DNA of 63,816 nucleotides, filler included, from Hyphochytrium catenoides (Eukaryota; Protista; Hyphochytriomycota), in assembly GCA_900088475.1 (NCBI GenBank). It is 14 parts of 14 records of this genome, joined end to end, with 100 filler letters (N's around TTAATTAATTAA, not from the genome) between each part and the next. Parts side by side here need not be neighbours in the genome. Positions count along the whole stretch, not along the records: positions 59,152 to 62,561 come from FLMG01000681.1; 13 more parts are not named here. The stretch is one strand, 5' to 3'. The notes below the pieces were generated by a model, which worked only from the letters and a program-made list of their open reading frames with translations, did no database searches and was not told where the DNA came from. Shown in pieces: positions 1-63,816 of the stretch (the stretch's first letter is position 1; the number at the start of each line of letters is the position of its first letter). The translations under genes and the position numbers were made by a program.

Positions 1-843
1 ACTACCTGCTGTACTTGGTTAACATTTCTTCAAACGCTAGATCTTCTATTGTTGGAAGAAGCGGGTAGAGGAAGAACGGTACTTCAAATGGCTCATGAGT
101 GGTGATCAGATATTTCCTCAACAGCCGGCAGCATCCACCACTGGGTAAAAAAACGTAAAGGGTGATCCTGTTGACAAGGTAACACTACTCTTGAGGGTAG
201 TAAGTCCCCAAGAAGAAGGCGTGGAAGCAAGAGAGTTGAAGTGACTGATAAGCTGCAAAAAAGACGAACGGCAAGCGAGACAGAGGAAGAAGACCGCAGC
301 AGTCAACTTTCTGTGGCGCCCACAACAATGATTGTATTGGGAAGGACAACGCGACCGAGATGCCAGGGAAAATAAGAGAGAGACAGACAAGAAGAGTGGC
401 ATCGACCATCCAAGTGGACAGAGCACGGCTCAGGGGAAGGCTCGTCCAGCGGTGCAGCCTGTCCTAGACTACTTTGAGAGAAGAGTCGAACTTCCTCACC
501 ACAGCTGCCGCGCCAAGAATCCTGTGGATCCATCACCTCCTCAACTAGAAAGAGGTCAGCGATAGTAATATGGCACGCTAGTCATGATATTCTCCATGAG
601 CTTACCCTGGGCACTCAGCGTAGTAATATTGCGGTGACATTGAGAGGAAGATTCTTGATCCACAATGAATCTTTCCGAAGGATGTTTGGCACTTTTCAAA
701 CTACTGCATCCCGTGGAATCTATACGAGAGTTGAAAGCTTCGCTATGAAATGTTTCTAGGCGTTTCTCACAACTCTGCCCCTGTTTGCCGTGTTTCTTAT
801 CTCCCGGGGGAGGTCACAGTCCGGTGCGTAGTGCGTAACACAT

Positions 844-844
<1 letters not shown>

Positions 845-937
<93 letters not shown>

Positions 938-1086
938 CTCTCTCTCTCCTCTCTCTCTCTCTCTCTTTTTCCCCTCTCTCTCTCCTCTCTCTCTCTCTCT
1001 TTTTCTCTGTGTCTCTTGCTTTCTCTCTCACTCCCTCTCTTTCTCTCTCTTTGTCTCTTTCTTTCTGTCTTTCTCTCTCTCTCTCT
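845..1086. repeat. (CT)n/(GA)n microsatellite tract upstream of OAT. Representative of many similar tracts, e.g. ~6870-7080, 20670-20900, 32900-33135, 33655-33780, 37195-37345, 50480-51856, 57845-58165, 63520-63680
   Basis: Directly visible dinucleotide repeats; these generate most of the low-complexity SLSL/ERER ORFs in the track. Confidence 0.98.
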
Positions 1087-1406
1087 ACCTCCTTTGTTCT
1101 CCCTCTTCCTCGTTCACTTCCTCTTCTGCTCATGGTTCCTCTCACCATCCTGAATGCCAGCCCACATCGCCCAACGATCAAGCGCCACCATCAGAGTTTG
1201 GATCACTTGCAGCTCTCTTCTCTCTTTCTCTTCCTCCGTGTCCCCCAGAAATAGATCAGCGCCATTGCCAAGAGACCACCTGACTCTGTAACTTCTCCTT
1301 TCTTCTCGTCCGTGGCCTTCAGTCTTCAGCTTTCAGCCGAACGCCTCTGATCTTGAGTCTTCCTTTGCTACTTTACTCCATTGAATCTCCCACTCCTACC
1401 TGGACA

Positions 1407-2933
1407 ATGTTGAAGTCAGTCGTTTCCTCGATGATTAGGCGTCCGTTGACGTCCAACGGCGCTCAGCGTCTCAAGTCCACAGCCGCGGCTGTATCCTCAG
1501 CTTCCTCGGGTAGCGGGCTGGGGAGAAAGTCAGAGGTACGAGGGAAGAGACTCCTGGGAAAGAGGCTGCGGGACTGAAGGATAGAGCAAAGTAGCGGGAG
1601 TAGAGGGCGGGCAACCTTCTGCTTGCCCGGAAAGGCCGTTCTGAGAGACATCATAACGCCACTGACAATCGCTTGTCTTGCAGGAGCTGATGGCGAAAGA
1701 AGACCGATTCGGTGCTCACAATTACCATCCGTTGCCTGTTGTGCTAGACCGAGGAGAAGGTGCGAAATGGAGAAGGAAGAGAGGCCTATGGCCTACCTCT
1801 CTTCTCGTACCTCTCTTACTAGGTGTCTCAATGCCCCGCTTCATTACCCTACGTCCAGTCACTTGGCCTTCCCTTCCTCTTCTCGTGAACAAGGAAAAAG
1901 GCAGCTTTTAATCTTAGCTTTTGGTCTTTCTACCGCTTCTTGCAACAGGCGTCTTCGTCTGGGATGTGGAGGGGAAGCGGTATTATGACTTCTTGAGCGC
2001 TTACTCGGCAACGAACCAGGTAAAGAGTAGACCAAAGGCAGAGATAGAGAGGTGAAACCGGTAGCATAAGAGGCGCGAGATGAAAGAAGCAGACTCAAGG
2101 GGAGATCCAGAGTGTATTGGTGGTCTATGACGAAGTGAGAAGGGGAAGAGAAGGACGAAGAAGAGTCCTACGTAAAGCCTCGGCATAGGCCGGTGGCATC
2201 CTTTCCACCTTATTAAAGTGTGCTTGTAAGCGTCCTGCGGCTTGCGTGACTTGCAATAAGAACGGAGTGGTCCAGCATGGGCTTCGGGGGCGGAGAAGAA
2301 AGATAAATGAGAGCAAGCAGTGAGACTGAGGGTAGAGAGAAAGACGCGTCACATTTCTCAGGATGCTCGCTCCTTTCTATCCTACAGGGTCACTGCCATC
2401 CCAGAATTGTTCAGACTCTGGTGCAGCAGGCTTCTAAACTGCAGTTATGCTCCCGAGCCTTCTATAACAGTGTACTAGGAGAGTACGAGGAGTTTATCAC
2501 CAGCTTCTTTGGGTATGAGAAGGTAAAGAAACTCCTGCTCTTACCTGACCTGGCCTTCCCATTCTTGGCCATGGTCATGAACGCAAGAGCTCACTCTTAT
2601 ATGTAGGTTCTACCTATGAACACCGGCGTAGAGGCAGGAGAGACTGCTATCAAGCTTGCGAGGCGATGGGGTTATGATGTGAAGGGAATCAAGCCTCATA
2701 ATGTAAGATAAGAACCAAAGGGGGAATGTGGGAAGCAGTAGCGGGCACAGGTCTCTCGGAGAGAAGCGTAGTAGGTTTAGGTTCCAAGATAGCGGAGAGC
2801 GCGAGGGCAACATATTGAGGATAGCTCACCTGCTTTAACTCTTTGTAGGCCAAGGTTATTTTCTGTCAGAATAACTTCATGGGAAGAACGATCGCAGCGA
2901 TCTCAGCGTCTACCGATCCTTCAAGCTACACCG
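1407..2933 (+). CDS. OAT: Ornithine aminotransferase (class III PLP aminotransferase), mitochondrial; 5' part, truncated by contig end
   Basis: Spliced exons ~1407-1535, 1684-1759, 1949-2018, 2388-2522, 2607-2702, 2849-2933 with GT-AG introns give [12 protein letters not shown] (presequence-like)...[51 protein letters not shown]...SRAFYN...[27 protein letters not shown]...[14 protein letters not shown], all hallmark OAT motifs. Confidence 0.95.
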
Positions 2934-3151
2934 GTAAGCGCTCCTCGGCAGAAGAGGAGAGAAGAGAGAGAGAGAGACGAATATGGCACTGAGAAAGGGG
3001 ACGCGTGTGTAGCGAACTTTGCTGTTTATATGGAGTTCATCAGTCTTTTCAAAGTTCGACACAGTGCCATCATGTGCAGTCGATGTCAGGGAACAGGCAA
3101 GGACAAGAAATGTGAAATATTTGGAGCGCAGTAGCGAATAATAATCTAAGT

Positions 3152-3251
3152 NNNNNNNNNNNNNNNNNNNNNNNNNNNNNNNNNNNNNNNNNNNNTTAAT
3201 TAATTAANNNNNNNNNNNNNNNNNNNNNNNNNNNNNNNNNNNNNNNNNNNN
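3152..3251. other. Artificial contig spacer N44-TTAATTAATTAA-N44. Same spacer at 7450-7549, 11398-11497, 14194-14293, 16346-16445, 18363-18462, 44181-44280, 46844-46943, 48389-48488, 50261-50360, 51857-51956, 59052-59151, 62562-62661
   Basis: Identical 100-nt layout 13 times; the 12-mer gives stop codons in all six frames; genes are cut at these points. Confidence 0.97.
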
Positions 3252-3282
<31 letters not shown>

Positions 3283-6200
3283 CCTCTCTTTTGGCTCAAA
3301 CAAAGCCATCCTGCCCTACGTATCTTTGCTGGAGCCTCTGTCTCTGTTCTTTCTTTCTCTCGTCTTGTTTAAACCCTAAGGTAGGCAATAACCTTTCAAG
3401 CTCTTTCTCTCCGCCTTATGCATCTCTTTCTTGCTCGTTTTGCTTCGGATGCCGTGCTCTATAACAACGGTAGTAGAGACACGAAAAAACGAAAAGTACT
3501 TCCGATAGTTAAGACGCAGCCAGAAGCTTACATACAGCCCAACAGCGAGATTTTCGCTCGTGTATATAGTTCTAGTTTCGGTACCTTTCGGCATTTTTAT
3601 GATAATGTACACCAAAAGTGTAAGTCCGTCTCACGCTATTTATTACTCCACACTACTGTTTTACCTGGGTAAATAGGAAAGCCTAAGAGACAGTAGTACT
3701 ATCACCTGCTCTTGGTCGATAGGACTATGGACTCTCTGCTGCCCAGCATTAGCTGCTGAAGCATCATCCACTTCTTCGGTTGTGGTGGCTGGCGTCCTGG
3801 ACAAGCTCCTCTGTAGGTGGTGGCCAAGAAGAGTCGGAACCGAAGTGCCACGGAACACGGAGTAGCTAGTAGTAAGGGCGCGGGAGTGAGTGAGAAAGTG
3901 GGGGAAGAGCGAGACAGGGAGAGAGAAGAGAGGAGAGCAAAAGAGAGGGAGGAGAGAGAGAGACAGAGAGAGAGACAGAGAGAGAGACCTAGGAGACAGT
4001 ATTCGGTCGGTCTAGCTCCCTGCTAATCAGCGGCTATCCGCATTCTCTACGCGTACGATGAAGTCCTAGAAGTAGGTTCAGAGGTTCAGATGTCACTATG
4101 ATGACCAAGGGACCAAAGGATAGGATAATGGTAGAGCTTGGGACACTGCAGACGAAGCTGTGATGTCGTAACACTGGGTCTCCTCCGTGTATAAAACTCT
4201 AGGAGGGGGAACGGCTACTGCTCGCCAGTTCGCTGTCTTTCATAATAGCTGTACCAGAAGCGGGCTAAGCCTACTTTGATATTCGGCAACGCACGGAGCC
4301 GTTTGAGGAATCTTATCACTGAGACGGCCTCAGAGGCGTTTCTCAGACGTTTGACTTTGATGCTATCTCTTCACACTGACCAGGGAATGTGTGACATCGG
4401 TTCGCATCCAATTATAAGGAACTCACCCCCACCAGAATTGGTCTTTAGATGGATAGGAAAAAAAAAGAAGAAGACGGGACCCGGGCGGTAACAGCCGAGG
4501 AGCGGGTGCTAAAAGCTACGGTCTTCTCTGTTCGCCGTCTTCTTCCATGCACCAGGGTAAGAAGGATCAGAGATCTAGCTAAAGTCAGCTGCAAACTGAC
4601 GGACGCCCACACATTCGGGGTCGATCCAGAGCGGATCTTCACTGACTCTCTAGCTCTACGTAGACGCTCAGCATGCAGGCGCTAAAAGCGCATATGAGTC
4701 TGCCCAAAGAGGGAGAAGACCTTACACGCTTCCCTAGTAGGAGGCAGACATCGTACGAAAGGAGAGCAGGCACAGCTTTCTAAAAGTCTAGAAGCTTGCC
4801 TTCTCTGGTCTTCGACCAAGCGCCCAGAAAAGCTGCATTTGGCCCAGGTGGAGGGCTCTTCTACTTCATGCTCCTAACAAGAATACCCTCCCAGGCGGAG
4901 CGAGAGTGAGAGCGCCAGCCAAGTGCACCTGTCTCTTTCCTTCTCTCTTCTCCCTTGGTGAGATGGAAAAGAGACAGTGAATATAATATGTAGAGATTTA
5001 GAAGATTAATCGGAGAAGATTTTCAGTGGAACCCTGTTAACGTGTATCGGGCAAACGAGGCCCTGCTGCGGCACGTGGTATGCGAGCATCTAGCATTGAG
5101 CTTTGAGTCCTAACAACATGGCCTAGTTACTCCTGTTCTCATGCGCTTACAAAGATGAGATTGCTAACTAGGAATGGCCATCCCAGAACTTGATAGATCA
5201 TCTTTCGTGCTTCTTTATCGAGGGCAGACGAGTACCCAGAGCATCTATTATAACTTCTCGTCCTTGTGTGCTATACTGACATCGTGTCGAAAAGTGCAAG
5301 TGATCTGGAGAATGAGGTGGAAAACAGAGGAGAGAGAAGGGAGGCACAGAGGAGAGAGGGAGAGAGAGAGAAAGACGGAGGGATGATGCCAAAGTAGTAG
5401 CTGGGCTTCTTTCTCTGTGGCTTGTAACAAGAGACAAAGGACAAAAGGCCTAACTAATGAAGAGAGTCTATACCTATCTGCGATCTCATTGCGCGTTTAC
5501 GCTTGTCAAGATTTGCATGCAGCCTTGCTGCTGGCTCTAAGGTGCGCAGTCCCGGTTTCGTTGCCAAGAGAGTCGAACAGAGCGGCTCTTCTCAGCCTCA
5601 TGATGTCATGATGTCTCTCATTAGTAGGGAGAAACGGCCTTTGTGAATCCAGCTTTGTTGCTCCATCAACCTGATGAGCATGCGTCAGAGGACCCAACAA
5701 AATTCCTATCGACGCACGTGCCCTCTTGTGCTGCTTCTGTCCTCTCCTATGGTGTCTCTCTACGCCTATGTCGCTTTTGCTCTCCAGCATGGCAACTCGG
5801 CCTTGAGCGAGAGGATCCTCAGAACCTCAAAAAGGAGAAAAGCGGGAAGCGCGAAGGCACGTGGCAGAGGAAGTGAACCTCAAGTCAAAGACGTGACGCG
5901 CGCTGAAACGTGGGGCGAAGGAGAGGGCAAAGCGCCACGCTTTTATAAATGTCCAAAGAAGGAGAGCATTCGACCAGTCAGGGTGAGGCGCCGCCTCCGG
6001 GCTGAGGAGGTCATTTCTTGTCTCATCTTCAAGCTCTTCCTTTCGATGTACAGGGCGGACCATTCCTTCCCCGGTTTGCTGTCTCCCCTGTCCTCTCTCT
6101 GCTTCCTCCTCTTCTGCTCCGGAAAAGTTCCTCTTCTCTCCTTCCCCATATTCTCTGGCACTGTTAGGAGGCGAGGAGCAGAGAAGGCCTGAGCGGCAAC

Positions 6201-7039
6201 CAGGAAAGTGCTCGCCAACTCAATGAAGACTGCTTTAAAGCTTCTCTCTCTTCAATTCAACATAACCATCTTTCCCTCGTCCCTAGTGATCTCCAAGTAT
6301 CCCTCTTCTTCTCTCTTCTGCATCCCTGCGACCTGTGCCCACTCTTCTCTTCTTCTTTAGACTTTAGCTTGCGCCTCTCTTGTCTTCCATCGCAACTCTC
6401 GTAGGAAGCGTAGAGGGTTGGACTACGCGACGAGCGGCCGCACCCAGCGAAGGTCGCCGTGGGAAGCTGCTCAAGAAAGCTGCGCATCTTCATAGCTCTC
6501 GCAGGAGGAAAGCTTCCGTCGGCGGTGTCTCTTTGTCTCCTCTATCTTCTACTCCTCCACGCTGATCACAAGGCATGGAGACAAGGAAGAGAGCTAAGAG
6601 AAGGAGCCGGCATTTGTTGTCAGCAGGTTGATCAGAGGTTCAACGCATCTTCTCCATCAGCTCTCACTTCAAGTACCTCTTCCTGTTGATCTCTGCTTGA
6701 ACTTCAAGGCTTTCTTCAATGGAGTAACTTCTTAGACGTGAGGCGTCTTCTTCCTGGTGATGATGATGCTTGGTCCACTCTCCCAGAGTACCTCTCTCTC
6801 TGCATGTCCTCTGATACTTCTGTTCTATCTCTTTGTCTGTCTTTCTATTTATCTAGCTATCTATTCGCCTCTCCTCTCTCTGTTTTTCTCTCTGTCTCTC
6901 TCTCTCCTCTCTCTCTCTCTTCCCGTTCTCTCTCTCTGTCTCTTCTCTCTCTCTTTCTGTCTCTCCCTCTCTCTCTTTCTCTCTCTCTGTCTCCCTCCCT
7001 TTCTCGCTCTCTCTCTCCCTCTTTGTCTCTCTCTCTCTT

Positions 7040-7073
<34 letters not shown>

Positions 7074-7549
7074 GCTCTCTTTTATGTTGTGTATTTTATA
7101 AAGACAGTAGTAGGGAGAATACCGTGACTTATCATTGCACCTCCCTATTTTCGGGAGCTGGACACATTTGCGAGAACCAGGTACAGATACTCAATACAGT
7201 AGTAGAACACCCCAGAAACTAACGTTTAACCGGAAATAGCATGTGCACCTCAACACCTCAACGCATTTTGTACTGACAGAGCCTCATGGCCCTCTTTCCA
7301 CTCCAAAATCACCGAAAATATTACAGGGTGACCAAAGACTAAGAATTGGATAAAAACAGAACTAGGAGAGGGAGAAAGAGAGAATATTGAGAGAAAGAGG
7401 TGCAAGAAAGAAGAGAGTGAAGGCTGAGATGGCAGTGGCAGAGTGTGTANNNNNNNNNNNNNNNNNNNNNNNNNNNNNNNNNNNNNNNNNNNNTTAATTA
7501 ATTAANNNNNNNNNNNNNNNNNNNNNNNNNNNNNNNNNNNNNNNNNNNN

Positions 7550-7855
7550 GATTGATCGCTGCCTGAAGTTCTCTCCTGAGAAGGCTGTGGCGCAACAGAC
7601 CTGGCTGCAGACCTTCAGGCCAATGACAGTGGGAGAGCTAAGAGAGAAGTAAGAAGTTCGACTCTCTCTCTCTCTCTCTCTTTCTAATCACTTTTTCTCT
7701 TTCGCTCTCGCTCTCTCTTTTCTTTGTCTCCCTGATGTCCTCGGGTCATTCTCTTTATCTCGTTGTTCTCACGTGGTTACCCCGTCCTTCCCTCGTTGTC
7801 TCTCTCACATCTTCTCTTTATGTCTTTCGCCACTGTTGTCCTGCACTCCCTCTCA

Positions 7856-7906
<51 letters not shown>

Positions 7907-8774
7907 CGTGTGTGTGTCTCTTCTATCCCTACATCCGGTCTTCCTGAAGGAGCTAAAACACTCTCTCACAAACGTACTTCCTCTTCCTCTACCCTTCCCA
8001 TTCTTCTTCAGGCGCGCGCTCTCTTCCCCAGAAAAGAAAAGCGCAGAGTCTTCTCTCTCTCTCCGTCCCCTCAGCAGCGGGCACATCCTTCCTATCACCT
8101 CGCAAGGAAACGGAGGAGAAAGACCCGAAGAAGAACAGCAGAGAGACGGAAAGATAGGAGAAGAGACTAGGAGAGCTTCTCTCAGCGGAGAGACAAGAAG
8201 AAAAGAAGAGAACCCAAGGCGAGAGAAAGAGGAGAGACCAGGAGAGGAGGGAGAAGAGAGAGGAAGAATGCTGGACAGACAGATGGAAGGCAGGCGCGTG
8301 ATGCTCAGGGAACTATTGAGGAAGAATGAGGGGCAACTGCATCTTCTTCTCCCGGAACTGAGAGAGCTGAGCACTGAAGAAGCGGTAGAAACCTTAGCAA
8401 CGAGGAAGAATTTCAAGCAGGTGGTGGACCAGCTGAGAGCCAAGAGTCGCAGCATTGAGCTCAGAGGAGGAGAAGGCGCAAGGCAGGCCATCTACCAGTT
8501 CCAGGGAGAGAGAGAAGGGAACAGACGAGGAGAGAGAGAGGAACAGATCCTCACGTCTCGCCCCGTGAAGAGCAAGAGTGAGCTCGAAGTAGGGAGAAGG
8601 CAGATCCGCGCCCATACGTTTGAGCCTTCGATCCCGACCAAGTTTGAGCTGAGAACCTCCACCGTGGAAGAGAGAACGGCGCTCTCTTCTGGCCTTGGAA
8701 GTCCTGTCTGTTATTCTTTCCCCAAGCACATAGAGATTAACTCTACGCGGGTGTCAACGCCGGCCAAGAGATGA
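7550..8774 (+). CDS. 3' part of a hypothetical protein (two exons; charged, low-complexity C-terminus)
   Basis: Exon 7550-7649 (IDRCLKFSPEKAVAQQTWLQTFRPMTVGELREK) ends at a GTAAG donor; acceptor ttcttcAG at 8011 joins in frame to the open frame ending TGA at 8774; no family recognised. Confidence 0.55.
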
Positions 8775-8875
8775 GAGAGCGGACATTTTATGAAGAGAGA
8801 AAGGAGGAGGAAGAGAGCTGCGATAGAAATAATTGGAGGAATGGAATCTAGATTGAGAATAAGAGACACAGACAG

Positions 8876-8906
<31 letters not shown>

Positions 8907-9557
8907 NNNNNNNNNNNNNNNNNNNNAGAGAGAGAGAGAGAGAGAGAGAGAGATGTAGGGTGAGAGAGAAAGATGTAATGTGTGTGTGAGAGAGAGAGAG
9001 AGGGATCAACTCCCAAGGGGCAGATGGATTGCAAGGGAACCTTTCCCACCGTATCCAGAGACTGGACGGACAGCGGCTCAGGAGAGAGACAGAAAGAGTA
9101 ATGGGCGGACAGGAAAGGAAGATGACGTAGTCAGTGGCATTGGAGACCTGTTGACTTTTTTTATAAAAAGAGAGAGAGAAGAGAGAAAAGGAGATGAAGC
9201 TATGATAGTATAATCTGGACTAACAAAGAACCTAGTGATCCATGTCCTTCGCTCTTTGTAATTCAAAGATGGGGAGAGGAGAGGTTCATGGCAAAGCGTT
9301 GACAGGAGGGAGGGACGTAGACACGGGGAAGGGGCTCAANNNNNNNNNNNNNNNNNNNNNNNATGAGAACCTAATAAATAAAAGGGAACCGTAGGAGGAT
9401 AAGATCGAATAGGAGCAAACCCAAAAGAGAAAATAAAAGAAGCAGTTGCTGGTGGCAAGCATCTCTCTCTCTTGCTCCCTTTTCTTTCTCTCTCTCTCTC
9501 TCTCTCTCTGTCTCTCGCTCTCTCTCCCTATTGCTGTAGCTCTCAATCTCCCTATTG

Positions 9558-11238
9558 CTATAGCTTGAAGGCGGCAGAACTCTTTCTTCCATCTCCATCC
9601 TTCCCTTGTTTTCTGGCCGCAGACGAGAGAGAAGAGACACTTTTGTTGGCCTCCTCTTGCAGCCGAGAGAAGAACTCTGAGGACTTTGTGAACTTCTTTG
9701 CGCCTCCTTCTTCTTCTTTTCCCTTCTGGACTCCTCTGAGCCCTTCCAGCAGCTTTGCCTTGGCGTGCTTGTTGCCCAGTCCCGGATTAATGCGATCCAC
9801 GAGCTTTTCTTCAGCGTCTCTCTGCCGTCTGGCCTTCCTTCTTGCTGCCTTCTTGGCCTTCGAAAAAGGAGTTAGGGAGAGAAAGAAGAGAGTTGTTGGT
9901 TCACCGGGGAGGAAAGGGAAGGGAAAGAGAATGATTGAGAGCAGAGAAAGAGAGAGACAGGCATAATGTATGACATGAGAGGAAGCACTAGATGGAGGAG
10001 AAGGGATGCTTTCCTAAGGGGTTATATAAAGAAAGAAAGCCAGTATTTCTGCAGCATGAGGACAGGCGATCGAAGGTACTCATAGAGAGAGAGAGAAAAA
10101 AGAGGGAAAAGGAAAAGAGAGAGAGAAAGAGAAAGAGGAAGAAAGAGATGGATTGGATCCGCTCAAGATGAAGACGGCTCTCTCTCTCTCTCTCTCTATC
10201 TCTATCTCTATCTATCTATCTATCTATCTCTCTGTGTCTTCCCACCACGGGAGAATGATGAGATAATCCAGGGAACTGCAATGGCTTACCCTTCTAAGCC
10301 GTTGTTTATCTTCCTGCGTGGCATCTTCCCCAAGCATGGCTCCCTCTCTTCCTCTCTTCTTCGTGTAGACCTCCTCTGGCGCTCTTCTGTCCGCTTCACT
10401 CACAGCGACGGGCAGCACCTCTTCCATAGAGAGAGAAGGTGCAGACGTGACCACCTGAAGAGCGGGAGGAGAGGGCCTCGGAGTATAATGATAGTTCGAC
10501 AGAGCGTCCAGACGGCGGCAGAGAGATGTGAAGATAGCCAGCGTCTCTTCCTAATGAGCAGAAAAAGCGCGTTAAACTAGGAAAGACGCGGACTAACGTT
10601 TACCTCCTGGGTCGTCTCTTCCGCATTTTCACTTAACATCCCACCCCTTCTTACTCTGCCTGTCTGTGTATCTCACTGTCTCTTCTCTCCCCGTGTGTCT
10701 CTCTCCTTTTCACTCTCTCCTTCTCTTCGCTCTCATGTCCCTTCTCCCTCCCTCTCCTTCAAAATTCGATCTCTCTAACGCTATTATCATGTTTCCGTCT
10801 CTCTCTTCCTTCAGCAATGGCTACAGAATCTGTCTCCTCTCAAACCCCTCTCAGCTCTTCGTGGTATCTCTCTCCTTATGATCAGTCTCCCTATCTCTCT
10901 CTTCTCTTTCTCTCTTTCTGCCCGCGTACCTGCTCTTTCTTCTTTCCATCAGGTAGCTCCATTCCCATGGAGGTCTTCAGATAGTCTTGCTCGTATATCT
11001 CGCCAAGACCAAGCTTGCTCTTCTCTTGAGAGACTTCCTCTTTCTCTCTCTTTGCTCTCTCTCCTTCTCTCTCTTTCCTCACTGGGTCATCAAACCTTCC
11101 TTCTCTCACTCTCTCCCTAATAATATCTTCCAAGGAAGCAGTACTCTCCACGGTCATCAGAGGCGGCGGCCGCGTGGGCCGATCAAAGTCCAGCGTAGCT
11201 TCTAACAAACTATTCTCAGGCCTTTTACTGCCTTTCAC
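9558..11238 (-). CDS. MPP10: U3 snoRNP protein Mpp10, C-terminal part (5' part lost at contig end)
   Basis: Three exons: RPENSLLEATLDFD...TASLEDIIRERVREGRFDDPVRK...SQEKSKLGLGEIYEQDYL; LCRRLDALSNYHYTPRP...PSLSMEEVLPVAVS...APEEVY; ...KFTKSSEFFSRLQE...SSAAFKL*. Confidence 0.93.
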
Positions 11239-11339
11239 CTATGGAAAGCAGAGTGAAGGTGTTTCATCGGGTAAGTGGAAAAAAAGAGGAAGAGGCGAAA
11301 GAAGAGCGAGGAAGTTGTGACATAGCATAGGAACATACC

Positions 11340-11372
<33 letters not shown>

Positions 11373-13376
11373 AGGAGAGAGAGAGAGAGAAGTGGAGNNN
11401 NNNNNNNNNNNNNNNNNNNNNNNNNNNNNNNNNNNNNNNNNTTAATTAATTAANNNNNNNNNNNNNNNNNNNNNNNNNNNNNNNNNNNNNNNNNNNNGCT
11501 AGGAAACAAGAAACAGAGACAGAACAAGTAAATGATAGGGCAGGGAAGAGACACATGTAAGTGAAAAAACGGAACAAGCATTGGCTGCCCTGAGCAGGAA
11601 GGAAGAAGAGGATCGTGAAGGGGGAGCACCGCTGCTTGTTCCAAGTCGGCCGCTTGTTATCGAGGGACGAACTGAAAAAGCTGCAACCTGAGAATATTGA
11701 CAAGGAGGCGAGGACTCTTCTGTTCTTTCACCGGATATCATTCCCGGCCATTCCGGGCCTTCTTCCCCTCTTCCAAACATCGTCAAACCATCATAGAGAG
11801 CGATAAGGATACCGAGATACGGAGGATACTACGGAGGAGTTTAGACTGGCCCATGAATTTTCCCTCGGGCATGATCAAAGACAACAGAACTCTGCTGTGC
11901 AAATAAGCGGAAGATTGGGATCACGGAATGAGGGATTTGACGGAGAAAGGAAGAAGAAGGACGGGGATTAGAACTAGAAGATGCGTCCTATAAGGCAACA
12001 CCAAGCAATAATAACAATGGACTAGAGTCGTCCGTACCTAGGCCGTGCAGGCGCTAGAACTCGGCATCTTCTTCTATCGTTTTACTCCTGGTCGTTCTAC
12101 TACTGTCGCCCCCACCCTAAGGAGTTCTGCTACGGCTCTAGAGAGACTTTTTCCACCTTCTTCATTAGCATCATCGGCTTGCTGCCTTTATTAGGAGTAG
12201 TGAAGGATAGGAGCCGAAGGTTAGAGGTCAGCGACAGGAGCAGAGCAGGTCGTTCTCCTAATAATAAACAGTGAAGAAAGGGCAATGTTTAGGCTTCAGG
12301 CTGTGGCTTGAAGAGCTAGGAAGCAGTGTGGAAGGGAACAGAAAGTTATAAATAATCTCTGCTGACCCAGGCTTGGAGGGCAAAGTGGGCCGGTGGACAA
12401 TCGGTAACTAGAGAAATGTACCGCAGGAAATCCTACTCGTAGGAGCAAGCATCAAAGAAGAATGGGGAGAATGCTAGAGAAATGTTCTCCTTGGAATCTT
12501 CTTGGTGAAGATTCCTCTCGTTGGCCGTCCGTATCTCCTTCTCTGATGAGCCAGAGCGGGATACAGATAGAGAATAATAGAGCCGTACGACAGAGCACTG
12601 CTGCCTGCTGGATTCTATTGCAGCTCCATGGGTTCTGTTGCTGAAGCGTTGAGCAGGATCTCCGTTCTAACTAAGAAGGAGATTAGAGAAGTCTGAAACT
12701 TTCTCCTTGCTTCTTTCTCTTTCGCTTGTCGTTGGACTGAACCGTGCGTGTCTCCCATTATCGGCGTTTCTCTCTCTCCTCAGCTGACGAGCATCCTCCT
12801 TCTTTATTGACCGTAAGTTATTGGACTCAATCTATGCGTTCCCCTTCTCTTGCCTTCTGTCGTCGCTAGCCTCTCCTTTCTTTTTCTTTGCCCTTTCTTT
12901 CTCCTTTGCATTCATGTCTCCTCGTCTCTTTGTCTCCGCTCCATGTCATCAGAGTCAGAAGAATGTGTGCATCTCTGTCTCTATCTTCTCTTCTCCTTCG
13001 TCTGCCTACTATCTTCGTCTTCTCTTACACACGTAGCCGATCTCCCTCTCTCTAGATGTGCTCATTCGGGTCGCCACGAAGCTCTATGGTTCTGTTATTG
13101 CGCTATTGTCCCAAGAGCTCCGTCTCTAGATCCTGCCTTCTCCTCTCATACGAACCTTTCCGTCTGAGGCTCACTCTATAATATCCCCGATTAAAGCGCT
13201 GTCGCTCTTGGATGAGCTTCACTTCTCATCGTGGAGGCGCCTTCGACAAGACAACAAGCCTGATATCGGTTTATTGTCCCTCTACGGCTAGGATCGTGTT
13301 CCCTCTGCTGGCTTCGTAGGACTCATACCTTTCGAGTGGCCACTGAGAGTCACAAGGGATTGGAAGCGGCAACACA

Positions 13377-14193
13377 ATGGTGCTGTTCAGGTGGCGACAT
13401 CTTCTCTCTTATCCGCTGGTCCTCGCTCTGGTCCTCAGCGGCGGCAGCGGCAAGACTTCACTGCTCTCTGCCGGCGGAGGAAGTATCATGATCGTGGTCG
13501 CTTCAGAAGACTCTAGGCCTTCGTCGTCTTCTGGATCACCTCCAACAACCCTTCTGACAGGTAGACGCTTGCAATTACGACGCGAAGAAGCAGATGCTGC
13601 GCCGATACAGCAGCCTGATAGTGAAGAACTCTTTCAATCTTCTTCCGTCGGGGCAGCAACTCCCACAGGAGGCATACGCATGGCGGAGGGAGGAGAGGTA
13701 GATGTCCAGGATAGGGGAAGACGAAGTCTTATTTCGCTGCCAGGGCTCTTTAAGAACCCGCAGCCTGGCGTTCGCCATCAGAGCGCCACACATGCAATAG
13801 GGCTTCCACCAGGACTGAATCCCCTTAGCCAACTAGGATTCAGAGCACCGAGGAGGTTTGGTCGCAATCAACATCAACCAGGAACACAAGCCCTATCTCA
13901 AAGGCAACAATATATCCGGTCAGTGGTAAGAGATGTATTAGATAAGCATTCAGGCCCTTCACTACCAGCTGGAAGTGGGGCTGCAAGAGAAGGAAGTCGA
14001 GAAACACCGGCGAGTGCAGAGCTCCATGATTTTGCCAAGCACAGCTTGGTGCATCCGTAATCTCTCAGACCTGAAGCTGAGACATATGTCTCCTTTGGGT
14101 CACCGCTGGATATTCAGAGAGTAGGGGCGGCTGAAAGGCACACTGTGGTCTCTTCAACATTGCGAAGTTGTCTAGACAAGCCGCAATGTTTTA
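13377..14193 (+). pseudogene. Orphan secreted-like ORF with an in-frame TAA at 14058-14060; frame stays open to the contig end
   Basis: Hydrophobic N-terminus (LLSYPLVLALVLSG), RRLQLRREE and RGRRSL motifs; after the TAA the frame continues SLRPEAETYVSFGSPLDIQRVGAAERHTVVSSTLRSCLDKPQCF without a stop. Confidence 0.4.
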
Positions 14194-14293
14194 NNNNNNN
14201 NNNNNNNNNNNNNNNNNNNNNNNNNNNNNNNNNNNNNTTAATTAATTAANNNNNNNNNNNNNNNNNNNNNNNNNNNNNNNNNNNNNNNNNNNN

Positions 14294-14655
14294 AGTCTCA
14301 CTCTCTGTCGGCTCCTCTTCAGTCTCACCTTCTCTCAAAGCCCCTTCTCAGTCTCACTCTCTGCCAAAGGTCCTCCTGAGTCTCGCTCTCTGTCATGGCT
14401 TCCCCTCAGTCTCACTCTCTGTCAAGGCTCCTCAGTCTCACTCTCTGTCGGCTCCTCCTCAGTCTCACTCTCTGTCAACGCTCCCCTCAGTCTCACTCTC
14501 TGTCAACGCTCCCCTCAGTCTCACTCTCTGTCAAGGCTCCTCCTCAGTCTCACTCTCTGCCAAGGCTCCTCCTCAGTCTCACTCTCTGTCGGCTCCTCCT
14601 CAGTCTCACTGTCTGTCAGCGCTCCTCCTCAGTCTCAATTTCAGTCGATGCTCCT
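14294..14655. repeat. Minisatellite, ~13 copies of a 26-30 bp unit (consensus CCTCCTCAGTCTCACTCTCTGTC[A/G]..GCT)
   Basis: Repeated AGTCTCACTCTCTG core visible directly; array runs into the spacer. Confidence 0.92.
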
Positions 14656-16445
14656 CAATTACGATAAAGATCTTAATACATTTATGTTAGTGTTGACACC
14701 CCTGGGCACTCAACAATGGAGTCAATGTCGTGGGAGAGTTACTTTCTGGGCTGAGTCATGCCAAGTGCTCATCAATGGAATCCTGTTAGAAATCCAATCT
14801 GATAGGCCCCTCAGAATGTCCCTATCCTTAGGGACCTTCTTGCCATTAAGCAACAGGGACAGTGTGGCCTGGCTAATGGAGAGAAATGTATTCCAAGTAC
14901 GGACGCCTTGATCTCCTCCCTAGCCGTTGCTCTGCGTGAATTTGATTCTGCTCGTATTGGTTGATGCTGCTCTCTTCTTGTGGATCTGTTGGATACGTTC
15001 GGCGAACGCTATTTCTCTGTGACTGAGGTCCCGGCGTAGTCAGTTTGACCAACGCTCTTGGTTATCGTCTCCGCCAATTCCTCTTTTTTTCCCTTGAGAA
15101 ACTGAAAGAGAGGATGGCCGGCTGGTGATAGCCTTGTCGACTATAAGGGTGCGTTCCAAGTCAACGATCCGCTTTCGAAGCGTTACGTAGGTCCCGACGC
15201 GCAGTCGTGCTTTAGGAAGTTTATCCCGCCCTCATGCGGAAGTAAACCTCCACCGTGGTGTTGGTATCAATCACTTTATCTCTAACCCGCCAGAGGATAT
15301 TCGACCAAAAGAGGTAGTTCGACCACCACCATCGAGACAAATAGTCTCGCACACGAAGACGTAGAACGGGTTGTTAGTCCACACGGTAGACCCCCTTTTT
15401 CAGTCATGTCCTCTGCAGCGTTGTTCCAATGTCGTTGACGATAGTCATCCTGATATCATTCTCCAGACCACTTTGTTGACAACCAATCGACTTGGCATGC
15501 CTTCGCGAGGGCCGGCGGTAAGTCAGAAAAGGGAGATGCAGCGCAGAGCTCCCAAGCAAAGGGCCAGTAAGGCGAAGCGTGCCCAAGCTCGCAAGCTCTT
15601 TCAAGAGGCAAGATGGGTGCAATTTGCAAAGTGCTGCACAACGTCCTTGACGATGGTCATCCTGGTACCAGTCCCCAACACAGTTGATTCGACTACTAAG
15701 GGACATGGCCTGTCATATGGAGACCCAGTGACAAACCAGCCGCAAGGGAGATGCAGCGCAGAGCTCCCATGCAAAGGCCTGGTGAGCCGAAGAAAGTGAA
15801 AGTTCTATAAGCGCCACTGAAGTTCCCACCCAGCTTCTAATAACTCTTTGTCCCTTCCTGACATACAACCATTGCCTCGTTAGGTTGGTACGACCCCTGT
15901 CTAATAATGGCTATCAAATTTGTGGCAAGAAAACCTGTTGGTATGGGGAACAGAAGGATTGAGCCACAGAGAAGGACCAGGATATACGTACTGTCCTCCT
16001 AGAGAATGCATTGACACGAGGATGAGTAGCTCAGACCTTGCGAAGCCTGGTGAACACTATAAGCGAAAGAAATCGTACAGATATCCCTGACAACCACTAT
16101 CCTAGAGCATGAGATGATTTCCTCTTCTGCTGCTGTACGCCGCATTCTACATCATTCCATCCTTCATCTACTATCGTTACAGCTGTGTGCGCCATTAAGC
16201 TCTGCACACTCTATCCACGTCTTCTCCCACGCTATTCTTCAATCGCCTAAAGAACCGTCAGCGTGACTGCGTCGTCCTTCTCTAACGGGCTTCGAACTGA
16301 ATCACTATAGAAAAAAAATGGAAAGTGAGACTTATGCAAATGGCANNNNNNNNNNNNNNNNNNNNNNNNNNNNNNNNNNNNNNNNNNNNTTAATTAATTA
16401 ANNNNNNNNNNNNNNNNNNNNNNNNNNNNNNNNNNNNNNNNNNNN

Positions 16446-16577
16446 TCTGGTGGCAAGCTTTGCGGGCTTGCGCTGGTTGAACAGCTGGTGTCCGCTTGGA
16501 GTGTTTTCTGGAGCAACATTCTCATCGTTAAGCGCTTGCTCTTGAATATAGACACCGAATTCTTCGCAAGATGCCAT
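16446..16577 (-). CDS. 5' end of an unknown ORF (MASCEEFGVYIQEQALNDENVAPENTPSGHQLFNQRKPAKLATR), truncated by spacer
   Basis: ATG in an A-rich context (CATAACAATGG) after an A/C-rich leader; open to contig end; too short to assign. Confidence 0.35.
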
Positions 16578-18658
16578 TGTTATGATGATACTTAGACTGT
16601 GTTCATCTCTGCGTCTTGCTTTTGCTTCAAAGGGGTTGCTTCCTTGTTGCTTGTTGAGAGAAAATTGGAATGTGGGATTGATGTCTGCTGAAGACTGAAG
16701 ACTGAAGACACGACAAGTTCTCTCTCCTGACTGTAGAATTCCTAGAGTGTAGAGCAGTCCAGTGTAGAATCTGCACCTGCTTCGAAGTGCATTCTACTCT
16801 CCTTACTCTGTCATTTATTGATGAAAGATAGAACCGCTGGGGATAGTAGAGGTGAATTGTACTTTTATTTAGTTACTAGTTGGAGAAACTAATCAGGGAG
16901 TAACTACATACTAGTTCCTAGACTGTACTGTCGTCTACTACCACCACCTACTTTTATTACTACAGAAGACCTCCCACAACAGCCCCAGGAAGCTGACCCA
17001 GGACCACCGCATTCTCAATATTGCGCAGGCAGGGCCATCGATGGAAGACCATCTCTGCATTGCAACGTGGCAAGAGGACAGAGATTCGTCGGCAGTGAGA
17101 CATGAGAGAGGAGGACCTACACTCCCACACCTGTCAAAGATAGCCCTAAGCCATTCTTTCAGGGTCGAATGAACGGTATCCATTAGCCCCGCCAAAGGAT
17201 TCCCACATAGCCTTGCTCCTTACATTCCTCGGCGTAAAGGGCAATTTTCCTCCTATGGGCATGCTCTGCGACGTATCATCCTCCTGTCCGAACCGCTGCA
17301 TGAGGTAGGGTGTTGAGTTGCAGCGAGTCGGAGACAGTAACGTCAAAGAGCGTGCAGACTCTTGAGGCTCAAATCTCTCAATGGCCAGGTCACCTGGGCG
17401 ATGACAATTCGGTAATACCCTGTCGTGAGTTGTACTGTAGGGGAAGAAGCACACTTCACAGGGCAGCTCTGATAGTTCTACAGACGCACCGAGGGCGTGC
17501 TCGAGCACTCAGGTAAAATGAGGTATCTTAGCATGGTCCGTCTGTAAAGTCAATGGCATCACTTTTACGACGAGCATTTAAAGTCGCTACTATTTGGACG
17601 CCGGAGCGATAAATGAGCATATTATAGACAAAGAGGCCACAGGAGTAGCGCCAATGCTAAGACGTCAAAGGATACACCAGGCTGACCTTTTCCATCCCCT
17701 TCTAGGTACCTGGTAGCAGAGTTGGTGACAGAAGGGGTGTGACGCAGAAGAATCACCCCAACGAGATAAATGCTTAGAGCAAAGTGAGAGGAGAAAAGAG
17801 AGCGAGCAGGAGCCGGGTTGATTGTCCTGCACTAGTGGAAAGAAGTAGCAGGCCTCCAAGTACACCGCTTACAGCCCCCCCAGCAGCAAAGCCAACAAAC
17901 ACACACGAATAAGAAGCAGGCAAGCAAGATGCAGCCGTGTGAGGGTCCATCGGCTCCAAGCATGTCTTTCTCACAGTCTTCTCACCGCTGTGGCGACTGA
18001 ACAAAAGTCACATTATAGGACGGACTATCGAATGATTTATTGAAGGCAGTGACAAAACGACGGTGCGTCCTCTCTTATCTCATTCTTGTCTCTCTGCATC
18101 TGCAAAGAACTAGACGACGACATCATCCATCATTAAGTACTCAAGAAGAGTAGAGGAGGTAAGCTGTGAGGCCTCCTTCCTTCACCATTCAGTGATAGTA
18201 ATTCGGCGTGGTGCACTGGCTGATCATCACAGCAGCATCAAGACACTGCCGACCTGAGTGTTGTTGTTGTTGGCTGGAAGATTATATATAAAATTCAACG
18301 GGGGTAGAGTTGAATAGACGCTTGAGCGCGGTGAAAAAGTTGTGGATAACAATCCTCATTCCNNNNNNNNNNNNNNNNNNNNNNNNNNNNNNNNNNNNNN
18401 NNNNNNTTAATTAATTAANNNNNNNNNNNNNNNNNNNNNNNNNNNNNNNNNNNNNNNNNNNNGGGGCCGCCCCCCCCCCGGTCTCTCGCCCGTCATAATC
18501 TCCACAGACTAGTTCTCAGACTATCTAAGGCCTCCAGAGCTCTCCCTAACGCGAAGTCCAGGCGATTTAGCATCTACCAGCGCCTATGACCAGCCTACTA
18601 TTGAGTAGAGTACATGTTAACCGTCACATTCAAGCTGCGCCAGCAAAGCAAATGGCCT

Positions 18659-20554
18659 TCAGAGCGCCTGGCAGGACGTGATGGCGGCGGTAAGCTCTTT
18701 GATCAGCGCAAGACATTGACGAATGTCCTCAGGAGAGACGGCCTCGTCTAGGCGTAGTCGGACTGCGTCCAGCTTCTGCATATTTGGGCCACATCGTACA
18801 CAACCGCGCAACGCGTAAGAGAAGAGTTGAACCTCTATGGTTCTGGTGGCTGTGTTGCTCTCACCTTGTAAAGGGATAACAAAGTCCGTGCCTTCACCAT
18901 TGAACAGACCAGAGAGCTGTCCATGGGCTCGCCCTGGGTAGCAGTGGACGGGAAGAATGGGATTGCAGCGCCTGCAGAGGAGAGTCGGAGAGAGAGAGAG
19001 ATGCAAGCCAGCCAGGGAACGAGGAGGTTCTAAGCGCGCTATCATCTTAATGCAAACGCGACCTAGTCATCTCTACCTTTGCTCTCAGTGCTGTGGGCGC
19101 CATCCTGCATTTGGTCTTTTGCAGGTAAAATCTCCTCTGTCCGAGTCACCTCCTTCTCTCGTTTCACTAGTTCCTTCGGAGGAGAGGGAGACACCGTGCC
19201 CTCCCGGGCGCCAGTCACAGCAACAGCGGAGGCCGTAGCAGTTGTAGGGTTTGGTTTGGCCTCACAAATCACGCAGATCACCTAAGACGACCGTGGAGTC
19301 AATAGTGAGAGCAAAGGAAGCATGCATAAGTCAAGGAAGTAGCGAATCATGTTGGGCGTCTCTCTATATACAATCAGATGCTGAAGGTCTGAGATCGAAG
19401 GTAAAGACGTAAGCTTCCGCTAACTGGAGAAAAAAGAGAAAGATGCTGCCACAATGGAAGAGTGAGGGAGACGGGCCTTTTACATGCTCTGGCTCAAAGT
19501 AGAAAATGGAAGCAGTCCCAAAGGAGAGTGCGCCCTTTCTAGACCCTATTGTCGTCTCTAAGTCTCCAATCTACCTTGCCACTGCGATCTCTGAGGAGCG
19601 GAGTAGGACAGTTCGGCGTCGGGCAGCTAGCGTCCAGCAGCGTCCATCCCTGCAGCATCTTCACTGCAATCTTTTGGCTCGCTTCGTCTCTCTCGCGGCG
19701 CCTCTCCTCTAGCAGCCGCTGCAGAGATCAAAGAGGACTAAGAATGCTAGAAGAGAAGCTCTGAAAGACAGGATATGTTGAAGAGATGGTGTGGAAGGCA
19801 TAGAGAAGCCATGAGGATGAATGGGGAAGAGAACATGGGAGTAGCAGAGAGCTTATATGACGATGCTTGAAACTCCTGCCTTCTCTTCTTCTGTGGGAGG
19901 AGTCCACTCTTCATCATCAGACTCCTTGAAGCCGTCACCGTCCTCGTCCTCTCTCCCTGCAGACCCCAGAGTTAGTGGCTGAGCAGTCGTTGAGCGCCTG
20001 GTGGCTCTTACTGTTCAGCTCACGCTCATCCTCTCCCCGTCGCAACCGCGTGGACTCTGGAGACACCTCGACAGCAGCTGCGCTCGGCTCTTCCGGACTC
20101 TTTCTCTTCAGCGGGACTCCTGGATGCCCAACCTTGATGTACGCGTGCTCAGCTAATGAGTCCCAGGAGAGCCAGTCAAGAGTAGTCTCTCACCTCCGTC
20201 TCACGTCGGCAAGGCAGTTTGCAGCCCGCACAGTAAAGCTCCCCTTGGCGGCTGCGCAGGAGAGGCGTCTACAAAGAGAAAGAGACAGCGGGAAGACGCA
20301 TGGTAAGAGGCGGCTAAGGAAGTGATAGAGAGATGAGGAAAAGGAGACGAAGACAAGAAGTGATAGGAGGACATAGCGAAAGGCCACGGCCAGGACGGGC
20401 TAAGGTGGGGGAAGAAAGAACACACATGGCAGTTCGGCACTGGGCAGGCGTCTGCCAGCATTGTCCAGCCCTGCATCAGCTTCTCTGACATCTCCTGCAT
20501 GCTCTTCTGCCGGTCGCTGCGCCGTCGCGTCAAGGTTTCCTGGGGATTGTCCAT
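18659..20554 (-). CDS. SSSCA1/ZNRD2-like protein with two tandem Auto_anti-p27 zinc-ribbon domains
   Basis: Domain 1: QEMSEKLMQGWTMLADACPVPNCH...CANC; domain 2: DEASQKIAVKMLQGWTLLDASCPTPNCPTPLLRDRSGK|VICVICE; C-terminal helix QKLDAVRLRLDEAVSPEDIRQCLALIKELTAAITSCQAL* resembles the SSSCA1 tail; multi-exon, internal boundaries approximate. Confidence 0.82.
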
Positions 20555-21302
20555 CTTCTGTCATGGAGTTCTTACTCTGGACCAGCCCTGCACCAGCGAG
20601 CTCCGCTGGCAGACCCGAGCGGCCGCTGAGGAGGGGGAATGGGGCCACACCATGAGTGCCTACATGAAAGAGGAAGAGACAAGGAGAGAGAGGAAAAGAG
20701 AGAAAGAGAAGAAAAGAGAGAGAAAGACAGAGACAGTGAGGAAAGAGAGAGAGAGAGGAAGAAAGACAGAGCACAGAAAGACAGAGAGGGAGAGGAAGAA
20801 GACAGACAAAGAGGGAGAGGAAGAAGACAGACAGACAGAGAGAGGAAGAAGACAGACAGAGAGAGAGAGAGGGAGAGAGAAAGAGGAGGAGAAGCAAACA
20901 AGAGAGTTGAAGTCGTTCTTTTCAATTTGGGAGAGCACCAAATTAGGGCGCTGGCCTGTTTGTGGTACAGGGGAGCGTTCGGAATCAGGCAGTTTAAGGT
21001 CGTATAATACGGTTTGGAGTGTGATGGTTGGGGCGATGTGTGGAGCTTCAGAAGAGGAGACAGACTTCTGATGGTGAACAATGATGTGTCCTCAGCGTCA
21101 GCAAGACTCCAGCGCCTGGCCCTCTCTCCCTGCCTGATGACCTTCTGCTCTAGCAGCGCCAGCGGGGCAGGATAGAGCACGACTGTCCCCAGAGAGGAGG
21201 AAAGTGATTGGGCTGAGGATTGCTCTAGCTTGGGCCAGTAGCGGCGTATGCTTTAGAGCACGAGAGATATCGATTGCCCCGAGAAGCAGACGAAGAGCCA
21301 TC

Positions 21303-23133
21303 ATGAGTAGGCGGAGAGGGCCTCGAAGTCTCTCACCGCAGTCAATCTTCGATAGGGAGCCAGTCTTGCAGTCCCTCGTTGCGCATAATATCAAAGAATC
21401 ACACGCTTCCGCGGTATGGAGGAGTGTCATTCGCGCTCAGGAAGCTGAGAATCCAGCCGCACTTTCTGAGGTTCTGCAGATCAAAGGACTCCCGAAGAAG
21501 GCCCAAGAGCTGCTGCTCAATGACTTTACAATCTTGACCTCCACAGTCGTAGACATACAGGAGACAAGCGCTAAAGCTAGCAAGAGCACATTTGATGGGA
21601 AGCTTGTGGTACAGCTCCAGGATGGAAAGCTGGTGGAGACTGTTGTCATCGGACATCTGAAGCACGGGACGATTAACGAGGAAACGACGCCTACAGATGA
21701 GGAGAAGAGAGAGCCCGAGCTTGTGGCTGGACATGTCACCGTCTGTGTCTCTTCCCAAGTGGTATGTACCTGACTCCGATGAAGTCTATGGATAAATGAT
21801 GGTTTGCGAGCAGAGAATGACTCGCATAGACTGAGGGAGGGAAGCCGGGACTGGCTGCTAGTGCCAAACAGCGCGATGTGGCTAGAGAAAAATGAGAGGA
21901 AGAGCATCTTCACAGGTGGCAGGCGATACATAAGGATGTCGCCAGAAGGGTCAAAGTGGAGCGATGGAGGGAAGGTGTTCTTACTCGACTGGCAAAGCTC
22001 TAATTCATCTGCTTCTGCAGGGCTGCAAAATGGCCTGCACCTTCTGTGAGACGGGAACGATGGGCTTTAACGGTAACCTCACGAGCGGAGAGATTGTAGA
22101 GCAGCTTGTGCACGCTCATCGTATCGTTAAGCGGCGGAACCCTAATCTCTTCATCAGGAATGTCGTCTTCATGGGCATGGGAGAGCCGCTGGTAAGCGAA
22201 CAGCAAATAGGTGGAGGAAGGTAGAAAGCAGAGAAGTAAAAGAGGCTTGGAAGGTACCATATGAAGATGAGAGTCAGAGATGGAGGATTTACGGGACTGT
22301 CCTCCCGCTGTAATGTGACGCTCAAGCTCTGTTGCCTGCAGGATAACTATGAGGCGGTGCTCTGGTCCATCCGGATGATGAGTGACAAGGCGTGCTTCGG
22401 CCTGGGATATAAGAATATAACAGTCTCCACTGTTGGCGTCATGTCCCGCATTCCTCAGCTGGCTCGGGACTGCAAAGATGTGAACCTTGCTCTCTCTCTC
22501 CACGCACCGAACCAGCAAGTTAGGCTGGACATCGTGCCTTCCGCACGGGGTTTTCCCTTCGAAAAGCTCTTGCAAGCAATGGATGAATACATAGAGATCA
22601 GTGGGAAAGGCGTGATGATTGAATACATAGTTATCAAGGGTGTGAACGCCTCTGCGGAGATTGCGCATCAGTTAGGACAGGCCCTCAGCGGCAAGAACTG
22701 CTGGATCAACCTCATCCCATACAATCCCACAGCTGCTGGCGAGAGGTTCTCCTTTGCTACGCCCTCGGATCAGGAGCTTAAGAGCTTCAAGCAAATCCTG
22801 AATCAGTATCAGAACCATGTCGGAAAGGAGCTGACAGCACGAATCAGATGGTCCACCACCACTGGCAGAGAGGTGAGCGGCGCCTGCGGGCAATTGGCGT
22901 TGAAGAAGATATCACCACCGTCTCAAGTGGGAGCAGATAGTAGAGATGGCACCACAGATATTGAGGACATGTTCAAAGATAAACAAGGGAGAGAGAGAGT
23001 ACGGCCTGTCCAAAGAAAGGCGAAGGCAGATGCTGAGTCTCTGAGCTTGAGAAATGTGCGGCTTCGTATTATAGGTGGCGCTGTCGCTTTCTGTGTGTTA
23101 GCTATGGCGAGTAATGTACAAAGAAGACGGTGA
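21303..23133 (+). CDS. rlmN: RlmN/Cfr-family radical-SAM RNA methyltransferase
   Basis: Exons 21303-21761, 22021-22191, 22342-23133: [22 protein letters not shown]|[12 protein letters not shown] (CxxxCxxC), [11 protein letters not shown]|[39 protein letters not shown]. Confidence 0.95.
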
Positions 23134-23149
23134 ACTGCTACATTCTGCT

Positions 23150-23557
23150 TTACTCTGGTCTCTCCAGCGCTGCAACGAAAGTGACAAAATTGCGAGGGTG
23201 AGACTGTGATAATATGAGCGAGGGAGAGATGCAAAAGGCGCTTACTGTTATAGTTAAGCAGCTTCTCGATGAGGTCCACGTGGGTCAGGACCATTCTTCG
23301 GCAGCAGTAGCGCTTCAAGCCAAGCTCATCTAGAGCATCACTGTCACAACAGATGAGGGTCGATCGCGGATACTAAGCGAGACAAAACGAAAGACTCACC
23401 CTTCCTTGTAGTCATTGGCCAGAAGGTTCACGTAGGTCTCCCACTTGTTGCCCACGACCTGCCAAACAACCCTCAGCCGCGCGGCTCTAACATTCTCACT
23501 GGCAGTCAAGTTGCAACTCACCTTGCCGCATGTAAAACACCGGACAGGGATAATCAT
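23150..23557 (-). CDS. RPB10: DNA-directed RNA polymerases I/II/III subunit RPABC5 (RPB10)
   Basis: Exons 23557-23522, 23458-23400, 23340-23246, 23169-23150 give [69 protein letters not shown]. Confidence 0.98.
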
Positions 23558-24374
23558 GGTTTTGCGTAGATTTCTCTCCTCGACTCAAGAACCACGCCCT
23601 CTTAGAGCTCTTGCAACCGTTTAGATAAGAGGCTCAAAGGCTTCAGGCTTCCTCGAACTAATGTCAGGCGTCTGGTCTGCCAAGTAGGATGGCGCTCGTG
23701 AAGCTCACAGATGCAATAAGCTTCATCAAGCAAGAGAAGAGCCCCACACAGGCGGACACTCCACACAGTCGCCGCTGCTGCCAAGCCCTTTGTTATATTC
23801 TAATTATCAGCCGCCTCTGGCCACCTATAGAAGCAGGAGGAACCTACCAGGGAGACAGAGTACCAGTCGATCCACATTATTCAAGACTTACGAGTACTCC
23901 ACACCCAGACCTCCACCTACAACCGAGACCTCCTCCAGGACAAGCGGTCACGAGCCGCTAACCGACTACACTGTGGGCGCTAACGGCTATCTACCGACGT
24001 TGAGTTTTGTCTCTGCACTTTCTGAGCTTCGCGGTTTATTGGGTTCAACATCTCCCAAGAACAGCTGCAAAAGTGCTGAGGAAGACCCGATGAGGGCATA
24101 GAAAAGGAGGAGGATTTATTGCCTGCTAGAGCTCTTGGGTCTCTTTTCCCTGTGTCTACGCTTCTGCGGCTCTGGCTCACACTCCCGGGGAAAGGGTTGC
24201 AAGTGATGTGAGACGACGTCGCGTTTGGTGGAGCTGCTCAGTTGAACTTGTCGGCTGGCTGCCTGAGCGGACTGATTCTAGCGGCTTCATAGGTCCTTGG
24301 ACCAAGTAACAGGGAAGAGGCAGCGGAGACCGTCCAGAAAAACGGATATACAGAGGTTGGGCGGACGATTAGCC

Positions 24375-27300
24375 ATGGAAGAGCAGCAATCGTCGGAAGT
24401 GGAAACGCGTGGCAGTAAAGCCACATCGAGCGATAAACTGATGGAAAGGCTCAACCCAAGTGGAGAACTTAATGCGATAATTCGGCAAGAAGTGGAGGGG
24501 ATCTATGGCAAGCTCAAGAGGTCAGCACCGCCCTGACTAGAAGCCAAGTCTATCGTCACTAACCTAAAGTTCTCGTCACTCTAGCCTCCAGGAAGAGTTC
24601 CACTTCCCCCCATTCCGTACGGTGAGCCAGCCTATGGTATTCGTCTTAGGGAATCATTCCTCGGGTCAGTATCCTTTCTCTGCTTTTGTTCCGTTGGTCG
24701 CATGCTGAGCTTGCCTGCCTGAATCCTTTGACAGGGAAATCAACTTTTATCAACCATCTCATCGGCCAACCAGTGCAGAAGACAGGGCGAGCGCCAACAG
24801 ACTATGCCTTTACAATCATTTCTGGGGGACGAAGGTAGGTGCCTCGTAAGNNNNNNNNNNNNNNNNNNNNNNNNNNNNNNNNNNNNNNNNNNAGTTTCCC
24901 TTTGGAGACGTAGAGGCACTTTTTGGACGGGATTTTGTCTCTCAAGTCGAGCTCAAGGTTAGGATTAGCAACGAGCAAAGCTAAGGAGCCACGCTAACTC
25001 TCAGTGACGTACTCTCTTCATCTCCTTTCCTCTTCTTTTCCAGGTCGTCAAGGGCTCTGAGCTGCTGGACCAGACAGGAATGCTACTCGTCGACTCTCCT
25101 GGAATGATTGACCCACCTGGTAGCTTCCTCTATAGCTATCACATCCTCTTTCTTGCTCTACATTGACCTTCCTGACTCTGCTGGACTGCTATGATAGGGA
25201 TGAAAAGGGATTCTGACGGCTCGCACCAGCGGAGTGACATGGATCGTGGCTATGACTATAAGAGGGTTGTGAGGTGGTTCGCAGGTGCGTTCCAAGACTC
25301 TTCTTTCCGTTCTACCGCCTTCCACGAGCACATGCCTCAACCTCTAGCTTCCCTTGTCTTTCAGTTGACATGTCCTTTCTCCGCCAGCGGACTCGCATAG
25401 ACAATATTATCTCATGTTCTCATTCAACTCCTCGCTCCTTCATGTTCCGAATGGCCCGTTTGCGCCTTCGTCCCAGATCGCTCTGATGTCATCATACTGA
25501 TGTTCGACCCTGATAAACCGGGCACTACCTTTGAGACGTTGGACGTCCTCACCTCTTCTCTCTCTCATGTCTCGAATAAGGTCAGTCTAGCCACCCTTTC
25601 ACCATCGCAACTTACTTCCTCTGACTGTCGACTGTAGCTTCACGTGGTGCTGAACAAGGTGGATGACTTTAGATCAGTGCACGACTTTGCGCGCGCTTAT
25701 GGGGCTCTTTGTTGGAATCTAAGCAAAGTGACGCCACGGAAGGTACGATCACGAGGGAGAGAGAGAACGAATATGCAATGAAGGAGATGTGGGAGCAGCT
25801 AAGCCAAAGAGCGAGAGAGAAGGAGTAAGGTGGATAGCGAATCTCAAGGGAAGTCTAGGAGAGGACAGGAAGCTAGCAAAGAGAGCCCTGAAGTCTCAAG
25901 AAGGCCAGTCCTAGGTCGAAAGCTGAAGATGCGCCGCGCCTAGACAGGGAGCTATTGAGGAGTGAGGAGACCGTTAGGCATTGACAATAGTGACTGACAG
26001 GATATGCCTCACATCTACGCGATGTATGTGCCCCTTGAAGAAAATGCGCTGAGCCCGAGGAGTCGAGGCACAGATGGGAAAGGTAATCAACCTTGTCTCA
26101 TCCGCTGCGTTCCTCTGTGTTTCGATATTCATCAAGGCTCACCTTTCGCCGCTGCAGCCACAGAGCTACGTAGACTCTTTGCAAGAGAATTTGATAGCAC
26201 TAGGGAGGAGGTGAGAGATGGACTGTGGAGCGAATGCACTGTTAATCGACTCTAACCACTATACCTTGGCCCCAAAGCTCATTCACGAGGTGTCCTTGGC
26301 TCCAGAGAGATCCACGGACAATCTCATTAGCGAGCTCAAGGGGACAACGCGCAGTCTCGAGGTGCGTTGAAGGAACCCAGAAGGAGCATTGGGAAGGCTC
26401 TAGATAGCCGATTATCCTCTCTCCGAGCCCCATCTATGCAGTGTCATGTTCTAAACCTCCGCGTTCTCCCACGACTCGACAGATGCACTGCAGTGTGCTG
26501 GAGGAATGCAGAGCCGACTACTTCGCACTGAAGAGAAGATTGAAGATCTACTCCATCGCCATTGCCTCCATAGGTCCTGTTTCTTTTCTGGGCTTTTGGT
26601 GTCTCAAAATACTGATGCTTTTTGCTGCACCTCCAGCCCATTGTACCTCTTTCACCACTTTTAGCTTGCTTTATCTTCATCTCCGTGCTGTACCATTCTT
26701 CAGCTCACAAGGACTGAGGTTTCTTGCACAGGACTATCGGCGGCTGTTATTTATTTGTATAAACACTGGGGTACCCGCTCCGCTGGTGCTATTCTCTCCG
26801 CAGCAGCCAAGGACATTAAACCGGAGGCATCTGCAGGCGGAGAGGCAGCAGCAGCAGAAGGCTCCCAAGCGTCGTGGAAGGCGCAGTGGGCAATGCAAGA
26901 AGCTCGAGCTAAGGTCAGGGATTGCTTCCAGAAGTTCCGCTCGCCCCTGGTGGGTCTAAAGCACCTGTTCCTCTCGCTCTTTCCTCAGGTCACGTTTAGC
27001 TGGTCCAACTTCCTGTCCATACTAGGCGCCACAGGTCAGTGCTAACCAAGTCCTCCAACTTCCAGCTCTGGAAAGAGACACATGCCTCGTCTGGTTCTTC
27101 CATCACGTCGCTCTCAGTCTCCTTCATCTTTCCTTATTCACATATATCGCTTACTCTGCCTATGTAAAAGGTGGATCTGTACTGGTCAGCTTGCGTTCAA
27201 CCACCTTAGCGCTCCAGACCAAGCAGAATAGAGCCGTGAGAGCCATCGATGGCATCTTTCAGCGTCTATATGCCCGAGAGATCGCCAACCCAGACACCAG

Positions 27301-27544
27301 CGCAGACATCCAGGCTCGCTGGACCGCTGCTCGGCCAAGTATAGAGCTCGCTCTCGGCGCAGTCCCGCTGGAAGACATGCCCCCACTGACAGGCGAGAAA
27401 AAAGAACAGATCAAGGCCGTACTTTCCACACACATCCCGCGGCTCGACCGCTGTGTGCGGGACAGAATTGGGGACGACCACCAGTTTCTGCTCTCAAAAC
27501 ATCGCACACAGCTCTCCAGCCTACTGCGCACTAAGAGTGTCTAG
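24375..27544 (+). CDS. EHD/sarcalumenin-like dynamin-superfamily GTPase, multi-exon, with hydrophobic segments in the C-terminal half
   Basis: PMVFVLGNHSS|GKSTFINHL (G1), QKTGRAPTD (G2), LLVDSPGMID (G3), DRGYDY...WFA|DRSDVIILMFDPDKPG, VVLNKVD (G4), RAYGALCWNLSKV. Confidence 0.9.
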
Positions 27545-27599
27545 CCGCCTAGTTCTCCTCGCTATAACCATAACTTATCCCATCGGTTTGTTCCTTTTC

Positions 27600-29116
27600 T
27601 CAACCCGCCTGCGGCACTCTGTCTCGGACCACACTGCAGCACACAGTCACATCGTCTCCAGTCGCCAGTTTGCGGGTCAGGAGTGCTTCTAGACCTCCCA
27701 CAGTGAATATTACGTTCCTGCACTGCCCGCTGTCATCCTGTGCGCCGGCCTCAGCGAATGGGCCTGTAATGACTGGGCTCAGGAGGGAAGGCGACCCCCC
27801 TTGACCATTTAAAACGTTGACAATCTCTTGGGGCGAAATGGCAGGCGACCTACTGCTTTCTTTACGTTCCTGCACCGTCCGCATCAGTCTCGCCATGGGA
27901 CCGCGTCCCTCTCCGGCTCTGGCGCGCTTTAACGCGTGCTGAGCCAGCACATCAGCCATTTCCTGAGGCTGTAGATGTGCGTTGTGGCTGATGAGCAGCT
28001 CGAGCTCCTCCTGGAGCAGTGCCATCGTGACGCCGTCACTCACTGTCAGTACCAAGTCTCCAACCTTCAAGGGGCTGAAGGTTTCCACAGCGACGGCTAC
28101 TTCATTGTCAATGTCGTTACTCAGCCTACAGAGGTGAAGATCGGAGGAGGATTGATGAGGAGTGGGAGAGGGAGGGGAGTGAACGAGGAGAGAGCTATCA
28201 ACTGCTGCTGATGATGAGCCTAAGGAGACAGGAAGGAAGGCAGAGTGGCTGCGCCAGATGCTTTATAATGTACGACGGACGATCGACCGAGGCAGAGGCA
28301 AGAGAGAGAACCCAGTGAGGTAGTGAAGCGAGAGAAGAGAAAGCGGCAAGGCTCATCTCTACTTTGCTTCAAAGTCACCTGTCCGGGAGTGGCGGGTTCG
28401 CCATCCGCGTGCCGCTGTGGTAGACGATCTCACGGTCCCGAAGGACTATTGTCTTGCCGTTCCCGACAGAGAAGCAGCAGAGGAGCTGCTGCTCGGGGTG
28501 TAGCACGCAGAGCTGCAGTTGACAGCCTGTAAATAGGGAGCCAGCCTGTGACCTTGCTCGTTCTATGGCAGACTCAACTGTCTTAGAGAGCGTCTTCATG
28601 GTCTTGCTGGGTGTCCTTCTCCTTGGGAGAAAGGACTTGGAAGGCCCACTGAGTTGAATCATCAGCTCCACTGTTAAGGACCGAGCGAAGTCTCTCGCAG
28701 CAGCTCGTGTGGATCCCGCATCGCAGAGGATCTAGCGGCATTGATAGAGGAAAAGTAGCCAGCATGGTAAGAGGAGAAGCGAGGGTGAGAGCCAGAGCAG
28801 GAAGAGAGAAGAGAGAGAGTGCGAAAGGAAGAGACAGGTTAGCGAGGTGCGAAAGAGAGCCAAAAGGAATGAGCTAAAGGAGATGAGAAAGAGACCAGCA
28901 CAACGAGAAATTAAAGGATTGAAGAAAAGAGAAAAGGAGGAGGCAACGAGAGGAATGGAGAGAAGTCACAAAAGAGAGAGATCGCTGCTGCTCTCTGGAG
29001 GAGGCCGATACTGACATGAAATCTCTCACTGACGGCGGCACAGTCTCCGGCTTCTTTGCTTCCATCTGCGGCGGGGATGATCCTGCAGCCCACACTGAGC
29101 CCTGCCTGCGACTCAT
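27600..29116 (-). CDS. Divergent PP2C/PTC7-like phosphatase-domain protein
   Basis: ILCDAG..., CFSVGNGKTIVLRDREIVYHS, LKVGDLVLTVSDGV, ADVLAQHA, GDDVTVCCSVV follow PTC7 motif order; first exon and start are uncertain. Confidence 0.7.
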
Positions 29117-32100
29117 GATGACCCCGGACGACCCACCGCGGACGCAATCCTGTCGGACAGAACGTCCCTGCGTCCTCCTCTGCCGTGTCCACCATCGCAG
29201 AGGTGGATTATAGGCACCGTCTGACCAAAAAAGAAGAGAGAAGGGATGGTTCAAGGTTCTATATGAGAAGAAGAAAAAGGAAAGAAGTGAGAGAAGAAGA
29301 GATGCGCGGCAGCTGCCACAGCAACTTCCTAATAGCTTGTGGTCGTTCTTAACGGCCTGCTGGTCCAAGCTACTATGTCATGCTGCTGGTCGCTCTGGTG
29401 CTGCTCTTCCGCATGCCGGTCAATCCTGGTAACGAGGCTTGCTGCGTGAGGAGGCTGCTGGACGTTGGTGCGTAACGAAATGAGCGGAGGCGCGCGATGT
29501 GGTGACGAGGAAAGAGAAAGAGGAAGAGGGGTGAGGAGGAGAGAGAAGCTGCTACGGCTGAGAGCTCGAGGCAGTCAAAGAGGAGATAGGCTTGTGCTCC
29601 TAGGGCAAAGAAGGAGGGTGCAGGGACTGCTGAGGAGGGAGGCGAGAGGGGAGAGAGAGAGAGGAAGGGAGAAAGAGGGAGAAGAGAGAGAGAGAGAAGA
29701 ACAGAAAGGAGATCCCAAACTGCCCGTTATTTACTCAATCACCCCCAGTGTTCCCCCCTCCAAAACTAACTGGTAGATAACAGCGTAAGGTGACTCTCAT
29801 AAGACTCTCAGACTGGTAAATACCGTCAGGAGTCATCGAGGAGGGAGGGAGGCAGAGATAAAAGGAGGAGGACGATGGCACTGCACTCCTGCTTCTGATG
29901 GGAGGAGGATGACTGATGATGATGAGCGGCAGCGGGAGACGGACGACCAGCGTCCTGCTTCTTGTCGGCTGATAACCGGATGACGATGATGAGAAGACGT
30001 CTACTCCTTTTGGTTGTCAGCGTCTACTACCACCCCTGTTCATTCGCTTCTTTCGATGACAGAATGAACCTTCTTCCATGTATCCGGGCAACAGGCGCTA
30101 AGGGCAACAGGCGCTATGCTGCCTCCCGCTGCTAATGAGCTGCTCGTCTGGCTCCATTGGCTCGTAGCTGCATATAGTAATCCTAGCAGGACCACCAGGA
30201 GGACTGATGGTAATAGGGTTCGAGGATAGGTGTCATCCTTCGCCTCCTCTGACATTAACAGCGTGGCTCCTAGCAATAACGATAAGAGGAGATCGGCGGT
30301 ACAGAGGCGCCTCCTCCTGTCTTGGTATCGACTAGCGGAACTCTCTCGCCTCCTTCCTACCACCAAGGGAGAGAGGGAGCGTGGCCGCGACTAACAAAGA
30401 ATGCAATAATCAAGCTAATTATGAGTCCCAGGCCCTTGTAGGCGCCAAGGGGGAAAGTGCTACGTGCAGGGCTAGTCATTTCCAAATATCTGTGTGGTTG
30501 AGCTGATTAAGCCGCTTATGCCGCCAGAGAGTGATAGGCTCGTGCTTGCTTGTAGCAGCTGCGGCAACACTTGGAGCAGGCGAAGAGCCACTCGCCTCCT
30601 CCTGTGCAGCAGGCGTGGGAGGAGTAACAAGCGGTTCCATTGGTCAGACCACTACGTCTCCCTTGCTCCAGTGAAGTTGTCTTTGCAATGTCCTTGACCA
30701 GTGATGGACTGAGAGCGTAAGCTCCATTTGAGGTAAATAACACTGCTTCACCCGAGGAGTCTTGGATGTATGGCCCAATAATAGAGAGAAGATGTTTGGA
30801 AAAGCCTGGCGCATAATAGAGTACTACTAGGACTCTGCTGTCATCTGAAAGTGCTACCATGATTCCGGCGGCACCATTAGCAGCCGTCCGCTCGAGCAAC
30901 AAGAGCAACAAGGCAGGAGGAGGATGACCAACAAGAAGGAGGTGCAGCGCATTTACTATTATCGGAAGCTGAAAGATGGGAACCAGGTGTTGGTGCCACA
31001 GAACCAGCAGCAGCAGCACAGCCAGGAAGGACGACAGAGCGCCGCATGCACCAGGTCTAGCATGGCTATCGTAACGAAGGCCTACTCGAAGGTCTTGCCT
31101 AGACTGACACCTGAGTTGGACAAGGATTATCGGAAGTTTGTGGGACCGAAACGATCATTTCTCAAACGGAAGCAGCAGATGATGGAAGCCGCAACGAGGC
31201 AATCAACGTCTCAGCAGGACGGGGACAGTTAATCTATCGGGGAGCCAACACCCGCGGCATCATCGTCCAGGTTGAAGCACCATCACCTGAGTATAGTGAC
31301 TTCGAGACTGACAAATTTGGTGCGGAGGCTGAGTTGCTCCAATAGTGGCGGTCTCTGTATTGCATACATCCTTAGGAAACTGCCTTCGTTTCCTTGAAGA
31401 GGAGTGGCTTCTCGAAAGAGTTGCGGATCGTCGTAGTGGAACTCTCATCCTCTTCTACGACAGCTCTGAAGCTGCTGCTGCGGGACGTAGTGCCTCGCAT
31501 ATAATAGAGCATCAGACCTCCTTGCATAGATGGTGCCTGAGACCATGCCTTTCGGACTTCCTGGACATCGTAAAGGTTAATTCTTATTAGAACACACATA
31601 CATCGCAAGGCCCGCAGGGTCGACTCTCGACGATATCTGCCGTTCAACTTTCTCGGCGTGACACATGGAGAAGTTATCAGAGAAAGACGAGATCAGCAGT
31701 GACTGCTCAAAACACTCACTTGGTGGGTCGCGCGAGCAACTTCCATTTTCGTAGGGGAACGGGGAGAAGAGTACCAGAGCTTGTTGAATCTACTGGCAAA
31801 GTATCTCCCTCGCTGATCTCTACGATACCATAATAGAGATGAGATCAATCACGGACGGGAGCCCCTGAGTCAGATGGCAGCCGGCAGCAAAAGACAGTCG
31901 AACAGACTGATGATGTTTTGATGAATGCTGGCGGCGATGCAGATGGAGCTCCTTTCCATCTTACAAAAGGAGCAGAACTAATTATTTGGCCTTACGTATG
32001 GTCTTTTATACCTTCTTCCACTAATCGTGACCGACTGGGCAACGGTGACGGATGAGCGCGAAGAATGGTGGCAGATGAGCACCTCATTACCGATACACCA

Positions 32101-33740
32101 AATGTCTGCGAAGCTGGCTTATTGAGACTTCAGGGGCTCTATTTTATTAAGGCGATAGAAGTGCAAAGTACTATTATCTTGACTCTCAAATCTTCCGCAG
32201 ACTCCACTTACTCCTGATGTCTCATGAATGCGCACTCGATGTCCCACTGTAAGATGGCTTCAACATAACCTCGTCTTACCCGACGTCGCTGTCATCATTG
32301 GCAGAGCAGCAAGCAGGCACCGTCAGACTGAGAGGAGAGTAGCGTAGGCGTAACTAGCTCCAGATGTAAGAGGGGCTCATGCGGGCTGTAGCTAGTAGCA
32401 GGGACGGAGCAAGCTGGGTCGCGACGAGGGGAGGAAAGCGGTCAAGAAGGAAAGTTACCCCTGTCAGTCACACCACTTACCACTTATATAGGCAAGGCCA
32501 CCGATCATCATCATCTCAGCGAGGAGGTAGTTGGGATACTGAAGGGACAGGGTAGAAAGAAGGACAGATAGAAGCAGAGGGATGGCCCATGGGCATGCTT
32601 CTTGCTCTCTCTATTTCTCTCTATTCTATAAGCCGCCAGTGCTGTCTGTCATCAGAACATAGCTCGCGACATAAGGAGAGAGGCAGCGAAACGAGAGGTC
32701 ACACAGCCAACATGAACGATGGGATGGGACAACACACGCGAGCGAGAGGATGTAACAGGCAGATGATGATGCAGAGAGAACCAGAAGACCCTCATCATTA
32801 TAAAAGAGAGAGAGAGAGGAGGTGACAGAGAGAAGTGAAGAGAGAGATTGAAGAACAAGAGAGACTGGTGAAAAGAGATAGCGATTACGAGGTGGAGGGA
32901 GAAAAAACCAAGAGAGAGAGAGAGAGAGAAAGAAAAAGAAAGAAGAGAGAAAAAGAGAGAGAAAGAGAGAGAAAAAGAAGAGAGAAAAAGAGAGAGAAAG
33001 AGAGAGAGAGAGAGAAAGAGAGAGAAGAGAGAGAAAGAGAGAGAAAGAGAGAGAACGAGAAAGGGAGAGAAAACGAGAAAAAGAGAGAGAGAGAGGGAGA
33101 GAGAGAGAGAGGGAGAGAGAGAGAGAGAGAGAGAGATGTTGTGGGTGTGTGTATGCGGAAACTTCTGGGTTCCCTCCCTGCTGGTGGCCGCCACCAGAAC
33201 CTGCGGAGGGATTCTTATCCCGTGTGCGTCGTACACGTACATCAGTCTGTTCTGTGTTGAAGCTGTGAAGCTATAGTAGTATGCCGGCTTAAGCCTTCGA
33301 TACTGCAGGTAGTATAATAACCTTGGCGATGGGCATTGGACAGCTGAGTAGGACCCTGGCCCACCCATCCCATCCGCCATCGTCTTTGTGACACGCTTGA
33401 CCATAACTTTTTCTACCTCAACGATTCGCTACAGACCACCCATCCCACACAGTGCCGTAGAAACCTCTATCATTTCATTTCCTTCAACCCTTCCCACCCA
33501 TCCTCCCTTACACACCCGTCGGGTCTATGAAACTCCCTCACCTGCTGAGACATCTCTCACAGACTGCTGTACACCGCGAACATCGCCGTACACGTCGCAC
33601 GCACATAAACGACGGATAGGGAGAACACAAGGGAGGACAAAATACCGCTGCGTCTCTCTCCTCTTCTCTCTCTCTCTCTGTCATTCTTTCTCTCTCTCTC
33701 CCTCTCTCTCTCTGTCTTTCTTTCTCTTTCTCTCTCTCCT

Positions 33741-33780
<40 letters not shown>

Positions 33781-34387
33781 TCTGCCTCGCGTCTCAGCGC
33801 CTCAGGAAAAATCACGTTCCCAGTTCCCAGCTTCTCTCTGACTGTCCTGCTCCTTCAGCTCCTTCCTTCTGGCTCGTCCTGCGCGATGGAGCTTGTCAAT
33901 GAAGCTGCTTGCTCATCATCCATAGTGTCTCATTAGCCTCGGCGATTACGCTTCTGTTGCCAGCGTCGACACAGTGGAGAGCTGGGTAGCTTGTCTGCAT
34001 TTTAGAAACTTCACTTCCAGTGACTGCTATAGATGCTCCCAGCGGTGTCGTCTCAGCTTGGCAATGTTCAGTAGCGTGGCGCTATTGCCGTGGAGAAGGT
34101 TTCTTGGGAGAGGTAGCGGCCCAGCAGCCTGAAGAGAACGAAGGAAGAGTTATATGCACACACACTGATCCGAAGTGAGAAACGCTTCAAGGCCAGCCAA
34201 GCCATTAGAAGCTCTTCTCAGAAGTCTCACTTCTCAAGGTTCATCGTCAAGAACAGCAAAAGAGGACAGCTCTGGCCCGCTAGTCAACCCAACTCTTTGT
34301 ATTAGCCTTGGCTTCGACACCCGTTGCCGCCTCGTTTTTTAGCGTTCTCTGGCTACGTACCATTGAAGCTGTCCCTAGGGGTTCTAT

Positions 34388-34945
34388 ATGTGCAAAATGA
34401 CTGAGGTCATGAACGGAAGAGTAGCTGTGGGCTCACTCCTGGCTGGGGAGCCTTACGGGACCCTGAGCAAGAAATCGGTTCTTCAGCTGGAATCCAATCC
34501 CACTTGTGGGGAAAGTACTCAGGCCGAAGGACGCTGCGATGCTTGCCCCAACTGCTACGACGTCTGCGATATTCAAGGCTGTCTGAGCTGCTTGAGGAAG
34601 GCTCACTGCGTGCTTAAGGAAATCCAGGGAGTGAAGAAGGGCGAGAGGATATTTACGGAATGTGAGGTGCGGCGACACAAGTCGAAAGAGAGCTGCTGGA
34701 TTGTGGTGGAAAGGACGGTGTACGATTGCACCGAGTTCCTTCGCCAGCACCCAGGCGGCATCAACTGCATCGTCAAGCGGTCAGGCGGACAGGACTGCAG
34801 TCGGGACATGGCTTTCCATTCCAAGACGGCCCGCAAGCTGCTGCAGTCGTTCAAGATGGGCCGTTTGGTGGAGTGCGGGAGTGTGGAGCATGTGAGCAGC
34901 TGCCAGCGCTGCCTGCCCACACGTGCGGAGTGTACAATAATGTAG
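34388..34945 (+). CDS. Cytochrome b5-like heme-binding domain protein with Cys-rich N-terminal segment and C-terminal CaaX (CTIM)
   Basis: FTECEVRRHKSKESCWIVVERTVYDCTEFLRQHPGG...GQDCSRDMAFHSKTARKLLQSFKMGRL (both heme His present); single exon. Confidence 0.9.
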   Translation: MCKMTEVMNGRVAVGSLLAGEPYGTLSKKSVLQLESNPTCGESTQAEGRCDACPNCYDVCDIQGCLSCLRKAHCVLKEIQGVKKGERIFTECEVRRHKSKESCWIVVERTVYDCTEFLRQHPGGINCIVKRSGGQDCSRDMAFHSKTARKLLQSFKMGRLVECGSVEHVSSCQRCLPTRAECTIM

Positions 34946-35473
34946 ATTGGTGATGGCTTTATTTATTATAGAGCTGTCGCTGACGGCACTAGCTTGTTCC
35001 ATTCGCTGTATATAAGTTATAAGTCCTTCAAGGGCGTGACATCTTCCATAATGACCATCCGCGATGCTTTCTCGCCCCTCCGCGCATGTAAAAAGGGCCG
35101 ATTGTATACTGCAGAGTATTGGTCACTTCAGATTCGAGACTTAACCCCAAAAGCTAGGACACAGAAGGGCTGACGGGCTGCCTTTTAGCCAAACGTAGGA
35201 TAGGGACAGCCACAGTTGATTAGAGGACGGCATCTCTCTCCCACATTCTCCGTCTGGTCTTTCGACAGAGAAAGCATATGAATGCCAGGAAGAGAGAAGG
35301 AGAGACTTTCCGCACATAGTTCTCTCGCTTTTCCCCCCCATGACTTCTGTATATCCTTCACGTCTAGGGAGTGAGAAGAGTCTGGCAAAACGCCCTTGGA
35401 ACGGAGCGGTCTTCTCTTTCATGTGACTGGATTGGCGCAACTTTGTCATAATAGTTGCCGAGTACCGGTGTCC

Positions 35474-36763
35474 CTACCCAGGCTGCAGCCTTATGTTATC
35501 GCGAGGGGACGTCACCCGGCTAATGATAGTCTGTGAACCTTCCAGCTGTACCTCTTTGCGGTGTCCTTTTTTTGCCGCCTCATTGGGCGGAGAAGTGATG
35601 GACCGTCCTCTCTCCCTTGACTGGAGAGAAGGCGAAGGCGGCGGTGAGGTCTGCGGATGCCCCTTCAACCTCTCAAGTGGGCTACTATTCTGACCCCTCA
35701 AACTCCGTGGGCTTCGCTTCTCCCCAACTCCATCTAGCTCTTTCTTTCCCTCGGCGAACAATGCGGCCGCCTCCAGATCAGGCAGCTCACTGTACGCCAC
35801 AGCCCGGTGCTCCGCCGGCAGCGGTGCCGTGTGGTAGAGATAAATGGCGATGACGCTGGTCCCCATTCCGCAAAGGAAGTTCGGTGTAACCTTGAAGTCG
35901 AAGACCACCACACTCACCCACATCGTCAGCAGCATGGCCACCGCATGCCCAAAGACGGCGGCGATATTGTCCAGGAACTTGAAGATGACGCCAGCTGCCA
36001 GCCCCGCGGAGGCTTGGACCAACATGACGGCCACGGCCCACCAGTTATAACCGTCAAAAAAGCCTTTCTCCGACAGTCGCTGGGAGTCCCTGAGGAAGAG
36101 ACCCACACAGTTGAACAACACACCGAATAGGTACATCTGGCAGTTCTGCAAGGCAAATGGCTCCTCTCGCTTCTTCAGAATCCACTCAGAGTACAAGCCT
36201 GCAAGTGAGGCGATAATAATGGCGAGAAGGACAAGGGGAACCCAGACCACCAATGCAGCCTCCTTCTTTCCTTCTGCCGATGCGGACGCCTCCCGGGTTG
36301 TCCCAGCGTCTGACTCTGCCCCAATGATGCCGAAGAGGAGGAGACAGATGGCACACCACTGCACCTGGCTGAGGCGTCTCTTGAAGATGCAGCGGAAGAG
36401 AATAGCAGTAATGACGATTTTCAGGTTCCAGCAGACGGCTAAGGTGGGAGGATCGATCAGCTCCAGGATGAGGAAGGTGAGATTGTTATCAAGCGCGTAC
36501 AGCAGCGCCGGCACTGCATAATAGAAGAGACCAGGGCAGCTGAAGCGCTCAAGGGGTAGCGTGGCAATGGCGACAGTGAGGGACACCACTAGCTTAATCA
36601 CCTCCGCCAAGAGTGACACGGTGATAAACATATATGGGACCTTGGCCTCGGAGTCCTTTGACGCACGGATGAGAAGGTTGCCTGATGCTGCAAGGCAGGA
36701 GAATAAGAAGACGAGCAGCAGCTTTGGTCGCGAGCAGCCCGCGGGCTCTGTCAGCCCACTCAT
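35474..36763 (-). CDS. Nucleotide-sugar transporter, SLC35A family (CMP-sialic acid/UDP-galactose/UDP-GlcNAc-like)
   Basis: Many TM helices; AEVIKL, YAVPALLYALDNNL, NLKIVITAIL, RRLSQVQW, AGLYSEWILK, QNCQMYLFG, GFFDGY, KFLDNI; intronless. Confidence 0.93.
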   Translation of the reverse strand: MSGLTEPAGCSRPKLLLVFLFSCLAASGNLLIRASKDSEAKVPYMFITVSLLAEVIKLVVSLTVAIATLPLERFSCPGLFYYAVPALLYALDNNLTFLILELIDPPTLAVCWNLKIVITAILFRCIFKRRLSQVQWCAICLLLFGIIGAESDAGTTREASASAEGKKEAALVVWVPLVLLAIIIASLAGLYSEWILKKREEPFALQNCQMYLFGVLFNCVGLFLRDSQRLSEKGFFDGYNWWAVAVMLVQASAGLAAGVIFKFLDNIAAVFGHAVAMLLTMWVSVVVFDFKVTPNFLCGMGTSVIAIYLYHTAPLPAEHRAVAYSELPDLEAAALFAEGKKELDGVGEKRSPRSLRGQNSSPLERLKGHPQTSPPPSPSLQSRERGRSITSPPNEAAKKGHRKEVQLEGSQTIISRVTSPRDNIRLQPG

Positions 36764-37590
36764 CCTTCACAGCCTCAGATTCTCCCACCTGGTCATTGGC
36801 CCATCAAGAGCTCCGTCCCTGCAGCAGTGAATGCCTCCTGCTTTCGCCTTTCTTTAAGCTCTTCGGCTTGGACCTGCGCGGCTCTCGGCTCGAGGGGCGT
36901 GAGGAGGAAGAGAGGAAGAAGAGAAGAGCCATGAAGAGATGAAGAGATGAAGATCCGCCCTACCGCGGGCAGCTCTTTGAGCTTATGCAGATCAACCCTT
37001 CATCCTTCCAGTGTCGCCAGCTGTTCGGTGTACATGTTCACCCTGCTGTCAGTTTCTTAGGGATTGTCGCTTCTTGAGCTATTACGAATCAGAGCATGTA
37101 ATAACCTCTAGATTAATGAATCTGTTTGGAGCTATTTAGGATGGTGTTGAATCAGCCAGCCAGCCATGCAGATGTGCGTAGAAAGGACACGAAAGCGAGA
37201 CAGAGACAGAGAGAGAGAGACGAGAGACGAGAGAGAGAGAGAGAGAGAGTCGAAACCGAGAGACAGAGAGAGAGAGAGGGGAGAGACAGAGAGAGGAGAG
37301 GGAGAGAAGAGAGAGAGAGAAAGAGAGAGGCGAGTAGAGAGGCGAAGATAATAAGGTAAAGGAGAGAGAGAGATTGCAGGGATGATGTTTATGATGAGAA
37401 GCAACCGAAAGAAGAAAGAAGCTTCGCCTCAGCAGACCAAGCTTCCCTCTCTCGCTACTTGACGCTGCGCCGTCCTCAGCACTTCTCACTTACCCGCAGC
37501 AGAGCTCTCAGTCACCAGACGGCAACTCCTCAGATCAGCGGATTCTTATAGAGAGTCATTGCCTGACAGTACGGACAGCCTTAGAGGCAC

Positions 37591-38130
37591 ATGGGGAAGC
37601 TGACGAAAGAAGAAGAGGTCAGGGGCCGGCCCGTAAGCGGGAGAGTGTGGAAGACTGTTCAGAAGCAAAGGTATGAACTCCGCCACATGTTTACTTCTTG
37701 GCATTGACCAGAGCTGAGTGAAACGGTGTAGATTCTCATCGGTTCGCACGAAAGCTGTGAAGGAGCTCAGCAGCACGTGGGACCAGAAGATGCAGAAAAG
37801 AAGAAAGCTGGAAGAGATTAAGGCACTAGAGCGAGAGATGAAAGAGAGAAAGGCACAGGAGAAGGAGGCAAGCCTGAAGGCCAAGGAAGAGCGCGAGAAG
37901 CGGCGGCTGGAGAACGAAATGAAGGCTACCAAGTTCCAAGTGGTAGGGAAACATGCTCTCAGCTAGCGGTCTCCGCCCTATTCTCAGCATCTAAATGTCT
38001 TCCCCTGTGCATGTAGATCTCAAAGACCGAGAAGCTGAAGACAATGAGCAAGAAGCAGCTGCGGATGATAAAGAAGACGCGCATGGGCAAGCACGGCGTG
38101 GTGGAGCTGGTTGGCGCGTACGAGAAGTAA
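37591..38130 (+). CDS. CCDC86: Cgr1/CCDC86-family ribosome biogenesis protein
   Basis: Exons 37591-37670, 37732-37942, 38017-38130: GRPVSGRVWKTVQKQRFS...STWDQKMQKR...EKRRLENEMKATKFQV|ISKTEKLKTMSKKQLRMIKK. Confidence 0.88.
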
Positions 38131-38248
38131 CAAGTCGGACGGGTCCGCACTTTATTTATTCAATGATGTGGCAGCTCCAGCTCCTTTTTGTCGGTCCTCT
38201 TTCCACTCTCACAGGGCTTGACGCGTCCTTAGAGCCCCAATGGTATCC

Positions 38249-39040
38249 TTAGAGCAGCTTCAGCTTATCTGTCACGCCGATGAAAAGTGACTCCGGCGCC
38301 GGCCCAATGCCAACCACGGTCTTTGAGCCACTTGCAATCTGAGTGCGGCCAGCATCCACCTAGCCAACATGCCGCCGTCAGACAAGATAGTAAAGGGATG
38401 AGTATATGAGCCGAAGGAGAAGGAAGCCGACACTTACCACTAAATAATGGTTTAGACCGCGCTCCCGTGCCGATTGAATAATAGCCGCTTGCTCTTCCTC
38501 ACTGTCGACCTTCACGGCCACTTTTGCCTGTCCCCAGTTCTCCCAGTTGCGCACATATTGCGGCGTTCGCTTGCACGCGCTCTTGTACGCCCCGAGCACG
38601 GCATGGCCGCACTGCGCTGCTATCTTGCCTGCATGCGTAGGAGAGCAACTCATTTGAGGATAAGATGTCCCGAGCTCCAGATTGGGGAGGACGACAACTA
38701 GCCCACCTTTCGTCATCTTGAGGTCCGTGCGCACCACGAGCACCATCTTGTGGCCCTCGCTTGACTGGCCATCTGACAACTCATCGTCATTGTCCGACTC
38801 ATCGTCCGTGGAGTCATCTTTAGCAGGCAGAGGCGCCCTTTGCACTACTCTTGAGATTGAGGAGGAAGGATGAGAGTCAATCTACTATGGGCCAACGACG
38901 AGTAGTGACGCGGTTCAGGTATCTATAGAGCAGGCGCACCTCTTCTGATAGGCGAACAACATGCACGCCGCCACAAGTGTCCCCGACAGACCAGCCATGA
39001 AGCAGGAGAGCATTGAGAAGGATACGTTGGCAGCAGCCAT
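38249..39040 (-). CDS. PTH2: Peptidyl-tRNA hydrolase 2 with N-terminal hydrophobic anchor
   Basis: [14 protein letters not shown]|[23 protein letters not shown]|[28 protein letters not shown]; ATG 39040 followed by a hydrophobic exon. Confidence 0.95.
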
Positions 39041-41309
39041 TTTTCTATCCCGGCAAGTCGGCCTCTATTTCAACGAACAGCTATCTACACCCGAGAGCGG
39101 GTCTCTATCAGAGAGCTTGTAATTGGACCAGACAATTGAAAGAAGACCTTCCTTCCCAGTACTGCCACGTCTTGCTGCTGGCTCGTGAGGGGATAGCTCT
39201 TGCCGCGTCCAATGGAAGAGCTTGTTATCGCTCCGAGGCGGCAGCAGGAGGGTAGCGACACTACTAAGTGTGGGTGTCAAGGACACCAAATCACCTGACC
39301 AAGAAGAAGCACTTAAGAAGTTGGTGGCAGCACGAACGGCCAGAAGGGAGAAAGGAGTTCCACCAGCAGCAAGCACAGCAAGGGCCCTTGTTCGGTTCCC
39401 TCTTTCTATCCTTCTGGTTGTTTATGCGCAAGCAAGGACCGCTTTAGGGCTTCCCCTGAACTCTCCGATTCTGAAGTAAATTTTCTCAAGCAGTTTCGTT
39501 GGGGTGTTCCTCTAGTAAAGGACCTGGAAGCGGCGATGACGTAGGTAAGGCGGCAGGACAATGGCGGCGCAGAGGCAAGAACCTTAGAAGGCGAAGTCGC
39601 TCGGTGGTGATAGTAAGGACAATGGCGCTGGCTGAGGATGAAGGAGGAGGAGAGCCAGCAGGGGGAAGAAGATCACCGGCAGTATCCTGCTGGTGGGCCG
39701 GGGCCATCATCCCCCAACACTCCTTCCCAAGCTGGGTGTTCCAGTCCTGGGGGATGACAGGTACTCTACTGTTACATACCCGCCGTACTGGTAGATGAGC
39801 GGTGCTCGGGTCGGTAGGTCCTGGGACAGCAAGCAGGGACAGCCAGCCAGCAGCCAGCAGTGTGCCGCGGCCTGTCTGGGGACGGATGATGATGATGCCT
39901 AGAGATGATGCCTGGGATCGCCGGTCCAACCGTCGCGTCCACCATGGAAGAGAATCCCTAGAGATAGTGCCATAGCTGCGGACGGAGCGGGAAGCTGCAG
40001 ACTGGAGAAGATGGTGGGAGAGCCGTTCTTCCCAGCGGGAGACAGAGGTCGTCTTGATTAGGAAGGAGAGGAGACCGCTGTCCTTCCGCCGTCTCTTCAG
40101 CTTCCACAGCATGACATGGAGGGGAATGGGAGGTGGAGAAGGAGGACGACGAACAAACCACTCCTATGCGGCGCTCGACCGCCAGCAGCAACAAGTAGCT
40201 GTGGTTTCTTCGCACGACCCGTTGATCCGCCGTCGTCCTTCTTCCTTTCCCGCGCTCTGCAGATTGATGACGACGGGCTAAGAAAGAGAGAGAGGAGGAG
40301 GAAGTGCAAGAGAGAGTATGAGAGAGACGGAGACGGAGGGAGGGAGGCTCGCTGAGAAAGAGAAGAAACTGATGATGATGACGGTAGAAGAGATGTTCCA
40401 ACTATTCTTTCCTGACAGTAAGAGAAGGCATGTTGGCCAGTTCTGTCTCTCTCTCTCTCTCTGTCCCCACTCTCTCTCTCTCTTTGTTTCTTCTCTGCCA
40501 AAATCTCCTCACTGCGTCCCCTTTTTGAATCTTTCCTTATTCTTCACTGCAGTTGGCGAGGCTCCCCATTATCGATCGAAGTCAGGTCCTCTCTCGTCCT
40601 CATTCGTCATCCAAATCCTCCTTCTTCCCGATCAGTAAGCTTCTTTCATCCTCTCCACTCACAATGGACAATCATGGACTTAAGTGAGCCCTTGGGGACT
40701 TTGCTTCACTGGTGACAATTCCTGAGCACACGCGAGGCCCAGGAGCTCAGGAAGAGATTCGCCTGGGAACTCGGCCAAGTCCTTAAGGCGAGACAGCCAG
40801 GGAAGATGAGGACTGTCGTTGTACGGTAAAGAGAAACATGAAGGAGAGGGGAGGAGGAGACAAAGGCAGAACCTTATAATATCGTCATCATCAACAGTCC
40901 CAGGAGGAAGACCTATCTTCTTCTTTCCTCCCCTCTCTCTCCCCTTCCTCTCTCTTTATCCCTCTTTCTCCTCTCTCTCTCTCTTTTTCTAACTCTCTCC
41001 ATCCCGCTTTCCATCTCCAGCTGGGCATCACTATTAACTATCACGACTGTTGGTGACTTCTCTGTGTATTACTCCTTTTACATTAGAACTCCTTTACTAT
41101 AAAGAATAAAGTGAGGTGACGGTGTGGACAAGGCCAATGCCCACGACCATTCCTCATCACGTTCCCTGCGTGTTATCATTTTGAAAACAGAGAGACTGGA
41201 GTTCCCACCTCACAGCTTGATCCTCAGCCTCCGCAGCAGCACTCTCCCTGGGTGGTGTGACGGCTCAAGGGAGGATTTAAGGCGTTTTCTCGTCTCCCTT
41301 CCCTGCCAG

Positions 41310-43049
41310 TCACCTTCTTTTTCGGCCAAAGCAGTCGGCATCCCCGAGGCAGCGGCAAAAGCCAGCGTTATTGAAGGTATTCGCAGGTATAGCGCGTTCC
41401 GAGATCATTGGAGAGTTGTTTCCGGTGAGAGCCTGTTGCGCAGAGGAAGGGATGGGAAGGTTCGCTTGGGCCATGCAGACTCTATAAACATCCTTCCTGA
41501 TCGACAGTACAGACGCAGTCTCTACGGCTGGTGGGGCTGACCCATATTTGGCAGCGTGCACCGTTTTATATTGGCGCTGGATGATGGTGGTGAGATCACT
41601 GTCCAGGGGACGTTTATCAAGCTCTTGCGGCTTCTGGAAAAGCTCAGCCCTCGCCCGGCGAAGGACGTCGTCGCGCATGGTGACATCGAGAGGTCGAGCT
41701 TCAAATCGAGCCGTAGCCGTATAGAGATATCCCATCCGCGCCTGGATGTCGACTAGCTCCATCCTCAGCGCGTCCACGCCAAAGAACTGGGTTCGTTCCC
41801 TGACGCGTGCAAGCCATTCGCCCATGTTACGGACTAGCGGTTGACTGAACTGCGCATCCTTCACCTTGACAAAGACTGGATTGAAGAGATAGTCCGGAGC
41901 TCTAACGCCGTCCCGGTTCACACTATTGCGAAAGATAGCGATTGACCTTTCGAATAGATACATGCTTTCTTGGTTGCAGGCCTGCTCGAAGGCTTCCTTG
42001 AAGACTTCTTCAGTGATCATCGAGTTAATAATCTCTTGAAACGACCTAGCACCCTTCAGCAGCCTGGACAGATACTTATGAAGGAAGTGCTGAAAGTCAT
42101 TTGGATTAAGAAGGATCAGTTTGACGCTAAGGTTCCTCATGACCGTTGCATAGAGATACCCAGGCGCAGAGAATCGGTCACGGTACTTCTGACTCGCGTA
42201 AAGAGTGCTCAGGCGCTTTAGGATGATGTTCATGTGCTCTGCCTTGAGCCCGTGATTTCGATGGGCGGCGGTCGGTCCAGCGACGTATCTAGTGGTTGCT
42301 TCATCCCCTGCGTTGCCTCCATACGAAGGGAAGACATTGCCTTGTGAGTTTCCGGACCCTCCCGATGCAGCACCTCCACCCGCATTGCCGCCGCCGCCTC
42401 CATTTCCATCGAAATCGTCTCTCCATCGTGTGAGAGCTTCAAATAGGATACCACGGACCATCCGTGCGAACATCCGGTTATAGTATTCAATCAAACGCTG
42501 GAGAAGCGCCCGCATTCTCTGGCGCTGATTCGGCGGCAGCTCCTGGAGAAGGTCGACGTCGATCCCCCTCTCGATGAACCCAGGGAAGAAGGCGAAAGGC
42601 ACCTGCTGTAGTCCGTGGGGGACTATGAGGTCATAGATCTCTTGCAGCTCCGGTTCGTTGTTGGGAGGCCTTGGGACCTGGATGACCGGAGGAAGGATCC
42701 GCCGTAACTCAGCAAGAAGGTTGTCTATGGCTGCTGGTGGGCCTCCCAGTAGCATACGCTTTGATGTCCTAAGCCTTGGCCAACCAGCGATCGTGTTCTC
42801 CAGCGAATAATGACTCTGCCCTTCAATCACCACCACTGAGTTGTCCGCTTCTTCACCGCTGCCGCTGCCGCAAACAAGTGATGGGATAAGCACCAGGAAG
42901 AGAACTAGCAGCAGATAACCAAGCCTGACCAGGCGACGGCCGCTCGAAGCCCTTGACGAGTAAAGCAGCCCCGAAGAGAACAGCTTATCAAGCGTAAACT
43001 TGGCTCCTCCTCTCCCTACTCCTCCATCAACGCTCGTAGCTTTCTTCAT
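41310..43049 (-). CDS. Intronless orphan protein (~579 aa from ATG 43049) with signal/TM segment and Gly-rich linker
   Basis: Long non-repetitive ORF; hydrophobic LGYLLLVLFLVLIPSLVCG; PRLRTSKRMLL; GNGGGGGNAGGGAASGGSG linker; helical C-terminal domain; no family recognised. Confidence 0.75.
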   Translation of the reverse strand: MKKATSVDGGVGRGGAKFTLDKLFSSGLLYSSRASSGRRLVRLGYLLLVLFLVLIPSLVCGSGSGEEADNSVVVIEGQSHYSLENTIAGWPRLRTSKRMLLGGPPAAIDNLLAELRRILPPVIQVPRPPNNEPELQEIYDLIVPHGLQQVPFAFFPGFIERGIDVDLLQELPPNQRQRMRALLQRLIEYYNRMFARMVRGILFEALTRWRDDFDGNGGGGGNAGGGAASGGSGNSQGNVFPSYGGNAGDEATTRYVAGPTAAHRNHGLKAEHMNIILKRLSTLYASQKYRDRFSAPGYLYATVMRNLSVKLILLNPNDFQHFLHKYLSRLLKGARSFQEIINSMITEEVFKEAFEQACNQESMYLFERSIAIFRNSVNRDGVRAPDYLFNPVFVKVKDAQFSQPLVRNMGEWLARVRERTQFFGVDALRMELVDIQARMGYLYTATARFEARPLDVTMRDDVLRRARAELFQKPQELDKRPLDSDLTTIIQRQYKTVHAAKYGSAPPAVETASVLSIRKDVYRVCMAQANLPIPSSAQQALTGNNSPMISERAIPANTFNNAGFCRCLGDADCFGRKRR

Positions 43050-44459
43050 CTTGAAAACGATCAGAGCAAGCACGCCGCTGCTGTTCTTACACTACGCTGG
43101 TGCCTGTCCTCCAGCGCCGCTGTTGCTGGGAGAAAAGCCGTAATTCTATTAAAGCGGATTCCTCTCCTTAGGGTGTGTNNNNNNNNNNNNNNNNNNNNNN
43201 NNNNNNNNNNNNNNNNNNNNNNNNNNNNNNNNNNNNNNNNNNNNNNNNNNCGATCGATCAACAAGGAGGAACCTGGAGGAGAACAGAGGACGTTGGACTG
43301 CAGCAGGGTCGGCTATGGTAATGGTGATCGAGTTTGCCCTCCTTGGCTGTAGTGGAAGGTCTCCCTCTTTCTCCCGAACTTTCCCGTTCAATTTCTCTCT
43401 CGTGCCCTCTCGTGGTCTCGCTCTCTCTCTTGCTCTCTTTCTCTCTCTTGCCCTCTCTTGCTGTCTGTTGCCCCTCGTAGCCTTCTAAGAACAGGATGCA
43501 TGCTCATTCAGAAATGCTGTGCGCTTTATTATCAGGATGCGGCCGTCAATAAAGACAAGTAAGCGGAATGCTTGATGTTGTTGGCTCTCATGCCAAACTC
43601 CTTCCAACCAATGAGTCACTCTAACTTGCCTCTCCCTCAACCCATTTCTTTTTTACCTGAGAAGGGACCAAATGTTTGACCTAGGCGATGCCCACCAGCC
43701 AGTAGGGAGGCTTCGGTCCTTGGACAAGCAACATGAAGTTGACCAGCGCCTTTCTCTTTTCTTCTTCTATTCTCTCTTACTTTGTCCTCCACATTCCTCA
43801 TCTCAGGAGGGAGGACGAGTTAAGAAGAAGAGGAGAGTCAAAAAGGATACGCGAAGCAAGCGAGGGGTCAGCAGCAGAAAGAGATAATGGAAGCACCTGC
43901 ATTAGCTAATATCACCTGCATCAGCCAACAACGGCCATCATTCTCCCTTCCTCCCTTTCTTCGTTTTTCCGCTTCATCCTTATTTTTTTGGTCCAAGGGA
44001 CGGGAGGGTGGACGTTTGGCTGGGCCATCCTGAGACAGGCGAGGCGCCTGAAGTGCCTGGAACAGCAGCGAGTAACAGACAACAGTCGCAGAAACGATAA
44101 AGAGGGAGGGAGAAAGAGACGGAGAAGTGGGGAGAGAGAGAGAGAGCGAGAGAGAGAGCGAGAGAGAGCGAGAGAGCGAGNNNNNNNNNNNNNNNNNNNN
44201 NNNNNNNNNNNNNNNNNNNNNNNNTTAATTAATTAANNNNNNNNNNNNNNNNNNNNNNNNNNNNNNNNNNNNNNNNNNNNAAAGGTCGCTATCCTCGGGT
44301 GTCCCTTTCTGTCTTTCAATGCCTCTCACACTTCTTATCCCTAGACTTTCATTTCTCTCTTGCTCTCTCTTCCTCTCTCTCTTGGTCTCTGTTTTCCTCT
44401 CTCTACCTCGCTCTTGGCTACGTTCTGACTCTTTTCGCCTCTCTCTCCGCACTCGCTCC

Positions 44460-44568
44460 CGATGCTTTAGCCCATCCATTAACTTGGACGGGTGGATGCT
44501 AGGAGAGGAAAACACAGTCTACTGCTTCCGGAGAAATGCCTCTACGGCTGACATTGTAAGTCTCTCTT

Positions 44569-44611
<43 letters not shown>

Positions 44612-44739
44612 GTCTCTGTGCCAGTCACGCTCTTCTAACCTTCAGTCCCGTACAGAGCGTCATTGAAGGGATGATGGGGCTCTATGACTCCAGAGACGGG
44701 AAGACAGAGGATGGATCTACGGCTCAGGTTGCTAAGTGG
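44460..44739 (+). CDS. Internal exons of an unidentified gene
   Basis: ...SPSINLDGWMLGEENTVYCFRRNASTADI|gtaag...cag|SVIEGMMGLYDSRDGKTEDGSTAQVAK|gtgag; in-frame splice sites, no family recognised. Confidence 0.4.
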
Positions 44740-45025
44740 TGAGACCTAGCCGAGAGAGAGAGAGAATAAAAGAGAGAGAGAGAGAGAAAGAGAGAGAGAA
44801 CACGAGGAGGCCGGGTTGAACATTGTTTAGTGCGCTCTCCTCCTCGCTTCTGTCCCATCCACATGCAACCTGCTCATTTCTCCTGTCTCCTTCCTTTAAC
44901 GCTCTCCTAGCGGTCTTCCTACCTCTCCTATCATCATAGCCCTCTCTCTCTCTCTCTCTCTCTCTCTCNNNNNNNNNNNNNNNNNNNNNNNNNNNNNNNN
45001 NNNNNNNNNNNNNNNNNNNNNNNNN

Positions 45026-45255
45026 CTCTTTCCTTCTCTCTCTCTCTCTCTCTTTTCTGGTCTCTCTCTCTGCCTCTTTCTCTCTCTCTCTCTATGTCTC
45101 TCTCTCTCTCTCTCTCTTTTCTGGTCTCTCTCTCTGCCTCTTTCTCTCTCTCTCTCTATGTGTCTCTCTCTCTCTCTTTTCTGGTCTCTCTCTCTGCCTC
45201 TTTCTCTCTCTCTCTCTCTCTCTATGTCTCTCTCTCTCTATGTCTCTCTCTCTTC
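45026..45255. repeat. Compound microsatellite with ~3 tandem copies of a ~60-70 bp higher-order unit (…TTTTCTGGTCTCTCTCTCTGCCTCTTTC…CTATGT…)
   Basis: CTGGTC...TGCCTC...TATGT landmarks recur at ~45057, 45121, 45181. Confidence 0.8.
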
Positions 45256-46149
45256 TCTGCATTTTTCCTGTTTCTTCACTCCGGTCTCTCGCGCTGGGCC
45301 GCATGCTCCTTCTTCTCTCCTTCTCCTTGAGCTGAGGTGGTGACCATGCAGGCTCCACGCGCCAGTTATCCTTGTTCTCGATGCAAACACTCTGGCTCGC
45401 AGTGCGGCGGCCATGGTGCTTGGTTACAAGGTCTCTCTTTATATCTCTCGTTTATATTTGCTATTAGACTTCGTGCGATCCCGGATGTCGACTTTCTCTC
45501 CTTCTCTCTGTCTCTCTGTCTCTCTCTCTCTTCTTCTTCTTCTTCCCCTCTTTCTCCCCACAGCTCTCTCCGCCGTTCTCTTTCTCATTGAGGCTTCTTA
45601 TCAGGAGTGTCGTTATGGAAGGCAGAAGATTCTTTCAATCTCATAGTAGGCCCCATCTCTCTCCTCTCTGTGTGCGTCTCTCTCTCTCTCTCTCTTGTTC
45701 TTCCTGCCTCATTCTTTGTTAGCTCTTCGACCCTGCAGTACATTTCCTTGGCGTCGTGCTGAATAACGTGGCGAGTGCGTCGCATGGTCAATGGCTGAGA
45801 GAGGCGGTGGAGCATGGTCTCAAGGGCAAGCTTGAAGGCGGCGAGATCCCGCCCGTTCTTGGGCTTCTAGAGCGCTGTGCGGATGTTGAGGTTCCTGAGC
45901 GACATCTCGGNNNNNNNNNNNNNNNNNNNNNNNNNNNNNNNNNNNNNNNNNNNNNNNNNNNNNNNNNNGTCTAAGATTTGGAAAGCCAAGAAGAAGAAGG
46001 ATAGCTGTTCACTGGCTGGCTGCAGAGAGAAGCTCACCTCGCTGTCATCGCAGAGCTTGAACAGCTTGATCCGCGCCCTTCTCTCTTTGGTTTGAGGTGG
46101 GACAACCATCAAGGCTCTTTCTCTTCCTCTTCTGCTTCAGTGGGAAAGA

Positions 46150-46730
46150 ATGGACCAAAAGGCGTCAGCACTTCGCTTCGACGGCAAAGTAGCCGTCGTT
46201 ACTGGCGCAGGGTTGGGCCTTGGCCGCACTTTCGCTCTTCACCTCGCAGCAAGAGGCGCGAAGGTCGTGGTAAACGACTTGGGCAGCAGCCACACGGGCA
46301 CGGGCTCCAGCACGAGAGTGGCGGATGATGTGGTGGCAGAGATCAAGGCAAAGGGAGGCATCGCTGTGGCGAACTATGAGTACGTGCGATCCATTCCTGA
46401 GTAGACTTCTCCCGCCATTGTTTGCCGGCGCTCTCTCCTTCTCTTTCTCTTCGAATTGCTTGCCCTTTCTGCTTCCTCTCTTCTTCTTCAGCTCCATATC
46501 TTCTCTCTCTCACCCTGACAGTGGCGACGCTGACCTCACCCGTGCTCTCAAAGCTCCGTAGAGAATGGCGCTGCGGTGATTCAGAGCGCCATCGATGCCT
46601 TTGGAAGAGTGGACATCCTAATCAATGTAGGGCAGCAGCTTGCGTCATCTCGTTCTTCTCTTGTCTTGGACTCCGTCTTCTCCTTTACTGCCTCTTCTCT
46701 CTTTTCTCTTTCTCTCTCTCTCTCTCGCTT

Positions 46731-46763
<33 letters not shown>

Positions 46764-46843
46764 TTCTCTCTCTCTTCCACCCGCCTGTTCTCATAAACGC
46801 TTGCAGAATGCAGGAGTGCTGCGGGACGTGTCCTTCGTCAAGA
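46150..46843 (+). CDS. HSD17B4: Peroxisomal multifunctional enzyme type 2 / hydroxyacyl-CoA dehydrogenase SDR domain (HSD17B4/FOX2-like), 5' part
   Basis: [19 protein letters not shown]...[11 protein letters not shown]...[20 protein letters not shown]|SVENG...[13 protein letters not shown]|[12 protein letters not shown]; truncated by spacer. Confidence 0.92.
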
Positions 46844-47813
46844 NNNNNNNNNNNNNNNNNNNNNNNNNNNNNNNNNNNNNNNNNNNNTTAATTAATTAAN
46901 NNNNNNNNNNNNNNNNNNNNNNNNNNNNNNNNNNNNNNNNNNNCTCTCTCTTCTTCTCGCTCCTCTTCTCTTCTCATCTCTGCTCTGGGGATATGGAGAA
47001 GGGTGGTCCTTTCTGCTGCTGTTTGAGAAGGAAGATAAAGCGGAGCAAGGAGAGTGCTAGACAGAGAGAGTGATAGCAAGAACACGAGACTGGGCAGCCA
47101 AATAAGGAAGCGGCTAAAGGAGAAACGGAGGAACAGCCTAGGAATCAGCGGACCAAATGAAAGAGTTGCTGCCATCGAAGCAAACGCCCCGGTGAAGGAG
47201 AGAGAGAGAGGAGAGAAAGAGAGAGGGGGAGAGAGGAAGAGAGAGGCGCGGGGAGAGAAGAAAAGAGAGAGAAGAGAGAGAGAGAGAATCACAGAGAGAG
47301 AGAATCACAGAGAGAGAGAAAGAGAAACAAAGAGAGAGAGAGAGAGAGAAGCACATCACCCTAGAAAGGAGAAATGTCACACCGAAAGGGATCGACTCGC
47401 CTCAAAGAAACAGGAAACGGAAGAGAGTGAAGCACATCCGAGAAATCCGTGACTGAGAGGAAGACAATTGATTAAGAGATATTCTTTCAAGGGTCGAGGC
47501 GAAGGATAGTCAGACACACCCAGGAAGGAGCAACAAAAGGAGAGAGAGAAAGGGTGACCGCATGCAGACATGAGAGAAAGAGCAAGCTATATGATAATAT
47601 AGAGAGAGCTCATGAAAGAAAGTACACGCTGAAGGAACTTGTGGCTAAGATGCTGCCCGTTACGTTGTCAGACGAGGAAGTTGATAGTGGAGGTGAATCT
47701 CTGCCATTCTATGAAAACAGGCAAGAGATTTTCTCTTCACTCTGATGTGTCTGCCTCTCCCTAAGAAGAAATGTAGTCTCCTCCTCTCTCGAAAAAACAC
47801 CTCGAATAAGTAG

Positions 47814-47866
<53 letters not shown>

Positions 47867-48585
47867 TCGCCTGCTGTATAGCAACGCTAGCTGTCTCCCT
47901 TCCTTTTCACTGCGAAGCCTTCTAAGCCTGACTTCCAGATCTTCTCTGTCATGCCATCGGGACAGTAGACACAATGCACTCCGAGGCGAGAGACGGTGCG
48001 GCAGTTCCCCATCTCATTGTCAAAGAAGATCATATCTTCATAGTCAATGCCTGTCTGACGGTGCAATGACTGGAAATGACGGTCCTGGAGTAGAAGCAGA
48101 GCGGAAGAAGACGTTAGAGAGACATGACAATTGGAGAGAGAAAGGAAGAAGAAAAAGGTGCATCAATGATAGGCCAGCGCAAAGAGCAATAAGAAGCGAG
48201 GACAGATACAAACAGAATCCAAGAGAGAGAGGCAAACAGAGACAGAGAGCGGAAAGAGAGTAAGAGAGAGAGAGAGAGAGACAGAGAGAGAGGCAAATGA
48301 GTATTGAAAAGGAATGCAAAAAGTACGGAAGAAAGGTTCAGCTCATCCTTCTCCTCCATCCTACCCCTCTCTCTCTCTCTCTCTCTCTNNNNNNNNNNNN
48401 NNNNNNNNNNNNNNNNNNNNNNNNNNNNNNNNTTAATTAATTAANNNNNNNNNNNNNNNNNNNNNNNNNNNNNNNNNNNNNNNNNNNNAGCAATAGGGCA
48501 CACAGAAGGGTCCCTTAACAAGCAACAGGGGCCGCCAAAGTATTTGAAACGAGCAAGTAATGACGTGCAGCGACATCTCTCAGAC

Positions 48586-49987
48586 CTTGAGCGGCAAGGG
48601 GCTGGCGACGCAGTACTTAAGTGCCGTGATAGCAGTCCACCGGCAGAGAAGAGGTGATGCTTCTCCACACATGTCAGCAAGAGAGGGAACGAGCTTCTGA
48701 GGATCAATAATGCAGAGCTTCCCGAGGCACTCTGCTACCATGTTCCGGACTCCCTCCTCCTCATTCTCGCAGTGCTCACGGAGAATGGAGTACACTTGAG
48801 ATACATGTCTGTGTACATAGGCACCGACCGGCGGAAAGGAAGGGAGAAGGCAAGGCATGAGTTAGTAGAGGCAAGTCTCTGTGGGCAATCCCGAGGGCAA
48901 TGAGTAGACGCGTTGAGCTGAAAGACATCGAGGCAATGGGACTTAAGGACTCTGGAGAGGAAAGTGCAAAGTGTAAGGGTCGCACGTACGACTGGAATCC
49001 TTCCCTAGCGCTCGGATCAGTGTGGCAGGAAATGACCTCCCTGAGGGCGCTCAGCAGCAAGTACTATCAAAGGTAAGAGATCGGAGACCCTTGATTAGTT
49101 GCGGAGCTGACAAGATATATAAGCGAGGGGACAAGCCAAGGCCTAGTTCCGAAAGAAATGAACTGGCATTCTAAGGATTCCCTTCACTTTTGATAAGCAT
49201 TTCAGATAGACAAAATGTTCATACTCGAGGATCAGGATGAAGGTAAGCCAAGAAGATAGCAAAGAGGAAAGCAGGTCGGCCAATAGGCGCATTACCTCAT
49301 TCTTGCCTTCGGCAAGAGCCTTAAAGAGAATTGGCAAATAGAGTTGCATATTCCCCACGCAGATGCTGCCTAGAGCAAAAGCAGCAGCAGACTTCGTCTC
49401 TTCGCTGCCATGCTCAAAGGCACGTAGCACGACCTACAAAGTACTGAAGATCAGCTGATATGACGAGGAATCACCTTACCAAGGCACAATAGACCGATAA
49501 TGGGTTCACAGGAGCCATGACCCTAATAAGAGACCATGCTGACGGTAACGGCGTGGAAGTAGCAGAGAAAGGCGAATATAGAGCCACAGTGGCAAACGAA
49601 GACAAATAGAGCTCAAACATAGTCCCAGGAGCAAAAGCAAGCATGTGCGGGCACATTGGAATGGGGTCGCGCGAGAGAGTGCGCAATACGATATATAATA
49701 AGCAAGGACATGCAGGGGCCAATATCTCTTACGCCTTGCAGATCAGTCTGGTAGGAAAGGTCCTTCTTCTTTCCAATCTCTCCCAGGCACATCAGTGCTA
49801 GGTGATTGGCGCTGTCTTCATCGTCTCCTTGTCTGCCCCCTTTCAGTTGCTCTACAAAGGACGAAATTGTCTCTCGGCCTCTGGCGTTTTCACCATTCAA
49901 GCAGAGCACTGCGACGCAGCGTGCCACATTGTGCGTTGATTGACGAGGGAGATGCCCGCTCTTTAACAGTGCGGCTAGCAAATCATC
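48586..49987 (-). CDS. CAND1: Cullin-associated NEDD8-dissociated protein 1, internal exons
   Basis: NVARCVAVL, HLALMCLGEIG, SEETKSAAAFALGSICVGNM, YLLLSALREVI, EEEGVRNMVAECLGKL. Confidence 0.93.
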
Positions 49988-50788
49988 TGAGTGATACGAC
50001 AGCGGAGAAACGAAATGAGCCCATAAGTTCACAGACAGCGCCCTCTGGCCTAAGCCATTGAGACGCGCGAGGCTGCAGTGCATAGCCGTAAAGGCGAGCG
50101 AAAGGGAAAATACATCTAAAGCTGCGACGACTCACGCAAGAGGCCTAGCAACAAAGAGGTAGAACCACTAGACAAGCGAGGAAAGGGGAATCGAAAGAGA
50201 CTTAAAGCAAGTGACGACGTAAAAGATGCCTACCGAATGTAGCCCCCGGCGCATTAAGAANNNNNNNNNNNNNNNNNNNNNNNNNNNNNNNNNNNNNNNN
50301 NNNNTTAATTAATTAANNNNNNNNNNNNNNNNNNNNNNNNNNNNNNNNNNNNNNNNNNNNGAGAGAGAGAGAGAGGGAGAGAATAGAGGAGAATAGATAT
50401 ATAGAATTTAGAGAAGGGAACAGAGAGGATGAGGGGAGTTTGAAAGCGGGGATTAAGGATTGTGTTTCTTTGGGGGAGGGGAGAAGAGAGAGAAAAAAGA
50501 AAAGAGAGAGAGAGAGAGAGAGAGAAAGAGGGAGAGAGAGGAGACCGAGTGAGGTGGGAGGAGGGAAGAAAGCGAGAGGAAGGAGGCGAGGATCAAAGGG
50601 AAGGAGGAGAGGGAGGTAAGGGAAAGCGAGAGAAGTTGAGAGAGAAAAGGAAGAGGGAAGAAAGAGAGACAAAGAAAGAGAGAAAGAGAGTCAAGCACCA
50701 AGCCGTTGACCGGAGGGACATAACGACAAAAACAGAAAGGCGGTAAGAAGACGACACACAAGAGAGAAAACAGACAGAAAGGCCTCAC

Positions 50789-50972
50789 TTTGTCCCATGA
50801 CATGCCGCGAAGAGATGTCTCTCTCATCAAACTCTCTCTCTTCTGGCACTCCAAGCTCCTCCACGAAGACTTTTCTCCTAATAATCTTAGCAAGGTCCAT
50901 GGCCCGGCGGTAGGCAGCCCGAGAGCTGCGATGGAAGTAAGTGTGGAAGTGAAGGTTGGGGTTTGTGGGACC
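50789..50972 (-). CDS. Single exon of a GNAT acetyltransferase (ElaA/YjcF-like N-terminal motif)
   Basis: AG/GT-bounded exon reading ...AMDLAKIIRRKVFVEELGVPEEREFDERDISSRHVMG, matching the IRxxVFVxEqGVpxxxEfDxxD motif. Confidence 0.7.
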
Positions 50973-50988
50973 CTAGGAAGAGGTAGGG

Positions 50989-51058
<70 letters not shown>

Positions 51059-51287
51059 CAAAGAGAGACAACAAGGGGGGACAAAGGAGAAAAAGGAGAA
51101 GTGAGCAGGAGAGAGAGAGGGAGTCACAGACACACACAAAGAGAGAGAGAGAGAGAGAGAATGGACACGGGGGTTGGGAGAAGAGTGGGGCAGAAGCGCG
51201 CTAAGGGAAAAGAGAAAACAAAAAGAGAGTGACGCGTAAGAGAAGCGAAGCTGCGAGGGACGGAAATGGAAGAGAGAGAACAAGGAG

Positions 51288-51334
<47 letters not shown>

Positions 51335-51956
51335 GACAGAGAAGAAAGAGAGGAAGGGAAGACGAGACGGAGGAAGAGTGATAAAGTAAGAGAGTGTAGG
51401 AAAGAGAGGTTGAGGACGTAAGGGAGGACTCAGGAAGAGAGAGAAGAAGAGAAGGACCACAGAGAGACCCTAGCACGCTTTCCCTTGAGAAGGAGAGAGG
51501 GGAGACACCACTGCTCTGGGCCAGATGGTTGGAGAGAAAAAAAATGAGAGAGAAAGAGAGAGAGAGAAAGAAAAGGAGAGAAGGAGAAAAAGAAGAGAGA
51601 GAGGAAAGATAAGGAGATGCAGGCAAGAGAGGGGGAGAAGAGAGAGACAAGAGAGAAAGATATGGAGAAGGAATAGAGAGAAAGAATGACGGAGAGAAGA
51701 AAATGGAGAGGAAGCGAGAGAGAGCGACAAAGAGAGATGAGGAGCAAGAGGAAAGAAGAGAGAAGGCGAGAGAGGAAGGCAGAGAAAGAGAGAGAAGAGA
51801 GCTTAACACCTCTTTGAGGAGAGAGAAAAAGGAGAGAGAGAGAGAGAGAGAGAGAGNNNNNNNNNNNNNNNNNNNNNNNNNNNNNNNNNNNNNNNNNNNN
51901 TTAATTAATTAANNNNNNNNNNNNNNNNNNNNNNNNNNNNNNNNNNNNNNNNNNNN

Positions 51957-52081
51957 CTGATGCGCGTTGAGAAAGTCCTCGGTAACCACCCAAGGAGCGT
52001 CTCGAATCACTTCATCCACCCACCGACAGTGCCGAAGAGACTCATAGCTGAGAGAAGAGTGGGAGGAAGAGCGAGAGAGAG

Positions 52082-52115
<34 letters not shown>

Positions 52116-53271
52116 CGGGAGGGAGAGAGAGACGGGGTTGTGGGGTCAACCATGATGGAGAGAGGATAAGTTGGAACCGAAGAGGAATGGAAGTGAAGGC
52201 AAGAGGATGTAAGGTCAAATGCAGGGAAATAGATGGAAGATTGAGCCAGAGAGAGCAGGGCTATCTTACTCTAGTAAGAGTCTAAGTAGAGGGAATGATA
52301 ATGTAGGAGCCGGATAGAAAGAGAGAAATCGAAAGAGAGCAGAAAAGGAGAGATTGATAGCGGCTGAGGGACGGATAGGGAAAGAGGAAGTTTTGATAAC
52401 GAGAGAAGGGAAATGTGGCCTAATCGTCTAAGAATGAGATCCTACCGCTCTTCGTCTGTCATTACTGTCCGTCCTTTCAGCTTGTGAGTTAGCTCATCAC
52501 TGCAGCAGCCCACCTGACAATGGAAGAACGTGAGATAAGATCATCAACAAGGCCTCCTTCTTCTCTCTTTCTTTCTTTCTTTCTTTCTTTCTCTTTCTTT
52601 CTGTCTTTCTTTCTTTGTTCTCTCTCTCCCTCTTGCCCACAGCAGGAGCAGCTTCTTTGTCTGATCTATTGCCGTCACCTCCTTTGCCCTTACCATCAAG
52701 TAGACATTGGGATAGGCCTGCTTACATTGCTGCAAAGCCTGCAAAACAAAAGATATAAGTAGCTGCTACAAGTGAAAGTGAACGAAACCTCTGTCTAGGA
52801 CAAAAAGAAGGCAGAAAGGAGAGAAGATCAACTCCTACTGGGACACGCCAGAGAACTGAGGAGAGCAGAAGATGAGAGAGAAAGGGGAAGAGAAGAAACG
52901 GATCTTCTTGGATTGCGAACAGAAGATCCCTTTCCAAGAGAGCGGGAAGAAAGAAAGAGAGAGAGAGAGATGATTTCTGTTTTCTCACCGCAGCATGGCC
53001 AAAGTGAAAGAGGTCAAAGATTCCATCTGCATAGAGTCTGAGCGGTCTCCCAGTTAGGGAGCCCGGCTGGCCTTCCTTGGGCATCTCATGCGGAATTGGG
53101 GCCTTCTCTCCTAGGGGAACGGAAGGAGAGAGGGATTGTTAACGAGTGAAAGAAAGGAAGAGACGTAGGAAGATTGCGAGAAAGGAACTTCCGGCGTGGC
53201 CCTCTTCGTCTCTCTTATTTTGAGCTTGTACTAGCCAGTTCTCTCTCCAGTTTGTCCTCTCTTCTGCTTGT

Positions 53272-53318
<47 letters not shown>

Positions 53319-53881
53319 TCGCCGGGCGCCCTTTGTCTGTGTGTCTCTCTCTTGTTACACTCTCTTAGTCCTCGTACATTCTTCCCTGTGACCTACCATT
53401 CGGTGGCCACTTGAAGTCCGTCTTTATATTAAGTCTCGCCACCGTTACTGGTGGGAGCTGCACCGTGCTGAAGGCCGCCGCTGGAAGGTTGCTCGGGTTG
53501 ATCTTACCCTTCTTTTCCTTTCTCTCTTCTCTGTCTCTCTCTTCTTCCTCATCCAGAAGTATGAGCTCCGTGCTAGAGACAGCCAACGCATTGTCCTTGT
53601 TTCTCTCTTCTTCTCCTTCCCGTTCTTCTTCTTGCTTTAGCAAGCGTTTCTTTGGAGACTGGCTTAGCTGGTCCTTGCGCTTCTTGGGCGACTGGGTGCC
53701 GTCATGCTGGGGAAAGAGAAGGGAGAGAGACAGGTGTTTTTGAGAAAGAGAGAGCGCGAGGAGAGAGGAGAATGGACGATCAAGAGAAAGAGAGAGGAAG
53801 ACAGAGGATGTTGCAGCGATGAGACACTGGCCATTGCCCTCCTACCTCCTCCTCGGCCTTCCGTTTCTTAGTGTTTGCCAT
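51957..53881 (-). CDS. PCYT1: Choline-phosphate cytidylyltransferase (CCT), 5' part
   Basis: [12 protein letters not shown]|[11 protein letters not shown]...|[20 protein letters not shown]|[15 protein letters not shown]|[23 protein letters not shown]|[26 protein letters not shown] (HxGH motif); truncated by spacer. Confidence 0.93.
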
Positions 53882-55250
53882 GGTTCGAGCTCTAAGAAGA
53901 TCCTACTGAGCACAGCGACTGACTGCTGCTGCTGCTGCTCTCTCTTCTTCTCTCTTCGCCCGCTTGTGAATTCTTCTCTCTTTCTTAACTTCCGCTGTGG
54001 GAGCTCACAACTGGTCGAGGGTATCTGACGAAGCACGAAGAGAAAGTATGGGAGCTCGAGTATGGATCAGTATGTATGATGAGAAGAGAGGAAGAGAGAG
54101 ATGATTGAGGCTGATGAGAAAGGCGCCTACATGTAGAAGAGACGAGGAAGGGAGAGCACAACGAGACAGAGCGGAGAGAGAGACAGAGACGGAGAGAGAG
54201 ACACACAGAGAGGGAGTGAGAGAGAGAGAGACAGAGAGAGAGACACAGAGAGAGAGGAAGAGAGAGAGAGAGAGAGAAAGCATCAATCTTGCTGTTCTGT
54301 CTCTCTCTCTCTCTTGTTCTCCCTTCTCTCACACTCACACACGCGATCCCCTGTCACTGTCGGCCCCAAAGGGGTGACCGTCAGTACAGCAGGGTAATCG
54401 GCGACAGAGCCAATAAGAATCTGTGATAAACCCAACCCTAACACCCAGGGTGAGTGTCTTCAGCCCTTCCACCATAGGCTTTCCCTGCACCATAGGGTAG
54501 GTACCGCTCTTAATGAAGGGAAGTCCATAGTAATTAGTATTAATGGGGGTGGAGCCCCCCCTGGGGTGAGCCCCTCGCCATGACCATTGAGAATCTTGGG
54601 CATCAGAAAGCTCTGTCTGCAGCTTCGTAAAGGCGATGAATCTTCATAAAGGAGATTCGTGCACCGGAGTAACGTCCTAGCGGTGGCGGACGTAGGAGAG
54701 CCGGGCCCAGAGGAGGAAGATGTAAGCATGAATTGATCTATGTAGGTGCAAGCGGCCTTGGCTGTTAGCCCACCCTTCTTATAAACTTTGACATTATAGA
54801 GAGAAAGTGATTGTAGTCTGTGGGAGAGGTCAAGGAGGAGCTAAATGATCGCTAGATATTGATGCTACGGGCTGGTGCCACTCACTGGCTTATCGTCTGC
54901 GGCTGGAATTGAGGATAAAAGAAGGGCCATAGAGAGAGCTGACAAACTGCGACTGAGACGGCTAACAGGACCATCATCCGCATCCGCCTTACGTTTGGAT
55001 CATGCAGATAGCGACTGGTAGGTAATAATAAACAATATTAATGAAACTGTAGGGAGATAGCAGCTGCGGCCCCACAGCAGCTGGAGTCTGTGAGTCCAAG
55101 CTGAAGAGGAAAGGTAATAGAAAACATACCCGGAGAGAGAGAAGCATAAGACAAAGAAGCAACGTCAGACAGTTTACTATGACAGGCGCAGTCATGGAGT
55201 AGGCACGTCCACCAGGAAGGGCAATAATATAAAGATAGAAGATCAAGCAC

Positions 55251-57320
55251 TCATGAGGAAGGAACTTGCCCAAAGGTCACAGCCATGGCCTTGGGGGGAT
55301 GTATGCCCAGCATCAGGGCAACTGCCACACATGTGGCAGCTACCCCTTCTCCTGCTATCATGCCCCCACCCAGCGCCGGCCCAAAGAGATGCGCATGATC
55401 TCTGTCAACCCTCTTCCAGAAGAACTTGATCAGGTATCCTATCATTGGGTTGATGCCAAAGGCCGGACGAATGTAACCACCAATGGCGAAGGCCATAGAG
55501 TTAGGCAGGAGGATGGTATATCGGGAGGGCAGAACATCGTTAAGAATGTTGTTGACAAGGGTCCACACTCCAAAGGCCACGGCAAACCATACGACATGAG
55601 GAGGGAGAAAAGTCTTGAAGCCTCCCATGAACAGAAAGGCGAGCGTTCTGAGAGCGACAGCGTTCGGAGCTTGGTACTGTCCTGTGGATGTGATAGGATA
55701 GGCTTCTAAAAAGAGAGAATAGGTTAGAGGAGTGATGAAGCACGCAACTAGCGCGCCGAAGACCTGCGCCTTGAACATTGAACGCGTGGAAGTCCCTGTC
55801 ATAAATGCTGTCCGATAGTCACTCAGGATGTCATTCGATGATCCTACAGACACCATTCCGATGCCTGCCAGCCAAAGAAGAGTCGTGACGCCTCCCAGCC
55901 CCTGCTGCCCTAATGTTACGCCGAACGCAATGATGATAAACTTTCCTATAGAAGAGACTATGCCAATGTCCGTCAAGGCCGCGCCCAGGTTGATGCCATA
56001 GCCTAGGACAGGTCCTGTAAGTATAGCCAGGAGACAGAGGTACCAAGGAACGTCAAAGAGAAGAGGAGTGGTGAGACAGACAAGGATGCTGTTGAGGAGA
56101 AATCCTCCTAACCAAAACCACGTGGGGATGTCCCTGTTTGCAGCCACTTCCTCTTCCTCTTCTGGGATAGAAGAGGACAGTCTCTCTCTCTGCCTGCGTA
56201 GGAGAAGAAGGTACTGCACTAGCACCTTCACCAGTTGGTAGATGCTGTCCACCACTGTGATAGAGAGAGAGGAGATGAACCAGTAGCTCTTCAGCCCTTG
56301 CATATCGGTCTCTTGCTCGTCAAACCAAAGGTTTCTATAGTTCCAGGCAAGTGGAGAGATGATCCCAAACATCGTTATAGCGCCTGCGAGCATCGACCAC
56401 GCGGACTTGAAGCTGATCAGCACCCCGCTGCCTATAAAGGCTGTAGACCAGTCTAAATACCACATAAACGGATCTGCAGCCGCAGCGCCGAAGATGGGCC
56501 AGCTCTCCATGTGACCTCCCGCGTTGAACAGCCACTTCCACCAGTACCAGACGAACGACACGAGCATTGTTCTCAACAAAAAAGCGACCATCTTCGTCGC
56601 GGCCTCGCTTCCTCCACCGCTGTGTAAGGCTGATATAACAATTGCAGTGGCAGTGGGAGTGGGCCAAGGGTAGTCATGCTCCACAATGAGACTCCTCCGC
56701 ATAGGCTGTGCCATAAAGAAGCCTAAGCAAATGACGGAGAGCAGCCAGGCAAGGGCGGTAGGGTAGGTGATACTATACGTGCTCGCCGCAGCGCCCCCGA
56801 TAATCCCAGTCGCAGCCGCTACTTCTGGCGACATCGCGAGGATGTACGTTGAGAAGCCCCCAGTAAAGACTGCACTCTGCCCTGTTACCGCTGTTGTCTG
56901 AAGGATCACATTCTCATGCACGGTAAACTTCAGCTTACTTCCGATCACCCTCGAGATCAGTCTCATAGCGGCAAAGCCTATGAGAGAAGTTGTGATGGGT
57001 CCACCGAAGGAACTGCCGCTCAAGATGCCAAAGTATATATTCTGAGTACCGACTATGACACCGAGCAGTGAGCCAAATATGAGAGAGCGCCACGTGATGT
57101 CATGCTCAAAGGTGTTCTCTAGCAAGTAATGGCCCATGCCCGATATCCTCGCCGTCCTCGACTCCACTTTCCTGGACTTGCTGGTGGACATGGGAACCTT
57201 GAGATAGCCTGGGACTAGAGAGGAATAGCTCGGGTGTCGGGGACTGACGGGAGGAGAGAGATAGGCAGGAGACGAAGGAGAAGGAGAGGAGACGACAGCA
57301 GAGCTTCGTCGCATTTCCAT
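55251..57320 (-). CDS. OPT-superfamily transporter, YSL-like clade
   Basis: 689-aa intronless multi-TM ORF; ITWRSLIFG, FTVHENVILQT, PMRRSLIV...YPWPTPTATA, LTDIGIVSSIGK, LSDYRTAFMTGTSTRSMFKAQVFG, LPNSMAFAIG, GGMIAGEG. Confidence 0.92.
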   Translation of the reverse strand: MEMRRSSAVVSSPSPSSPAYLSPPVSPRHPSYSSLVPGYLKVPMSTSKSRKVESRTARISGMGHYLLENTFEHDITWRSLIFGSLLGVIVGTQNIYFGILSGSSFGGPITTSLIGFAAMRLISRVIGSKLKFTVHENVILQTTAVTGQSAVFTGGFSTYILAMSPEVAAATGIIGGAAASTYSITYPTALAWLLSVICLGFFMAQPMRRSLIVEHDYPWPTPTATAIVISALHSGGGSEAATKMVAFLLRTMLVSFVWYWWKWLFNAGGHMESWPIFGAAAADPFMWYLDWSTAFIGSGVLISFKSAWSMLAGAITMFGIISPLAWNYRNLWFDEQETDMQGLKSYWFISSLSITVVDSIYQLVKVLVQYLLLLRRQRERLSSSIPEEEEEVAANRDIPTWFWLGGFLLNSILVCLTTPLLFDVPWYLCLLAILTGPVLGYGINLGAALTDIGIVSSIGKFIIIAFGVTLGQQGLGGVTTLLWLAGIGMVSVGSSNDILSDYRTAFMTGTSTRSMFKAQVFGALVACFITPLTYSLFLEAYPITSTGQYQAPNAVALRTLAFLFMGGFKTFLPPHVVWFAVAFGVWTLVNNILNDVLPSRYTILLPNSMAFAIGGYIRPAFGINPMIGYLIKFFWKRVDRDHAHLFGPALGGGMIAGEGVAATCVAVALMLGIHPPKAMAVTFGQVPSS

Positions 57321-57387
57321 AGCTGCTGGTCTTCGATTAGTTTGGAAGCGTGTTTCTCACAATCTGGAGATGGCTCTCTCTCTCTCT

Positions 57388-57426
<39 letters not shown>

Positions 57427-57841
57427 CCATCTTCCTTGTATGCTTGTCGATCACGCCATGAGACTTCCACCTCTTGATTCTCATTATACTTTCTTGGACG
57501 GCCGACGTGACTCAGCGTTGGTGTCTTCACTCCTGCTTATCGTCCACTGCTGGCTGTTACTGTTGCCTCCGTCTTGAGAAAAAGTGCATGTCTCTTCTGG
57601 CAACTGATGGCATGAGCTCTCGCTCTCTCTCCCACTCTCTCTCTCGCTCTCTCTCTCTTCTCTCTCTATTGTAATCTCAGCCTTGAACTGCAGAGAAAGG
57701 CGATGATCGATAGTGCGAAGACTGGAGCAGAGAATAAAAAGGAAGAATCAGAATCGCATCTACAGATCGCCCCTCCTACACAGGAACTACCTCTGTTTCT
57801 TCTCCTACCTCAAAGTCACATCCTTTCAACCATATATTTCC

Positions 57842-57882
<41 letters not shown>

Positions 57883-59156
57883 TTCTCTCTCTCTCTCTGT
57901 CTCTCTCTGTGTGTCTCTCTCTCTGTGTGTGTGTCTCTCTCTTTCTCTCTTTCTCTCTCTCTCTCTGTCTCTCTCTGTGTCTCTCTCTGTGTGTGTGTGT
58001 CTCTCTCTTTCTCTCTTTCTCTCTTTCTCTCTTTCTCTCTTTCTCTCTCTCTCNNNNNNNNNNNNNNNNNNNNNNNNNNNNNNNNNNNNNNNNNNNNNNN
58101 NNNNNNNNNNNNNNNNNNNNNNNNNCTCTCTCTCTCTCTCTCTCTCCCGCTCGCTCGCTCTCTCGCTCTCCTCCAGAAGCAATGAAAGTCCACCCTCCGA
58201 ACGATGACGCACTGTTGTAATCCAGAGGCGTTGTATCCAGCTAAAATGTATGAAGTTCGTCGCTGTAGTACCAACCAGTGGGCATAGTTAATATTAGGGG
58301 AACTAGAGAACAGCATAAGAACCTCAATCTGTCTATGGATGGACCTCCCGTGGGCCGAAGGTGGTGACCTGACCTTTTACAGCCATTCACAGTGAAGAAC
58401 TCAAGGGGGAACCGGCGGTAACCCCACTGTGTGGCCCACTCACCCGCAACCAATCTTTCAGCAGAGCAGTTCCAAACAGCGTATCAAGGAAACTCAAGGG
58501 CTTGTTGTCCTGAATTATTTCGTTTCTTCCCCGAGAAATGTTTCGTGTGAAAGCTTCGGTTGATACAGCCCTCCAAAGTCCGTTACACCTTGGAACCTCG
58601 ACTTTCTGGACACCAAACGATCATGAGTGCACTCAGACATTGGGACATCGCCCCCATCACCTTGTCCTCCTCCTCCCTGGCCCATTGGCCCCTTGCTTCT
58701 TCGCTCTTTACTCTGTTGATCACTTTGTCAACAGAGCGGGCTAGCCTGAGGACAGAGCTGGAGCGTGAACTGACCCCAGGAAGGTCCTTCTCACGCGGCA
58801 GGAAGAGAAGTTATCTTGGCGGCTGCGTTCACATCGATTGACAACCCCTATAGAGCGCGCCCAGCCTCTGCTCTGATGGTCTCTGCATACACCCTCGCCG
58901 GGCTAGCCTCTGCCTTTGGATGCGCAGCATAGCCTCTTCGATACATCTCTTCCTCTACGGACTGTTATTTCAGTAGCAGGTAGAGCTAAGGGCGAAGTCT
59001 TCTGGCTACGATAAGTAACCCCTTTGCGTGCACATGGTATCCCTTCTCAAGNNNNNNNNNNNNNNNNNNNNNNNNNNNNNNNNNNNNNNNNNNNNTTAAT
59101 TAATTAANNNNNNNNNNNNNNNNNNNNNNNNNNNNNNNNNNNNNNNNNNNNAGTTT

Positions 59157-59196
59157 TGTACGCTCCGGGATTTGAACCCAGGACCTCTGTCTTTGA
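59157..59196 (-). tRNA. 3' half of an interrupted tRNA-like sequence (variable region, T-arm/B box, acceptor 3' strand)
   Basis: Minus strand TCAAAGAC-AGAGGTC-CTGGG-TTCAAAT-CCCGG-AGCGTAC-A; T stem pairs; B box GGTTCAAATCC. Confidence 0.75.
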
Positions 59197-62100
59197 CAGG
59201 GTTTCGACTCCTTGCGAGATTGCAAATTGCACCCCTGCAATTTGCATGCAAATTGCGTCTGCGATTTATCGCCTGATAAATTGCACCCATAAATTGCACC
59301 TTGGGAGGTATGAGGATTGGGGATAGAAGGCCAAGACTCTCCTCAAATCTGGTATTAGAATGATTATAACAACCTACCCTAAGAATCCACCGTGATAACA
59401 AACCAGCTACAGGACTTACAAAGCTGTGAGATTCGTTTCTTACCTAAACCTTAACCCGCAGCATTCACCAACAGCAACCATTGTCAATGATCCATCATCG
59501 CAGCAAAGATGACAGAAGAAGAAGAGGAGTACTACTCACCATATCGATCATTGGTGGTGGAGGTGCGCTCTTCGATGATGGCGGCGCCGTGATGTGCCTT
59601 CTCTCCTCCGTGCCGCTAGTAGCTGCTACCCTCCTGCACCTAAACTATCTTTTCGCCCTGCTGCTGCTGCTGATGTTGTTGACTGCTGCTGGGTGGTGGT
59701 GGTGGTGGTGACATCATCCGTTCTTCTTCGGCGGTGAAAACGCAGTTAGCGGGCTCATAAAACTCTTCATCGCTTTTGAAGAAGCAGCACGATGCCGAAG
59801 CCCAGGTCATGGGCTTGGGTTCACTTCACCCAGTATACTCCTTCTAGAGAGGATGGTACTATACATGAGGATGGCGGAGGAGGAAGTGGCAACAACAAGA
59901 GGCAGCAGAAAGCCAGATGTAACTTTTGTGGCCATATGTTGACCAAAGATGCGAAGAGAATGTGCCAGCATCTGGCCAATAGCTGTAAGGAGGTCCCCTT
60001 GGAGGTCCGAGGCGATGCGGCTGAACGCCTAGCCAATCATCGCCGCGACACCGCCGGAAATAATAGTAACCGTACTACCCAAGACTATTCCTCCTCCGCC
60101 AACAACGACGGCCGCGCTACGCCCTCAACAGCAGAGAATGCTGCGACTGCTGGTACGGATGGGCATGGTGCTCGCAATGGGTCCAGCTCTAGACATTCAC
60201 AGCAGGACATCAGGGCTGCAAGGGGAGCAAGGAGTGGTGTGGTTCAGATCTCAAGGGACGAGATGGAAGCCCTACATCTGGAATTTGCTGAATCCATGTT
60301 TCACTCTGGACTGTCTCTTAGTGTCTTCAAGAACGACGACAGGTGGACAAGATTTTTTCAGAAGCTCAATCCCGCTTTTAGGCTACCATCTAACGATGTC
60401 CTAGGAGGGAGGCTGCTGGACATTACGTACGAGCAGGTGAAGGAGCGGGTGACGCAACGCGTAAAAGAGAGCAAGGGTGGATTGACATTGGTATCAGACG
60501 GGTGGAGCAACTTGAGGCGAGAATCTATCATTAACTTCATGGTTACTTCTCCCCAGCCTTTCTTTGTGGAAGCAGTGGCATCCGGCACCGAACGGCATAC
60601 AGCCCAGTACATGGCGAAGGAATTGGATAGAGTCATTGAGAAGTGTGGAGGAGGCCCGGATTGGCTGAACCCAAACAAGGTTGGAGTGACAGCGGTCATC
60701 ACTGACAACGCTGCCAACATGAAGGCCGCGTGGGCTATCCTTCAAAGAAAGTATGAGACAATGCTTTTTCTCCCATGCCTGTCTCATACCTTGCAGCTCC
60801 TCATCCAGGATCTCTGCAAGGTACCAGTGGTGGCGAAGCACCTTAAAAGAGGAAAAAAGGTGGTGAAGTACTTCAAGAACAAGCAGATCCCGGCATCAGT
60901 CTTACGTGAGGAGCTTCCCCGAGCGGGTGTGCGAGCGAAGTCTCTGAAGCTGCCTGGAAAAACAAGATGGGGTTCTCAGCTCATCATGCTTCAGTCCTTG
61001 GTGGACGTCAAGCGCGGACTTCAGGCGGTGCAAGAACTGGCTGGATCTGCAGAAGACCCCACTGATGGCTACCCCTGGGAGAGAGGTGTACTAGACCTTG
61101 TGGGGAGCTCTCATTTTTGGAAGGGTGTTGCTGGAGTCATCCACATTCTTTCCGTGCCAGTCAACCTTCTCAATTACTGTCAGAGTGATCATCCTTCCTT
61201 GATGGAGGTTGAGCGCATTAGAACCGAGCTGGAGGCGCATTTGCTCTCTCCCAATCTTGGGGATGGAAAGCTGGTTATACCTGATGAAGACAAAAGCGCC
61301 ATCGAAGAGGCCCTTCGTGCCAGGCTTAAGATGATGGACCATCCTGTTTATGTTTTGGCCGACATTTTGGATCCCCGGAGCAGGGGGCAGCTACTAGAGG
61401 ATCACGATCGATGGGAAGCGTCTACCCGTTTTTTGGTAAAACTATGTGGCGGCAATATAGCAGTGGAGAAGGAGGTCTTCGAAGCACTGGACCAGTACCG
61501 AGCCCAAACCGGACCATTTAGGCCATATCTTTGGGAACAATTGCAGAAAGACGGCGCCAGGGCCGACATGTCTCCCTTTGATTGGTGGCTAGCTCTGCCA
61601 CCTATGGTTCAGAAGAAGTGCACTCATCTCCGCGCAATAGCGCTGAAGATTCTTTCCATACCCGCTTCGTCAGCGACGGCAGAGCGATGCTGGAGCACTT
61701 TCGGCTTTGTCCATAACAAAATAAGGAACAGGCTGAAGAACGATAAAGTCATCAAGCTTGTCTACTGCTATCAAAACTTGCGGAACCTGGATAATGCTGA
61801 ACTCGGTCGATTCGCGACTGCTCGGAAGAGAAGAGATCGAGATGCTCCTATACCAAACAGCAGCAGTGACGATGAAGCCGGGCCTGGGGCGAGCGGGGGA
61901 ATATCAAGGCCCAGGGGTCAGGCAAGAAGAGGAGCAAACAGAGGTGGTGGAGCTAACGATGAAGAAATGAAGAACGAAGATGATCTTTTTGGATCGGCGG
62001 GGATAGACTTTGCTGATCCGTCCACGCTTTCTTCTTCTTCTGACGAAGAAGATAGTGATAATAGTGATATCGATGAAGAAGAGGGAGGAGATGATGATGA

Positions 62101-62497
62101 TCTTACCGGTTGATTGACCTAAAGATGAGAAGGGAAGATTTGGATCCTCCTAGAAAGGGAAGCTTCATTGGCTTGCGCTAATAGGGGGCAACAATATAAT
62201 CGTCATCACTCTACAATACCATCAACTGCCATCAACTGCCAATATTTTAGAGATAGAAAATTAATAGGATTTTAATAATTGTAGTCCTAGAAATTGGTTG
62301 TTCAGCCATCCACTATATAACAAAGCACAATATACATCCTTGCATTATCCTGTATAAGCTTAAAGCTATTACTGATAAGTATAAGGTAAACAGCCCCATC
62401 AGGAATTCTTATCTCACGTGATTATCACGTGACGTTGCATGCAATTTGCATGCAAGTATGCGACTTATAATAAATTGCATGCAATTTCGAAACCCTG
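59197..62497 (+). mobile_element. Complete autonomous hAT DNA transposon (3301 bp)
   Basis: TIRs CAGGGTTTCGA (59197-59207) / TCGAAACCCTG (62487-62497); perfect 8-bp TSD GTCTTTGA at 59189-59196 and 62498-62505; subterminal AATTGCA/TTGCATGCAA repeats at both ends; internal transposase. Confidence 0.96.
59792..62113 (+). CDS. hAT transposase (BED zinc finger, DUF659-type core, hAT dimerisation domain, acidic tail)
   Basis: WAWVHF...ARCNFC...QHLANSC (BED); LVSDGWS, ITDNAANM, CLSHTLQL (CxxH), KTRWGS, ILDPR, PFDWW...LKILSIPASSATAERCWS (D-D-E triad intact); intronless, no stops. Confidence 0.96.
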   Translation: MPKPRSWAWVHFTQYTPSREDGTIHEDGGGGSGNNKRQQKARCNFCGHMLTKDAKRMCQHLANSCKEVPLEVRGDAAERLANHRRDTAGNNSNRTTQDYSSSANNDGRATPSTAENAATAGTDGHGARNGSSSRHSQQDIRAARGARSGVVQISRDEMEALHLEFAESMFHSGLSLSVFKNDDRWTRFFQKLNPAFRLPSNDVLGGRLLDITYEQVKERVTQRVKESKGGLTLVSDGWSNLRRESIINFMVTSPQPFFVEAVASGTERHTAQYMAKELDRVIEKCGGGPDWLNPNKVGVTAVITDNAANMKAAWAILQRKYETMLFLPCLSHTLQLLIQDLCKVPVVAKHLKRGKKVVKYFKNKQIPASVLREELPRAGVRAKSLKLPGKTRWGSQLIMLQSLVDVKRGLQAVQELAGSAEDPTDGYPWERGVLDLVGSSHFWKGVAGVIHILSVPVNLLNYCQSDHPSLMEVERIRTELEAHLLSPNLGDGKLVIPDEDKSAIEEALRARLKMMDHPVYVLADILDPRSRGQLLEDHDRWEASTRFLVKLCGGNIAVEKEVFEALDQYRAQTGPFRPYLWEQLQKDGARADMSPFDWWLALPPMVQKKCTHLRAIALKILSIPASSATAERCWSTFGFVHNKIRNRLKNDKVIKLVYCYQNLRNLDNAELGRFATARKRRDRDAPIPNSSSDDEAGPGASGGISRPRGQARRGANRGGGANDEEMKNEDDLFGSAGIDFADPSTLSSSSDEEDSDNSDIDEEEGGDDDDLTG

Positions 62498-62546
62498 GTC
62501 TTTGATGCCGACACCTTAACCAGTATGCACCATACACCAAACGTAC
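62498..62546 (-). tRNA. 5' half of the interrupted tRNA-like sequence (acceptor 5' strand, D arm/A box, anticodon region)
   Basis: Minus strand GTACGTT-TG-GTGTATGGTGCAT-A-CTGGTTAAGGTGTCGGCA-TCAAAGAC; GTACGTT pairs 7/7 with AGCGTAC at 59158-59164. Confidence 0.75.
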
Positions 62547-63523
62547 TCTTGACTAATCTCCNNNNNNNNNNNNNNNNNNNNNNNNNNNNNNNNNNNNNNN
62601 NNNNNTTAATTAATTAANNNNNNNNNNNNNNNNNNNNNNNNNNNNNNNNNNNNNNNNNNNNTCTCTCTCTCTCTCTCTCTTTCTAGCGTGGTGCTATTCC
62701 TTCCCTCTGTCTTCCCTACTGAGCCTCTCCCGCGCTTCATACATATTTATTATAAAATGTTAAGAACAGAGAGAGAAGGGGAACCTCTCCTTGTGCTAAA
62801 CTGCACGTTCTTACTCTCTCTCTCTTTCTTGAATGCCCTGGACTTGCCCGACATCTTCTCAAGCGGGCACGTTCCAGGCGCTGGAAGAGGAGGAAAAGGA
62901 GATAGATACGGCTTATCTAGACCGGTCTCAGTAATTAACGCCAGAGCAGGGACAATCTCAGTTCTGAGCCACCCTCAAGCACGAGGCGCAAACTATTTTA
63001 GAGTCACAAGGATCGGAGGACCGGGTTGCCAAGAGAGGAGAAACCTGGCAATGATGATTCCATGCATGTCCATTTGCTAGCCGTGAGGTGATCTCTGCGC
63101 GCTCAAACCCGTAAAGTGATAGCTGTGTGAGGAGACGAGAGGGGATCACATACGAAAGCGAGACGAACTAAGACGACAGAGAAGAGACAGAGAGAGAGAG
63201 AGAGACTGAAATGAGAGAGAGGCCGAGTAAGCAGCAGAGTTCAGAGATGTTCCTGTACACGGAAGGTGAAGAAAATCTTTCCCAAGATCTGCAGATGAAT
63301 TCTGAAGCTTCTCGGATTCCCCTTCTTGGTCCATATGCGACAATCTCGGGCCCCATGGTGCATTCATGGAGTTATTTAGATCTTTCTATAGTAAGATTAT
63401 GAGGAATCAACTATGATGGAAAAGGAAAAGGGGTAAAATGCGTCGATACAAGGTCCAAAGAAGAGACAAGAACAGGAAACAAACAGCCCGCAGACCCGAC
63501 CAGAAGTGGCAAAGAGCAACAGA

Positions 63524-63593
<70 letters not shown>

Positions 63594-63816
63594 AGGAGAG
63601 AGAGACAAGGAGAGAGACAGAGAGACATAGAGAGACAAGAAGAGAGAGACAAGGAGAGAGAGAAGGAAGAGAGAAAGAAGCGAGTGAAGCGAGGGAGCCT
63701 CAGGCAGTTGCCAGTTGATTATAGAAGATTCTTCTCTTGCCGAGGACATTCAAAGCAGAGTAAGGGTCTGGGTCTAGCAGGAGGAGGCACAATGAAGCGC
63801 CGCCTAGATGCAAGGC

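What the first reader, a model, noticed from the sequence alone, without database searches (positions are those of the whole stretch)
59157..62546. Intact hAT transposon inserted into the anticodon region of a tRNA-like gene
Seen: removing the element and one TSD gives, on the minus strand, an 81-nt sequence GTACGTT TG GTGTATGGTGCAT A CTGGT TAAGGTGTCGGCATCAAA GACAG AGGTC CTGGG TTCAAAT CCCGG AGCGTAC A. It has a 7/7 acceptor stem (one G-U), a D arm with A-box-like TGGTGTATGG, a complete T arm/B box, and an anticodon arm about 11 nt too long (intron-like) that contains the 8-bp target TCAAAGAC. Established: the 3' half closely resembles eukaryotic tRNA-Pro and AGG sits at about the anticodon position; tRNA/snRNA-gene targeting is known for Dada DNA transposons, and rDNA targeting for Pokey; I know of no tRNA-targeting hAT family. 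Inference: this is either a chance hit in a tRNA pseudogene/SINE head (A33, T37 and a stem mismatch are non-canonical; the contig ends right beside both halves, as expected for a repeat) or a hAT lineage that targets Pol III genes. One insertion cannot distinguish these.
Basis: partly seen in the sequence, partly recalled or inferred. Interest (0 to 1): 0.8.

Follow-up and report, generated by a model that had tools for sequence, protein, structure and literature searches.

The report
hAT transposon inside a high-copy tRNA-like repeat
An intact, apparently young hAT "cut-and-paste" transposon sits inside one copy of a very abundant tRNA-Pro-like repeat; I found nothing showing that the transposon aims at tRNA genes, so it is most likely an ordinary insertion into a common repeat.

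Summary
Positions 59197-62497 are a 3301-bp hAT element with perfect 11-bp terminal inverted repeats (TIRs), a perfect 8-bp target-site duplication (TSD) GTCTTTGA, and an uninterrupted 773-aa transposase (DUF659 + hAT dimerisation domain, D/D/E and CxxH motifs). Removing the element and one TSD gives an 81-nt tRNA-like sequence on the minus strand. ARAGORN calls it an odd tRNA (8-nt loop, extra arm), against 0 of 2000 shuffles. With the two letters most copies carry, ARAGORN calls it tRNA-Pro(AGG).

The flank is not a unique tRNA gene. In the source organism's reads, summed contig depth on the flanks is roughly 400-1200 times that of the element's interior, and many variant empty sites exist. 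One contig repeats the unit 379 bp further on.

tRNA targeting could not be tested properly because the flanks of the other 10-25 copies could not be retrieved. Two glimpses of other ends show non-tRNA flanks. The nearest relatives (about 33% identity) sit at seven or more unrelated, non-tRNA sites.

Verdict: a new hAT family member inserted into a tRNA-derived repeat. Chance is favoured (about 0.7); targeting remains possible (about 0.15).

The parts
59197..62497 (+). Complete hAT element, 3301 bp
   Evidence: Bounded by perfect 11-bp TIRs and a perfect 8-bp TSD
59189..59196 (.). Left copy of the TSD, GTCTTTGA
   Evidence: Identical to 62498-62505
62498..62505 (.). Right copy of the TSD, GTCTTTGA
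59197..59207 (+). Left TIR, CAGGGTTTCGA
   Evidence: Inverted repeat I17, 11/11 complementary
62487..62497 (+). Right TIR, TCGAAACCCTG
   Evidence: Inverted repeat I17
59221..59301 (.). Left subterminal repeats (AAATTGCACC / TGCAAATTGCA motifs); inferred transposase-binding sites
   Evidence: Repeat families D1, D2, D7, D17 and inverted repeats I1-I3, I18, I19 are shared with the right end. The binding role is inferred from what is known of hAT elements.
62432..62487 (.). Right subterminal repeats (TTGCATGCAATTT motifs)
   Evidence: D1, D7, I1-I3, I6, I11
59792..62113 (+). Transposase ORF, 773 aa, no intron and no stop
   Evidence: Pfam DUF659 and Dimer_Tnp_hAT. Hermes transposase matches at E about 1e-6, with the SATAERCWS and CLSH motifs aligned. 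The motifs DGWS, TDNAANM, CLSH and AERCWS are visible in the translation.
59157..59196 (-). 3' part of the tRNA-like unit: extra arm, T arm / B box GGTTCAAATCC, 3' strand of the acceptor stem, discriminator A
   Evidence: ARAGORN on the empty site. Rfam finds only T-arm-type matches here. Summed contig depth is far above the element's.
62506..62546 (-). 5' part of the tRNA-like unit: 5' strand of the acceptor stem, D arm, anticodon arm
   Evidence: ARAGORN. No Rfam match on this half alone. Highest summed depth of the piece.
62547..62561 (-). 5' leader of this copy; other copies diverge from it beyond 62550
   Evidence: Loose ends at 62550 in X1-X3

Best explanation
A structurally intact, probably still mobile autonomous hAT transposon has inserted into one unit of a high-copy tRNA-Pro(AGG)-derived repeat family (a tRNA pseudogene array or SINE-like family). 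The insertion used the ordinary hAT cut-and-paste mechanism and made an 8-bp TSD. The site was hit because this repeat offers roughly a thousand near-identical copies of a tolerated, selectively neutral target, not because the transposase recognises tRNA genes. Shown: the element's anatomy, the tRNA-like nature of the empty site, the high copy number and variability of the flank, the existence of empty copies, and the existence of internally deleted non-autonomous derivatives. Inferred: that the choice of site was unspecific, and that the element is active.
For: Anatomy. Repeat nature of the flank: in run X1, mean summed contig depth is 203 over the element's interior, about 2000-5000 over its terminal ~100-300 bp, 37,237 in the bin that is 40% left flank, and 150,415 in the bin that is 60% right flank. 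Runs X2 and X3 show the same pattern. Several distinct contigs skip 3309 bp, i.e. are empty sites, with different letters in and around the TSD. Loose ends show diverged versions of both halves. The majority letters give tRNA-Pro(AGG). Contig 23 of a soil metagenome carries the exact empty site and the start of another unit 379 bp further on. The repeat's 5' half also occurs in soil, rhizosphere, plant and indoor metagenomes. No sign of targeting: one contig end in X3 runs from the right TIR into a flank that is not tRNA-like, and an X4 contig has the left TIR beside unrelated sequence. The nearest relatives found (P0003, P0013 and P0016 families, about 33% identity) have their own TIR (TAGTGATGT...). 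One has a complete 8-bp TSD (GGAAGGGC in L001). Together they show at least seven different flanks on five contigs, none tRNA-like, and ARAGORN finds no tRNA in 16 loci. In the literature I read, the only DNA-transposon superfamily reported to target tRNA/snRNA genes is Dada, not hAT (PMC3706591, PMC8869645).
Against: If the repeat has about 400-1200 copies of 100-380 bp in a genome of about 60-100 Mb (my rough inference), it covers only about 0.05-0.5% of the genome. A random hit by one given copy is therefore unlikely a priori. The case is explained largely by selection: it was picked out of a very large scan because of the coincidence. The flanks of the other 10-25 element ends could not be recovered, so the chance reading is favoured but not demonstrated. 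The tool warns that summed contig depth is not a copy number.
Confidence: 0.7

Rival explanations
1. This hAT family has a real insertion preference for this tRNA-like repeat. The preference could be sequence-specific for the TCAAAGAC region, as Dada elements are for their RNA genes, or could come from tethering to Pol III chromatin. This copy would then be one of several at the same position.
For: The insertion lies inside a tRNA-like unit with an intact B box. The a-priori chance of that is low if the repeat is under 0.5% of the genome (inferred). No loose ends 'before 59197' were among the 20 shown for X1-X3, although 66 rows were hidden.
Against: Only one insertion has been observed. One X3 contig leaves the right TIR into a non-tRNA flank, and the X4 fragment of the left end has an unrelated flank. 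The nearest relatives show no tRNA association. I found no hAT reported as target-specific. The transposase has no extra domain beyond a BED-like CCHC motif, DUF659 and the hAT dimerisation domain.
Confidence: 0.15
2. The flank is one of a large array of functional tRNA-Pro genes with an unusual extra arm or intron, so the insertion has knocked out a working Pol III gene. This could apply whether the hit was chance or targeted.
For: The acceptor stem is perfect, and T8, GG in the D loop, the T-loop GGTTCAAATCC and discriminator A are present. Most copies share a TATA-like upstream sequence (loose end at 62550). There is a hint of a tandem 379-bp arrangement.
Against: The anticodon stem is poor in both versions (4 bp plus an 8-nt loop here; two mismatches in the majority version). 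An extra 12-nt segment is not expected in tRNA-Pro (my knowledge of tRNA classes, not tested). No Rfam match was found for the 5' half. The copies are strongly diverged, with loose-end agreement of 0.59-0.77, which fits pseudogenes or SINEs.
Confidence: 0.1
3. The juxtaposition is an assembly artefact: a chimeric contig has joined a hAT end to a repeat.
For: The contig is short and ends in repeats on both sides.
Against: Both junctions show the same 8-bp TSD. The two flanks fit together into one cloverleaf with a 7-bp acceptor stem. The same element is held at 0.92-0.94 of its words in two runs filed in 2011 and 2017.
Confidence: 0.02

Closest known systems
hAT superfamily autonomous elements (Hermes, Ac, hobo type)
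   Same: 8-bp TSD and short TIRs beginning with CAG. Subterminal short repeats. A single transposase with an RNase-H-like DDE core, a CxxH motif and a C-terminal hAT dimerisation domain (Pfam PF05699). The Hermes structures match at the C-terminus.
   Different: At most 35% identity to any protein found, so this is a separate family with its own TIR. The N-terminal CCHC motif did not reach the Pfam zf-BED threshold. The C-terminal tail is long and rich in acidic residues and serine.
Dada DNA transposons (PMC3706591, PMC8869645)
   Same: A DNA transposon found inside a multicopy small-RNA-like gene.
   Different: Dada makes 6-7-bp TSDs and has its own transposase. Its specificity rests on many independent copies at the same site. 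Here the TSD is 8 bp, the transposase is hAT, and only one insertion has been seen.
tRNA-derived SINEs / tRNA pseudogene arrays
   Same: A high-copy, sequence-variable family whose unit keeps the acceptor stem, a B box and a recognisable parent anticodon loop (Pro, AGG).
   Different: The body, tail and TSDs of a SINE could not be seen because the piece ends 5 nt and 15 nt beyond the unit. One metagenome contig suggests a 379-bp tandem spacing, which fits a gene or pseudogene array better than a dispersed SINE.
Pokey (piggyBac) in Daphnia rDNA (PMC3849761)
   Same: A DNA transposon found in a multicopy RNA gene.
   Different: A different superfamily and target, and its specificity is demonstrated genome-wide.

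Membership tests
hAT superfamily | 8-bp target-site duplication | tested here: met
   GTCTTTGA on both sides, 8/8 identical
hAT superfamily | Short terminal inverted repeats | tested here: met
   11/11 complementary, CAGGGTTTCGA
hAT superfamily | Transposase with a C-terminal hAT dimerisation domain | tested here: met
   PF05699, E 1.2e-10, above the curated cut-off. Hermes chains match at E about 1e-6.
hAT superfamily | Catalytic D, D, E and the CxxH motif | tested here: met
   DGWS, TDNAANM, CLSH and AERCWS are present in the translation. CLSH and AERCWS are aligned to Hermes. The two D assignments rest on motif resemblance only.
hAT superfamily | N-terminal BED zinc finger | tested here: inconclusive
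   The motif CNFC...H...C is present at residues 43-65, but no Pfam zf-BED match at E <= 0.01.
tRNA gene (canonical) | 7-bp acceptor stem, T arm with GTTCRANYC, D arm with GG | tested here: met
   ARAGORN cloverleaf; 0 of 2000 shuffles gave a call
tRNA gene (canonical) | 5-bp anticodon stem with a 7-nt loop (U33, purine 37) | tested here: not met
   This copy has a 4-bp stem and an 8-nt loop. The majority version has a 7-nt loop, TTAGGGT, but two mismatched stem pairs.
tRNA gene (canonical) | Score above threshold with a tRNA covariance model (Rfam RF00005 / tRNAscan-SE) | not testable with these tools
   The Rfam tool reads only stored sequence, not a reconstituted site. On the halves alone it finds only T-arm-type matches in the 3' half and nothing in the 5' half.
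tRNA-derived SINE | High copy number with diverged copies | tested here: met
   Flank depth is hundreds of times the element's interior, with many variant empty sites
tRNA-derived SINE | tRNA-unrelated body, 3' tail, dispersed copies each with its own TSD | not testable with these tools
   The piece ends beside the unit. A shared upstream sequence and a 379-bp spacing argue more for an array.
Dada superfamily | 6-7-bp TSD and a Dada-type transposase | tested here: not met
   The TSD is 8 bp and the transposase has hAT domains. Dada features are taken from PMC3706591.
Target-specific transposon (any superfamily) | Many independent copies at the same position of the target gene family | tested here: inconclusive
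   Only one insertion is visible. Two partial glimpses of other ends show other flanks. Public collections gave no further copies.

The most novel reading that the evidence does not exclude
A hAT family that preferentially integrates at one position of a multicopy tRNA-Pro-like Pol III unit. As far as I found, this would be the first tRNA-directed hAT and the second DNA-transposon lineage after Dada to use small-RNA gene families as a safe haven.
Probability: 0.13. Interest if true: 0.7.

Novelty: new member of a known kind. Interest (0 to 1): 0.27.

Why it matters
If the chance reading is right, this is a routine annotation. It describes a new, apparently active hAT family with an autonomous copy and deleted derivatives, and an abundant tRNA-Pro-derived repeat in a soil- or plant-associated eukaryote. 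It would matter only if further copies prove to share the site. Site-specific DNA transposons are rare (Dada, Pokey), and a hAT transposase with built-in target choice would be of interest for targeted gene delivery.

Tried and rejected
2. The window's ORF is not on record in the contig index, and no protein above 35% identity exists in the protein collection. Other copies from the same genome could therefore not be fetched by protein.
3. Metagenome scan for the left TIR plus subterminal 20-mer: 0 hits.
4. Metagenome scan for an empty-site 20-mer: one hit, in a bacterial coding region, i.e. chance.
5. Viral-contig scans: 0 hits for the TIR. The 11 hits for an 18-mer of the target all lie in unrelated phage genes.
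6. Rfam on the two halves separately gives only T-arm-type matches (tmRNA 3' end, mascRNA) and nothing for the 5' half. The full reconstituted site cannot be given to that tool.
7. An automatic TIR+TSD finder on the relatives' contigs mostly failed, because the contigs end at the element borders. Borders were set instead by comparing contigs of the same element.
8. I checked whether the repeat is one of the Phytophthora parasitica satellites (PMC7290008). The monomer sizes (about 326 and 142 bp) do not fit, and tRNA occurs only once in that paper's text. Rejected as unsupported.
9. The organism was not identified.
Full report
**1. What is in the sequence**

The piece 59152-62561 contains a 3301-bp element at 59197-62497.
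- Its ends are perfect 11-bp terminal inverted repeats (TIRs), CAGGGTTTCGA / TCGAAACCCTG.
- It is flanked by an identical 8-bp target-site duplication (TSD), GTCTTTGA.
- Both subterminal regions carry repeated AAATTGCA-type motifs in both orientations. This is the usual layout of hAT transposase-binding sites, but that role is inferred.
- One uninterrupted ORF (59792-62113, 773 aa) matches Pfam DUF659 (8e-27) and the hAT dimerisation domain (1e-10).
- The C-terminal part aligns to the solved Hermes transposase, including the motif with the catalytic E (SATAERCWS) and the CxxH motif (CLSH). DGWS and TDNAANM supply the two candidate aspartates (motif resemblance only).
- The N-terminus has a BED-like CCHC motif that does not reach Pfam significance.

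The element is a structurally intact autonomous hAT. The best protein relatives are only 35% identical, so it is a family of its own.

**2. The empty site**

- ARAGORN finds no tRNA with the element in place and one tRNA-like gene in the reconstituted site. None of 2000 dinucleotide shuffles gave a call.
- The call is non-canonical: 'tRNA-?(Leu|Pro)(aagg)', with a 4-bp anticodon stem, an 8-nt loop and a long extra arm.
- The 8-bp target TCAAAGAC lies in that extra arm, 3' of the anticodon arm.
- Reads of the same organism show that most copies carry two other letters here (…CCTGGTTAGGGTG…). With those two letters ARAGORN calls tRNA-Pro(AGG) with a 7-nt loop TTAGGGT, a stem with two mismatches, and the same extra arm. 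That test sequence is this copy with two substitutions, not a real copy.
- Rfam could only be run on the two halves. The 3' half gives T-arm-type matches and the 5' half gives nothing.

The unit is clearly tRNA-derived, most likely from tRNA-Pro(AGG). It fails the canonical anticodon-arm test.

**3. The flank is a high-copy repeat**

Contigs of three runs labelled with the source organism (X1-X3) and of one soil metagenome (X4) were laid on the piece.

| Region (run X1) | Summed contig depth |
|---|---|
| Element interior (one 1892-bp contig, no differences) | 203 |
| Terminal few hundred bp of the element | about 1800-5200 |
| Bin 59152-59265, 40% left flank | 37,237 |
| Bin 62458-62561, 60% right flank | 150,415 |

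- X2 and X3 show the same pattern.
- Correcting for the share of element in those bins gives roughly 87,000 (left) and 240,000 (right), i.e. about 400-1200 times the interior. This is my arithmetic. The tool warns that summed depth is not a copy number, so it is an order of magnitude only.
- Contig totals of 49, 83 and 101 Mb at interior depths of about 4, 21 and 203 suggest a genome of about 60-100 Mb, with the interior near single-copy depth. This is inference.
- Several different contigs skip 3309 bp, so they are empty sites. They differ in and around the TSD, and loose ends show diverged versions of both halves (agreement 0.59-0.98).
- Beyond 62550, other copies share a different, AT-rich, TATA-like upstream sequence.
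- An X4 contig carries the exact empty version of this locus, leader and trailer included. The start of another unit follows 379 bp further on, a hint of a tandem or clustered arrangement.
- An exact empty site is also present in X1 at depth 237, close to the element's 203. Either the insertion is heterozygous or polymorphic, or an identical neighbouring unit exists.
- The 5' half of the unit also occurs in soil, rhizosphere, plant and indoor metagenomes.

**4. Does the family target such units?**

This is the crux, and it could not be settled.
- The family has other members. The termini are 10-25 times deeper than the interior.
- Joints reveal internally deleted derivatives: 60094>61792 at about single-copy depth, and a roughly 700-bp derivative at about 9 times the interior's depth (joints 59701>61847, 61896>62084 and 62115>62387). 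Their flanks were not recoverable.
- Read laying can be called only once and hid 66 loose-end rows.
- The ORF is not in the contig index, and pattern scans of the metagenome and viral collections found no further copy.

What was visible argues weakly against strict specificity:
- One X3 contig runs from the right TIR into GTAAGTTCTGATG…, which is not the tRNA-like sequence.
- An X4 contig has the first 37 bp of the left end between unrelated sequences.

At the lineage level, the closest relatives with retrievable DNA are the P0003, P0013 and P0016 families.
- They are about 33% identical and have their own TIR, TAGTGATGT….
- A complete 8-bp TSD (GGAAGGGC) is seen in L001.
- Together they show at least seven different flanks on five contigs, none tRNA-like, and ARAGORN finds no tRNA in any of 16 loci.
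- These relatives are distant, so this only shows that tRNA association is not a trait of the wider group.

**5. Comparison with what is known**

The element meets every tested defining feature of hAT and fails those of Dada (6-7-bp TSD, own transposase; PMC3706591). In the papers I read, Dada is the only DNA-transposon superfamily reported to be specific for tRNA/snRNA genes, and Pokey (piggyBac) is the one for rDNA. I found no report of a target-specific hAT. The flank behaves like a tRNA-derived SINE head or a tRNA pseudogene array. Which of the two could not be decided.

**6. Verdict**

The most likely reading (about 0.7) is an ordinary hAT insertion into a member of an abundant, probably neutral tRNA-Pro-derived repeat, noticed because of the coincidence. 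A real preference of this family for the repeat keeps about 0.15. The a-priori chance of one given copy hitting a repeat that makes up less than about 0.5% of the genome is low, but the case was selected for that coincidence, and the few other flanks glimpsed are not tRNA-like. The remaining weight covers two readings: that the unit is a working tRNA gene, and that the junction is an assembly artefact. The second is very unlikely, given the matching TSDs and a cloverleaf that closes across the two flanks. The organism was not identified.

Noticed in passing
window 59197-62497 (joints 60094>61792; 59701>61847; 61896>62084; 62115>62387): Reads show internally deleted, non-autonomous derivatives of the element. 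One has an 11-nt filler and sits at about single-copy depth. Another, roughly 700 bp long, sits at about 9 times the interior's depth. The termini are 10-25 times deeper than the interior. The family therefore looks recently active.
   Followed up: partly
window 59152-59188 joined to 62498-62561: An exact empty version of this very locus, leader and trailer included, exists in the organism's own runs at about the same depth as the element, and also in a soil metagenome contig. The insertion may be heterozygous or polymorphic, or an identical neighbouring unit may exist.
   Followed up: no
soil metagenome contig 23 of run X4 (laid on window 59152-59188, 62498-62561, and again on 59152-59169): The tRNA-like unit starts again 379 bp further on in the same orientation. 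This suggests a tandem or clustered arrangement rather than a dispersed SINE.
   Followed up: no
window 62498-62561 versus 59152-59196: The 5' half of the tRNA-like unit has about 2-3 times the summed depth of the 3' half. A subfamily of copies has a strongly degenerate T arm (loose ends before 62501).
   Followed up: no
beyond window 62550 (loose ends): Most other copies share an AT-rich upstream sequence with a TATA-like run about 10-25 nt before the tRNA-like 5' end. This copy has a different leader.
   Followed up: no
window 59640-59711: A run of CTG and GGT triplet repeats lies in the 5' untranslated part of the element, upstream of the transposase start.
   Followed up: no
window 61830-62110 (transposase residues about 680-773): The transposase has a long C-terminal tail rich in Ser, Asp and Glu after the dimerisation domain. 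Reads show 6-nt in-frame insertions at 61870/61872 in other copies.
   Followed up: no
L001 1080-1646, L008 918-1364, L014 1071-1658: The related hAT families (TIR TAGTGATGTGGGCC…) carry a second upstream ORF of 148-195 aa without a Pfam match, in the same orientation as the transposase. It may be an upstream exon or an accessory gene.
   Followed up: no
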